DNA of 64,000 nt from Scenedesmus sp. PABB004. Lineage: Eukaryota. The position numbers and the translations under genes are program-made. Position 1 is the stretch's first letter; each line of letters begins with the position of its first letter. Location: positions 806,001 through 870,000 of the forward strand of contig JABVCE010000009.1 of assembly GCA_014905635.1 (NCBI GenBank), given 5' to 3'. The notes under the pieces were generated by a model. The model saw nothing but the letters and a program-made list of their open reading frames with translations. It had not been told where the DNA came from and searched no databases. Of this stretch, positions 1-64,000 are shown one piece after another.

Positions 1-1681
1 CGGGGCGCGGCGAGGCGCGGCGGCAGCGCTGCCGCGCGCGCCCGGACGCATGTGCGCGCGCTCGGGCGCGCCGCCCCCGCTCGCCTGGGGGATGGCCGTG
101 GCGAGGGAGAGGTTGACGACGCGGATTCCGTGGGAGCGGCCAAACTGCGCGGCCCACGCGAGCGCGCTGAGCACCGCGCTCAGCGGCGCGGTGACGCCGT
201 CGTTGGAGACCTTGAGGCTCCACAGCCCCACGCCGGGCGACACGCCGACCGTGCCGGCGCCGTTGTTGCGCGCGCCCGCGACGCCCGCGACCGCGGTGCC
301 GTGCCCGCCCGCGTCGACGCCGGCGTCGTCCGCCGCTGGGTAGTCAGGCGTGGGCGCGAGCCAGCTCAGCCCGGCCACGTAGTTCAGGTCGGGGTGGCTC
401 GCGTCCACGCCGCAGTCGACGACCGCGACGCACACGCGCGCCGCCGGCGGCACCGCGCCCACGTCGGCGACGCGGCCGCCCGCCGCCGCGCCGATCGCCT
501 CGACGCCCGCCGGCACGAGCTCGCCCGGCAGCACGCGCGCCTTGGGCATCACGCGCGCCTGCCCCGGCGCCGCCGCGCCGCCGCCGGCGCCAGCGCCTGC
601 GCCGTCGGCGCCGTCGAGCGCGGCGCCGCCCGCGCCGGCCAGCGGCGGCAGGCACGCGGTGTCGGTCAGCCCGCCGCGCAGCAGCAGGCCCGGGGGGACG
701 CCGCAGCTGCCAAACAGCTGGTACTCGCGCCGCAGCGCGAGCGCCGCCTCGGCGCCGCCCATGGCGGTGGCGCCGTCGCCGCCCGCCTCGGCCGCCGCGG
801 TCGACGCGAGCGCGCAGCCGCCCGGCGTGGCCGCGCGCACCCAGCGCACGTGCGCGCCGCCAGGGCCGCAGCGCACGCCGGTGTAGGTCAGCTCGGCCGC
901 GGCCTCGTCGCCGCACGCCACCGGCGCCGACAGCGCCATGCGCGCCGTCACGGTGGCGGCGGGCGCCGGCGCGCCGCCGCCGGCCGCGCCGCCGGCCTCG
1001 CCGCCGCCGGCGCCGGCGCCGCCGGAGAAGCAGGGCTGCCCCGGCGCGGCGCAGATGCGCGTCGGCAGGCCGGGCGCGTGCCCAGGCGCGGCGCCGCAGC
1101 CGGCGCCAAACACGCGCCGCGTCCACGCGCGGTTGGCCGGGTCGGGCAGCAGCACGCACGGCGCGCCGTCCTCGGCGGCCGCGAGCTCGCCGCCGTCGCG
1201 CGACACCGCGAGCAGCGCCGTGAAGCGCACCTGCCGCAGGCCCTCGCCGCAGCGCTCGCCCGCCCACAGCAGGCGCGTCCCGGCGCCGTGGCAGCCGGGC
1301 CAGGCAAAGCCGGGCCCCGGCACCGCGGGCACGCCGCGGGCGAGGCTCGCCACGCGCGCGCAGCCCTCAAACGTCGGGTCCGTGCCGTTGTCGGGCGGCG
1401 GGGCGTCGCCGCCGCCGCCGTCGCCGGCGGCCGGCCGGCCCCCGCGCGGCACGCGCAGGAGCAGGTCGGGGACGACCGCGCGCACGCGCGCGTGCGCGGC
1501 CACCAGCGCCGCCGCCTCGGCGGAACAGAGCACCACAAACGCGCGCAGGGGCGGCGGCGGCGCGCCGCCGGCGCCGCCGGCGGCGGCGCGCCGCGGCTCG
1601 CCTGCGGCGGCGCGCCGATCGTGCTCACGTACGTCGGCGCCGCCGCGCCCGCTGGCGCCGCCGCTGCGGCGCTTGTGCCGG

Positions 1682-1716
<35 letters not shown>

Positions 1717-2094
1717 GAGTTGGCCGCGAGCGCCGCCGCGACGTCGCGCAGGATGCGCTGCGCCTCGGCGGCCACGTCGCTCACGGCGGCGGGGCTGCGC
1801 AGCGCGACGATGTAGCGCTGCGGCAGCGCCGCGCCTGGCGGGCGGCGGCGTGTGTGGGGAGGATGATGGGGCGTGGGGCGCAGCCGGGCGCCGCCGCAGC
1901 AGCAGGCGCGCCGCTGCCGCCGGGCGCGCGCCCCCGCGGCGCGCGGCGCCGGGCCGCGGCTGCCGCCGCTCACCGCTGGGCTGCGTCGCCGCGACCGCTG
2001 CGCCCGCCGCGGCCGCCAGCAGGGCCAGCAGCAGCGCGCAGGCCGCCGGCCGCCGCGGCGCGCGGCGCTGCCCGGCTGCAGGTGCGCCCCGCAT
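1..2094 (-). CDS. Secreted subtilisin-like serine protease (S8) with I9-type propeptide; 3' end lies outside the window
   Basis: The ATG at 2094 gives a signal peptide (ACALLLALLAAAAGAAVAA) followed by a GTGAG intron. Propeptide motifs QRYIVAL and AHARVRAVVPD follow. The catalytic Asp motif VCVAVVDCGVDASHPDL (~435-385), the His motif GHGTAVAGVAGA (~310-275) and IRVVNLSL are present. The Ser motif is not in the window. A frame change between ~1730 and 1548 needs a non-canonical intron or an indel. Confidence 0.85.
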
Positions 2095-2712
2095 CGCCGA
2101 TGCGCCGCCGTGGTTCGGCGGGTGTGCCAAGGTGTCTGCGCGCCCTGATTTGGGAGCGCCGAGCCGGCGCGCGCGCCCGCGGGCAAACTAGAGGTGGGGA
2201 TGGAAGAACGCGCCCGTGCGGCCGCTGGGCGCGCGGCGCGGTCCTGGCTTGGTGTTGTCGCAGGCGGCGGCCCTCAATGCTAGCTAACAAACACGTACTC
2301 GTGGCCCCGGCAGGTTTTGGCGCGCGGCAGCGGTCCCGGCGCGGCGGCGCGGCGGCGCCGCGTGTGAGAAGGCGCCCCACGGGCTGACGCGGTGAGGCAG
2401 AACTGAGTGGCCTGGTGCGGTAGGCCCGGTCTGTCAGCAGGGCGCAGCGGCGCCGCCGCGGCGCGACGGGCAGCGGCGACGCGTGTGTCTGTTCGGCCAA
2501 ACCGCCGCCGGCCGCTCTGCTCCGCCGCGGCGCCGCATGGGCTCCGCACATCGCCCACAGGCTCCCGGTGCTCGCAGGCGCCGCTTTCGCGCCAGTGCGT
2601 GCATCAGCCCTAGCAGAGCAGCAGCAGCAGCAACTCCCGCGCCACACAGCGCCGCTCTCGCGAGTCGCGCTCGGTCTCGATCGCGTGACCCGAGCGCTGC
2701 GGCGGCGCTGCG

Positions 2713-5324
2713 ATGCTCGCGCTGGCGCCGGCACCGCTGGGCGGCGGCCTGGGCGCCCGCACGCGCAGCCGCGCCCGTTCCAGGCTGTCGCGGAGGTGCG
2801 GGCAGCGCGCACGGGGCGGCGCAGTGCTTGCAGGGCCGGGAGCGCGCGGCGCCGGCCGCGCGCGCGCGCCGACAGCAGCATCCCGCGCCCTGCCGCCGCG
2901 CCCGCCGCCAGGCCGCCCGTCATCGTCGCCGTGGCCACGCCCGCGACCAACGGGTGCGCGCGCGCGGGCGGGCGGCCGCCGCCGCCGGCGCGCCGGCGCG
3001 GCCGCGACAGCGCGCGGCGGTCAGCTCGCGCCGAGAGCCCCGCCCGCGCCGCCGCGCGCCGCCGCCGCAGCAGCGGGCGCAGCAGCAGCCGGCCCGCCAC
3101 GCCCAGCCGGCCGCCGCCGCCGGCGCCGGAGACGATCGACACGTGCCGGCTCTTCGTCGATCGCGACGGCGAGGTCATCCGCGTGATGTGCTGCGACTAC
3201 GGCTTTCGCGCCGGCGCGGGTCGCCTCTACCAGCAGCAGTACGGCGAGGTGCCGGACAACGTCTTCGCCATGGTGCGCGCTGCTGCTGCGCCGCGGCGTG
3301 CGGCGCGCCCGGCGGCCGGCGGGCGCGGCGGGCGGCCGCCCACGCGGCGGCGGCGGCGGCGGCCGCGCGCCGCCGCAGGCGGGCGCCAACTTTGGGCACG
3401 AGCTGTCGGCGCTGCGGCGGTCGTTCCGGTTCAACGAGTACAGGGAGATGGCCACGCCGCGCAACCCCGTGGCAAAGGCGCGCCGCGGCGGCGGCGCGCA
3501 CGCGCGCGGGCGGGCGAACACCAGCGCGCGGCGGCGCGCCCGCGCCGACGCGCCGGCGCCGACGCGCCCGCGCCGACGCGCCCGCGCCGACGCCCGCTGC
3601 GCGCGCGCCCGCAGCTCGCCGGCGCGGCGGGCGCCGCGGTCGCGCGCGGGCTCGCCGCCGCCGACGTGTGGCTGGAGAAGGCGGGCGCGCTGCCGGAGCT
3701 CAAGCCCCTCGAGGTGCCGCAGGAGGTCGCGGACGAGCACGGCGAGCTGAGCGAGGAGTGCAAGGAGGTGCGGGGCCGGGCCCGGCGCACCACCGCCGGC
3801 GCGCCGCCGCGCCGCGCCGCCGCGCCGACGCGCTGCATGTTCGCCGCCCGCCGCGCGCGCGCAGATCCGCGACAAGCTGCGCAAGCTGGTGCTGAACGAC
3901 GCCGACGTGTGGGCGCGCGAGGAGGCGCGCAAGGCCAAGACGGGCGACGTGCTCGCGCCGTGGTTCATCAAGGCGCCCTTCTGGGCGCTCTGCGTCATGC
4001 TCGACGCCTGCTTCGCCAACCGGTGCGCGCGGCGCGCGCGGGCGCAGTGCGGGCGCTTGCCACACGCACGCACGCACACGCGCCGGCACACACGCCCCCA
4101 CCGCGCGCCGCGCCGCGCTGCCGCCGCCGCCGTCGCCGTCGCCGCCGTCGCCGCCGCCGCCGCCGACACCCTCTCCTCCCGCGCTGCGCCGCGCCCGCGC
4201 GCCGCGCCCTCTCCTCCCCCAGCCCCATCCAGCGGTTCTGGGTGCTCGAGACCGTCGCGCGCATCCCCTACTTTGCCTACATCTCAATCCTCCACCTCTA
4301 CGAGTCCCTCGGCTTCTGGCGCGCCGGCGCGGAGCTGCGCCGCGTGCACTTTGCGGAGGAGTGGAACGAGCTGCACCACCTGCAGGCGCGACCGCGGCGC
4401 GGCCGGCCGGCCGGCCCTCCGCCGCCGCCGCCCACCGCTCGCCCACCCGCCTGCGCCCATGCCTCACGTCACACCTCACCACCTCACCACCTCACGCCTC
4501 GCACCTCGCACACCTCGCACACCTCGCACACCGCATCGCGCCCCCCAGATCATGGAGTCGCTCGGCGGCGACCAGCTCTGGTTTGACCGCTTCCTCGCGC
4601 AGCACGCCGCGCTCGCCTACTACTGGGTGCTGATCGCCATGTACCTCTTCTCGCCGCGCCTCGCGTACGCGTTCAGCGAGCTCGTCGAGCTGCACGCGGC
4701 CGACACGTACGAGGAGTTCGTCGCGGCCAACGCGCACGCGCTCGCGGGCCTGCCGCCGCCGCTCGTCGCGGCGGCGTACTACCGCGACGCCGACCTCTAC
4801 ATGGTGCGCCTTGCGCGCCCTGTGTGCCCCGCGCCCTGCGGCACACGTGTTGCGTGCCCTGCGCCCCGCGCCGTGCGGCACATGCCGCCATGCAGGCGCG
4901 GCGTGCGGCGGCGGGCGGAGGCGGCCTGGGCTGGGCGCGGCCGGCCGGCCAGCGCGCCGCCCACGCGCGCCCCACGCCCGCGCCCGGCCGCGCCCGCGCA
5001 GTTTGACGAGCTGCAGACGTGCAGCGGGCCCGGCGCGCCGCTGCGCCGGCCGCCGTGCAACAGCCTGCTGGACGTGTTTGAAAACATCCGCGACGACGAG
5101 GTGGAGCACGTCAAGACCATGCACGCCTGCCAGGTGCGCGGCGGCCGCCGGCGTCACGTGCCGCGCCGCGCGCGCCGCGTGGGCGCAGGGGCGGTCCGTC
5201 CTGCGCGCGGCCGGCTCAGCGCGGCCCCTCCGCCCCTGCCTCTCCGCAGGACACCAAGCGCATCGCGGCCGACCTCGCCGGCCGGCGTAAGAGCTTGGCG
5301 GCGGAGGGGCTGTCGCGCGAGTAG
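2713..5324 (+). CDS. PTOX: Plastid terminal oxidase (AOX/PTOX di-iron family), multi-exon
   Basis: Spliced motifs: [60 protein letters not shown] and [15 protein letters not shown]. The N-terminus from ATG 2713 looks like a transit peptide, but the start is uncertain. Stop is TAG at 5322-5324. Confidence 0.93.
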
Positions 5325-5761
5325 CGCGCGGCAGGACACGCAGCGCGCGCGGCAGGGACGCACAGCATTCTTTCTAACGCCCACAGAGATGGTGTGAACT
5401 ATACTTGGTGCCTGGGTGCGCGGTGCGTCCGGGGCGGGGTGACGACCGCCACGCGGCCGCAGCCGCCGCGCGCTGAACATCGGCGATAAATATCTGAGCA
5501 TGTCAGCGAGCACAGGCGCGCGATCGCCCCCGCTGAACGGGCCTCGTGAAGCCTCCCGGCCCTTCGAAGCGCGCTGCGTGCACAGATCGGGGGCCGTGCG
5601 AGCCTGGCGAGGTGACGAGGCGCGGTCGGTCCCCTCGCGCGTCCGGTCGGCCCCAGACCTTGCCACGCGCCCAAGCCGTCAGTCGGGCGCCTTCCAAGGC
5701 TTTAGGCATACCGAGCGGCCGCGCGATCTGGCAGCAGACGGCGGCGGCGGCAGCGGCGGCT

Positions 5762-7447
5762 ATGCCAGCGGCAGCGGCGGCTATGCCAGCAGCGCAGGCT
5801 GCGCGCTGGCCGGCGGCGCGCGCCTGGGCGCCCCTGGCGCCCGGCGCTGCCCCCCGGAGGCTGCTGCGCAGCCGTCCTTGCGCAGTCAGCGGCACCAGCA
5901 GGCCGGTGGAGGGCTGCGCGGCGGGCGACGTGATCGAGCTGCTGCTCAGCGGCCCGGACGGCGGGCGGGCGTACGTTGAGGTGGGCCGCGGCGGAGTGCC
6001 GCGGCCATCCCCACCCCACCCCCTCCCACCCGCACACACCGGCCGCACCTGCGGCAGGTGCTGACCGGCTGGGCGCCGGCCGAGGCCGCCTGCGAGGTGC
6101 TGTGGAAGGGCCAGCTGCTGCGCCTCGGCGGCGCGGGCGGGGACGGCGGGCTGCAGCTGTCCCGCCTCGGCGGCTACCCAGCCGCGACCAGCGCGACGGT
6201 CGCGGCCTTCCCGGAGCTCGCCGGCGTGCTGCCCAGCATGCACGCGCACGGAGGTGCGCGGCGGCGAGCTCATGCGCGGCCAGGCGCAGCGGCGAGGGCG
6301 TGCCGCGGCAGAGTGTGTGCTCGCTGCCGCCGCAGGCGACGTGCCGGCGGTGACGGGCGCGGCGGTGGTCGAGTCGCTGGGCGAGCTGCTGGCGCAGGTG
6401 GACGCCGACGCAGCGTTCTGGTGAGCCGATTGCGCGGTCGGCACGCGCGCATGCCCTCAGCTGCAGCCGCGCCGGATCAGCCAGCAGGCGGCAGGGCTGG
6501 CCGCGACGCGCGGTCGGCCGCCACGCCCGCACCCGCCGCGCAGGCGCGACGGCCTCGCGCCGGGCGGGCCGATCAAGTCGGAGCTGCAGCAGGCCGTCTT
6601 TACGGCCGGCGAGCTCGGCGCGCTGCTCGCGGGCCAGCGCGGCGTGGTGCTGGTGCAGGCCTTCAACGGCTGGGACGCTGCCATGGGCCAACCCCTGTAC
6701 AACCCTCTCGCAATCACAATGCTCGAACGCGGTGCGGCGCGGCGCCGCAGCTGGGAGCTGGCGGCGCCGGCGCGGCGCCGCAGCGGCAGCCCGGGCGCGC
6801 GCCGGCGCGGACGGCCGGCGGCCGCCCCACTCGCGCCTCGCCGCTCGCAACGCCGCGCCGCAGCGGCGGCCGCGCCCGGCGTCGGCTGCGTCAGCTCGGT
6901 CGCGCCGGGCGGGGTCGGGCTCACGGCGATCCTGTATGCGGACCGCGAGCCCTTTGCGTCGTGGGCGCGCCACCTCGCGAGCTTTGGCTGCCAGAGCAAC
7001 GTGGTGGCCGGGTCGGTCTACTACAAGCTGTTGATCGGCCAGGTGCGGCCTGCTGCGCGGCGCCGCCGGGCGCGCCGTGCGCGCGCGCGCGTGCCGACCA
7101 CCGCGACGCCGCCGGCCAGCTGCTCGGGTACAAGCTGGAGAACGTGCTCGGCTACTGCGCGGCGAGCGGCGAGCCGGCGACGCCGCAGCTGCAGGCGCAG
7201 GTGCGCGGCCGCCGCCGCGGCGTGGCCGACGCCCGTGCGCAGCCGCGCCCCTCACGTGAGGGGCGCGCGCGTGCACGCGCGGCGCCGGGCCTGCGCTGAC
7301 CCGACCCAGGTGGCGGCTGACATACGGAAGTTGAGCAAGGTCAAGGCCAAGCTCCCTTGGAGCGCGGGCGACAAGGCGCGCAAGCCCAAGACCGGGGCGG
7401 CGGGGGGCCGGGCCGCGGCGGGCGGCGGGTTTGGGGCCAAGAAGTGA
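5762..7447 (+). CDS. Hypothetical protein, probably plastid-targeted, multi-exon
   Basis: An Ala/Arg-rich N-terminus is followed by globular-looking exons with GT-AG junctions (GDVIELLLSGPDGG, VLVQAFNGWDAAMGQPLYNPLA, YYKLLIGQ|LLGYKLENV). The protein ends in GGGFGAKK*. I do not recognise the family. Confidence 0.7.
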
Positions 7448-7548
7448 CGCGCGCGGCCGAGTGCGCGTGGTTACCGTGCGTGCCCTTGCGCAGCCGCAAC
7501 ACAGGGCTGCGCGCGCCAGCCTCGTGCCCGAGCTCATTTCCACGCAGC

Positions 7549-9042
7549 TCAGCTCAACGAGCTCGTCGCGCTGCTGCCGCCGCTCCCCGGCTCCTCCGGG
7601 CTGCTGCTGCCGCTGCTCGCCGCGCCGCCCGCTGGCGGTGCCGGCGTCGTGCTGCTGCCGCTCCCCCCGCTCGCCCCGCCCCCGCCGCTGCCCGGCGCCG
7701 CCGAGGAGCGTGCGACGCTGTCAAAGGCGCGGCGGATCTCGTCGGGCGACGACGTGACCGTCACCCTGGGCAGCGCGGGCGCCTTGGGCGCGCGCGGGGC
7801 CAGCTCCTCGTCGTCCGGGACGGAGCCCGGGAACAGCAGCAGCTGCACGGTCAGGGCTGCGCGGCGCGGCGCGGCGCGCGGGGGCGGGCGGCGGTCGGCC
7901 GCGGCGCGGCGGGCGCGGGCGGCGGTCGCCGTCGCTGGCGCGCGCCGGGCGCGGCGCGGCGCGGCGCGCTCGCCTGCGAGGCCCAGGCCATTAGCGCTGA
8001 AGATGAATGTGGCCAGGTAGAGCAACCCAACGATGATGGTCCGCACGGTGATGGCGATGTTGGCCGCCTGCGCCGCCCGCCAGCGGCGCCGGGGGCGCGG
8101 CGGCCCGGCGTGAGCGCGCCGGGCGGCGCGGCCGCGCGGCGCGGCGCGCCCCGGCGCGCCGTCGGCGGCCCGCGCGCCGCACCGTGTAGCCGGCGGGCAG
8201 GTCCTGGGCGCTGATGATGGCCTCGGTCTTGCTCGTGAACAGGAACAGGCCAGCCGCGATCGCGAGCGCCTGCGCCGCGCCGCTGCGGGGCGGGCGCGCG
8301 GCGGGGTGCGTCGGCGCGGCTGCGCCGCGCGCGCGCACGGCGGCCGCTGACCGGCCGCCGCCCCGCCGGCCGCTCACATGAGGGTGGCCAGCGGCGTGAG
8401 CTTCGGCTTCTCCTTGCCCTCCGTCGCCTTCTCAATCTGCGCGGCCAGGGCACGGCGGCCGCGTGTGCGCCGGGCAGCGCCGCCGTGGTGGCCCCCCACA
8501 GCGCGCGCGCGCGCGCGTGGGCGGCGGCGCACCAGCTTGGTGAACACCGTCGTCACGGGGCCCTGCCCCGCGAGCCGCTCCTCGCGCGCCTTGCGCGCGC
8601 GCCGGTTGAGCACGCGCGTGAGGAAGTAGAGCAGCAGCCCGATGTACGCCGCGCCGCTGAGCGTCTTCACCAGGCCCTCGCCCTGGCTGGGGTCGTAGGC
8701 CAGGCCGCCGCCCTCCGCCGCCGCGAGCGCGGGCAGCGGCGCCGCTGCGCCGGCGGCCGCCGCCGCGCCCGCCGCGAGCAGCAGCTGCCACTGCAGGCGC
8801 TCCGAAAGCTGCGCCGGCGCGTCACGCTGCGCTGGCGCCACCGCCGCCGGCTGGCCGTCGAGCGCCTGGCGCAGGGCGGCGAGGGAGGCGATGCCGCGCG
8901 TGCGCGGGCAAATTGCCGCGCCGGCTGGCCGCCGCGCGACCGCAGGCGTGGCGCAATGCGTGGGAAGATTGGCAAAGCAGCTGCAGGATGAGCGCGGGCG
9001 GCCCGCGCTCGCGCTGCGCGCGCCGACGCCCGCGCGAAGCAT
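7549..9042 (-). CDS. DUF3082-family membrane protein, probably thylakoid
   Basis: Transit-peptide-like N-terminus. Hydrophobic segments include GAAYIGLLLYFLTRVLNRRA, ALAIAAGLFLFT and IAITVRTIIVGLLYLATFIFSANGLGL; the last matches the DUF3082 signature as I recall it. Confidence 0.75.
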
Positions 9043-9342
9043 GGCGCACGCCGCTGCTGCTGCTGCCGCCCTGGCGCGGTGAGTCGGCGGCGAGCACGGG
9101 AGGCTGTCGGTCGCTGTGGTGCGATCGCCAACTCGCGCCCGCTGTGGGCGCTCAAGCTGGCCAGCGGCGCGGCGGGCGGGCGGCGGCGCGTTGCGGCGCT
9201 TCAGGGCCTGGGGCTGCTGGGCCCGGCCCTGGGCTCCTGAACGGCCTGGCGGTCTCAGCTCATGCAGGACAGCACGGCGCCGCAAGCCGCCGTGCCGCAC
9301 CGTGCGGCCCGCGCCGCGCCGGTCAGCGCTCGCAGAGCGGCG

Positions 9343-12300
9343 ATGGCGCCGCTCGCGACTGTTGCCGCTCGGCCTGAGCACGCCAGCCTCGTGGCGGCCT
9401 TCTTGGGCGGCCGACGGTGGGGCCGCCGGCCGCGCGGGGGCGCGGGCCGCGCGACGCGCGCTGCTTACGCCATCGCCGCTGTCGCCGCCTCCGCTGTCGG
9501 CGCGCGGCAGGGGCGCGGAAGAGGCGCGCCAGCTGTGAGCGCGCGCGTGCGCCGCCGCCGCCTGCGGCCGCCAGCTCGGGGGCGGCCGCTCACTGTCTGA
9601 TGCCACCACGCGCGCGCAGGCCGCACCGCCTGCTGTCGGTGCTCGCAAGGGACACCGCCGGCGCTGTCGTCGGCTTCCTCTCGATGTGCGCAGGCGCCGA
9701 AGCCCGCGGCCCTGGCGCCTGCGCCCGCGCGCTCACGCGCGCGGACCGCCGACACCGCCGCCGCAGAGACGGCGCGCCCGCGGCGCCGTTTGGCGCGCCG
9801 CCGCCGCCGGGCGCGCTCGACGCGCTGGACGCGCCGGGCCTGGGCTACTCGCCGTCGACCACCGCGTTTGTGCACACGCTGCGCGTGGACGGCGCTGCGC
9901 ACGAGCAGGCGCGCACAAGCGCGCGCGCTGCAAGCCGCGCCGCCGGCGCGCGACCCGGCCCGGCCGCCCCGCTGCCGCGCGCAGGCCGCCGCGACGCGTC
10001 GGCTGCTGGCGGCGGCGTTTGTGGCGGTGCAGACGCTCGCGCACCTGCTACTGGCGCTGCCCGGCGGCGCCCCGCGCGAGCCGCCGTGCGGGCTGGCGGC
10101 GCGGGGGCTGTTCGCGCCCGTTTTTCACGCCGGCGGCGCCGGGGTGCGCCTCTATGCGTGCGGCCGGCGCGGCGCGCTGCCGCCGCTGCAGGTGCGGCGC
10201 GCGCGGGTGGAGGATCACGACGACCTGGCGCCCATCATCGCGGCGGCGGCGGCGGGGCCCTGGCCGTGCCTCGCGGCGCTGCCGGAGTCGTGCCGCCCCG
10301 GCGAGCCGTTTGCGCTCGCGCGCCTCGTGGCGGGCCAGGATGCCGACAGCGCGGTGCTGCTCGCGTGCGACGCCGAGGCGGGGCGCCCGGTCGGGCTGCT
10401 CGCGGCGACGTGCCTGGTTGACGCGCGGCTGCTGCACGAGGCGTTTGACGTGGCGCCCTTTGACGGCTTCATCGACCCTGAGGCCTTTGAGGCCTGCGAG
10501 GCCGCCGCGGCGCACGCGGCGGCCGAGCGCGCGGCGCAGGGCGCCGCCGCCGCGGACGGCGCGGCGGCGCCGCCGCCGACGGCAGAGGCTGTGCGGGAGC
10601 AGCTGCTGCCGCTGCTGGCGGCGGCGCTGGACGGCGGCGGGCGCCACCGCTTGCTGGCGGTGACCATGCTGTGCATGCTGCCGGGGCACGAGGCGCGCGC
10701 GCCCGAGCTGCTGGCGCCCGCGTTTGCAGCGCTGGCCGGCAGGGTGCGCGCTGCAGCGCCGCGCCGCGCGCCGCGCCGCACTGCGCTGCGCCCTGGGCTG
10801 GGTGGAGCCCGCACTGCGCCCCGGGCGGGGGGTCCCTAACAGCCACATCCGCGCTTGCAGGACTTTGCGGTGCTCGCGCTGCCCCACGACGCGCGCGAGC
10901 CGCCGATCGCGGCGGCCATGACCCGCCTGCCGCCGCTGCCGGGCGCTGGATTTCCAGACGCGCTCCTGCTCGCGCACCGCGCGGGCTGCGCCGACGCGGC
11001 CGCGCTGGGCTGGGAGGTGCGGCGCGCCGTGCCGGACGACGTCGTGGGCCTGGCCGGCCTCGTCGGCGGCTGCGACAGCGCGCTGGCGGTGCAGGAGGCA
11101 TTCCTGCACGCGCTGGGTGCGGCGGCGGAGGCCGGACGCGCGGGGCGCGCGGCCCGCGGCCCGCGGCCGGCGGGCCGACGACGTGCCCCCGCGCCGCCGC
11201 GCGCGAGCAGGCCGGCAGAGCGCGGTCGTCGCGCTTGTGCAGGGCGAGCTGGTGGGCGCGGCGGCGCTCGCGCCGAGCGTGGACCTGGGCCTGCTGCGCG
11301 CCAACTTTGCGCTGGACGGCGGCGACGCCGGCGACGGCGACGGCGACGCGGGGCACGCCGAGCTGGACGTGTGCGTGATCAACCCGATCTTTGCGCCCCG
11401 CGTGGGCGCGTTGCTCGCGGGCGCGCTGCAGCTGCTCGGCCGGACCACGCTGCACTACGCGCTGCTGCCGGGCCAGGCGGTGCCGGAGTGGCTCGGCGTG
11501 ATGCAGCCGCAGCGCCCGCGCGGCCGCAGCGCCGGCGGCCCGCCCGCCGAGTTTTCCTTGCACACCTTCACCAAGGCCATGGCGCACGCGCCGCGCCCCG
11601 CCGTCAACGCGCGGGTCGTCGTCGCGGGCGCGTCCGAGACGGGCCTGTCCTGCCTGTCCGCGCTGCTGGCCTCGCGGCGCGCGCGCTTCACAGGCTTGAC
11701 CCTGCTCGCGCCCGGCGGCGTCGGCGTCGGCGGGCCCGCGTGCGCGTGGCCGGCCGCCCGCGTGTCGCGCGCGGGCCTCGGCGCCGCGGTCACGGTCGTC
11801 GACGGCGCGGCGGCCGCGCTCGACGCCGGCCAGCGCGTGCTCACCCTCGACGACGGCAGCGCGCTGCCGTACGACGCGCTCGCCGTCGCCACGGGCCTGC
11901 AGGACCAGCTCGCCGCCGCCGTCGCGCTCGCCTTCCCCGACGCGGCGCACTGCATGCTGCCGGTGGAGGCGCTCCTGCGGCGCGGCGCGGTCGACGCCGG
12001 CGCCGCGGCGGGGCTGCGAAGCGTGCTGCTCTACGGCGCGTCGCTGGCGGCGCTCGACGCCGTCGCGGCGCTCGACGATGCCGGCGTGCCCGCAGGCGCG
12101 TGCCCGCGGGGCCGCGGCCGCGCGCCTGCACGCGCGCGCGGCCTGAGCCCCCGTGCGCGGCCTCATGAGCCCCGCGCCGCCGACGACGCCGCCGCCGCCG
12201 CCGCCGTGGTCCCGGCGCAGACGCGGTCACCTGGGTGTGCCCCGACGCGGAGCAGCAGGACCCGCTGCTCCCGCTGCTCGCCGCGCTCGCCGCGCACGCG

Positions 12301-13359
12301 GGGCTGGAGCTGCCGCAGCCGCAGCAGGGCCAGCTGCTGGACCTGGCGCCCAGCGGCGACGGCGGCGCGCGCGCGGTGGCGAGCCTCGCGGCGGCCGGGG
12401 GCGAGGCCGCGCAGGCGCTGGAGCTGGACCTGCTGCTCGGCTGCGGCGCGCCGGGGCCGTCCGCGGCCGTGGCGCGCATGTTCGGCGGCGCCGGGGTCGT
12501 GTTTGACGGCCGCCTCGTCGTCGACGCCGGGCTGTGCACCAGCGTGCCCCGCGTGCTCGGCGCCGGCCCGGCCGCCAAGTTCTCGCTGCGCACCGCCCTG
12601 CCCGGCGCGCCGCACCAGCACTTCGACAGCACCGAGCTGGGCGCCGCGCTCGCCGCCGCGATTCAGCGCACGTTTGTGCTGCCGCTGGAGCCGCCGGCGG
12701 ACGGCGCGCCGGGCGGCGCGGCGGCGGCGCCGCCGGCGCTGCGCGCGGGCAAGGTGCGGGGCTGCCGCCTGCCCTGCGGGCGCGAATTTGCGGTCGCAGG
12801 CTGCGCCGCCGCGCTGGCGCGCCCGTCGCTCGCGCCGCCGCCCGGCGGGCGCAGCCTGATGAGCTCGAGCGCGGCGACCGGCGAGCCGGGGGCGCCGGGC
12901 GGGGTCATCAACCTCGTGCTTGATGCCGCGGACGTGGTGCACCACGCCGCCTACCTCGGCCCCTGCGCATGCGCGCCCCCGCCCGCCCAGCTCGCGGCGC
13001 TCGTCGGGCTGCCCTTCTCCTGCCTCGCCGCGGGGCTGGGCCTGCCCGCGGTCGGCGGCGCCGGCGGCGAGGGCGCGGCCGCGGCGGCGATGCGGCGCGT
13101 CGCGGGCGCGGCGCCCGGGCCGGCGGCGGGCGTGTGGGTGCTCGAGCAGGACGTGCTGGCGCAGCTGCGCCAGCCCTGGGCGGCGCTGCTGTTGCACGAG
13201 CGCTGCGCGGCGCTGTGTGGTGAGCTGCTCGCCGCGGCCGCCGGCGGCTCCGCGGAGCGCGCGGCGGCCGCGGCCGCGGCGGGCGCCGTGCGCCTCATGC
13301 GGCGCTGCGCGGCGGAGCTGCCGGGCTACCGCACGGCCGGCGCGGCGGCGGCCGAGTGA
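9343..13359 (+). CDS. CFAP61: Cilia- and flagella-associated protein 61 homolog (CSC/radial spoke-associated), multi-exon
   Basis: GNAT-like repeats LQVRRARVEDHDDLAPII and WEVRRAVPDDV, the segment ELDVCVINPIF, a Rossmann-like AVNARVVVAGASETGLSCL, and GVVFDGRLVVD...GPAAKFS. The 5' exons are uncertain. Confidence 0.82.
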
Positions 13360-14031
13360 GCGCGGCGCGGTCAAACTGTGCGCGCCAACTCTGCGCGGCT
13401 ACGGCCGCCACGGGCCAGCGCGCGCGCCTGCGCCGTGCGCACGCCGCGAGCAGTCCCACCCCGCAGCCTCCGAGGCCTCCTCCGAGCCAGCCTGGCGCCC
13501 AGGGGCGCGTTGCCGCGGCCGAGCGCGCCGCCGCGGCGCGCGCTCGCCGGCGAGGCCGCCTCGGGCCGCGCAACCAAACTGGGAGGGTGCTGGGCGCATT
13601 CGGCGGCCAAAGACACGCTGCCTACGCTCGATCGGCCCCCTTTCGCGCGCGGAGGGCGGCGCGCCCTCCGAGCCCCGCCACCGAGACCCCGCGTGACCGC
13701 GCCGCGCCCAGGGCGCGCCCGACCGCAGCACGGCGCGTCCAGCGCGCAGGGACGGGCCCAGCGCAGCGGTGGGCGCGCAGCCGCAGCCCGCCGTCCATCA
13801 TCAGCCGCCCCCTTGTGCAAGGCGCGGCCAGGGGCGCCGGCTCTTGGCCCACCGCAGCGATCCGTCGCCGAGCCCGCGACCGCGCCGGCGGACGGCCGCC
13901 AGCGGCCCCACAGGCGGCGGGGGGCGCCTGTTGTCAACAGCAGCAATCGCAAGCGCCTCATTTGCGGGCGACTAGCGCCCCGCATGGCCCCAGCGCGTGC
14001 TCCCCCGGCTTGATCTTGACGAGCCGCAGCC

Positions 14032-17000
14032 ATGGCCACGCGCGCGGCCATCCGGCCGCGCCCGCTGGACATCAACAAGCAGCTGCTGCTCGTCAAGGAG
14101 CTGTCTGAGCTCGACGCGGGGCCGCCCGGCGAGGCGGGCGCCGGCCCGGCGGGCGAGGTGAGGCACGGGCAGCGCCACCGCGGCGCCGCGGCGCGCGCGG
14201 GCGCGCCCGGAGCGCGCCGCGCCGCGGTCCGCGCGCGCCGCCGCGCGCGCGCGCGGCCGAGGCCGCGCCGCCGGCGCCCCACGCGCCGCACGCGCAGGGC
14301 GCGGCGGCCGCGGCCGGCGGGCACAGCGGCGGGCATGGGCACGGCGGCGGCCATGGGCACGGCGCCGGCGGCGGGGGCAAGAAGAAGGCCAAGGCCATCC
14401 CCATCCCAGACATCTGGGAGGTCGAGACGCACTACAGGGACTACCTGCCCCTCTTCACGCCGCCCCTGACCTACCTGCACGGCAAGGGTGAGCCAGCGGG
14501 CGCCGGGCGCGGCGCGGCGCGGCGCGGCGCCCCGGGCCGCGCGGCGGCGCGAGGGGCGGCCCCCGACGGGCGGCCCCCGACGACGCGGCGCCGCGCCGCG
14601 CCGCTCGCGTCGCGTCGCCAGGCTGCGGCGGCACCAAGGAGCCCGAGCCGGTGGAGTACGACCTGGACAACGAGGACGAGGACTGGCTGCGGTCGTACAA
14701 CATCGGGCGCAGCCGCCTCGCGGACACGCTGTTTGAGAAGATGCTGTGGCGGCTGGAGCTCGAGTGCGCGGCGGCCACGGACAACGCGCTTGCAGCGGCG
14801 GGTGCGGCGCGGCGCGGCGCGGCGGCGGCGCGCGGCGGGTGGCGGGCGGATGGGCGGCGGCGCTCGCAGCGCAGCGCGGCGGGCCGCTCACGCGCGCGGC
14901 CCGCCGCGCGCAGGCGCGGGCCCGAGCGAGCGCACCGCGGCGAGCGCGGTCGCGGCGATCGACCACCTGCCCAAGGGCGACGCGGTGCGGCTGCTCATGC
15001 TGACGTGCGGCGCGCGGGAGAAGCTCTGCGTCGACGTCTACGCCTACTGGGCGGCCAAGCGCAAGCGCTGGGGCAAGCCCATCCTGCGGCGCCTGCAGGC
15101 GCCGACGCTGCCGAGCGACACCAACCCCTTCAACACCTTCCGGTGCGCGCGCGGCTGCGGCTGCGGCGCCGGCGCCGGCGACGCGGGCGCGCGGCGCGCG
15201 GCGGCGCGCCAGCAGCCCTCTCCGGACGAGGCCCTGCGACCCCGCCGCGACCCCTCCGCGCCCGCCCGCGCCGCCGCAGGCCGCGCGAGAAGGTCAACCG
15301 CCCGCAGACGCGGCGGCGGCGCGACAACAGCGAGGAGCTGCTGGACAAGCTGCGCCAGCTCAAGGACAACCTGGGCACGAGCCGGGCGATACTCGAGGAG
15401 GTGGTCCGCCGCGAGCGCCGCAAGCGCGACCTCGCGGTGCGGACCGCGCCGCGGCGGCGGGCGGGCGGGCGGCGCGACGGCGGCGGGCGGGCGGGCACGC
15501 GCCGCGGGAGGGACGGGCGGCGGGCGTGGCGCGGCGGCGCGCCTCACGTGTGTCGCTCGCCGCCGCGCCGCGCAGTGCACCGAGGTGGAGCTGCTGCGCA
15601 TCAAGTTCCGCGCGCACCACGAGGCGGGCACGACGCACGAGCAGATCAGCAGCGAGGGCCTCGCGCACCTCCGCGAGCGCATGCGCATCAACGGCCACCA
15701 GGACCAGATGTGCGTGCGCGGCGCGCCCCGCGGGCGGTTGCGGCGGCGGTCGCGCACGCCCCGCACGCAGCGCGCGCCGGCCGCCGCCCCCGCCCGCCGC
15801 CGCCGGCCGACGCTGCTTGCCGCCGCCGCGCCCCGCCCGCCCGGCGCGCGCAGCCGCGCCGGCATGCGCATGCTGCCGAACAAGGCCACTCTGCCGGCGG
15901 GCGTGCAGCTGGCGAAGCGCGTGCGCACCGAGACGGTGCTGCGCTGCCTGCGCCCGATCGCGGCCAACTCCAACATCATCCCGCCGCCGCCCGCGGTCGA
16001 GCCGGAGGCGCTCTGGGCGCTGCCGGCCAACCTGCTGCAGCTGCCGCTCGAGTCCAAGGGCGCGCAGCGCGCGCGCATGGACGACATTCGCCGCGGCCGC
16101 CCCGCCGCGCTCGCGCCGCCGGGCGGCGCGCAGGTCGCTGCCGCCGCCGCGGCCGCGGCCGCGGCCGCCGCCGCCGCGGCAGGCGCCGCCGCGGCGCCCG
16201 CGGGCGGCGCCGCCGCCGACGCCGGCGGCGCGAGCGCGGCGGCGGGCGGCGCGTCCGCCGCCGGCGCCGCGCCGCCGCGCCCGGCGCGCCTGACCGCCGT
16301 CGCGGCGGCGCTCGCGGAGCGGGAGCACCTATTCAAGCTGCCGGACGGGCTCAGCGCCAACCTCGCGGGCTGGCGCTGCTTCGTGGGCCGCGGCGGCCGC
16401 GCGCGGCTGGAGCGCGTCGACCACGTCACGCACGAGAGCCTCGAGGCGCTCAAGGCCGAGAGCGACGCGCTGCGCGTGCACTACGCGGTGCGCCAGCGGC
16501 GCGCCGCCGGCCGGCCGCGCGCGGCGGGGACGCGGCGGCGCAGCGGCGGCGCGGGCGCCAGCAGGGCCGCGCCGCTCATGCTCGCGCGCGCGCCGCTCAT
16601 GCTGGCGCGCGCGCCCCCGCCGCCGCCGCCTGCCGCCGCCGCGCGCAGAGCGAGCCCTGGCCGCCGATGCCGACGGCGCCGCTGCTGCGGGAGATCGTGA
16701 TGCGCTCGCGGCCGCCGCCGCCGCAGTCGGCGCGGCAGCAGGCCGCGGGCATGGCGCGCGCGGGCAGCGCGGGCGGGGCGTCGCAGGCGTCGGGCCTCGC
16801 CGCGCAGCGCCGGCCGAGCAGCACGAGCGTCGGCGCGGCGCTCCAGCAGGCGCCCGGCGGCGGCGCGGCCAACGGCCCGATGGCGAGCGCGGCGTCGCTG
16901 CAGGCGCCGCCTGCGACGATGCCGCAGCAGGCGTACATGGCGGCGCAGCAGGCGCACCCCGCGGGCGCGGGGGCTGCGGCGCAGCTGCAGATGCAGCAGG

Positions 17001-17197
17001 CGCAGATGCTGCAGCAGCAGCAGATGCAGGCGGCGGCGGCGGCGGCGGCGCCGGGCGGCGGCGGCGACCCCGGCGCCGCGGCGCAGCAGTACGCGGCGGC
17101 GGCGGCGGCGCAGCAGGGCATGGCCGCGCAGCCCGCAACGTACGGTCAGCCCGGAGCGGCGCGGCCGCCCAAGCCCAGCGCCATGGACATCGGCTGA
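14032..17197 (+). CDS. EPL1: Enhancer of polycomb-like protein (NuA4/Piccolo subunit)
   Basis: EPcA motifs IRPRPLDINKQL, IPIPDI, EYDLDNEDEDWL, FEKMLWRLE and YWAAKRKRWGKPILRRLQ...NPFNTFRPREK, plus a Gln/Ala-rich tail. Confidence 0.92.
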
Positions 17198-17603
17198 GCG
17201 CGGCGGCGCGGCGGCGAGGGCGGCGTGGGCGGACCGGGCGGACGGGGCGGAGCCATTGTGGGGGGCCAGCACAGACGCCCCGCCCTTGTGCATGCGTATG
17301 TCTGTGCGCGCGCCGCGTGTGTAGCCACGCACGCGGCTGGCCGATGGCCGGGGCCGTCACGACCCAGCACGCGCGACCGCCGGCGGCAGAACCGCGGCCG
17401 CCCCGCCGGGTCCCGTTCAGCTGCTTCACCACGCTCCACGCTCCAAGCCCGCCGCAGCAGCATCGCTCAGGGCCGCCCACCACCGCCAGACGCCGAGCTG
17501 CGCAGCGCGGCGCCGCACGCGAACGCTGCTGCTGCCGCCTGCCGGTTGCCAGAGGGCGTGCGGCCGCGGCAGAGCGCCGAGGAGGAGTGCCGCCCGGCGG
17601 CTC

Positions 17604-18235
17604 ATGGGCAAGGCGGGCAAGGGCGGCAGCAGCAAAGGAGGCAAGGGCGACGGGTGCGCCGCGCTGCTCCGCCCGCGCCGCCGCGGCGGCGCTGCCCGCG
17701 CACGGCCTGCCCTGGCCCGGCCCAGCCGCGTGGCTGACGCACGCCGGTGCGCCCGCGCAGCGGCGGCGCTGGCAGCGCCAGCAGCGCTGACGCACGCCGA
17801 CGCGCCCGCCCGCGCGCAGCAGCGGCGCCGGGGGCGCCGCTGGCGGCGGCCCGGGCGGCAGCTGCTCGCAGGTCAACGTTCGCCACATACTCTGCGAGAA
17901 GCTGGGAAAGCTCGAGGAGGCGCTGGCAAAGATCAAGTCGGGCGAGCGCTTCGACGCGGTGCGCGGCGGTCGGCGCGCGACTTCAATCAGCGCGCCAGGC
18001 AGCGGCCAGGATTCGCCGCCGCTGACGCCGCGCTCGCCCGCCTGCGCGCCAGGTGGCGACGGCCTACAGCGAGGACGCAGCGCGCAGGGGCGGCGCGCTC
18101 GGCTGGAAGCGTCGCAACGAGCTGGTGGCCGAGTTTGCGGCCGCGGCGTTCCAGCTGCAGGTCGGCGAGATGAGCGGGGTCGTCAGGTCGCCCTTCGGCT
18201 ACCACCTCATCCTCTGCGAGGGCCGCAAGGCCTGA
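17604..18235 (+). CDS. PIN4: Parvulin-type peptidyl-prolyl cis-trans isomerase (Par14/PIN4-like)
   Basis: Basic Gly/Lys-rich N-terminus [15 protein letters not shown], then [25 protein letters not shown] and [17 protein letters not shown]. Confidence 0.92.
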
Positions 18236-18508
18236 CGCCTGAGCTGCACACAGCGTCGCCGCCGGCTGGCAACTTGCCGGCCAGGCTGGCGGTTGAGGGA
18301 ACCGCGGGCGCTCCCCCCGCTCGCCCCCGCGCCCGCCGCGTGCATTGGCCGCGCCACCCCCGAGCTGCCCGCGCCGCTGGCCAGGCCCCACGATCGCCGC
18401 CGCGCCCGCGCCGCGACGACAGTACAGTTGCGCCGCGCCGCCCGCCCCCGCCGCGCCGATTCGGGCTGGGCCGGTGTCGGCAGCTGCCGTGGCGCAGAAG
18501 CAGTCGAC

Positions 18509-21159
18509 ATGCGCGCCCTCGCGGCGCCGCGGCGGCCCTGGCGCCCCGGGCGGGGCGCGCGGCTGCTGGCGATGCTCGCGCTGGCCGCCCTGGCCCCGCG
18601 GGACGCGGGCGGCGTCAAGGTTCGGGTCTGGACCAACGTGACGGACGCGGACTTTGTGTACCCGGAGCAGGACCTGGCGTCCGACTTTGGCATGCCGGAG
18701 CTCGTGGACAAGCCGTCGCTCGGGCTCGCCTTCAGCGGCGGCGGCTGGCGCGCCGCCTCCCTGGCGTACGGCTGGCTGCGCGCGCTGCACCTGGTGCGCG
18801 ACCGCCCGCACGCTCCGGCGCCGCCGGCCGCGCGCCGCGGCCAGCGCGCGCGGTCTGCTGCCAGTGACGCCAGGCTGGCCGGGTCGAGCGCCGCGCCGCC
18901 GTGGTCCCCGCGCCGCAGATGAACGTCACGTCGGCGGCGCAGTACATCTCGTCCAACAGCGGCGGCACGTGGGTGACCACGCCGTACGCCTACACGGGCA
19001 GCGGCGCGCTGGGGCGCTTCTTCAGCCCATACTTCGAGCCGGCCAACCTCACGACGAGCCGGCTGAGCATGTCGCTCACGCCCGGCAGCTGGGGCGCGCG
19101 CGTCGCCGGCAAGACGCTGCTGCTGGGCGCGATCGGCAACCCGAGTGAGCGGCGCGCGCGGCGCGCGCTCCGGCTGCGAGCTGCCGCCGGCGGCGGGCGC
19201 GGCGCGCTCACGGGCCGCGCGCCGTCGCAGCGACGCTGCCGGGCGAGCCGAGCGCGTGGGCGACCAACATCGCGTCGATCTTCCTAAACCCCTTTGGCAT
19301 CGGCAGCAGCGACAGCAGCGTCAGCGCCAACGGCACGCGCGGCGACATGCTGCGCGCGACGCGGCGCCGCCTGCTGCCCGGCTTCCCCGTCAGCGTCGCG
19401 TGCAACGACGGCCGGTGCGGCGCGGCGGCGGGGGCGGCGCGCGCCACCGGCGCGGGCCGCGCCACGGGGGGGGGGGGGGGCAGCGGCGGCGGCGCCGCGG
19501 GCTGCGCGTGCGCGGCTGGCCCCCGGCGTGAGCTAGCGGCGCCGCCGCCGAGCGGGCCCCGGGCGGCGCCGCACCCTCGTCAGGCCGTACCCCATCATCG
19601 TTGGTTCGATCATGACCCCCGAGCGCGCGGTGTCGCCCAAATTCTTTCCCTTTGAGTTCACGCCCCTCTACGTCGGCATGGCCCCCGTCGCCGACTATAC
19701 CAAGCCCACCGCGCTCGGCGGCGGGCTCGTGGAGCCGATCGGCTTCAACAGCCTCAGCCCGCGCACGCACGCGGTCAGCAAGACCGGCGACGAGGTGCGC
19801 GCGGCCGCGGCGGCGGCGGCTCGGCGGCGGCGAGCGCGGCGCGGCGCGGACCGGGGCGGCGTCCGACCGCGGCGCGGCGCCGGGCGCAGAGCGTGGACGT
19901 CGCGCTGCTGCACCCCGCGACGGTGTCGTCGGTCATGCACGCCGTGGGCATCAGCAGCTCCGCGATCGCGCTGCGCATGAAGCCGGGCAACCTGCTGACC
20001 GCCAACCTGTTCAGCGGGCAGATGGTCAACTACTGGAACCTCTGGGACTACCAGCAGGGCATGTACACCTTTGCAGACGGCGGTGCGCGCCGCCGCCGCG
20101 CGGCGAGCGCGGCGCCCGGCCCGCGGCGCTGCGCGCTGGCCGCCGTGGAGGCGCGAGCAGCCGCCGCGCCGACACGCTCCGGCGGCGCGCGCGCGCGGCC
20201 GGCCGCCCCCGCCGCCCGGCAGGCGCGGTGGACGACCTGGCGGTCATGCCGCTGCTGCGGCGGGGCGTGAAGAACCTGGTCATCTGCGTCGCGACACACA
20301 CCACCCCCAACGCGACGCTCGAGGAGTTTGCCAAGGGTGCGGCGGCGGCGCGCGCGGCGGCGCGCAGCGCACAGCACGCAGCCGGGCGTAGAGAGAGCGG
20401 GGCGCGCACCGACGCCGCCGGTGCGACCGCCGCGCGCCGACGCCGTGCGCGCCGCGGCCGCGCAGAGGAGTTTGCGCTCGCCGGCCTCTTTGGCGCGCTG
20501 CCGCTGGACGCGGTGGACGAGCGGGGGGAGGTGCTGCTCATCCACGGCGTCGACGACCCGATGTCGTGGAACGAGATGCAGGCGGTCTTCCCCGCCGCCG
20601 GCTTCCGGCCGCTGTTCGAGCAGTTCCGCGACAGCTGGGCCGCCGGCGGGCCGCACGTGTTCAACGCGACCTACGACGTGCGGCGCGGCGCGCTGCGAGC
20701 AGCGCGGCACGGCGTCGCGGCGCTGCCGGCGCGACGCCAGTCCGTGCGCCGGCGCGCGGCCGACCCGCCCCGCCGCCGCCGCCGCCGCCGGGCCCGGTGC
20801 ATGCGCAGGTGCTGCCCAACGCGTTCCAGGGCGTGGCGGGGCGGTACCGCGCCAACGTGCTGTGGGTGCTCAACGGCGCGAGCGCGCGCTGGGAGGCGGC
20901 GCTGCCCGAGGCGACGCGGCGCTGGCTCGACCGCGGCCGCGACGGCCGCGGCGGTGCGTACGAGGGCTACCCCAACGTCCTCAACACGCTCACCGCGCCC
21001 GGCCCGCTCATCAGCCTGCTGAGCCAGCAGGCGAGCTGGGCGCTCAAGGAGAAGAAGGACCTGGTGCTCGACTTTGTGGAGGCGGCGGCGGGCAGCACGA
21101 GCGGGCCGCGCGAGGCCGCGCTCCTCGCGGGCGCCAGCCGCCGGCGGCGCGCAGCGTGA
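18509..21159 (+). CDS. Secreted FabD/lysophospholipase-like (cPLA2/PLB-type) acyl hydrolase
   Basis: Signal peptide [12 protein letters not shown], oxyanion motif [12 protein letters not shown], nucleophile motif [22 protein letters not shown], and catalytic Asp motif [20 protein letters not shown]. Confidence 0.75.
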
Positions 21160-21482
21160 GCAGCGAGGGAGGCCAGTGAGAGCAGCACTGACGCGCCCGC
21201 GAGTGCGGGCGGGCGTTCGAACCGGGACGACGCAGGGCCGGCGGTGGGTGCGCTCGGGGAGCACGCTCGAGCGCTGGCCGGCGGCGCGGCCGTGCGGGAG
21301 GCAGCTGTATAAAATCCAGGAGAGCCTGCCCTTGCCGCCCCCACGCGCAGACAGCAGGCGCGGGCATCGCGGCGGGGCCCCCGCAGCGCGCGCCGTCGGC
21401 GACGCCCGCGGCGGAGCTGCGAGCCGCCCGCGTCGCGCCCGCGCCGCCGCGACAGCTCCGGTGCACTGGACTGTCGAGTGAT

Positions 21483-22098
21483 CAGCTGGCCGTCGACTAG
21501 GGAGGGGGAGGAGCTGCCGCGCTGCGCCGCGCTGGGCGACGCGCAGCTCACAGCAGCGCGCGCGCGCCCGCCGCCGGCTGAGCGGGAGGCGCGCTGCGGC
21601 GCCCGTCGGCCGCTGGCTCCCCCCACTGAGAGCAAAAGCCCGCGGCGCCGCCGGACGGGGCCCGCGCGCCCGGCCCCGCGACCAGGGGCGCCGCAGCAGG
21701 TAGGCCGGCTGCGCAGCCGCGGCCGCGGCGCGCCCCCGGGGCGCGCGCGGCGTGACAGGCGGCAGCAGAGGCACCTTTTTCCGGCGCCGCGCGGGGTGCT
21801 GCCCGCGCGTGCGGCGACTTGTTACTCCGCTGACGCGCAGCCCCCGGCGCGCGGCGCCCGTCGCCGGCGCGGCGGCCTGGCCCGGCGCGGCGCCGCCGCC
21901 GCCCAGTCCCCGCGCGCCGCCCGGCGCCCGGCCGAGCCGCAGCGCGCCCGAGCGCACACGCCGCGCGCGCGGCTGTTGGCGACGCGCCCGGCGCCCCGCC
22001 GCGCACGCGGGCGCGCCCGGAGCACACAAGAAAGCGAGCCCGCGGCCTGGGGCGCGGCGCGGACTCGGGAGCGGCGCCGGCCATCTGCGGCGAGGCCC
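21483..22098. repeat. Inverted repeat arm A (pairs with 25460-26068)
   Basis: Direct comparison: gcacctttttccggcgccgcgcggggtgctgcccgcgcgtgcggcgacttgttactccgctgacg and agcacacaagaaagcgagccc both occur as reverse complements in 25500-25790. Confidence 0.95.
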
Positions 22099-22114
22099 CC
22101 GCGCGGAGGCCGGC

Positions 22115-24158
22115 ATGGCCGCGGCCGTGGCGCGGCCGCCCGGCGACGCCGCCGGCCGCGCGCCTGCCACGAACGACACGGACGCCATGCTGCTCAGCAT
22201 GGACGACTTCAAGGGCTTCAGGCAAATCGGGAAGGGCAAGTGAGTGTGCCGCAATGCGCCGGGAGCCCGCCCCGCGCCGCGCCGCGCGCGGCGCAGCCCG
22301 GGCGCGCTGTTGGGAGCGTCAAATGGTGCCAGCAGTCTGCTGGGATGCCTGCTGGCGCCCCACGTCGCGCCGGCTAACGGCCAGCCGGCTCCCTCTCTGC
22401 TGCTGCTGCGCGCGCAGGGACTGCGTCGTCTACTCCGCCACCTGCGCCAAGCTGGGCGGGTCCAGCGTGGTGCTCAAGGTCTACGACAAGTCCCGCATCA
22501 GCGCCATCAAGCACCGCAGCGTGCGGCGCGAGGCGCGCATCATGCGCTTCCTCACCGACAAGGGGTGCGCCGCGGCGAGCCCCGCGCGCCGCCGCAGCCG
22601 CGCCAGGCCGCCCGCCGCCCGCTCGGCTTGTCGGCGGCCGGCCCGACGGCCGCGGGGGGTGGGGGAGCAAGGTGGCGCAGCCGCCGGCCGGGCGCGCGGC
22701 GCGCGAGAGGTCCGCCGCGTCCGCCGCCGCAGCGTGCCGCACACGACCGGCTACACCGGGGCCTTCCAGGACAGCAAGCAGATATACATCGTCATGGAGC
22801 ACTGCAGCGGCGGCGACCTGCTGGAGCAGCTGCTGCGTGAGGGCCGCGCGATGGCGGAGCGCCGCGTCGTGCGCGAGGTCGTGCTGCCCACGCTCACCGC
22901 GCTCGCGCACCTCCACGCCGCCGGCATCATCCACCGGTGCGCCCTCACGCCGTGCCGGCGGCGCGCCGCGCGCTGCCCCGTGTCGCCGCGCCGCGCGCGC
23001 GCCACGCGCGCGCCCGCGCGCCGCGCGCGCGGCCGCGGCACCCTCGGACGCGCGGCGCCTCACCCCGCCCCCAACGCACGCGCGCGCGTGCCCGCAGGGA
23101 CATCAAGCTCGAGAACCTCTTCATCGCGAGCGACGGCCGCCTGCAGCTCGGCGACTTTGGGCTCGCGATCGCGACGGCCGAGGAGCGCGCGATCTCGCCG
23201 GTCGGCACGCTCGAGTACATGCCGCCCGAGATCCTGCGCCTGCCCTCAACCGACGCGGTGCTCAAGGGCCTGGTCTGCGTGGACGACGTCGCGCCGGTGG
23301 ACGAGAAGGTGGACCTGTGGAGCTTTGGCGTGACCGTGTACGAGCTCGTGACCGGGCGGTCGCCGTTCGAGGGCGGGAGCAAGGCGGAGATCAAGGCCGC
23401 GATCCTGGGCTTCCGCATGCGCCCGCTGCCGGCCTTCCTCTCGCCCGGGTGCCAGGACTTCATCCTGCAGGCGATGTGCCCGCGCGCGGCGGACCGCCCC
23501 GGCGCGCTCGCGCTGCTCGCGCACCCCTGGGTGCAGCTGCACTGCGCGCCGGCCGACCTAGTGGCGATCGCGCGCCTGCCGCTCGCGCTGCCGCGCGCGC
23601 CGATGGGCGCGCACCGCGGCGGCGCGGCGCCGCGTGGCGGCGCCGAGCCGGCGGCGAGCAGCCAGGCCAGCGCGGCGACGGCGGCCGGCGGCGGCGCCGC
23701 CGGCGCTCGCGCCGACGACGGCGCCGACTCGTCGCCTGCGGGCGGCAAGCCCGGCGAGGCCGGCGAGGCCGGGGGGCTGCAGCAGTCAGTCACGGGCAAG
23801 CTGCAGGCCAACAGCAGCAGCCCGGGCACGCCCAGCAGCCCCCAGATCCCTGCCTTCATGCCGGGCAGCCGCGCCGGCACGCGCAGCGCGGGCGCGGGGG
23901 GCAGCCCCGCGCCCAGCAGCTGCAGCGGCAGCAGCAGCAGCAGCAGCACCCGCGCGAGCGGCGGCGACGGCGGCGGCGGCAGCGGCAGCTGCCGCAGCAC
24001 CAGCACCGGCAGCGGCACGCACGTGTGCGGCGGCAGCGCCGCGGCGTCGCTCGCCGACAGCGCGGCGTCGCTGTGCGCGGGCGGCGCCGGCGCGGCCGCC
24101 AAGCGCTCGGCGGCGGCGGCGGCTGCAGAGCCGATCCTCGAGCGCCCCGCGGACGAGC

Positions 24159-24234
<76 letters not shown>

Positions 24235-24599
24235 CATGCAGGCGCCGCAGCAGCACGTCATGCAGCAGCAGCAGCAGCGGCAGCAGCAGTGGCAGCAGCC
24301 CGGCGCCGACGCGGCGCAGGAGCAGGCGCAGCCGCCGCGGCGGCAGGCCAGCGACGACGCGCTGTCGCCCCGCAGCAAGCGCGCCAGCGGGGGCGGCAAG
24401 CTGTTCAAGTGGATGTGCATGGCCGCGGCGCCGGCGGGTGCGGCGCGCGGCGAGCGCGCGCCGCCGCGCAGAAGCGCGTGCGCCGGGCGCGTGCCGGGCC
24501 ACGGCGCCGTTGCGCCGCCTGTCACGCTCGCACGCGCGCGTGCGCACCGCCCGCCCGCCCGCCGCCCGCCGCGCAGGCTCGCACCACGCATCCAGCTAG
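22115..24599 (+). CDS. Aurora-like Ser/Thr protein kinase with low-complexity C-terminal tail
   Basis: FRQIGKGK, VVLKVYDK, IYIVMEHCSGGDL, IIHR|DIKLEN, GDFGL, GTLEYMPPE and KVDLWSFGV. The last short exon (GSHHASS*) is inferred from a GT-AG intron. Confidence 0.9.
24161..24232 (+). repeat. Perfect (GCG)24 microsatellite encoding poly-Ala in the kinase tail
   Basis: Read directly from the sequence. Confidence 0.9.
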
Positions 24600-25414
24600 G
24601 ACGCGGCGGGCACCGCGCCACCGCCGGCGCGCGCCTCCCTGAACGAGCGCGCGCGCCGCGGCGCACGCCCTCGACCGATTGCCCCGCACGGCTGCGCTGC
24701 CCAGCCGGCACCAGGAGTTGCGGGCGGGAGGGCCTCCCGCACGTTCTCGGGCTGCGAGCCCAGAGCGCGGCGCGCCATTTCGTTTGACGTGTGGCGCCGC
24801 CGCGGCCGGGCTATCTGCCGTCCGCGCGCGGCGCCGTGCATTGCAGCAGCGCCGGCGGCCTCGCCGCGCTTGCTGCCGGGGGCCGGTCGGCCCGGGTTTT
24901 GTGCGCGCTGCTGGAGGGGCAGGGGGCTTCAGTGAATAAACGGCGGCGGCGGGCGGGGCAAACGCCGCGCGCCTCCGCTCGGTCCCCTGTGTGTGTGTCG
25001 TGAAGCGAAGCAAGTGATCCGCGTGCCTCCACCCAGGCGCACCTCCCTTCCTGCCCGTGGCGGTGACCCGGAGGCGGCCAAACCACGCGTGTGCGTGCGC
25101 GTTTCTGTGTGCTTGTACAGCCGTTTGTCGCTCTTGCCATGCAATACTGGCAACGCACGGCCGCCGCAATGCGGCCGCAGATGGGGGCTCATGAGGCGGC
25201 GCGAGGCGCACCCCGGCAGCTGCACAGCCTGCGCCCCTCGCCCGCGGCGGCGCAGAGTAGATTGCAGGCCCCCGCGGCACGGGCCCTGACGCACTGATTC
25301 ACCGTCTCGCGCCCGAGCGACGGCTGGGCTGCCGGCCGGCGGCGCCCCTGCTCGCGCGGCGCGCAGACGTCTGCGCGACGCGCGCTCCACTCGGACGACG
25401 ACGCGGACAGCTAG

Positions 25415-25446
25415 TGTAACGCACCGCGAACGGAGCGTCCATTACA
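25415..25446. terminator. Convergent pair of TGTAA polyadenylation signals (+ at 25415-25419, - at 25442-25446)
   Basis: TGTAA is the established chlorophyte poly(A) signal and is rare in this GC-rich DNA. The orientations match the kinase (+) and the small coiled-coil gene (-). Confidence 0.65.
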
Positions 25447-25459
25447 GCGCCGGCCGCGA

Positions 25460-26068
25460 GGGCCTCGCCGCAGATGGCCAGCGCCGCGTCCGCGTCCGCG
25501 CCGCGCCCCAGGCCGCGGGCTCGCTTTCTTGTGTGCTCCGGGCGCGCCCGCGTGCGCGGCGGGGCGCCGGGCGCGTCGCCAACAGCCGCGCGCGCGGCGT
25601 GTGCGCTCGGGCGCGCTGCGGCTCGGCCGGGCGCCGGGCGGCGCGCGGGGACTGGGCGGCGGCGGCGCCGCGCCGGGCCAGGCCGCCGCGCCGGCGACGG
25701 GCGCCGCGCGCCGGGGGCTGCGCGTCAGCGGAGTAACAAGTCGCCGCACGCGCGGGCAGCACCCCGCGCGGCGCCGGAAAAAGGTGCCTCCATCGCCGCC
25801 TGTCACGCCGCGCGCGCCCCGGGGCGCGCCGCGGCCGCGGCTGCGCAGCCGGCCTACCTGCTGCGGCGCCCCTGGTCGCGGGGCCGGGCGCGCGGCCCCG
25901 ACCGGCCGCGCGGCGGCGCCGCGGGCGTTTTGCTCTCAGTGGGGGCGCCAGCGGCCGACGGGCGCCGCAGCGCGCCTGCCGCTCAGTCGGCGGCGCCCTG
26001 GCTCCGCCGCTGCGCGTCGCCGAGCGCCGCGCGCAGCGCGGCCAGCTCGCCCTCCTTGGCGGCCAGCT
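25460..26068. repeat. Inverted repeat arm B; comprises the last codons and 3' UTR of the small coiled-coil gene
   Basis: Reverse complement of 21483-22098. The inner ~300 bp are near-identical and the outer part has indels. Confidence 0.95.
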
Positions 26069-26234
26069 GCGCGCGCAGCTCCGCGATCTGCGCGTCCTGC
26101 GCCTCCAGCAGCTGCGGGACGTGCGTCTGGACGATGAGCAGCTCCTCCTCCAGCGTGTCGCGCGGCAGCGTTGTGAGGCGCTCCTGCGCCGCGGCGGCCG
26201 TTTGCCCCGCGGGAGAGCCGCCCGTCGAGCTCAT
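25983..26234 (-). CDS. Small (83 aa) intronless coiled-coil protein of unknown function
   Basis: MSSTGG...LPRDTLEEELLIVQTHVPQLLEAQDAQIAELRAQLAAKEGELAALRAALGD...*. It has host-like codon usage, a heptad pattern and a downstream TGTAA. Confidence 0.7.
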   Translation of the reverse strand: MSSTGGSPAGQTAAAAQERLTTLPRDTLEEELLIVQTHVPQLLEAQDAQIAELRAQLAAKEGELAALRAALGDAQRRSQGAAD

Positions 26235-26914
26235 GCTGCGGGGCGCTGCCCGCGGCGGCGGCGGCGGCGGTGGCAGCGGCGGTGGTGTCGGCGGTGTGTG
26301 TCGAGCGTGCATGCGTGGGCAGACGGGCAGCGGCTGCGCGCTGCACGCGTGTGCAGCGGCAGCGCCGCGCTGCCGCGCGCCCCGCGCCCCGCGGCGCACC
26401 GAGAGGCGCCGCTGCGGCGCGTTCGGGAGCAGAACGTTCTCACGAGTGCTGGGGACGGCTGAGCGCGGTGTCGCAGCGACCAGGCTGACGAGAGAGCGCG
26501 CGCGCGACTGCCTGCCGCCGCTGTCCGAGCGCTGCGGCGCGGCTGAGCGGCAAGTCCTGGATTGGTCGGAGATGGCGTGGTGCAGGCCAGCGGCGCACCG
26601 CGAAAACCAGCAGAGGCGGGCCGCGCAAAGCCCTGCGCCGGCTCGCCGTTGGGCCGCCGTGGCGGTGCGCCGCACAGCCCCATCCGCGCCGTCTCCACAG
26701 CTACCGGGGCTCGGCCTCAGCAGCAGCAGACCGCCCACCCCGCTGCCGCCGCTGCTCCTGTTGCCACCCGCAGCCGGCGGTGGTTGTTTGCCGCGCCGCT
26801 GCGCCCATCGCACGCCGCACGCCAGCCCCAGCACCGACAGGCGGGGCGCACCAGCGGCAAGCGGCAGCGGCAGCGCCTGTGCACGGCGCGCCGCGCCCGG
26901 CGGGAGCAGCGGCG

Positions 26915-28463
26915 ATGGCGGCGGGCGGCGGCAAGCAGCAGCGCGCCGCCGCCGGCTGCTGGCCGCCCGGGGGCGCGGCGCGCGCCGGCGGCGGCGGCGG
27001 CGGCGGCGGCCGGGGCAGCGCCGGCGCGCCGCCGGGGCCGTGGGGCCGCGTCGTCGACGCGATCGCGTCGCGCCTCGCCTTCTTCCCGCCAGACCCGCCG
27101 AGCTACAGCGTGCAGGAGCACCGCGACGGCTCGGGCCAGCTCTACATCCAGCCCCTGGACAGGCGCGCGCGGGTCCTGCGAGCGCCGCCGCGCCGCGCCG
27201 CGAGCGCCGCCGCGCCGCGCCGCGCCGCGCCGCGCCGCGCCACGCCACCCCACGCCGCGCCGCAACACCGCACGCCGCGCTGGGCTGGGCAGGTCGTACC
27301 AGCGCGTCACGTCGGCGCGCGTGGCGTGGCTGGACACGGCGTCCGGCAGCCGCATCGTGTCGGCGTTCGTGCCGCACCTCGACGGCCGCGGCGGCCGCGC
27401 GCGCACGACGCTGCTGTACAGGTGCGGCGCCGCCGCGCGGCAGCGGGCCGCGGCCGCGCGGCGTTGCGCGGCCCGCGCACGCGCGCCTGAGCCTGCCCGC
27501 CCGCCGCGCGGCAGCCACGGCAACGCGGTGGACCTCGGCCAGATGCTACCGGTCTTCAGGTGCGGCTGGAGCGGCGGCGGGAGCGGCGGCGGGAGCGGCG
27601 CGGCGGCGCGGCGGGAGCGGGGGGGGGCGCGCGGGGCGGCGCGTCCTGCAAGCGCGCCGCGCGCGGCACCGGCGTGCGCCGCCGCGCAGGGACCTGGGGC
27701 GGCTGCTGCGCGTCAACGTGATGGGCTATGACTACACAGGCTATGGCCCCGGCGCGGCCCGCCCCGCGAGCGTGAGCGCGACGCACGGCGACATCTGCGC
27801 CGCGCTCGACGCGCTCGAGGCCCTGCACGGCGTGCCGCGGCGCGACGTCGTGCTGTACGGCCAGAGCGTGGGCTCGGGGCCCACGGTGGGTGCCCGCACA
27901 CACGCGCAAGCCGGGCGGGCGGGTGGGCGGGCGGGAAGGCGTCGCGCCGACGCGCCGCCGCCGCCGCGCCGCAGGTGTGGCTCGCGGCGCAGCGGCCGGG
28001 CGTGGCGGGCGTCGTGCTGCACTCGCCGCTGCTGAGCGGCGTGCGCGTGTTCAACCCGGGGCTGCGCTTCTGGTGCGGCCGCCTGGGGCCGCCGCCTGGG
28101 GGCGCCGCCTGGGGGCGCCGCCTGGGGGCGCAGCGGGCGCAACCCCCCGGGCCGCGCCCGCTCAGCCGCCGCCGCCGCGCCCGCCGCCGCTGCCGCAGGC
28201 CGGGCTTCCTTGACATCTTCCCCAACCACGTGCTGATCAAGCGCGTGGACGTGCCGCTGCTCGTCATGCACGGCACCGCCGACGAGGTCATCGACGTGAG
28301 CGCGGGGCGGCGGCTCGCCGCGCTCGCGCCGGCCGCGGTCGAGCCGCTCATCGCGGAGGGCTTTGACCACCAGAACCTCGAGGCCTGCCCCGAGTTCGTG
28401 CCGCGCCTGCGGCGCTTCCTCGAGGAGGTCGACGCGGCGCGCGGGGCTGAGGCGCGGCCTTGA
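26915..28463 (+). CDS. ABHD17: ABHD17-family alpha/beta hydrolase (putative protein depalmitoylase)
   Basis: IASRLAFFPPDPPSY, LLY|SHGNAVDLGQM, MGYDYTGYG, YGQSVGSGPT, VLHSPLLSG, VMHGTADEVID and DHQNLE. Confidence 0.92.
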
Positions 28464-28628
28464 ACCTGCTCTGAACCTGGAACCCACGCCGCCCCGCGCC
28501 GCCGGTCTTCGCCGCCGCTCCCGCCGCTCGCCCCACACCGCTCGCTCGGGCCGCTGCGCTCCCCGCCTCTTCTCCTCACCCGTTTCGGCAGCGGCGGCCG
28601 CCGTTGGAGGTGGCGTGCAGCAGCAGAG

Positions 28629-29641
28629 ATGGCCCTGCAAATCAGCCGCCGCGCGGGCCGCGCGGCCGGCCATGGGCTCTCGGCACCGCCACCGCCCCGC
28701 GTGCGCGCCGTGCGCCGCGTACGCCTCGCGGCCGAGCTCGCGGGCGCCACCTTCGAGCAGCGCGTGCCCTCGCCCGCGCCGGAGGGCCGTCGCAACTTGG
28801 TCGTGGCCGTGGACCACTCTGAGGGTGCGTGTGTCGAAGCGGCGAGGCCGCGCGGGGCCGGGCGGGGCCGGCGCGGGCAGCCCCGCACGCGTGCACGTTT
28901 CGCGCATGCAGCTCGCATGCAGCTCGCGGCGGCCTGCCGGGACGCGCGGGACGGTGTCAGCTGAAGGCCCGGCTGCGCGGCTCCGGCCCGCCGCGCGCCC
29001 GCGCGCCCGGTCACCGCCGCGCAGCAGCGCCGCTGCTCGCGCGCGCGCGCTTGACCGGGCCCCCCCGCGCGCGCCCCGCAGCCGCCTACCGCGCGGTCAA
29101 CTGGACGCTGGACCACCTCTACCGCGACGGCGACGTGCTGCACCTGCTCCACGTCCTCCCCGCGGCGTCGACGCTCACGCCGGGCGCGTTTGGCGGCCTC
29201 GCCGCGTCGCTGCCGCCCGAGGAGGGGCTGATGGACCGCATGGAGGAGAACGCCCGCGCCTACTTCGAGGCCCACTTCATGGGCCTCGCGCGCACGCACG
29301 GCGCGGCGACGGTGCTCGACCTCGTGCGCGGCGGCTGCAACGTGTCCGTCAGGCAAGCGGGGGAGCGAGCGAGGGCACGCCAGCGCGCGCCGGCCGGCGC
29401 CCGCGGCGGCGGCCACGCCCCCCGTCCGCCGCGCCGCGCGCTCACCGCGCCGCCGCCGCCGCGCCGCCGCTGGCGGCGTCGCAGCCGCATGATCTGCCAA
29501 AAGGCGGAGGACCTCGGCGCCGCGGTGGTCGTGCTGTGCGAGCACAAGCGCAGCCCGCTGGCGAGCCTCTTTGTGCAGCCCGTCGCGCGGCAGGTCGCCG
29601 AGAACTGCAGGCGCCCGACGGTCGTGCACCGCGAGGGCTGA
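28629..29641 (+). CDS. Universal stress protein A-like protein with transit-peptide-like N-terminus
   Basis: RNLVVAVDHSE, AVNWTLDHLYRDGDVLHLLHV and ICQKAEDLGAAVVVL...VAENCRRPTVV. Confidence 0.88.
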
Positions 29642-30833
29642 GGGCTGAGGCGCCCGCCCGCGTTGCGTGCGTGCGAGGGAACGAGGGCAGGGGGGGAGCA
29701 CTTGTACCACCAACCCGGCGGCGCGCCGCGCGCCCGCCTGTGCCTGTGCCTGGCGGCTGCGACGCCGTCGCCCACGCAATGCCGCTGCATCCGTCGGCCG
29801 GCGAGCGCGCACGGCCGCGCGCACCGGCGCCCGTGCCGGCGCCGGCGCCCCGCGGCGCGCTCGCGTGTGCACCCACGCTGTGTGTGTGTTTGTTGCTGCG
29901 ATGTATGGCTTTTTTACCGCCGGGCGCGGCCGCGGGCTCGCGCGGCGGCGGCACCCGGCGCCCTCACCAGTTTTGTTCTTTGCGCCGCTGAGCGCGGCGG
30001 GGCGGCAGCGCGCTGCGGTTTCTGTTCTGTTTGCGCCCTCCGTGGCGCGCGGTGTGGTTCGCTTTTGCTCGGGCCTTGCCGTTCCCGGCGTGCGGCCCCG
30101 GCGGCGGCGCCCGTGTGGGCGCCGCGCCGATGCCGCGCGGCCGCGGCGGTCGTTTGAGCCGGGCGGGGGGCCGCGCGGGGCCGGGCGGCGCGGGGCAACC
30201 GCTCCGCGGCCGCAGGCCCCCGCGCGTGGTGGTCGTGGTGGTGTGGGGGGGGGGGGGCACGCATGAGGCGCGTCCGGTGGTGCGGCCGTGTCGCCCGTCA
30301 AGGAGGGCGCTCGGAGAATGACGGCCCGCCCACGCGTGGCGGCGCCAGAGGTGGACGCGGCGGCGGCGGCGGGCGTGGGCGCCCGCCGCGCCCGCGTGTG
30401 AGAGCGCGCGGGGCTGCACGCACGTGACGTGACGACCGGAGGATCAGAGCTCCGTGACCTTACTGACTGACGCGCGGGATGGCTCAATCGGCGGCGTGAG
30501 CGCGCGCTGCGGCGCGGCGCGGCGGGAGCGGAGGGCGGCTGCAGCGACGTGGAGCGCCGCGCGCCTGCGGCGGCGGCGGCGGAGAGACCACTGCACTGGT
30601 CGGCCAAAAAACGCGGGCGCTGTAACCTGGAGAGGCTAAAAGCCGGCGCCCCAGCTGCTGCCCAGCTCCTCAAGCGCTGCCCCACCCTCACGCGCCAGCT
30701 CCTCCTCCTTCTAGCTCGCCTCGCCGACCCTCCGGCAGCGTCGGAGCCACACACGCGCCGCCGGCAGCAGCTCCAGCTCCCCCGACCCCGCGCGCGCGGT
30801 CGCGAGCGCACCGGCTGTCACCAACTCGCCGAC

Positions 30834-32088
30834 ATGCGCTGCGTGGCCCTCGCCCTCGCCCTGGGCGCGGCGATGATGAGCTCGGGTGCTGCTGCGCAAG
30901 CGGCGGCGAATTGGGCGGCGCCGGCGTTCTACAAGGTGCGCACCCTGTCCCATCGCGACTCTCAGCGGCCGCGCCAGCTCCACGCGCAGCGGCCGACCCG
31001 CATGCGCCGTGGCCAGCGCGCGGCGGCGGCGCGCGGCGGAGCTGCTGCTCACCGTGCTCCCCCACGCCGGCGGCGCGGCCGCGCGCAGGGGCTGGAGGGG
31101 CCCAAGTTCACGGTGCTCAAGTCGTTTGACGGCGGCTTCGAGCTGCGCCGCTACGAGCCCGCCTCGTGGGTCTCCACGAAGAAAAGCGCCATGGAGCTCG
31201 ACCAGGCGATGGGCGGCGGCGCCGGCGGCGCGTTCATGGTGCGGCGGCTGCGCGCGCTGCCCGCCGCCCACCATCGCGCGGCGCGCGGCGAGCTGCGCCG
31301 CGCCGCCGGGCACGCACGCCGGCGCCGACGTGTGCACTTGTGCACGCGCCTGACCCCGTGCCGCGGGGCCGCCCCGCCCCCCGCAGAAGCTGTTCAACTA
31401 CATCAGCGGCGCCAACGCGGCGCGCGCCAAGATCCCCATGACCGCGCCCGTGCTCACGCGCGTCACGCCCGGCCAGGCGCGCCGCGCGGTGCTGTGCACC
31501 GCGCGCGCGCGCCGCCGCGCGCAGTGCACGCCCGCCGCGCTCGCGCCGCGCTCACGCCGCGCTCACGCGCGCTCGTCGCGGCGCGGCGCAGGGCCCCACG
31601 TGTGAGAGTGAGTTTGTGGTCAACTTTTACAACCCCGACTCCATGCAGGCGCGCCACACACACGCGCGGGCCTTGGGGGCGGAGGGAGGGGAGAGCGCCA
31701 GCGGTGCACGGCGCCGCCCTCGCGCCGACGCTCGACGCCCGCCCGCGCCGACGCCCGCCGCCGTGCGCCGCCGCCCGCCGCGCAGGCGTCGCTCGCGAGC
31801 GTCCCCAAGCCGACCGACCCGGCGGTCACCATCACCTCGCTGCCCGCCCTCGAGGTGTACGTGCTGCCGTTTGGCGGCCAGGCCAGCAGCGCGACGTGGA
31901 AGGCCAAGGCGGCGGAGCTCGCGGGCAAGCTGACCGCCGCGAAGCTGCCGTTCGACCCCACCTACTGGTACACAGCGGGCTACGATTCGCCCTACACCCT
32001 CACCGGCCGCCACAACGAGGTCTGGCTGCCCGCCAAGGCGCCCGCGGCGGCGTCCGGTGCGCCCAAGGCCGCCGCCGCGGGGCGCTGA
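30834..32088 (+). CDS. Secreted SOUL/HEBP2-family heme-binding protein
   Basis: Signal peptide, then FELRRYEPASWVST, KLFNYISGAN...KIPMTAPV, GPTCES and YTAGYDSPYTLTGRHNEVW. Confidence 0.93.
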
Positions 32089-32323
32089 GCTGCGCACGGG
32101 GTGGGCGTGGCGAGTGGCGCTAAACATGGGCGCAGGGACGTGGTCGGTTGCGAGCGGCGGGGGATTCGTGCGTGGTAGTACTAGTTATGCATGCGTGCGA
32201 GCGAGGGCGGCGAGCGCGGCGCGGCGGTGCAAACGCTGCGTCGTGTCGCGTGCCGCGCCAGCGCTCCGCCCGTTCCCCTCGCCGCGACACCACACCCGCG
32301 TCCCCCTCGAGCGTCTCTCGAGC

Positions 32324-35300
32324 ATGCGTGCCGGCGGCGCCGCGCGCCCCCGTCCCCGCATGGCGGCGCCGCGCGCCGTCGCTGCCCTCGCCGCGCGGAG
32401 CGCCCTCCTCGCCACCGCGGGCGCCATGCGCGTGTCCACGGCGCTGCCGCACGCGCTCGCGTCGCCGACGCGCCGCTGCGGCGCCGCGTGGCCCGGCGCG
32501 GCGCGCGGGCTCGCCAGCCTGGCGCCGACGCCGCTGCTGTTCGCGCCGCGCCCCCTGCCGCGGCGGGCCGTGGCCGCGGCGGGCCTGCCCCCGGACGACC
32601 TGGACTTCCAGCTCATCGCCCGGCCGCTCAGCAGCCTCCAGGCGCCAAAGAGCCACCCGCTGGTGCGCGAGCCCAGCGCGGGCAGCAGCAGCAGCGCCGG
32701 CGCCGCCGACAGCAGCGCGGGCAGCAGCGTCGACGGCGGCGCGTCGTCGAGCGGCGGCGACGCGGAGGGCGAGGTGCTGGCGCACAAGCGCGCGGCGGTG
32801 CAGCAGGCGTTCATCAACGGCTCCCTCGGCTTTGCCTTCTCAGCCGGCGGCCTGGTCTTCCCTTACTAGTGAGCCGGGCGCAGCAGCAGCAGCAGCGCCC
32901 AGCGGGCGGCCCAGCGGGCAGCCCCGCGCGGCCCCTGCCCCCCTCCCTCTCCCCTCGCCGGCGCCCGCCGCCCGCGCGGCCCCGCCGCCGCCCCGCGCCC
33001 GTGCGGCGGCGCGGTGCGACGGCGCCCGCCGCCCGGCGCCGCGCCGCGCCGCGCAGCGTCGGCCTCGTGTCGCGGCTCGTCGACGCGGGCGTGCTGTCGC
33101 GGCCGTCGCAGCTCGCGGGCTCGTCGGCGGGGTCCCTCATCGCTGCGAGTTTCAACGCAGGCGCGTGCTGGAGCCCCGCGGCGCGGTGCCGCCACCTGCA
33201 GGCCGCCGCCGCCCGCGCCGCCGCCCTTGCTCCGCCTCACCCACGCGCCCCGAGCCCACGCCCACGCCCCCCCCCCCCCTTCCCCTTGGGGCCGCGCCGC
33301 CGGCCAGGCCTGGACATGGCCACCGTCGAGCGCAGCATGATTGAGTTTGGCGAGGACTGCCTCAAACACGGCACGCGCTACCGGTGCGCGCGCGGGGTGT
33401 GGGAGGGTTTTAGGCATGGACGGGGTTCAGGCATGGCTGGGTTTCTGGCGTGCCTCCAACAACTGCCGTGCTGCCGCCGCCGGCGCGCGCGCGCGCGCGC
33501 CATACACACGCGCTCCCCGCCGCCCGTGGCCGCCCGCGCGACACGCACACGCACGCAGGCTGGGCCCGCTGCTGCGTGACTTCCTGCAGCAGTACCTGCC
33601 GGCCGACGCGCACGAGCGCTGCAGCGGCACCACGCACGTCGCCGTCACGCGCCTGCTGCCCTACTGGTGCGCCTCGCGCCTCCCCGGGGCGCTGCGCGCG
33701 CGCGCACGCGCCGGCGCCACGCGGCGCTGTGCCTCCGGCGGCGAGGCCTCCACACAAAACACAAAACGCTGTGCACGCAGGCAGACGCAGACGGTGAGCT
33801 CGTTTGAGTCGCGCGACGACCTCATCGCCGCGCTGCTCACGAGCTGCCACATCCCCTGGTGCGCGGCGGTCGCGCGCGCCCGCCCGCCCGCCGCGACACA
33901 GTCGCCTCGCCCGCCGCCGCCGCGCTGCCGCCGCGCCGGCCCCTCAAACCCTGAACCCTGAACCCGCAACGCGCCCCGCAAACGCACGCAAACCCAGGTA
34001 CTTTGACGGCCGCTGGATGACCAAGTTTCGGGGCCGCTACTGCGGTGCGTCGCCGCCCGCACGCGCCGCGCGCGCCGCGCCGCCGCCCGCGTCCTGCGCA
34101 CGCCGCCGCCGACCCCCCTCCCCCCTTCACACACTCACACGCCCCGCACGCACACGCACACGCACCCGCACACGCACACGCGCGCCGCGCGTGCCAGTGG
34201 ACGGCGGCGTGATGGCGTTCATACCCTCGGTGCCGGAGGCCGACTACACAGTCAAGGCGCGCCACACGCTGCCTGCCCGCCCGCTGCCTGCCCGCCCGCC
34301 GCCCGCCCGCCCGCTGCCGGGCCTGCTTGGGAGGGGCTGGGGGCGGCAGAGGCTCGCGCGGCGCGGGGCGCGGGCCGCGGGGGGCCGCCGTGCGTGCCGC
34401 GGCGCCCCGCGCCCCCGGGCCGCGCCGCCGACGCGCGCCGGCGCACGCGCCGGCGCCGCTGACACTCTCCGTGCCCCCTCCCCCCAGGTGATGTGCTTCC
34501 CGAGCAGCCACCTGTCGGCGCTCAAGGCGGGCACGCGCGGGCGGCGGCGCCTGCGGCGCCTGCACGACCTGCTGGACATCGACATCACCATGGACTCCCA
34601 CGAGGCCTGGCCCTACGACCTGCAGCAGGCGCGGCGGCGGCCGCGGGGCGCATGCGGGGCGTGTGTTGACGCGGCGTTTCGTGCAGCACGGCGTGCGCGT
34701 GCTGGGCGTGCTGCGCTGCGTTTGCATGCCGCCGCCCGACGCGCCCCGCCCGCCGCGCCCCGCCCGCCCGCGCGCCAGATTGTCAAGTGGGCGCTCGTCG
34801 CGTCGGCGCAGGAGACGTCGAGCCTGCTGATCGAAAAGGGCAAGCGCGACGCGGCGCTCTGGCTCGAGGTGCGCCGCGGGCGCGGGCGGCGGCGCGGGCG
34901 GCGGCGCGGGCGGCGGCGCGGGCGGCGGCGCGGGCGGCGGCGCGGGCGGCGGCGCGGGCGCGGGCGCGCGGCGCGCGGCCGGGGCTGACGCCGCCGCCTG
35001 CGCTGCGCGCGCCCCTGCAGGCGATGGAGCTGGCGCCGCTCGTTGCGGCGAAGCAGCAGCAGCAGGGACAGCAGCAGCAGCAGCAGCAGCAGGAGGGGCC
35101 GGGACAGCAGCTGTCGGGCGTCGTGCTGCCGGGGCAGCCCCGGGGCGGCCAGCGGCACGCGGCCGGCGCCGGCGCCGGCGACGCGGCGGCGCAGTGGCGC
35201 GACGCCAAGAGCAGCGACGCGCGCGCGGCGGAGGCCGCCCGCGCGCAGGGCGCGGTCGCGGCGGCCGAGGCCGCGGCGGACGACGCCGGCGGCGGCGGCG

Positions 35301-35512
35301 GCGCGGACGACCTGGGCGCCGTCGCGGCGGCCGCCGGCGTGCAGGGGCGCCCGGTGAAGCACGCGGCCGACGCGGCTGCGCTGGCCGAGGCGCCGCCGGC
35401 CAGCAAAAAGGCGCGCACCGGCGGCGCCGCTGCGACCGCCGCGGTGCGCGAGGCTGGCGACGCGCTGCGCGGCGCCGCGTCGGGCGACGGCGAGCGGCCG
35501 CCGCGCGGCTGA
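32324..35512 (+). CDS. Patatin-like phospholipase/lipase, organelle-targeted, multi-exon
   Basis: GFAFSAGGLVFPY, the GxSxG motif LAGSSAGSLIA, LLTSCHIPW|YFDG and VDGGV. The start could be 32324 or 32360. Confidence 0.88.
34881..34952 (+). repeat. Intronic 12-bp minisatellite (CGCGGGCGGCGG)x6
   Basis: Read directly. It lies in the last patatin intron, after the GTGCG donor at 34869. Confidence 0.85.
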
Positions 35513-36071
35513 GCGTTTATGTGTGCTTGTGTGCTTGACTTGCGTGCCGGCGCAGCAGTTGCCCCGCAGTTGCAACCGCAGGCGCGAATCGCGGCGCGCG
35601 CGCTCGCGCAGCAGCGGCACCGGGCGGCGCCGGGTGGCAGTAGCGCCGGTGGCCGGGCGATCGGCTCTAGATGCTAGTGCACTGCTAGGCGACACCGCTG
35701 CAGCTGCGCCGCGACCGGCTGTGCGGCGTGACGGCGGTGGCGCCGGTGAAAAAGAACGGAATGCCCGCGCGCCTTTCTCCCAGGGCTCTGGACCCCGCGC
35801 GCTTGCCTGGCGCCTCAGCACACGCCCTCCTCGCCTCCGCCCGCCCGCGCGCCTCACCTCGCCCGCAAACACCGGGCCTCACTCGCCGGCAGCAGCAGCG
35901 ACAGCAGCAGCGCCGGGGCGTGCGGCGGCGGCGCGGCCGCGCAGCCGGCCGGGGGCCGCCCCGGCGCCCCTCCGCCGCCGGCAGCTCCGCATGAAGCGTT
36001 GCCGCTGGCAGCAGCGCGGCGCCTGAGCGCGGCGGCGGCCGGAGCAGCGCGCACCGGCGGGCGCTGACGCG

Positions 36072-36661
36072 ATGACGGACGTCCGCACGCTGCTCCACCT
36101 GGTGGCCTGGGCGCAGCTGGGCGTGCTGGCGCGCGTGTACCTGGGCCTGCTCTTCGGCGGCGGCTGCGCGGCAGCGCGGCACGCCGGGTGGGCGCCGTGC
36201 GTGACGAGCGCGCACGGCGCGCTGTTCAACGACCTGCCCGCCAACATCGCGGGCAGCTTCCTGATGGGACTCTTCGTCTCCTCCGACGTGCTGAGCAACA
36301 GCCTCAAGCACACGCTCACGGTCGAGGCGCCGCTCGCGGCCGCGCCCGTGCGCAGCCCGCTGCAGGCGCACACGCCGCTGCTCGTCGGCCTGCGCACGGG
36401 GCTGTGCGGCAGCCTCACGACCTACGCGTCGTGGAACCTGCAGACCGTGGTCATGATCGTCGGCGGGCCGGGCGCGGGCGACGTCAACGACGGCTGGGTC
36501 GCCGCGCTGTGCGGGCTGCTGATCGGCCTGCTCTGCTCGCTCGCCTCCCTCGTCGCGGGGCAGCACGCGGCGCTGCTGATCTACCACCGGCTCAATCCAG
36601 GGGCGTTCATCCCCTACGGCTCACCCGCGCCGGAGCAGGCGGCGCTCGAGGCGAGCGCCAA

Positions 36662-36693
<32 letters not shown>

Positions 36694-37820
36694 AGCTCCG
36701 CGCCGGCAGCGCGGGCAGCGCGGTCGGGCGGCGCGTCAGCACCGTGAGCAGCACGCGCGAGGGCCGCACCACGTTTGTCACGGTCGCCGTCGAGGGCGGC
36801 GCCGCCGACGCGGGCGCCGCCGACGCGGGCGCCGCCGGCCGGGGCGAGCCGAGCTACCTCACGGCGGCGGGCAGCGCCGGCAGCGCGGGCGGCTCGCCGC
36901 CCTGGCTCGCATCGCCGCGCTCGGCCGGCGGCGCCGCGGGCGCGAGCGTGGTGGGGTCGCCGTTCGAGCTCGTCGCGGTCGCGGGCGCCCCCGGCGGCGG
37001 CGGCAGCGCGCTGCTTGCGCGCGGCAGCGCCGGCAGCGTGCAGCTCTCGGCGCCGCACGGCGACTGGCGGCGCGCGAGCGCGGAGAGCCTCGCGACGCCG
37101 GAGGCGCTGCCGTCGGGCGTGCTGGCCGAGGTCGTGAGCGAGGTGGACGTGCAGGCGGCCGAGGGCGGCCGGCCGGCGGCGGTCGTGGCGGTCGACGCGC
37201 TCGCGCTGCTCGCGACCGCGGCGCTCAGCGCCGTGTCGCTGTGGCGCATCGTCGCGGGCAGCCGCGCCGCCGGCGGCGGCGCGGCGCTGGCGCACGCCGA
37301 CGCGGCGTTTGCGCCGCAGGCGCTCTGGTGGTCCCTGCTGCTGGGGCCCGCGGGCGCATACGCTCGCTTCTGGCTGTCCCGCTTCAACGGCGCGCTGCGC
37401 GGCGGCCTCAAGTGGTTCCCGGCGGGCACGTTCGCCGCCAACATGGCCGCGTGCGTGATGGACTACGCCGTGCGCGCGGCCGAGGCGCGGCTCGCGCTCG
37501 GGCCGCTGCAGACCGCCGCGCTCGGTGGCGTCATGACCGGCGTGGGCGGCTGCCTCAGCACCGTGTCGACCTGGGTCGCCGAGGTGAGGCGGCCGCGCCA
37601 CCTACGCGCCCCCGGGGCGGCGCCGCGCCGCGCTCGCTGCCGCGCGCGCCGCCGCGCGCCGCCACCGCGTGTCGCCCCGTGCCGCCGGCCCCCGCAGATT
37701 CAGCGGCTGCTGCTCTCCTTCCCCAACACCTCCCACGGCTACAGCTACGTGGGCATCAGCCTCGCGAGCTCGATCGGCCTGGGCCTGCTGATCTACGGCG
37801 TGCCGGTGTGGACCGCGTGA
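36072..37820 (+). CDS. FEX: Fluoride export protein (FEX; two fused CrcB/Fluc domains), one intron near the 3' end
   Basis: DLPANIAGSFLMG, GLRTGLCGSLTTYASW, GTFAANM and GVMTGVGGCLSTVSTW. The intron is ~37584-37697 and TGTAA is at 38049. Confidence 0.92.
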
Positions 37821-37970
37821 CTCTGCGGCGCGCTGGCGGGGGGACGCAGGCCTGCTGCTGCCGCTGCAGCTGGGGTCAAAGTGACCGGCCTGGCGAGCGC
37901 TGCGGTCCAGCACGAGCGCGAGCGGGGGACGGCGGTGCTGCCGAGACGCGAGATGCGAGGGAGCTCTGTG
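37535..37970 (+). repeat. Direct repeat copy 1 (FEX 3' end, intron, last exon and 3' UTR); pairs with 41291-41730
   Basis: The last-exon sequence cagcggctgctgctctccttccccaacac...ccggtgtggaccg is nearly identical at ~41437-41550. Confidence 0.95.
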
Positions 37971-38288
37971 AACTCAGCTGAGTTCTGGGGGCCCACAGTC
38001 TCTGGGGTTGCACCGGCACCGGCACCGCTCACATGCGTGCCTCAGCTCTGTAATCACCGGTGCCGCGCCCTTCCAGCGGCATCAGCCTCATCTACAACAG
38101 CATCCGCAGCCGGCACAGCCACGCCGAGCTGTGCAAGAGCCTCGCCCCGACTCCGCCACAGCGACCCATCGTACGACGCCACAGCAGCTCAGCCAGGTTT
38201 TTTAAAAGGGTTGAGGGTATGAAAGATTTTGCGCACAGGTCAGGCACCCTGCGCGCAGCACGCTGCGTGCCCCGCCCCGCCAGGGGGC

Positions 38289-40900
38289 TCAGCCGCCAAA
38301 CCCGCGCAGCGGCGACGCGTAGGGCCGATACTCAGTCAGGTTGCGCGCGTCGTCGCCGTGCGCGGGCTGCAGCCCCCACGTCCACACCGTGCCGTCGCGG
38401 AGCACAGCGCACGTGCGGCTGCCTGCCGCGTCGAGTGCGGTGACGCCCGTCAGCAGCACAAGGTCACCAAAGCGAGGGAGCGCACGCACGCCACCGGCAA
38501 TGATGTCCCCGCTTCCGGATGCGCTCGTTGCCCCACGGCCGAGCTCGCCTGCAGCGTTGGTGCCAGTGCACCCGACGCTGGTGTCGCTTCTCAGAATGCA
38601 GGTGTGGTAGTTCCCAGCCACGACTGAAACCGCGTCGTCCATGGCTGCCATGCCCATGGGCGTGGTGGTCGCGCCAAAGCTGATGTCGCCGTCGGCCCCA
38701 AGCCCCAGCTGGCCGCGCCCGTTTTGACCCCACCCCGCAGCGGAGCCGCCGCTCAACACCACAACAGTGTGGTACAAGCCCGCCCCCACCGACACCACGC
38801 CGGTCAGGCCCTCCACCAGCGATGGCTCCTCCGTAAGTCCGTGCCACATCTCTGACAGGCAATCAATTTGTCCCCAGCAAGCAACCGCCCCGTCGGTTTC
38901 CATAACAGCGCAAGTGCTGCACAAGGACGCTGCAACGGACGTCACCGCGCCGGGCAGGCCCAGCACGGGCTCAGCGTGGAGGCGAGGGGCCTCAACGGGG
39001 CCCTCGCCGTCGGTCGGGCCGCCCACGCTGCCCCAACATACCAGCGCGCCGCCGTGCTTCACCGCACACGTGTGATGACTGCCAGCACTGATGCTGGTGA
39101 CGTTGGCCAAGGTGCTGCCGTCGGGCAGCGTGACAACAACGGCGGTGGCGCTGCGCGTGCAAGCGCCGTCGCCGAGCTGCCCGCGGCGACCCTCGCCCCA
39201 GCACGCCACTGTGGTGTCAGGCAGCAAGGCGCACGCGTGCTCCGAGCCTGCCACGACGTGGGTGCCGCGCAGCGGCTCGCCGCTGCTGGCAAGCTTGACC
39301 ACTTCAAAGGCGTTGCCAGAGCTGAGCTCAGTGCAGCGCACCGTGCCGTCGCTCGACAACACGCACGTGTCGACCGGCCCGCACGCGACCGCGGTGGCCG
39401 GGGGCGTCGTGCAGCACGTCTCCCTGGCCTCCTTGCGAGTTTGGCCAGCGATGCTGATGCCAGCCGTGGTTGCAAACCGGTCGGTGCCGTCGCCTGCGGT
39501 CGCGCGCGCCGGCGGTGGTGCAGTGAGCAGACCGCCGAAGGGGGGGGGGCACGCGTGGGGCGCGTGCGGCGCGCCCTCTGTGCGACGGGCAACGCCTGGC
39601 GGCGCCTTGCAGGTCAAGCGGCTGCGCGCTGCAGCACTCACAGACGACCGGATCGTCCCTCAGGTCGTCGCCGTTGGAGTCGCGGCAGGTGGCTGCTTCA
39701 GGGAACCTCGCCGTGCTCGGACCCTCACTATCAACGTCTGCGAGGCGGAGGGGGCGGGAAACTGAGCTGACACCATCGCGGCCGAGGGCCCGTGCGTACT
39801 CGCTGCGAGCTCACCGTCCACGCAGTCCGCCTCGGACGTGCTGCCTGGCTCGGAGTGTGTGCCGGGCGGGCAGGGCATGCACGGTTCTCCCATGAGGCCG
39901 CCGGCTGAGTACTCGTTGACGTTGCAAGGCAAGCAATCTCCTCCCCAATCATTGGGCCCGTGCCCGGGGAGGCAAGCTGCGCGCGCGGGTGTGCGGGGGC
40001 GTGGACAGCTCAGCTGCCAGGCTAGCCGCGGCCTGTCGTGGTGCGAACATGCGGCAGGGCGGTGCAGGCAGCTTGCGCCGCCACTGCCCAGCGCACCTGT
40101 GCAGGCGCCGGCGGTGCGGTCATCGCCTTCCGTCGTCTGCCCGGCAGGGCAGGCGACGCACTGGGGTGCTCTTCTGGCCGCAAGATTTGCCACCCCGCCC
40201 GCGGAGGTGTGGCCCTCAGCACACCGCCGGCAGGCCGGCTCCGTACCAGACTTCCAGTAAAACTCGGTGCCGCGACGACAGACGTTGCACACTGCGGCAC
40301 CTTTCGTCGAGGTGATGCCGTTGGCGCATGCCTTGCAGGTGGCGGCACCGGCTGTGCGCCGTCGGGGCGGGCGGGGCGCGCAGGTGTGTCGCCGGCGGCC
40401 GTTCGCTGCGTTGCAGGCCCGCGCATGCTGCGAATGCGCGCACCTTTGGCTTTGAACGTGCCGGGCCCACACTCTATACAGCGCAAATTCGTCACTGGCA
40501 GGGCGGGCTTCCACCCTGGCTTGCAGCAGACACAAGCCAGCCACCAGGCATAGTTGGTCTGGGTGATGTTCATGCAGACTTGGCAGCCAACAAGGCCGTG
40601 GCAGTTTCTGCGGAGGGCCTTGCCCTGGAAATGTGAGCGGCCGTAGACGGTGCCGTAGTACACCGTGCCAGGCTCTGCCACGCAGATCTCCTGCTGCGTC
40701 ATGTTCTTCAGCTCGCCTCCAGGATAGTCTCCTCCTGGGTAGTCGCCTTCATCTCCTGTGCCGTCTCCTTGGGCGACGGCGCGCTGCGACGCGGCCAGCA
40801 GCACCAGCACCAGCAGCAGGGCCTGCGACGCGGGGCGGTGGGGGCGAGCACGTGAGCGCGAAGCCGGGGCAAGCGTCGTTCTCGGCCACGGCCGGTCCAT
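38289..40900 (-). CDS. Secreted protein with Cys-rich (GCC2/GCC3, ephrin-receptor-like) repeats and a C-terminal RCC1/BLIP-II beta-propeller
   Basis: Signal peptide LLLVLVLLAASQRAVA. CxxCxxG repeats include CIECGPGTF, CVACPAGQT and CMPCPPGT. There are about 6-7 RCC1 repeats (VAGSEHACALLPDTTVACWGEGRRGQLG; GAGLYHT...GWGQNGRGQLG). The segments join through about four GT-AG introns spliced by eye. Confidence 0.8.
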
Positions 40901-41290
40901 TTATCGCTGCTGCGGCCATCAATCACGGCAGCGCTGGCCGTGCCGCCCCACTGCCGGCAGGCATCGCGCATCGCTCCCGTGCGCCCACGCGGCGGCCGCG
41001 TTGGCGACGTTGTTGCTCACCGCGATTCTCTGCACCCTGATCATGATTCTCAGCGGCTCAGAGGCGCCGCGGTACCGCTGTCTAGCCACACGCCACCGGG
41101 CGCGATGCCGACACGCAGCGGGCGGCGGTGCCGAGCCGCAGCGAAGCCGTAGAGGCCGCCCTCAGGAGTGCGGCCTGGCTTGCCTGCGGCCGTGTGAGTG
41201 CCGACGGGCAGCGGCACGTCTGCAGCGAGCTGCAGGGAAGCTCGCATACGAACTCCCATGCCATTTCGCAATCCGACTCGCGGGTGATGC

Positions 41291-41730
41291 GACCGGCGTC
41301 GGCTGCCTCAGCACCGTGTCGACCTGGGTGAGGCGCCCGCGCCACCTACGCGCCCCCGGGGCGGCGCCGCGCCGCGCTCGCTGCCGCCGCCGCGCTCCGC
41401 CACCGCGTGCCCCGTGCCGCCGGCCCCCGCAGATCCAGCGGCTGCTGCTCTCCTTCCCCAACACTTCCCACGGCTACAGCTACGTGGGCATCAGCCTCGC
41501 CAGCTCGATCGGCCTGGGCCTGCTGATCTACGGCGTGCCGGTGTGGACCGTGTGACCCCGCGGCGCGCCGGCGGGGGGACGCAGGCCTGCTGCTGCCGCT
41601 AGCGGCAGCACCCCAGCTGCAGCGCTGCAGCTGGGGTCAAGGTGACCGGCCTGCGAGCGCTGCGGCCCAGCACGAGCGCGAGCGGGACGGTCGCGCAGCG
41701 CGCAGACCTGGCGGCCGAGGGAGCTGTGTG
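41291..41730 (+). pseudogene. Truncated duplicate of the FEX 3' end (direct repeat copy 2)
   Basis: Encodes GCLSTVSTW and IQRLLLSFPNTSHGYSYVGISLASSIGLGLLIYGVPVWTV*. It has a small deletion just before the splice donor and no intact 5' half. Confidence 0.8.
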
Positions 41731-41843
41731 CAGGAGGCCGTCGTGTCAGGCGCACGGCGCTACACAGCCGCACGCCACTGCACAGCATCACGCCGCTCGA
41801 CCGAGCTTGTCCCGAGCGCATTCCCCACACTCGCGCAGCGCTG

Positions 41844-44800
41844 CTAGTCCAGCCCGGGCGGTGCCCAGCGGCTCCCGCGGCCCCCACCGCCGCCGCCGCC
41901 GCCCTGGCCCGCGCCACCGTGACCGCTGCCGTGCCAGCTGCGAGCTGGCTGGGAGCGGGACTGCTGCTGCACCTGCTGCACCGCCGCCGCCCGCGCCGGT
42001 GCGCGGCTGGGCTCGTCCGCGGCGGCACCGAGCACCAGCGCCCCGCCGTCGGGCTGCGGCGGCGCGAGCAGCGCGGCTGCCGGCGGCCCCCCGCCCGCCG
42101 CGCCCGGCGGCGGCGCGCCCGCCACGCCTGCGGGCAGCATCACCAGCTGCGGCTGCTGGCCGGGCCCGGCGGGGAAGCGCGCCGGCGGCTGGACCTGCTG
42201 CAACTGCAGCACCTGCGGCAGCTGCGCGCCGCCACCCAGTGGCAGCTGCTGCGGCCCCGACGCCGAATGCCCCGGCCCCGCCTGCGCCAGCGGCTGCCGC
42301 GCCAGCCCGAGCTGCCCGCCCTGCTCCTCCACGCCAGGCGCGCCCAGCTGCTGCGGCGCCGCCACCACCGCAGCCTGCGCCAGGCACGGCGCCAGCCAGG
42401 CGGCGTCGGCGGGCGCCATCTGCCGCAGCGCCGCGCCGCGCGCTTGCGGCGGCATGGCCTGCAGCAGCTGCAGCATCGACTGCTGAACCAGCGGTGCCAG
42501 GAGCCAATACACGGCGCCCTGCTCCGCAGACATGCCGCCGTAAGGCTGCGCGTCCTCCAGCGCCACGCCGTCACCCGCCGCCGCCGCCTGCGGCTGCTGC
42601 GGCTGCTGCGGCGGCTGCTGTGGCTGCTGCGGCGGCTGCTGCTGCGGCGGCTGCTGCTGCGGCGGCTGCTGCTGCGGCGGCTGCTGCTGCGGCTGCGCGC
42701 CCCCGTCTCCTGTGCCGCTGCTGTCGCCGCCCCCGCCGTCACCGGCACGCTGCCGCTTGTGCTCGCGGCCCTGCTGCGCCGCGGGCTCCTGCCGGCGCCT
42801 GAGCTCGGCCGCCCTGAGCTCGGCCTCCTGCCGCTCACGCATGGCCTGCAGCCAGTCCTTGCCGCCGCCGCCCTCGCCGCCCTCCGCGGGCGGCGGCGTG
42901 ACGGCGCGCCCGCGCTGGCGCTCCGCCGCCCCCGCCTCTGCCGCCGGCTGCTCCGCCGGGCGCTCGCGCTGCGGCGGCGGCGGGCCGCCCTGCTCCGCGC
43001 GCTCCGCCGCCGGCGCGGCGCGCTGCGCCGGCGCCATGGCCTCCTGCAGCTCCCGCCCCCGCGCGAGCGCCGCCGCGAGCGCCGCGCGGCCGCGCGGCGT
43101 CGTGAGCTGCTCGGGCCGCGCGTCCCAGGCGACCGCGCCGCGCGCGCCGGCGTCGGCGATCAGCGCCTCCCACGCGGGGTGCGCGACGAGCGTGTCGGCG
43201 TGGCCGAGCACGTACAGCGCCTGGCGCGCGCGCGTGATGGCCACGTTCATGCGCCGCGTGTCCGACAGGAACCCCACGCCGCGCCGCCCCAGCGCGAGCG
43301 GCGCGACCTGCTGGCCCTGCTGGCCCTGCTGGTCCGCAGGCGCCCCCTGTCCGCCGCCGGCGGCGGCGAGCCGCGCCGCGACCGCCGCACGCGCGGGGCG
43401 CGCGCGCGCGACGCCGCCGCCGCCGCCGCCGTTTGCCGGCGGCGCGCTCGCGCGCACGCAGGAGAGGATGACCACGTCCAGCTGCTTGCCCTGGAACGAG
43501 TCGACCGTCTCGATGCGCACCTCGGCCAGCACGCCGCGCCCAAACGCGGCCTCAAACGCGCGGCGCAGCAGCAGGCGCTGCGAGCGGTACGGCGTGATCA
43601 CGCCCACCTCGAGCCGCGCCAGCGCCGCGCCGCCGCCGCCCGGCGGCGTGGGCTCGCGCGACCCGGGCGCCCCGCCGCCCGCGCCGCCGGCGGCGGCGGC
43701 CGCCGCGGCGGCGGCCTCCGCCGCGGCCGCGCGCACGCGGCGCAGCTCGCCGTAGAGCGCGACGGCGAGCGCGGCCTCGGCCTCGTTCTCGGCGCTGCGC
43801 CCGCCGCGCGCAAAGCGCTCGCGGCCGCGCGAGACGTCAAACACGACGTACGGGATGAGCACGCCGGGCTCGCCGGGCGCGCCGCCGCCGCCGCCGGGCT
43901 CGCTGCCGCCACCAGGGCCCGGCGGCGGCAGCGGCGGCGGGTAGAGCCAGGGACGGGGGCGCGCCAGCACGCTGGGCGCGTCGAGCAGCGCGCCGCCGTA
44001 GAAGAAGGCTGAAGGGAAGGCCCGGATCGCTGGGTGCATGCGGTACTGCACGCGCAGCAGGTTGACTGGGCACCCCGCCTGCGGCGGCGGCGGCGCGGCG
44101 GCGCGGCGGCACGGCGGCGCGGCAGGGGAGTGAGAGCGAGGGGAGGGCTTTGGGAGAGCAGCGAGGGGGGCGCGCGGGGCGTACGGGAGCAGGGGTTCTC
44201 GGCGCGGGGCTCACCGCGGCCAGGCGCTCAAAGAGGCTGCGCTCGAGCGCGAGCTGCTTGGCGGCGGCGCTGAAGATGGTCGCCGGCAGCTGCTGCGGGT
44301 CGCCCACCATCACAACACACCTGGGCGCGCGCGGACGCGTGGGGGCCGGGCGCGGCGGCGCGCGAGCGCCGGCGGCGCGGGCGCGGCGGCGCGCTCACCG
44401 CGCGCCGTAGACGAGCGGCTGCAGCGCCGCGACCTCGGCCGCCTGCGCCGCCTCGTCGATGAGCACCAGCTCAAACGGCCGCGCCAGGCGGTCAAACACG
44501 TTGCGCGCGGCGCTCGAGAGCGTCGTGAACACCAGCTCCGCCTGCGGGACGAGACGGCGGCGGCGTGAGCGGCGCGGCGGCGCGGGCGGGCGCTGTGGCG
44601 CGGCCGCACGCGGCAGGGAGCGGCGGCGCGCCTGGTCAACGAACGAGACCTCCAGGTCCTGCTGCAGCCCCCGCGGCGCGGCGCGGAACGCGGCGCGCCA
44701 GAGGTCGGGCAGGTGCAGCGGCGGTGCCTGCTGCGGCGGCCCGCCGGGCGGCGGCGGCGCCTGCTGCGCCGCCGCGCGGCGCTGCTGCTCCTGCTGGATG

Positions 44801-47415
44801 GCCGCCAGCCGGCGGCCCCACTCGGCGGCGCGCTGGCCGGTGACCAAGCCTTCGACCATGCCCAGCCGCGCGAGCTCGGCCTGCGTGCGCTGCAGGGCCT
44901 CAAACTCGTTGACCATCGCGGCCACGAGCGCCGAGAGCTGCGCATCCTGCTCCGCCGTCGACTCGGCGGCCGCCGCCGCCGCCGCGGCGGGCGAGCCGTC
45001 CGGCCCGCGCAGCGCCGCCGCGACGCCGGCGGCGGCCCAGTCGCCCGCCGCGACGGCGGCGTGGTGCGCGACGAGGCGCTTGTGCGTGACGGCGAGCGAC
45101 TCGCCCACGTTGTGCATGCGCGCGAGGCAGGTGCGCCAGGCCGCGTGCTGCTCCGCCTGCTCCGCCGCGAACGTGGCGGGGCTGTGCGAGAGCAGCCGCC
45201 CCGAGAGCTGCTCCACCCACACCTGGCGCGCCTCGTCGCTCAGCGCCTCCTCGCTGCCCAGCCGCACCACGTGCGGGCGGTAGACCTGGCCGTTCACGTC
45301 GCGGAACGTGCCGCTGCGCGTGTGGCGGCACGGCGACAGCGCGGCGGCGGCGTCGGCTGCAGCTTGGAGGCGAGGCGGGTGGCGGCTGCGCACGCGCGCA
45401 GACACCACGGCGCGGCGGCGGCGGCGGCGCGCACCGCAGGATGCGCTCCAGCAGCTCGTCGATCGCGGCGTTGCTCGGCGCGCACACGAGGATGCGCGGC
45501 CGCGGCGCGAGGCGCGCCGGGAAGGCGTCCGACACCATCTCCACGTCTGCGGCGCGGCGCGGCGGCATCGGCGCCGTCGGCGCTGGCCACGCGCCACCGC
45601 CGCCGCGCTCGGCCGGCACGGGCACACGCGCGCCGCGCACAGCCCCCCGGCCGTGCACAGCCCCGCGCACGGCCCCAGCCGCGCCGCTCACCGAGCGCGA
45701 CGCGCGCGTCGGCGGCGCCGCGCACCGCGGCGTCGAGGCTGTGATAGAAGCGCTGGAACTGCACCAGGTGCCACGTGTTGAGCACGCCCAGCACGGTGTG
45801 CGTCTTGCCCGTGCCGGGCGGGCCCTGGATCAGAGTGAACGGCGCGCCGCCGCCGCCGGGCGTGGCGGCGCTGTCGACGGCGCCGTCGCCGCCGGGCGGC
45901 TCGCCGGCGCCCGCCGGCTCGGCGTCGCTGCTCGCCGGCGTGAGCTCGCTGCCGCTGTCTTCCAGGCCCGCCGTGAGCTGCGCGACGCGGCGCCACTGCG
46001 GGCGGCGCGCCCGCGCCGCCCCTGCCTGCGCCGCCGCCGCGCCGCGCCGCGGCGCTGCCAGGTGCGCTGCGCTGCAGGTGATCGCCTGGATCTGGGGGCC
46101 GTCAAAGTGTGCCTGCAGGAAACCCCAGAACCCGCTGCTGCTCACCTCCGGCGGCAGCTCGGGCGCCTGCTGCGCCCGCTGCGCCTGCTGCGCCTGCTGC
46201 GCCTGCTGCGCCTGCTGCGCCCGGTCCCCCGGGTCAAGAATGTACTGCAGCAGCGGCAGGCGCCCCACCCGCGACAGCGTGCGCAGCTCGCGCGTGGCGG
46301 TGACGATCGAGCCGGCGGGTGCGAGGCGCCAGGCGCCCTGCGGCTGCGACTCCAGCAGCTCCAGCACCTGCGGCGCGGCGCGGCGCGCGCGGCGGCGGCA
46401 GGGCGCGAGGCGTCGCGCGGCGGACCGCGCAGCCGCCGCCGACCCCGGCGCGGGGCGTCGCCCGCCTCCGCCGCACCTGGCAGCACGGGCTGCTGGGGTC
46501 GTCCGGGTGACGCCCGCAGCAGGGTCGGATGTGCACGTGCACCGCGCCCTCGTCCAGCTCCCAGCGCCGCACCAGCCCCGTGACGCGCGCGACCACGCGC
46601 GGCTGCGCCGGCGGCGTCCGCCGCGCGCCGCCGCCCGGCTGCGGGTCTGGCGCGCCGCCGCCGGCGTCTGCGCTGAGGCTCAGCACCACCACCGCCGCGT
46701 CCTTGTCCGCATGCAGCGCGCGCAGCGCCGGCAGCGCGTCCTGGCTGGGCGCCGCGAGGCGCACGTTGCGCCAGTGGTTGCCGAGCGGCGCCACCCTGCG
46801 CGCGGGCGCGATGCGCGTGCGGGCGTGGGCGCGGGCGGCTTCGGCGGCGGCGCGGCGCGGCGCAGCCCAGCGGGCGGCTGGCCGCCGAGGGCGCGGCGCG
46901 CTGCGGCGGCGCGGCGGTGCCGCCACTCACAGCTGCACGGCCACCGGCGCGCCGCGCCCCGCGCGCTCCGCCTCCTCAAAGCCGCTGCGGATGGCCTCGG
47001 CCGCCTCCTCAAGCAGCAGCGGCTCAAAGGTGCGCAGGTACTGCGCCGCACTCGCAAACACGGCGGGCACCGCGTCGGGCAGCGGCGGCGCGAGCGCCTG
47101 GCACGCCGCCTCCCACAGCCGCCCGCTGACGACCTCCGCCTCCAGCGTGGAGGCGCTGGCGACCTCGTCCCTGTGCTGGCCGCCGCGCCCGCCGGCGCCG
47201 CGCCCGCCGGCGCCCCGGCCGCCGGCGCCGCTGTCCTGCCGGGCCCCGCCGGGCTGCGGCGCGCCGCCCGGCTCGCCACCGGCGCCGCCGACGCGCGGCC
47301 GCCGCTCGCGCCCGCGGCGAGGGCGGTTGTTGGCGTGCGTGGGCAGCTGCGTGCCGTCCACCAGCATCGCCGCCGTGCGGGCGGCGTGGCCGCGGAAGGC
47401 CGCGCCGTCGTCCAT
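41844..47415 (-). CDS. Senataxin/SEN1-like SF1 RNA/DNA helicase (DNA2/NAM7 family)
   Basis: YLRTFEPLLLEE, TLIQGPPGTGKT, ILVCAPSNAAIDE, VLIDEAAQ, VGDPQQLPAT, SLFERL, QYRMHP, VITPY, TVDSFQG and RRMNVAITRAR. The start is tentative. Confidence 0.92.
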
Positions 47416-47930
47416 CGCCGGACGCTGCTGCCGCTGCCGCCGCCGCTGGCCACGGCCGCGTCAGCGGCGCGGCTCACACCAACGATGCATCACGTCACGC
47501 GTCGCGAGAGCGCGCCGGACGGGGCAGGCGCGGGCCCAGGGCGGCGCCGAGGCCTGCCGCTGCTGACGGCGTCCGCGCGCTGCACGCGATCGCCCAGCGC
47601 CCGCGTGGGACCAGCAGCACCCCAAGCGCTCCACGCGCACTGCCGCGGACCCTCCGGCGTCGCAAGCCGCCCCTCCGCCGCACCGAGCGGCGCGGGACCG
47701 GCGCCGACAGCCGGCGCTCGCGCCAGCCGGCGATCGCTGCAGTCGGCGCGTTGCGCACACGCCTACGGCGACAGCACGCCGTGGGCGGGCGCACACGAGG
47801 CAGCGGCTGGCACGGTGCGCGGGCATCGGCCGCGGTTTTGGCACGCGTGGGGCACGCGGGCACAAGCGAGTCGGCGCGGGCGGGGTCGCGTTACCGCACT
47901 CCCAGGGCCACGGCGCCGCCCGATGGATCG

Positions 47931-50900
47931 TCACCGCCGCCCGCCGAGGTGCGAGGGCACGGCCGCCATGAAGCCGCCGCCCTCGTACGGCGTGAGCGAC
48001 ATGGGGCTCCCGCCCAGCAGCGGGCTGCTGCCGGGCGCGCCGCCGGCGCCGGCGAGGCCGTCCATCATCAGCGCGCCAGGGGAGAGGCCGTACGAGCCGC
48101 CGCCGGGGCTGTAGCTCAGCCCCGGGCCGCCGCGGCCGCCGGGGCGGCCGCCGAAGAAGCCGCCGGCGGCGGCGAGCGACGTGGCCATGAGGTCAGGCGA
48201 CGGCCCCGACGGCCCCGACGACAGCCCCCCGCCCGCGGCGCCCGCCGCGGCCGCGGCGGCGAGGCCGACCGGCACGACGCGCCCGCGCGCGCGCCCGTGC
48301 GCGTGGCGGCCCGTGCCGGGCGCCGCGGCCGAGCCGGGCGCGGCGGCGGCGGCGGCGGCGGCGTGGTGGTGGTCGTCGTCGTCGTCACTGCTGCTGCTAC
48401 TGCTGCTGCTGCTGTCGTCGTCGGCGCCCGCCTCCTCACGGCTGCGCAGCCGGCCGCGCCCGGCGCCGTCCGGCGAGGCGGCGGCCGCGGCGCGCGCGAG
48501 CAGCGCCGCCTCGTCGTCCAGACCGCCGTCCGAGTCGCTGTCGCTGTCGCTGCCGCTAGCGCTGCTGCCGCCCACGGCGCCGCCGGCGCCGCCGGGCGCC
48601 GCGCCCGCGCCGCCGGCGTGCGGCTGGCCGTGGGAGAAGCAGACGTACGTGGTCGGCAGGTCCAGGAAGCGGCTGCTGCGCTGCAGCAGGTAGGGATCAA
48701 ACGGAAAGAACACCTCCAGCGGCCGCAGCACGGGGCGCGCCGGCCCCGCGCCGGCGTCGCCGGTGTCGTCGGGCGCGCCGACCACGACCGCGGCGGCGGC
48801 CGACGTCGCCGCCGCGACGGCGGCCGCGTGCGCGGCGACCGCGTCGAGCGCGGCCGCCTCCCACGCCTCGTCCGCGAGGCCCAGCAGCAGCGCCTGGCGC
48901 ACAAACTCGTGCGTGACCGCCTGGTGGCACACCGCGAGCGGCGCGAGCGGGTGGCTCAGCAGCGGCAGCACCTGCTGCCGCACCAGCGCCGCGACCTCGC
49001 CCGCGAGCGCCGCCGCGTCGGGCGCCGCCTGCGCCTGCGCCTGCGCTGCCTGCGCCGCCGCGCCCTGCTGTGCGTGCTGCACGCCCAGCAGGGGCTGCAT
49101 GTGGTAGCACAGCAGATAGAGCAGGGCCTGGACAACGGCGTAAAACGCCTGGTGCCGCTGCACCACCGCGAGCGCACCGGCGCTGCCGCTCGCGCTCGCG
49201 CCGCCGGGGCCGCCCCTGAGCAGCACGAGCGCGCCGCCGCTGCCGCTGCGGCCGAGGGCGCCGCCCGCGGCCGCGGCCGCGGCGTAGTCGGACGCGACGC
49301 CCGCCAGCTTGCGCAGCACCTCGACCACGAGCGGCCGCGGCGCGGGCGCGCAGCGCGCGAGGAAGCTGCCGAGGTAGGCCGCCGCGGCGGCGCGCGTGAT
49401 GGGCGGCTGCCGCGCGTCGCGCAGGTGCGACATGAGGCACGTCGCGAGGCTCGCGCAGCAGCGGAGCGGGTCCTTGGTGGCCAGGAAGAAGACCAGGTAC
49501 TGCGTGAACTTGCAGCGGTGCGCGTGCAGCAGCGTGCGCTCAAACGCGCCCAGCATCGTCTGCCACACCGCGCCGAGCTGGCCTGCGCGCGCGGCGCGCG
49601 GCGCGGCGGGGGTGGCGAGGCGGGCGGGGTGGCGCGGCCGTGTGGTGCAGCTGCAGCGGGGCGCGGCGCGGCCGCGCGGCGGCCGCACGCGGCGCGGGCG
49701 GGGCGCGCACCCGCGTCGACGCGGCGCTGCAGGTGCTCGAACGCCATCTCCATCAGGCTGTCCAGCTTGTCCGCGGTCTCGTCCACAGCCGGCCGGCGCC
49801 GCTCGGCCGCGCCGCCGCGGCCGCCGCGGCCGCCGGCGCCGGCAAACTCCGAGGGGTCGTGGAAGCCGTCCTGCAGCGCGGCAAGCTGCGCCGCGAGGCC
49901 GCCGCCCGCGCCGCCGGCGCCGGCGCCGCCGTGGCCGCCGGCGCCGTGCGGCGCGCCGCTGATGTCGAGGCCCTCCATCGCCTCCAGCTCGAAGATGTCG
50001 TCGCCCGCCTCGTCGTCGGAGGAGCCCTCCTCGCGGTCGTACGGCGTCGGCGCGTCGACGATCTCCTCCCACTTGATGTCGGCGTCGATCGACAGCAGGT
50101 GCTCGACCACGCCCGAGAGCAGGCCCTCGCGCAGCGACCGCCCCACGCGGCCCTCGGCCAGCAGCAGCACGCCGCGCATGAAGAGGCACTGCGTGCCCCG
50201 GTCGCGCAGCTTGTGGGGCATGTTGGACACGAGCATCGGCAGCAGCCGCGTTGGCAGCGCCGGCACCAGCTGCACCGCCTGCGCGCGGCGGGCGCGGGCG
50301 CGGGCGCGGCAGCGGCGGCGGCAGCAGCGTGAGCGCGCCGCGCCGCGCCGCGCCGTGCAGGCGCTGGCGGCAGCGCCGGCCAGCCGCGGAGCCGACTGGA
50401 CGCGTGTGCTCTGCGACGCGTCGCTCACCTTTTCGATCGCGTCCACCACGTCTGCCTGCACCTCGACCGCCAGCTGCGGTGGCGTCCACGGCGCGCCGCG
50501 CTCGTCCGGCTCCAGCGGCGGGCTGCCGGGCGGCGGCAGGAGGTTGAACAGCAGCACCTGTGACGAGCCGGGGCGGGGCGCGGGGGCGGCGCGTCAGCGC
50601 CGCGTCGCTCGGGGCCGCGCCTGCCAGGCCGCCGCCGCGGCGGCTGCCGCGCGACCGCGACCGCGCGCGCCTGCATGCAGTTTGGGATGAACGTGCTGCT
50701 CGCGACCACCAGCTCCACCGTGAGCTCCAGCACCGCCTCGCGCACGGCCTGGCGGCGCGGCGCGGCGCGGCGCGGTGGGTGCGTCGGCGGGCGGGCGCCG
50801 CGCGGCCGGCGCCGGCGCGGGAGCCGGACCGCGCGCCCGCACCGGCGTGCAGCTCCAGAGCGGCGTGCTGAGCACGGTGGTGAGCACCGCGTCGTGCGCG

Positions 50901-51449
50901 CCCTCGCGCAGGCTCGACGCGCAGCCGCGCAGCGCGTCCAGCAGGGCGACATAGCTGAACTCCGCCGGCGCGTCCGCCGCCGTCTCCAGCTTGCGCCGCA
51001 GCGACTGCAGCTCCTTCACGAAGCTGCGCAGGCGTGAGCGCGGCGGCGGCGGCGCCGGCGGCGGCGCGCGGGGTCGGCGGAGTGACCGGCGGCAGCGCCG
51101 CGGCTGCTGCCGGCCGCGGCGCGGCGCCGCGCGGGCCCGCGGCCCGCTGGAGCGCGTGCTGAGGTGCCTGCTGCGCGCGGCGGTGGGTTTGGGATCCCGG
51201 CGGGCCCGCGGCGCGCACTTGTTGTACAGGGGCGATGCCGGCCCCCTGGCGCGCCCCGCCAGGGCGGCGGCGACATGCTGCCGCAGCGCCTTGGCATGTG
51301 CGGCGGCCTCTGCGAGCGCACGCGCACCGCGGCGTGAGGCGCGGGGGTCGCTGCGCGGCGCGGCGGGCGCTGGCGAGCGCCGCACCCGGCTTGTCGCCCT
51401 GCGACTGGCGGCGCATGCCGTCGCTACTACTACTGCGCGCGCCCGGCAT
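47931..51449 (-). CDS. RRN3: RNA polymerase I-specific transcription initiation factor RRN3/TIF-IA
   Basis: HLLSIDADIKWEEI, ADKLDSLM, HRCKFTQYLVF, AAAAYLGSFLAR, FYAVVQALLYLLCY and LEVFFPFDPYLLQRS. Confidence 0.92.
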   Translation of the reverse strand: MPGARSSSSDGMRRQSQGDKPGAALASARRAAQRPPRLTPRCACARRGRRTCQGAAAACRRRPGGARQGAGIAPVQQVRAAGPPGSQTHRRAQQAPQHALQRAAGPRGAAPRPAAAAALPPVTPPTPRAAAGAAAAALTPAQLREGAAVAAAQAGDGGGRAGGVQLCRPAGRAARLRVEPARGRARRGAHHRAQHAALELHAGAGARSGSRAGAGRAAPARRRTHRAAPRRAARPCARRCWSSRWSWWSRAARSSQTACRRARSRSRGSRRGGGLAGAAPSDAALTRRPRAPPRLVTGAAVQPPAAARQPAAGAGRARRAVDATAAGGRGAGRRGGRDRKGERRVAEHTRPVGSAAGRRCRQRLHGAARRGALTLLPPPLPRPRPRPPRAGGAAGAGAANAAAADARVQHAPQAARPGHAVPLHARRAAAGRGPRGAVAARGPALGRGRAPAVDRRRHQVGGDRRRADAVRPRGGLLRRRGGRRHLRAGGDGGPRHQRRAARRRRPRRRRRRRRGRRPRGAACRAAGRLPRPLGVCRRRRPRRPRRRGRAAPAGCGRDRGQAGQPDGDGVRAPAAPRRRGCAPRPRRVRPPRGRAAPRCSCTTRPRHPARLATPAAPRAARAGQLGAVWQTMLGAFERTLLHAHRCKFTQYLVFFLATKDPLRCCASLATCLMSHLRDARQPPITRAAAAAYLGSFLARCAPAPRPLVVEVLRKLAGVASDYAAAAAAGGALGRSGSGGALVLLRGGPGGASASGSAGALAVVQRHQAFYAVVQALLYLLCYHMQPLLGVQHAQQGAAAQAAQAQAQAAPDAAALAGEVAALVRQQVLPLLSHPLAPLAVCHQAVTHEFVRQALLLGLADEAWEAAALDAVAAHAAAVAAATSAAAAVVVGAPDDTGDAGAGPARPVLRPLEVFFPFDPYLLQRSSRFLDLPTTYVCFSHGQPHAGGAGAAPGGAGGAVGGSSASGSDSDSDSDGGLDDEAALLARAAAAASPDGAGRGRLRSREEAGADDDSSSSSSSSSDDDDDHHHAAAAAAAAPGSAAAPGTGRHAHGRARGRVVPVGLAAAAAAGAAGGGLSSGPSGPSPDLMATSLAAAGGFFGGRPGGRGGPGLSYSPGGGSYGLSPGALMMDGLAGAGGAPGSSPLLGGSPMSLTPYEGGGFMAAVPSHLGGRR

Positions 51450-51819
51450 GCCTCATCAGCGGCGCGGGAGGCGCCGGCGCCGGCAGCACAGCGGCGGGGC
51501 AGCGGCGGGCGCCGGCGCTGCTCGCGGCGCGCGGCGGACGGCGCGCGGCGGACGGCGCGCGGCGCGGCGGCGGCGGCGGCGCGGACTCCGGCGGGCGGGG
51601 TGCCAGGAGTCGCTCTCGGGCGGCGGCGCCGGCCGCCGACCACCGCGCTTGCGCGAACGCCGCTCGAGGGTTCTGCCGCACGAACGCGCCTGTCGCGGCG
51701 GCTGCCGTCGCCGCACGGGCCCCCTCCCTGCCACATACTCGCTCCGCGGCGTGCGGCACGGGGTCAGCAGCGCATGCGCGGCGGCCGCAGCGCGGGCGTG
51801 CCGCCGCCGCTGCTCCGCG

Positions 51820-52325
51820 ATGGACGACGACGACGACCTGGGCGAGCTGGTGGGCCGGCTGCGCTTGAAACGCCAGGCCGCCCGCCCCGCGGCGCGCGCC
51901 CCCGCCCATGCTGCGCCCTGCGGCGCGCCGCCGCAGGACTTTGCGGCCATCGACGCGCTCGAGCAGCAGCACGCGCGGCGCACGACGCAGCAGCCTGCCG
52001 CACCGCCGGCGTGGCCCGGCGCGCAGCAGCAGCAGCAGCAGCAGCAGCATTGGCAGTGCCCGCAGGCCGCACAGGCGCCGGGCGCCGCGTGGCCGCAGGC
52101 GCAGCGCCAGCCGCTGCACGCCCACCCAAACGGAGCGCAGCCGCCGCCGTTCGGCGGGAAGCAGCCGCCGCAGCCGTGGCCATCGCAGCAGCAGCAGCAG
52201 CAGCAGCCGCCGTGGCCGTCGCAGCAGCAGCAGCCATGGCCGCCGCCGCAGCACCAGCAGCAGCAGTGGCCGGCGCCGCAGCAGCCGCCGCCCCAACCGC
52301 CGTGGCCGCCGCACCACGCCGGGCC

Positions 52326-52385
<60 letters not shown>

Positions 52386-55187
52386 GTGGGGCAGCCAGCA
52401 GCCGGGCGCGCAGGGCCAGCCGCCGGTGCCGAGCCAGCAGCAGCGCGCGTGGATGCAGCAGCAGCCGCAGCAGCGTCAGCCGACGCAGGCGGCGCCGCCG
52501 GCGGAGGCCACGCTGGAGCGCCTCATGCAGGCGCCCCACGCGATGGCGGCGCCGCAGCAGCGGCTGGCGCTGGCTCAGCAGCAGCAGCAGCAGCAGCCGG
52601 CGCAGCCGGCGCGCCCCCGCAGCGGCAGCCAGCCCTCGCGCGGCGGCGCGGCGCACGTGCGCCAGGTGGTGCACAAGGATGACCACCTGCTGCCGTACCA
52701 GCAGCAGCCCGCGGCGCAGCTGAAGAAGCACCACGCGGCCGCCGGGCAGGCCAAGCAGGCCGCCAAGGCAGCAGCGGCGCCTGCAGCGGGCGGCCGGGGG
52801 CAGCAGCGCCAGCTGGAGAGCTTCTTTGCCCCTGACCCGGTGCGCCAGGCGGCGCAGCAGGCCCAGCGTGCGGCGCGCAGCCAGCCGGAGCCGGCGGCGC
52901 CGCGGGCTGCGGCCGCGGGGCCGGGGCCTGGGCCCAGCGATGACCCGATCGCGGCGCACAGCGACGAGGAGGCGCCGCCCCGCGGCGCGGCCGGCGCGGC
53001 CGCGCCGGGCGCCCGCGCGCAGCAGCCGGCCGCGCAGCGGGCGCCGCCGCCGGCGCGGCCACAGCCGCAGAAGCCGCAGCGCGTGGACGACCCGGCCGAG
53101 GTGGCGCGCCTGCTCGCGCTCGCGCACCCGGGCGGCGGCGCGGCGCTGCCCAGCCAACTGCTGTCGACGTGCCCGGGCAGCCACGGCGCCGGCGGCGGCA
53201 GCGGCGGGGGCCTGCGCGTCAACCTCGAGGCAGCCAAGTGCGCCCGCCCGCCCCACTCGGCGCCGCCCCGCGCCCGCGCCCGCGCCCGCGCCCGCCTCAC
53301 TCGGCTCACTCGCCCACAACGCCGCCGCCGCCGCTTGCCCGCTGCGCGCCGGCGCAGGTCGTGGCTCTACCCGGCGCACCCGCCGCCGCGGTCGTACCAG
53401 TTTGACATCGCCTGGGCGGCGAGCTACGCCAACACGCTCGTCTGCCTGCCCACGGGGCTCGGCAAGACGCTCATTGCCGCCGTGGTGATGTACAACTACT
53501 ACCGCTGGTTCCCCAAGGCGAGGCGGCCGGGCAGGGCGGCGGCCGGGCCGGGCTGGGCATGGCGGCCGGCCGGGCGGCGCGCCGCGCCGCGCGGGGGGCC
53601 GCGCAGCGGGCCGGGCCCGCGCCCGCGCCGACGGCGCCGCGCGCGCGGGCCGCAGGGCAAGGTGGTGTTCACCGCGCCGACGCGGCCGCTGGTGGAGCAG
53701 CAGATGGAGGCGTGCCGCAGCATCATGGGCGTGCACGCGGTGAGCGCGCCGCGGCGTGCGCGCCCTGCCCAGCCGCCGCGGCGCGGCCGCCGCGCCCGCC
53801 GGCGTGAGGCCCGCCGGCTTGAACGGCGCCCGTTGAACCCTGCGTGTGAGCGCAGGACGACGTCGTCAAGTTCATCAACGTCAGCACCGAGCGCCGCCGC
53901 GAGCTGTGGGGCGACAAGCGCATGCTGTTCATGACGCCCCAGGCGCGCTTGAAAAGCGGGGCGCAGGGGTTCTGTTGGGTTTGGAGGGCTCAGGGTTGAG
54001 GGCTCGGGGGCCATCGGAGGCGGGCGAGCGTGCAGCGGCCAGCGCGCCCAGCGCCGCCGCCCCCCCCCCCGCCGCCGGCGCGCAGACGTTTTGGAACGAC
54101 CTGCGCACCGGCAGCTGCCAGGCGGACGAGCTCGCGGCGCTTGTCGTCGACGAGTGCCACTGGGCGCAGGCGCGGCGCGGCGCGTGCGCCGGGCCCGGCC
54201 CGCGCCCTGCGCCCAGCACTGCCAAGCCGTGCGGCTCAGCCCCGCCGGCCCGCGCACGCCGCGCCGCGGCGCCCGTCGCGCAGGGGGAGCATGACCTGGT
54301 CAAGGCGGTGGGGCGGCTGCGCGAGGAGCGCGCGCGCTTCCGCCTGCTCGGCCTCAGTGCGACGCCGGGGAACAGCTACGCCGCGCTGCAGGCGCGCGCC
54401 GCCGCCGCGCCGGCTGTCACGCGCTTGGGGCTCCACGTCGGCCGCCTGCTCACGCACGCCGCCGCCCCGCACCCCGCGCGTTCGCGCAGTCGGTGATCAG
54501 CAAGCTCGGCATCCAGCGCGTGGAGTTTCGGTCCGAGGAGGACCCTGACGTGGCGCCGCACTGCCACGAGCGCCGCGTCGAGGCGGTGCGCGTGCCGCGC
54601 GGCGACGACGCGCGCCTGCTGCGCGGCCTGCTGCTGCGCCTGCAGCTGAGGCTGGTGATGCGGCTCAATCGAGACGCCCAGGTGCGCGTGCGCCGCCACG
54701 CCGCCGCGCCGCGCCGCGCCAGGCCTGAGGGGACGGCGAGGCGGCGCCCCGCGCGAGGGCTGCCTCACCGCCGCCGCCGCCGGCGCCTGGGCTCGGCTCG
54801 CAGGCGGGGCTGGTCGTGCCAAACGAGCGGCACCTGCTCGGAGCCTTCACCGTGCGCGGCGCGCGCGCCGCGGCCGCCGCGGGCGGCGGCGCGCAGGGCG
54901 GCGGCGGCGGCGCCGGCGGCTTTGGCCGCGGCGGGCTCGGGCGCGGCAGCTTCGCGCCGGCGTTTGCGAGCGGCGGCCTCAAGCCCGCGTGGGGCGGCGG
55001 GGGCGCCGGCGGCGCGCCGGGCGGCGCCCGCAAGGGCGGCGACGGCGGCCTGGGGCGCAGCCTCGCGGTGGACTGGGAGGCGCTTACGCTGCTCGCGGCG
55101 ATCACGGACGCCTACGAGGTCGCCGGCCCCGCCGTTGCGCTCGGGCGCATCGCCGCCGCCGAGGCGGCGGCGCAGGCGGCCGCTGTG

Positions 55188-55244
<57 letters not shown>

Positions 55245-56832
55245 TCAGGCGCCGGCGCCGGCGCGGGCGCCGGCAGCGGCAAGGCCGGCGGCAGCAAGCT
55301 CGCGGGCGAGGCGCTGTTCAAGCTCAAGGGCCTACCGGAGTTTGCCGACCTCCAAGTGCGCCTCAAGGTGCGCGTGCGACCGAGCGCCGGGGCCGTGCGG
55401 GGCGCTTTTGCAGCCCGCGTGCCCGAGGGCCGCCGCTCACCGCGCGCCCCGCTGCCGCGCCGCGCTTGCGCAGCTCCACGCCGCGCAGCCGCACCACAAG
55501 CTGCCGCACCTTGCGGAGCTGCTGACGCAGCACTTTGAGGGCCACGCGGCGGCACGTGGTGGCGGCGGCGGCGGCGGCGACGACGTGACGCGGGCCATCG
55601 TGTTTTGCAGCTACCGCGGCCAGGTGGCGCTCGTGGCCGAGCACCTCAAGCGCCTGGAGCCGGGCATCGTCTGCAAGTGAGCGGGGGAACCGGGACGCGC
55701 TCGCTCGCCGGCCGGCCGGCCGTTAGGCTGGCGCCCGGCGCCAGGGCGCGCGCCGCTCGGCCCGCGATCCACGCGCGCTCGCTGAGCTCGCCCCGCCGCG
55801 CCAGGCCCTTCATCGGCCAGGGCAATGCCAAGAGGCCGGCGGCCGCCGGCAAGGCCGCCGGCAGCGGCGGCGAGCGGCGGCGCGCCGCCGGCGCGGCCGG
55901 CGGCGGCGGCGGCCCGGGCGGCGACGACGGCGCCGACTTTGCCGCCGCCGCCGCGGCTGCGTGGGACGACGCGGGCCTCGCCGGCGGCGACGCGGGCGCG
56001 TGCGCCGCGCCGCCGGCACTGCTGGGCATGAAGCAGGCGGAGCAGAAGGCGGTGCTGCAGGAGTTCCGGGAGGGCCGCTTCCAGGTGCTGCTCGCGACCT
56101 GCATTGGCGAGGAGGGCCTGGACATACCCCAGGTGCGACGTGGCGCGGCGCGGCGCGGCGCGGCTGCATCGCACACGGCGGCGCCGGCGGCGGGCCGCCG
56201 CTGCCAGGTCGGCCCCCGGCTGCCGCGCCTCGGCACGCCGCGCTGCGCACGCGAGCCGCCGCCTGCCCTCCCACCCTGCCCGCCCGGCGTGCCTGCCCGG
56301 CCTCCCTGGTTGACTAAACCCTAAACCCTAAACCCTAAACCCTGACCTCAGGTCGACCTCATCGTCTGCTGGGACTCGTCGACGTCGCCGAGCCGCATGC
56401 GGCAGCGCATGGGGCGCACCGGGCGCAGCCGCCCCGGGCGCGTCGTGTACTTGTTGGACGAGGGCCGCGAGGCGGAGGCGCACGAGGGCAACGCCGCGCG
56501 CGAGGCGCAGGTCAAGGTGCGCGGCGCGGCGCGGCGCGCGCCGCCGGGGCGGCGGCGGGCGCGGCAGCGCGGCGGGCGGGGCGGCGGAGTGCGCGGGGTG
56601 CGCGGGACGGCGGCGCAGTCGCGCGGAGCCGCCGCCGCGCCGCCGCCGCGGGCAGGCGTACCTGCGGGAGGCGGACCGGCGCTTTGACCTGAGCACCCGC
56701 GACACGGCGATGCTGCCGCCGGGCGTGGTGCCGACCGCGACGCTCGTCACGCTGCCGCACCACGCCGCGGAAGTCGCCGCGGCCGCCAAGAAGCAGCGCA
56801 AGCGCAAGCCCGCGCCGGGCGACGACGGCGGG

Positions 56833-56867
<35 letters not shown>

Positions 56868-59800
56868 GGCCGCTGCGCGCCGGCGCTCGCCGACGCCGCA
56901 ACAGGCGGCGGCGGGCGGCTGCGCTGGCGACGGCGGGCTGCAGCAGGGTTACGCAGCAATGAAGCGCGCACGCGGCGCGGCGCGGCAGCAGCAGCTGGAG
57001 CTGCTGCACGACGACGACGACGACGACGATGACTGGGTCGCGGCGCCCGGCTCGCTGCCAGCGCCCGAGCCCGCAGGCGGCGCCGGCGAGGCGGATGAGG
57101 AGGACAGCTGGGGCGCGCCGCCGCCGCCCGCGGGCGCGCGCAGCTGGCTGGACGCGGCGGCGGTGCCTGAGCCGGCGCCAGTCGGCGCGCAGCAGCCGGC
57201 GCAGCAGCGACAGCGGCAGCAGCAGCGCCAGGCGGGGCTGGCCGTCGACCTGGACGCTGGGCTCAACTTTGAGCAGGCGTTTGAGCAGCTGGATGGCGCT
57301 GCGGCGGCCGGGGGAGCAGGCCCACAGCAGGGCGGGCAGCAGCGCGCGCAGCAACAGCCGCCGGCGCCGGCGGCGGCCAGGCCGGCGCGCAAGCTGGTGT
57401 CGAAGAAAGCGGCGGCGGCGCCGCCGCCGCCGCTTCAGCCGCCGCCGCACGCCGCGCAAGGTGACGGCGACGATGACGGCGGCTGGTGCTTCGAGGCCAC
57501 CCAGGCAGACGTGCCGCTGGCGCAGCGGGCGCGCGCGCTCGCGGCGGCGGGGGCGGGCTCGGCGCTGGCGCCCGGCGGCAGCGCAGAGGCGCCCATCGAT
57601 GTCTGCAGCAGCGACGCCGAGCCGGACGCCGCCGAGCCGGACGCCGCCGAGCCGGGCGCGCTTGAAGGGGAGCCGCGGCCGGAGGTGCAGCAGCAGCGGC
57701 TGCCGGCCCCGGCGCCGGCGCTCGACGCCGCGGCGCTGCTTCCGCCGCAGAGCTGGGCGGCGCAGCAGCTGCTCGCCACGCACAGGGCGCGGCACAGCGG
57801 CGCCGCGTCGCCACGCGCGGCGGGCGGCGACGGGGCGCAGGAGGCGGCGCTGCTGGCCAGCCTGGTGGAGGGGCTGATGCGCCCAATGACGCCGCGAGAG
57901 CTGTCTGCGGCGGCAGAGGCGCACGCCTGGCACCCCCTCGCGGGGCTGGCGCTGCTCGGCTGCCCCGGCGTGGTAGCCATCGCGCCTGACGAGGCAGCTG
58001 GGCCGCGCGTGGAGCCGGAGTGCGGCTCACCGGCAGGCAGCAACGCGGACGGCGCAGCTTGGCCGGCGCCAGGAGCTGCCGCGGCGGAGGCGGCGGCTGC
58101 CGACGGCCTGGACTGCTCGGACGACGAGGTCGGCGCCGAGGGCGCGCCCGGGGTGGCGCCGTGGCAGGCGCAGGGGCCGGCCCCCGCCGCGGCCAAGGCA
58201 GGCGCGAGGCCGACGGCGGCCGGCTGGGGCGGCGCGCAGCCGCCGCCGCTGCCGCAGCAGCTGCCGCAGGCGTCGCCGCCGCAGCAGGCGCCCCCAGGGC
58301 AGGAGCAGGAGCTGGCGGGCAGCCCGGCGCCGCTCACCCAGGACGACGTGCCGCTCGCGCAGCGCCTGGCGGGCATGCCTGGCCGCCCGGCAGCCAAGCG
58401 CCCGGCGCCGGGCGCAAAGGGCAGCGGTAAGGCCGGCGGGCAGAAGCGGCAGCGCCGCGCGGCCGCCAAAGCTGCTGCGCCCGGCGCGCAGCCAGCGGAG
58501 GAGCGGCAGCAGGAGCCAGAGCAGCCGCTGTCGCAGTCCGACGTCCCGCTCGCGCAGTGGCCAGTGGGCTGCGGCGCCACCGCGCGGCAGCAGCAGCCGC
58601 AGGCCTCGCAGCTGCCGCTTGCGGCGCGGCGCGCGATGCTGTTCGCGGCGGCAGCGCGGAGCCGCAGCAGCAGCCCAGGAGTGGAACCCCCGGCGTCGCA
58701 GTCTGACGTGCCGCTCGCGCAGCGCCGCGCCTCGCTGCTGGCGGCCGCGGGCGAGCGGGCGACACCGTCGCTGTCAGCGGCGTGCGAGGCGCCACTCACC
58801 CAGGCGGACGTGCCGCTCGCGCAGCGCCGCGCCTCGCTGCTGGCGGCCGCGGGCGAGCGGGCGACACCGCCGCTGCCAGCGGCGTGCGAGGCGCCACTCA
58901 CCCAGGCGGACGTGCCGCTCGCGCAGCGACGAGCGTCGCTGCTGGCGGCGACGGGCGAGCGGCACAGCGTGCTGGCGCCCCGCGGCGTCAGCGCGGCCGC
59001 CGCCGAGCCTGCGGCGGAGCGCACTGCAGCGGAGCCCGCGGCGCTAGCCGCGGCGGGCGGCCTCACGCCCGACCCAGGCGCGGCGCTCGAGCCGCCGTCG
59101 CCGCCAGGTGGTTCGCTGGATGACTGGGACTCGCTGTTGCGGCTGGAAGCGGAAGCGCTGGCGCCCGTGCAGCCCCAGCAGCAACAGCCGCAGCCGCCGC
59201 CACAGCAACAGCAGCAGTCGCCGCGGCAGCAGCAGGAACCGCAGCAGCTGCAGCAGCAGGCGCCGGCGGCAGAGCCGCCCCCGCCGGCGGCGCCGACGCC
59301 CTCGCCGCCGCTGGCGGGCGACAGCTGGGGCGCGCCGGCCGACCCCCTCAGCTCCTGGGGCGCCAACCCTCTGTCGGGGCAGGAAGCGCTGTGGCAGCCG
59401 GCGGAGCCCGCTGAGGCGGCCACGCTGCCGCGGGCCCAGCCCAAGCCAGCGCCGGGCGGTGGCGCGGGCTGGCGGCCGGTGGCGGGCGTGGGCAGGAACC
59501 GGCGGCGCGCGGACCAGCGGCGCTCGGCAGTCCATGTCTCGACCTGGGATGACGTCAGCACGCCGCCAGGCGCAGCGGTCTCGGAGGCACCCGCGCCGGC
59601 GGCGACGGCGGAGGCCAGGGGCGTGCAGCTGCGGCAGCAGCAGGAGCAGGAGCAGCAGCAGGAGCAGGAGACGACCGCCGCAGGCGCAGGCCCGAGCGCG
59701 GCGCTCGCCCCGCCCGCCATCCCGGCTGGGTTCGAGTTCACGCCGCTGCCGGCGCACGACGGCATCGGCGCCACGCCCGCGCTGAGCCTGCGTGCGTCCG

Positions 59801-61816
59801 GGGGGGGCGGCACGCGCTGCGTCGGCAGCGAGCCGCGCGGCGAGGCCCACCTCAGCAGGCAGCTGAGCTACGACGGGGGCGGCGCGCACAGCGCCATGTC
59901 GCCGCCGCCTGCGCGCTCGGCGGCCGCCACGGCCGCCAGGCGCAGCAGCGCAGGCACGGCACCGGGCCAGAGCGGCGGCGGCGGCGCGGCTCGGACGCCC
60001 CTCGCGCGCGGGCCGCACACCTGGGAGGCGGGCGCGGCGTGGGACGCGCTCGCCAGCGGCAGCTGCAGCAAGCCCGGCGCCAGCCAGCAGCGCAGCGCGG
60101 GGCCAGACGCAGCCGCGGCGGGCGGCTTTGCGGCGGCTGCTGCGGCGGTCGCGGGCGAGCTGGGCATGGCGCTGACGCCCCGCCACGCTCGCGCCGCGGA
60201 GCACAGCAGCGCCGAGCCCAGCAGTGGCGCGGTCGGGGGCCAGGCCTTTGCCCGCCGCAAGCGCCGCCGCGGCGCGGGGGCGGTGCTGCTGACCCAGGCG
60301 CCACCGGCGTCGCCGGGCACTGCCGGCGGGAGCGGCGACGAGGCGGAGGTGCTGGCAGACGCCGGCGCCGACGGCGCCGCGGGGCGGCCGGCCGCCCGGC
60401 CGCGCTCGCGGCGGCTGCAGCGCGCCGCCTGCGCGGCGGCGCCGCCGCCGGTGGCGCGCGGCGCCAGGCCCCCCGACGGGCCCGGCCCGCCGCCCAGGGC
60501 GGCGGCGGCGCGCGGCGGCGGGCGCGCGCCCCGGCGCTGGTGCGTCGCCGCTGCCGCGCCACGCCGCGCCGCGCGCTTCGGCAGCGCGGCCGCGGCCCGC
60601 GTGCTCACCGCCCGCCGCCGCCCTGTCGCCGCAGTGCGTTCGTTGAGGAGGCGGCCGCCGACAGCGGCGGCAGCGGCGACAGCGGCGACAGCGGCGATGA
60701 GGGCGAGGGCGAGGAGGACGACCTGTCGGGCTTCATCACCTCCGGCACCGACGCCACCGCCACGCCGCGCAGCGCCGCGCGGCGGCGCAGCGGCGCCACC
60801 GAGCGGTGCGCCGCCGCGGCACGGCGCCCGCCGCCGCGCCGCGCCCGGCGCCGCCACCGCGCCGCGGGGGCCGACTGCGCGCCGCCGCCGCCCCCGCGCC
60901 CGGCCCGTGCCGCTCGCAGCTCCACGCCCGGCCTCGACCTGTACCACCGCTCGCTGCTGTCGCCGACGCCGCGCCGCGCCGGCGGCCACGTCGACATGTG
61001 GGCGCTGGTCAACGGCCGCCGCCGCGCGCCGCCGCGCCCCGGCGGCGCCGGCGCAGGCGCGGCGGACCGCGCCGCGCCCGGCGGCGCCGGCAACCCGCTG
61101 CTGGAGAGCCCCAGCCCCGGCGGCCGCGGCGCCGGCGAGCCGCAGGGCTTCTGCATGACCCTCGCTGACACGCCGAGCTGGTACAAGGCCGCCGGCGAGG
61201 CCGACGAGTACGAGTCGGACGAGTCGGACGGCAGCGGCGCCAGCGGCAGCGAGGAGGACGAGGGCGAGGCGGCCCAGCAGGAGGAGGAGGAGGAGGCGGC
61301 GGGCGCCGGGCCGCGGCGGGGCGCCGCGCGGCAGCGGCGGCACCAGCCGGCGGCCAGCGAGGAGGACGAGGGCGAGGGCATTGAGGAGGCGTCGTCTGAC
61401 GAGGGCTGCGGCGCGCAGCTGCGCCGGGGGCGCCGCGCCGCGGCGCCGCGGCCGCGCGCGGCGGCGGCGGGCGCCGCGGCGAGGTGGTGGTCATCTGCGG
61501 CAGCAGCGACGAGGAGGGCGGCGAGCTGGCGGACAGCAGCGGCGACGAGCGCGGCGGCGGCGCCGCGGCCGGCGCAGGCGCCGCGGCGCGGGGCCGGCGC
61601 GCCGGGCCGCGGCGCGTGGTGCACAGCGAGAGCGAGAGCGAGCCCGGCTGCGGCAGCGCCAGCAGCCACGACGACGCGTGCGCGCTGTGCCGCGGCGACG
61701 GCGAGCTGCTCATGTGCGACGGCTGCCCGCTGAGCTTCCACCTCGCCTGCGTGGGCCTGCGCGCGGTGCCGGACGGCGAGTGGCTGTGCCGCGTGTGCCA
61801 GGGCGGCGGCTACTGA
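51820..61816 (+). CDS. FANCM: FANCM/Mph1-family DEAH helicase/translocase with long disordered region, MM3-like motif and terminal PHD finger
   Basis: RSYQFDI...[64 protein letters not shown] and QRMGRTGR. The acidic motif FVEEAA...DLSGFI...LYHRSLLSP is at ~60640-60965 and the PHD is at ~61670-61800. TGTAA is at 61973. Linking the PHD needs a frame correction at 61390-61484. Confidence 0.88.
52327..52383 (+). repeat. (CAG)19 poly-Gln tract in the FANCM N-terminus
   Basis: Read directly from the sequence. Confidence 0.9.
56314..56341 (+). repeat. Interstitial telomeric repeat (CTAAACC)x4, i.e. TTTAGGG type, inside a FANCM intron
   Basis: ctaaacc x4 is followed by ctgacctcag, whose AG acceptor is at 56350-56351. 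Confidence 0.9.
58705..58962 (+). repeat. Coding tandem repeat, 102-bp unit (34 aa), about 2.5 copies
   Basis: [32 protein letters not shown] units start at 58705, 58807 and 58909. Confidence 0.92.
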
Positions 61817-62034
61817 TCAGCCTCTCATGAGAGAGGGGCAGGTAGGAGGGGGAGGCAGGTGGGGATCAGCCAGGTAGCTGGGCGGGACGCGGGGGTTGCG
61901 GGCGGGGCGCGCGAGAGCACTGCACTCGGTCAGCACAAGCAGCAGCAGCAGCGGGCCTGCTGCTTTCAGCCGTGTAAGCGCGGTTGCGAGGAGGCCCTCA
62001 AGCAGGCAGCGCGTCGCAGCGCTGCGGCGCTCGC

Positions 62035-62407
62035 TCAGCGCCGCTGCCATTCCCGGCCGCGCTGCGACTCCCGGTCTGGCTGCCCGTCCCTGCCGCCGCG
62101 CGGCCGGTCGCCGCCGCCCGCCCTGCCGCGGCTGGCCTCGTCGGCGGCGCGCGGCGGCGTGCGCTGCCGGGGCGGCGCGCTGCCGCAGCTGCTGCTGGTG
62201 CCTGGCCTGCCGCTGCGGCCCGGCCGCTGCCGCTCGGGGCTCCTGCTGCTGGGGCTCCGGCTGCGCTTGGCGCCGGTGCCAGCACCCCTGTGCTGCTGCT
62301 CCTGCTCGCCGTTGTGCGGGGCGCCCGCCGTCACGTCCCGCAGTGCGCCCGGGCCGCCACCCCCAGGCTGCCGGTGCTGCTGGTGCGCTGGCGGCGGCCC
62401 CCGGGGG

Positions 62408-62478
<71 letters not shown>

Positions 62479-63247
62479 GTGCTGCTGCGACGGCGGCGGG
62501 GGCCGCTGCGCCAGCTGCGGCGCCGCCCGCCCGCCGGCCGCCGCGCCACGCTGCTGCTGCTGCCCGCCGCCGCCGCTGCCGCGCGCCGCCTGCGCCTTGA
62601 GCGTGACCAGCTCGAGCCGCGACGCCGAGAGCTGCGCCGCGTGGCGCTTGAGCTCCGCCTGCGCCGTCTTGAAGAGGCTGCTCATGTTGGTCAGGAGCAC
62701 CAGGCGCTCCGCCGACAGCTGCTGCACCTGTGGCGGCCGCGGCAGGTCGGGGCGGCGCGGCCGCTGGCGGGCGACGCCGGGCCGGCCGCGCCGCCGCCGC
62801 ACCTGCGCGTCCCGCGCGGCCAGCTCGGCGCGCAGCTCGTCGAGCGCCGCATCGCGCGCCGCCAGCTCCTCCCGCAGCTGCGGCAGCGCCGGGGCGACCG
62901 GGCGTCGGCGCAAGCCAGGCCGGCCGGCGGCCGTGCCGCGCCGCCCCTGCGCCGCCGCCGCGCGGCGCGCACCTCAGCGAGCTGCTCGCGCTGCTGCCGC
63001 ACGACGATGCCCTCGCGCTCGGCGTCGCCGTCGTCCGCCCAGCCTGCGGAGCGGCGGTCCGGGTCGATCGCCACACGCCGGGCGGGCGGGCGCGGCCGCA
63101 GGGTGCCTCACCGCCCTCCAGGCCGGCGTAGAGGTCTGCGGCATCGTCAGACTCCGCTGCCGCCTCGCCGGCGGCCCCCGGCGGGAGGGGCGCGGTCGGG
63201 TCGGCCAGAATGCATTCTGGGGCCACTGGTGACGGCGCCAGCGCCAT
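62035..63247 (-). CDS. Coiled-coil protein resembling the FLASH/CASP8AP2 N-terminal domain, with Gln- and RS-rich tail
   Basis: Four exons joined by GT-AG introns give ADLYAGLEG...coiled coil...LLTNMSSLFKTAQAELKR, then poly-Q and KRSRSPSSRSPER. The family call is from remembered motifs only. Confidence 0.65.
62410..62475 (-). repeat. (CAG)22 poly-Gln tract
   Basis: Read directly as (CTG)n on the + strand. Confidence 0.88.
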
Positions 63248-63577
63248 GACCCGGGGCGCCGGGGATGCGCCCGGCGGGCGGCGGCGCCGGCAGCGGCCGC
63301 GGCAGCAGCTGGCGCGGTGCAGGCAGGGCCCGGCGGCGTGTCGTCGCCCCGGTGGGTGCCGTGGCTCTTTGTGCGCGGCAGCGGCTGCGGGGAGCGGCAC
63401 ACGGCATTGTGTCACGCTCGTGCCCGCCCAGTCGAACGCCGCCGGCGGCGGTGCGGCTCGCGCCGGCCAGAGTCCCCTGCGCAACGCGCATCCCTCTCGT
63501 CCCGGCACGCTGCCGGCTGGTGTCTGAGCCGGCCGTGAGGAAGCGCCGCCGCGGTCAACCCAATCGCCCGGCGGTCG

Positions 63578-64000
63578 ATGGGCTGCGCGCTGTCGCGCGG
63601 CCGCCGCCGCGCGCGCGCCTACGTGGCGCCGCGCGACGCCGGCGACGCGCCGCCGCCGCGCAAGGTGCGCCGGCAGCGTGCGCGCGGCGGCCGCGGCTCG
63701 CTCCCGTGCAGCCTGACCTCGCGCCGCTGCGCGCCCCGCAGGCCGCGCACCGCTGCTGCTGCATCACGGCGGACGCGCGGGAGCGGGCGGCAGCAGAAGC
63801 GGCGGCGCCGGCCGGCGGCGCCGCCGCGCTAGGGCCGCGCGCCGCGCCAGCTGCTGCTCCCCCCAGGCAGCGCCTGGACCAAGCCGACTTCACCTTCTCT
63901 GGCCTACGCGGCGCGACCGCCGTGAAGCTGCCGGGGTGCGCGCGCGCCCCTGCGCACGCCGCGCGGCAGCCCAGGCCCGCGGCACGCCGTCGCACGCCGC
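63578..64000 (+). CDS. RP2: 5' part of an RP2/XRP2 homolog (TBCC-domain ARL3 GAP)
   Basis: Exon 1 begins MGCALSR, a dual acylation motif. The exon at 63871-63935 reads RLDQADFTFSGLRGATAVKLPG, resembling the RP2 segment [20 protein letters not shown] as I recall it. The gene is truncated by the window end. Confidence 0.72.

Follow-up and report, generated by a model that had tools for sequence, protein, structure and literature searches.

A four-exon gene on the minus strand of the window (the whole 64-kb stretch of DNA analysed here), running from 63247 to 62035 (63247..62035) and interrupted by three GT..AG introns, encodes a 324-residue protein that is almost certainly homologous to FLASH/CASP8AP2's N-terminal domain. 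We propose that this is a spliced green-algal gene whose product, by analogy with animal FLASH, probably acts in U7-type processing of histone mRNA, and the homology suggests that histone messages in this alga are cut as they are in animals. The formation of histone mRNA 3' ends by the U7 snRNP is regarded as a metazoan mechanism. Green algae have stem-loop, non-polyadenylated histone mRNAs, and we know of no experimental characterisation of the machinery that processes them.

The reading frame opens at its first in-frame ATG (63247-63245, minus strand, as are all features below). Exon 1 (63112..63247), of 45 codons and one base, encodes the acidic N-terminus together with a DLYAGL motif and ends at a GT donor (63111-63110); it is followed by intron 1 (63044..63111; 68 nt, GT..AG). 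The 71 nt of exon 2 (62973..63043) specify an acidic linker, in which a loose DDGDA motif occurs, and the first part of a helix, and intron 2 (62878..62972; 95 nt, GT..AG) separates them from exon 3 (62803..62877), the 75 nt or 25 codons of which lie in the middle of a coiled coil. Intron 3 (62728..62802; 75 nt, GT..AG) is in frame and could be read through, which would add 25 Arg/Pro-rich residues within the coil. Exon 4 (62035..62727) supplies the end of the coiled coil with its conserved motif, then a low-complexity tail and the TGA stop (62037-62035). Joined, the coding sequence measures 975 nt, has a single terminal stop and yields the 324 residues.

The joined model was scored along with its splice variants against a family HMM built from 82 database sequences, with no window sequence included. 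The joined protein obtained 89.9 bits in a single domain covering residues 30-145, compared with 78.9 bits when intron 3 was retained and 58.6 bits when exon 3 was skipped; skipping exon 2 lost the frame and left a score of 0.8 bits. In addition, the acceptor of intron 3 falls at the same codon, 13 codons upstream of an invariant Asn, in all three loci compared (the window and the metagenome loci L001 and L002). Judged from its sequence, this is a genuine nuclear gene, spliced, from a very GC-rich (about 80%) green alga.

The original prediction described a DLYAGL motif followed by a coiled coil with LLTNMSSLFKTAQAELKR, and both are present on the minus strand in that order. DLYAGL occupies residues 38-43 (63119..63136) and is the counterpart of human FLASH LDLY (55-58) in the profile and hhalign alignments, and LLTNMSSLFKTAQAELKR (residues 105-122; 62644..62697), which lies within a coiled coil of ~85 residues, is the counterpart of human FLASH NISALIKTARVEINRK (114-129). 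The coil is followed, as had also been predicted, by a tail (residues 146-324; 62038..62574), which is of low complexity and rich in Q, R, G, P and S, but calling it RS-rich overstated the case, as it holds one small RS cluster and only five RS/SR dipeptides, between residues 249 and 294. Within the tail a CAG-type trinucleotide repeat (62408..62488; 27 copies by TRF) encodes a 22-residue poly-Q (179-200) and its flanks. The tail has no domain recognisable to Pfam, which gives sub-threshold low-complexity matches only. Neither the exon products nor the N-terminus of frog FLASH gave any Pfam match above a curated cut-off. Pfam has no model for the FLASH N-terminal domain and hence no curated threshold for it, and as the true frog FLASH N-terminus is also left unmatched, Pfam is unable to test membership.

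A profile was required to detect the relationship, since a single-sequence phmmer search with the 50-residue core of the protein returned 0 matches in the PDB. Profile A1, made from four algal sequences, gave three matches at E<=10 among the 177,635 distinct sequences of the PDB set, led by the CASP8AP2 N-terminal domain (6ANO, 6e-4; 6AOZ/6AP0, 6.5e-4), the third being a portal protein at 1.7. Run against 1.84 billion representatives, A1 matched 93 proteins at E<=1e-3, among them a mite protein named "CASP8-associated protein 2-like". An N-[ILMV]-S-type motif is found in 79 of these 93 matches; 55 have 60 or more residues upstream of it, and D[LIVM]Y is present in 33 of those 55. Profile A2, which joins 91 of the 93 A1 matches to the exon-4 row of the window (92 rows), matched CASP8AP2 in the PDB with an E of 3.4e-13, the next best entry being at 2.1e-3, in an alignment that begins at LDLY and continues until the coil ends; frog CASP8AP2 (1836 aa) and whitefly CASP8AP2 (1996 aa) are also recovered among the matches listed. 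Aligning a green-only profile (12 rows) with an animal-only profile (8 rows) by hhalign gave a probability of 99.0% (E 6.3e-18, 92 columns), as opposed to 0.6% for the reversed control and at most 0.3% for 20 column-shuffled ones. With the homologue P0004 as query, the top cluster of the ESM Atlas was "C8AP2 protein (Fragment)" (score 0.95, 178/256 features). Thus the FLASH reading of this gene is upheld as regards homology, by the profiles, by hhalign and by the shuffle controls, beyond a generic coiled coil; a profile search had been chosen in advance as the check that could overturn it, and when run it matched FLASH.

The window protein can be aligned with the FLASH N-terminal domain across its two functional elements, the motif of LDLY type and the segment that binds Lsm11. 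In human FLASH, LDLY (55-58) is needed for binding the histone cleavage complex (PMC5636114). Its D-L-Y is matched in the alignments by D38-L39-Y40, the first Leu of the motif being Ala in the window protein; the dLYgDL columns of A2 align to LDLY of the CASP8AP2 chains 6AOZ/6ANO, and hhalign pairs the algal DLY with that of frog FLASH. Conservation of the three residues in the aligned rows (21-22 per column) is 81% for D, 82% for L and 100% for Y. Residues 108-123 align with human 114-129, the segment NISALIKTARVEINRK that sits within the Lsm11-binding region 100-139, and are identical at 8 of 16 positions. L112/F113 thereby correspond to human L118/I119, and the L118A/I119A substitution abolishes Lsm11 binding (PMC5636114). 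Every family column that is invariant or at least 90% conserved is carried by the window row. The human K129/D130 ion pair is replaced by H/A, and in place of the R-K-[DN] found in most of the family the subgroup of the window protein has K-R-H.

Two copies of the P0004 domain, modelled in place of the window protein itself, gave an ipSAE of 0.51 versus 0.00 for the best control, a value that may derive from the FLASH dimers already solved and so shows likeness only. Of 30 proteins solved as pairs 21 attain the mark used for a dimer, and of 23 solved as single chains none does. The predicted P0004 dimer is parallel, with in-register contacts (i with i), of which at least 90% agree between runs, and a pLDDT of at least 81, and its L-F pair lies in the interface, as L118/I119 do in the animal FLASH crystal. 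The family-conserved S (89%), K (61%), T (99%) and R (96%) lie outside the modelled interface, which suggests that they form a conserved surface for a partner.

The animal FLASH N-terminal domain (human 51-137; PDB 6ANO, 6AOZ, 6AP0) shows the same order of elements as the window protein, namely an acidic stretch, D-[LI]-Y, a linker and a long helix. The two proteins differ in size, 324 residues versus about 1800-2000 for animal FLASH, and in the tail, which in the window protein is made of poly-Q and an R/G/S/P-rich segment, unlike animal FLASH. The SANT/Myb domain of animal FLASH binds NPAT and takes FLASH to histone locus bodies. This C-terminal domain (PF21227) was detected by the Pfam scan in frog FLASH P0107 (E 2.3e-21), and the same scan detected none in exon 4 up to the stop. 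Animal FLASH also has a region (FARB) that binds ARS2 through the motif E[DE]GE[ILV] (10.1101/2022.01.19.476877). The window protein contains no strict copy of this motif, its DDGDA at residue 49 being a loose variant, and among 124 motif-bearing sequences examined the strict form occurs in four, with frog and mosquito FLASH and Raphidocelis P0007 as examples. An ARS2-type EDGEI in the acidic linker was considered and rejected, as the window protein has DDGDA only and the motif is not a feature of the family. As both the SANT/Myb domain and the strict ARS2 motif are absent, any targeting to histone genes must differ from that of animal FLASH. These absences, together with the Ala in place of the first Leu of LDLY and the unkept K129/D130, distinguish the algal protein from its animal counterpart, and the two absences bear out its earlier description as a minimal FLASH. 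YARP/GON4L is reported as an animal paralogue of the C-terminal SANT/Myb domain of FLASH (PMC7432317); what it has in common with FLASH is that domain, whereas the algal protein has the N-terminal domain only and shares nothing detectable with YARP.

Relatives of the window protein, nearly all of them labelled "hypothetical", are found in the green algae Volvox, Pleodorina and Raphidocelis, in Klebsormidium, in a brown alga (Ascophyllum), in the chromerid Vitrella and in the jakobid Andalucia; the family also includes an oomycete cluster. The closest, P0004, which is also the closest full-length homologue, shares 51% identity with the window protein across 104 columns. The green-algal relatives share its short layout of an N-terminal DLY motif, a motif-bearing coiled coil and a low-complexity tail, with lengths of 108-455 aa and an identity to the window protein of 30-41% in the N-terminal domain. 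On this measure Sphaeropleales (Raphidocelis 41%, Monoraphidium 40%) and volvocine algae (Astrephomene 39%, Volvox 36%) lie close together, which does not establish a volvocine origin for the window. Among them are proteins of Volvox carteri (VOLCADRAFT_117560, P0027), Raphidocelis subcapitata (Rsub_01531, P0007), Monoraphidium minutum (P0006), Astrephomene (P0021), Pleodorina (P0064), Chlamydomonas schloesseri (P0016) and Parachlorella (P0076), all hypothetical, and a protein of Trebouxia sp. (P0078) that bears the GenBank name "CASP8 associated protein 2". Raphidocelis P0007 has two strict ARS2-type motifs (DDGDI and DDGEI), as compared with the single DDGDA of the window protein. The named family members (30 proteins looked up by cluster, among the matches listed) include no embryophyte, which does not speak for a lack of the family in land plants.

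By analogy with animal FLASH, residues about 58-143 of the algal protein would form a parallel, in-register coiled-coil dimer, and the conserved face around NMSSLFKTAQAELKR would bind, in the 2:1 stoichiometry of FLASH, the N-terminal extension of Lsm11 in a U7-type snRNP. The dimer platform, with the flexible DLYAGL, would then recruit the cleavage module (CPSF73, CPSF100, symplekin and CstF64), which would cut the histone pre-mRNA past its 3' stem-loop and so generate a non-polyadenylated histone mRNA. Stem-loops and purine-rich downstream elements have been reported for the histone genes of Chlamydomonas and Volvox (10.64898/2026.10.14.759114), and non-polyadenylated algal histone mRNAs are mentioned elsewhere (PMC5054213). 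Rfam at its gathering score gave 0 matches within the window, with no histone stem-loop or U7 there, a null that covers these 64 kb only and is uninformative on the remaining genome.

Local DNA is very GC-rich, about 80%, with long stop-free frames on both strands, and the open frame could in principle be an accident rather than a gene; open frames do overlap in several phases here, and the window holds 145 that run for 250 aa or more with no stop. Such an accident is extremely improbable and is already contradicted by the score of 89.9 bits against an HMM that contains no window sequence, colinear over four exons with canonical GT..AG junctions, by homologues that include the MMETSP transcript-derived sequence P0010 and annotated algal proteins, and by the intron position kept in the three loci. 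It is also conceivable that the product is a generic coiled-coil protein that resembles FLASH by a chance motif match, as the 50-residue core alone matches nothing in the PDB, Pfam yields sub-threshold coiled-coil or low-complexity matches only, and A2 draws weak generic coiled coils as well, at E 2e-3 to 1. Yet in the A2 search CASP8AP2 stands 10 orders of magnitude ahead of the next PDB match, the algal-only A1 places it first and as the sole entry below an E of 1, the 21 hhalign controls, which keep composition, stay at or below 0.6%, and the match takes in the non-helical DLY motif in colinear order. The profile and hhalign results thus already contradict chance resemblance, which we regard as highly unlikely.

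A more serious alternative accepts true homology to the FLASH N-terminal domain and places the protein outside U7-dependent histone processing, for example as a dimeric adaptor that brings CPSF73/CPSF100/symplekin to other RNA polymerase II transcripts, or in a cell-cycle or transcription role, the histone role of animal FLASH being derived. The family reaches far past the lineages with documented U7 (Andalucia, Vitrella, Ascophyllum and the oomycete cluster), the SANT/Myb domain, by which animal FLASH is linked to histone loci, is missing from its short forms, and other roles have been reported for animal FLASH (PMC4169604). However, conservation in the family is highest in precisely the segment that binds Lsm11 in humans, including its solvent-exposed S, K, T and R. 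Moreover, homologues of LSM10 and LSM11 have been reported from green algae, stramenopiles and further lineages (10.64898/2026.10.14.759114), and the wide distribution of the family is therefore compatible with a U7-type role. On this evidence we consider a function outside histone processing possible but rather doubtful, and we favour a U7-type role for the algal protein.

The algal histone-processing system had been called under-described at the outset, which holds only in part: a preprint dated October 2026 (10.64898/2026.10.14.759114) reports LSM10 and LSM11 outside animals, and FLASH widely so, and the Trebouxia protein already carries its name. As FLASH outside animals is already in that preprint, what our analysis adds is not the concept but how the short form is built, with its residue-level mapping. 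We tentatively suggest, as a view that may well prove right or wrong, that the FLASH N-terminal module (DLY and Lsm11-binding coil) is an ancient stand-alone eukaryotic protein and not an animal invention, and that U7/Lsm11-guided, FLASH-bridged histone cleavage dates to about the last eukaryotic common ancestor. If so, chlorophytes, streptophyte algae, brown algae, a chromerid and a jakobid would have kept a "mini-FLASH" of 100-450 residues, the huge FLASH of animals, which includes ARS2- and NPAT-binding parts, would have been elaborated later, and the algal gene would represent a minimal, genetically tractable form of the adaptor. A protein this short, with precisely the two functional elements of the FLASH N-terminal domain retained, offers a concrete handle on the Lsm11-FLASH bridge to CPSF73 in algae, and orthologues in Volvox and in a Chlamydomonas species make the question approachable. 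Current domain libraries miss the FLASH N-terminal domain, there being no Pfam model, and nearly all algal members stand as "hypothetical".

At the locus itself, only about 220 bp separate the stop codon from the end of a convergent neighbouring gene. Among the sequencing runs listed for the window none is of RNA, and three DNA metagenome runs contain small shares of the sampled words, 0.07-0.14.

The four-exon minus-strand gene at 63247..62035 encodes a homologue of the N-terminal domain of the animal adaptor FLASH (CASP8AP2), an assignment supported by four agreeing lines of evidence. As no Pfam model exists for this domain, Pfam cannot decide membership; in true frog FLASH the sole domain it recognises is the C-terminal Myb_DNA-binding_7. 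A four-row algal alignment of the core region (A1), searched against 1.84 billion representative proteins, retrieved 93 at E<=1e-3. Against all 177,635 distinct PDB sequences A1 gave three matches at E<=10, of which the top two are the human CASP8AP2 N-terminal domain (6ANO, 6e-4; 6AOZ/6AP0, 6.5e-4) and the third an unrelated portal protein (E 1.7), and the algal motif falls on human NISALIKTARVEINRK. The enlarged profile A2 (91 of the 93 matches plus the window exon-4 row, leaving out P0044, matched by its first 31 residues only, and P0061, a six-stretch coiled coil) matched CASP8AP2 at E 3.4e-13, with the next at 2.1e-3 and the alignment beginning at LDLY, although A2 includes animal members and is hence not independent. 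When the profiles were kept separate, 12 green-algal rows, the joined window protein among them, aligned by hhalign with 8 animal rows at a probability of 99.0% (E 6.3e-18) over 92 columns, from DLY through the coil end, whereas the reversed animal alignment gave 0.6% and 20 column shuffles at most 0.3%. The match is therefore more than coiled-coil composition can account for, and the FLASH identity put forward in the original prediction holds beyond a generic coiled coil. In the ESM Atlas, the cluster closest by language-model features to the relative P0004, used as query, is the chordate "C8AP2 protein (Fragment)" (0.95, 178 of 256 features); the second is an oomycete cluster.

The G+C of the window is ~80% (74-81% in each 4-kb bin) and its six frames hold 145 stop-free frames of at least 250 aa, so that in this genome ORF length by itself is no evidence for a gene. 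Four exons were placed on the reverse-complement reading of 63300..62000. Exon 1 (63247-63112) starts at the ATG at 63247-63245, the earliest in a frame open as far as 63763, and is followed by a GTGAGG donor at 63111; exon 2 (63043-62973) is preceded by a CAG acceptor, exon 3 spans 62877-62803, and exon 4 (62727-62035) terminates in TGA. Joined by script, the exons make 975 nt, in frame with a single terminal stop, coding for 324 residues, and the three introns (68, 95 and 75 nt) are all GT..AG. With a family HMM of 82 database relatives, the window sequence excluded, the four joined exons score 89.9 bits as a single domain (residues 30-145), as compared to 78.9 bits with the in-frame intron 3 retained, 58.6 bits with exon 3 skipped and 0.8 bits with exon 2 skipped, which loses the frame. 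The window and the related metagenome loci L001 and L002 (core identity 55-58%) all have an AG acceptor at the identical codon, 39 nt 5' of the invariant Asn codon, upstream of which homology ends in all three. The predicted gene model is thus supported by comparative evidence. P0013, a database protein, seems to have been predicted from the gene on L001, a metagenome contig of 2724 nt, with an intron read through; its N-terminal 70 residues have no homology to the family and end at the conserved acceptor site.

Human FLASH dimerises through residues 71-137 as a parallel coiled coil, LDLY (55-58) in a flexible helix ahead of the dimer is required for binding the histone cleavage complex, the N-terminal domain of Lsm11 is bound by residues 100-139 in a 2:1 complex, and L118A/I119A abolishes Lsm11 binding while leaving the dimer intact (PMC5636114). 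The two motifs originally claimed are both present, DLYAGL at residues 38-43 in exon 1 and the coiled-coil motif LLTNMSSLFKTAQAELKR at residues 105-122 in exon 4. With human numbering anchored on Tyr73 in the A1-PDB alignment, the human motif spans 114-129; D38-L39-Y40 pair with human D56-L57-Y58, the first Leu of LDLY being replaced by Ala, and N108..H123 pair with N114..K129 with 8 of 16 residues identical, L112/F113 occupying the positions of L118/I119. All six family columns that are invariant or at least 90% conserved are kept in the window row. The tail fared less well: it is Q/R/G/P-rich with five RS/SR dipeptides only, so that "RS-rich" was generous. Its run of 22 Q is coded within a 27-copy trinucleotide repeat (62408-62488, 94% matches), likely a length-polymorphic site.

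The animal SANT/Myb domain binds NPAT and places FLASH at histone locus bodies (PMC5636114; PMC7432317). Exon 4 has no SANT/Myb match up to its stop; some 220 bp beyond the stop, a convergent PHD-finger gene ends. Frog and mosquito FLASH carry the ARS2-binding motif E[DE]GE[ILV] (10.1101/2022.01.19.476877) and the Raphidocelis homologue has it twice, whereas the window protein has DDGDA only. With both absent, the protein is, as far as its sequence tells, the N-terminal processing module alone, in keeping with the "minimal" FLASH first envisaged. In P0007, the Raphidocelis subcapitata protein, two strict ARS2-type motifs (DDGDI, DDGEI) lie at residues 32-46 in an acidic linker around DIY, a hint that the N-terminus of some algal mini-FLASH proteins may be a binding site for an ARS2/SERRATE homologue.

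Two copies of a stretch of P0004 (identity to the window protein 51%, 104 columns) were modelled as a complex. The pair reached an ipSAE of 0.51 versus 0.00 for the best control, a pass that may stem from the FLASH dimers already in the PDB, and one obtained with a homologue; among proteins of solved structure, 21 of 30 pairs passed the ipSAE mark, and 0 of 23 single chains did. The modelled contacts run in register, with at least 90% agreement between runs and pLDDT of at least 81. The model speaks for likeness to the FLASH dimer, not for binding. The motif residues S, K, T and R (89%, 61%, 99% and 96% conserved in the family) lie outside the modelled interface and may belong to a conserved partner-binding face, of which such a pattern would be expected.

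Our data establish that the gene is real, that its product is homologous to FLASH in the N-terminal domain and conserves both functional elements, and that its architecture is short; by analogy with the animal pathway (summarised in PMC12774660) we propose that the protein would dimerise, bind Lsm11 and recruit the CPSF73/CPSF100/symplekin/CstF64 module, upon which histone pre-mRNA would be cleaved 3' of the stem-loop. Such a U7-type role is helped by reports that Chlamydomonas and Volvox histone genes carry stem-loops with purine-rich downstream elements and that green algae have LSM10 and LSM11 homologues (10.64898/2026.10.14.759114), and by mention of non-polyadenylated histone mRNAs in algae (PMC5054213). 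Rfam at gathering score gave no matches within the 64-kb window. As the main rival to histone processing, the module may play some other role in non-animals, perhaps a wider one, connected with 3'-end formation or the cell cycle.

Used as query in a word-indexed search, the opening 55 residues of exon 4 matched three proteins out of 88 candidates (E 3e-10 to 2e-6), and P0004 (176 aa) carries DLYADL, the coil and the same motif in a single chain. Among the 93 A1 matches, 79 have a motif of the N-[ILMV]-S-x-L-x-x-T-A type, and D[LIVM]Y precedes it in 33 of the 55 in which the part before the motif is 60 residues or longer. Names, obtained for part of the set by looking up 30 proteins in their clusters and from the matches listed in two further searches, cover chlorophytes (Volvox carteri, Astrephomene, Pleodorina, Chlamydomonas schloesseri, Monoraphidium, Raphidocelis, Parachlorella, Myrmecia, Trebouxia), Klebsormidium (streptophyte alga), Ascophyllum (brown alga), Vitrella (chromerid) and Andalucia (jakobid), together with animals (two mites, scale insect, whitefly, mosquito, coral, frog); land plants are not among them, in a sampling too sparse to infer absence. 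Non-animal members are almost all labelled "hypothetical", the Trebouxia entry being already "CASP8 associated protein 2". Among the papers returned by full-text searches on FLASH/CASP8AP2 with algae, plants or orthologues, the sole one placing FLASH outside animals is an October 2026 preprint (10.64898/2026.10.14.759114), the available text of which describes no algal protein, though its figure 2 and supplements may list such. In view of the preprint and the Trebouxia annotation, FLASH outside animals is already known as a kind; added here are the anatomy of the short form, its residue-level mapping to the elements that bind the histone cleavage complex and Lsm11, and its breadth from jakobid to brown algae.

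A PHD finger (PF00628, E 4e-9; NSD-type PHD, E 1.2e-10) closes the convergent neighbour (61400-61816, +), whose stop is at 61814-61816; this finger may form the C-terminal end of a very long gene starting with DEAD/Helicase_C matches at ~53.4-56.3 kb. On the other side, a divergent open frame (63539-63999, +) without a Pfam match has an ATG at 63579, ~330 bp from that of the FLASH-like gene, and a product beginning MGCALS; the two may form a head-to-head pair sharing a promoter. Further away, there are matches to the RNA polymerase I initiation factor RRN3 at 47934-51452 (-; E 4.9e-43) and to an AAA_11 superfamily-1 helicase at 44398-46679 (-; E 1.1e-16), each spread over several frames, which suggests introns.
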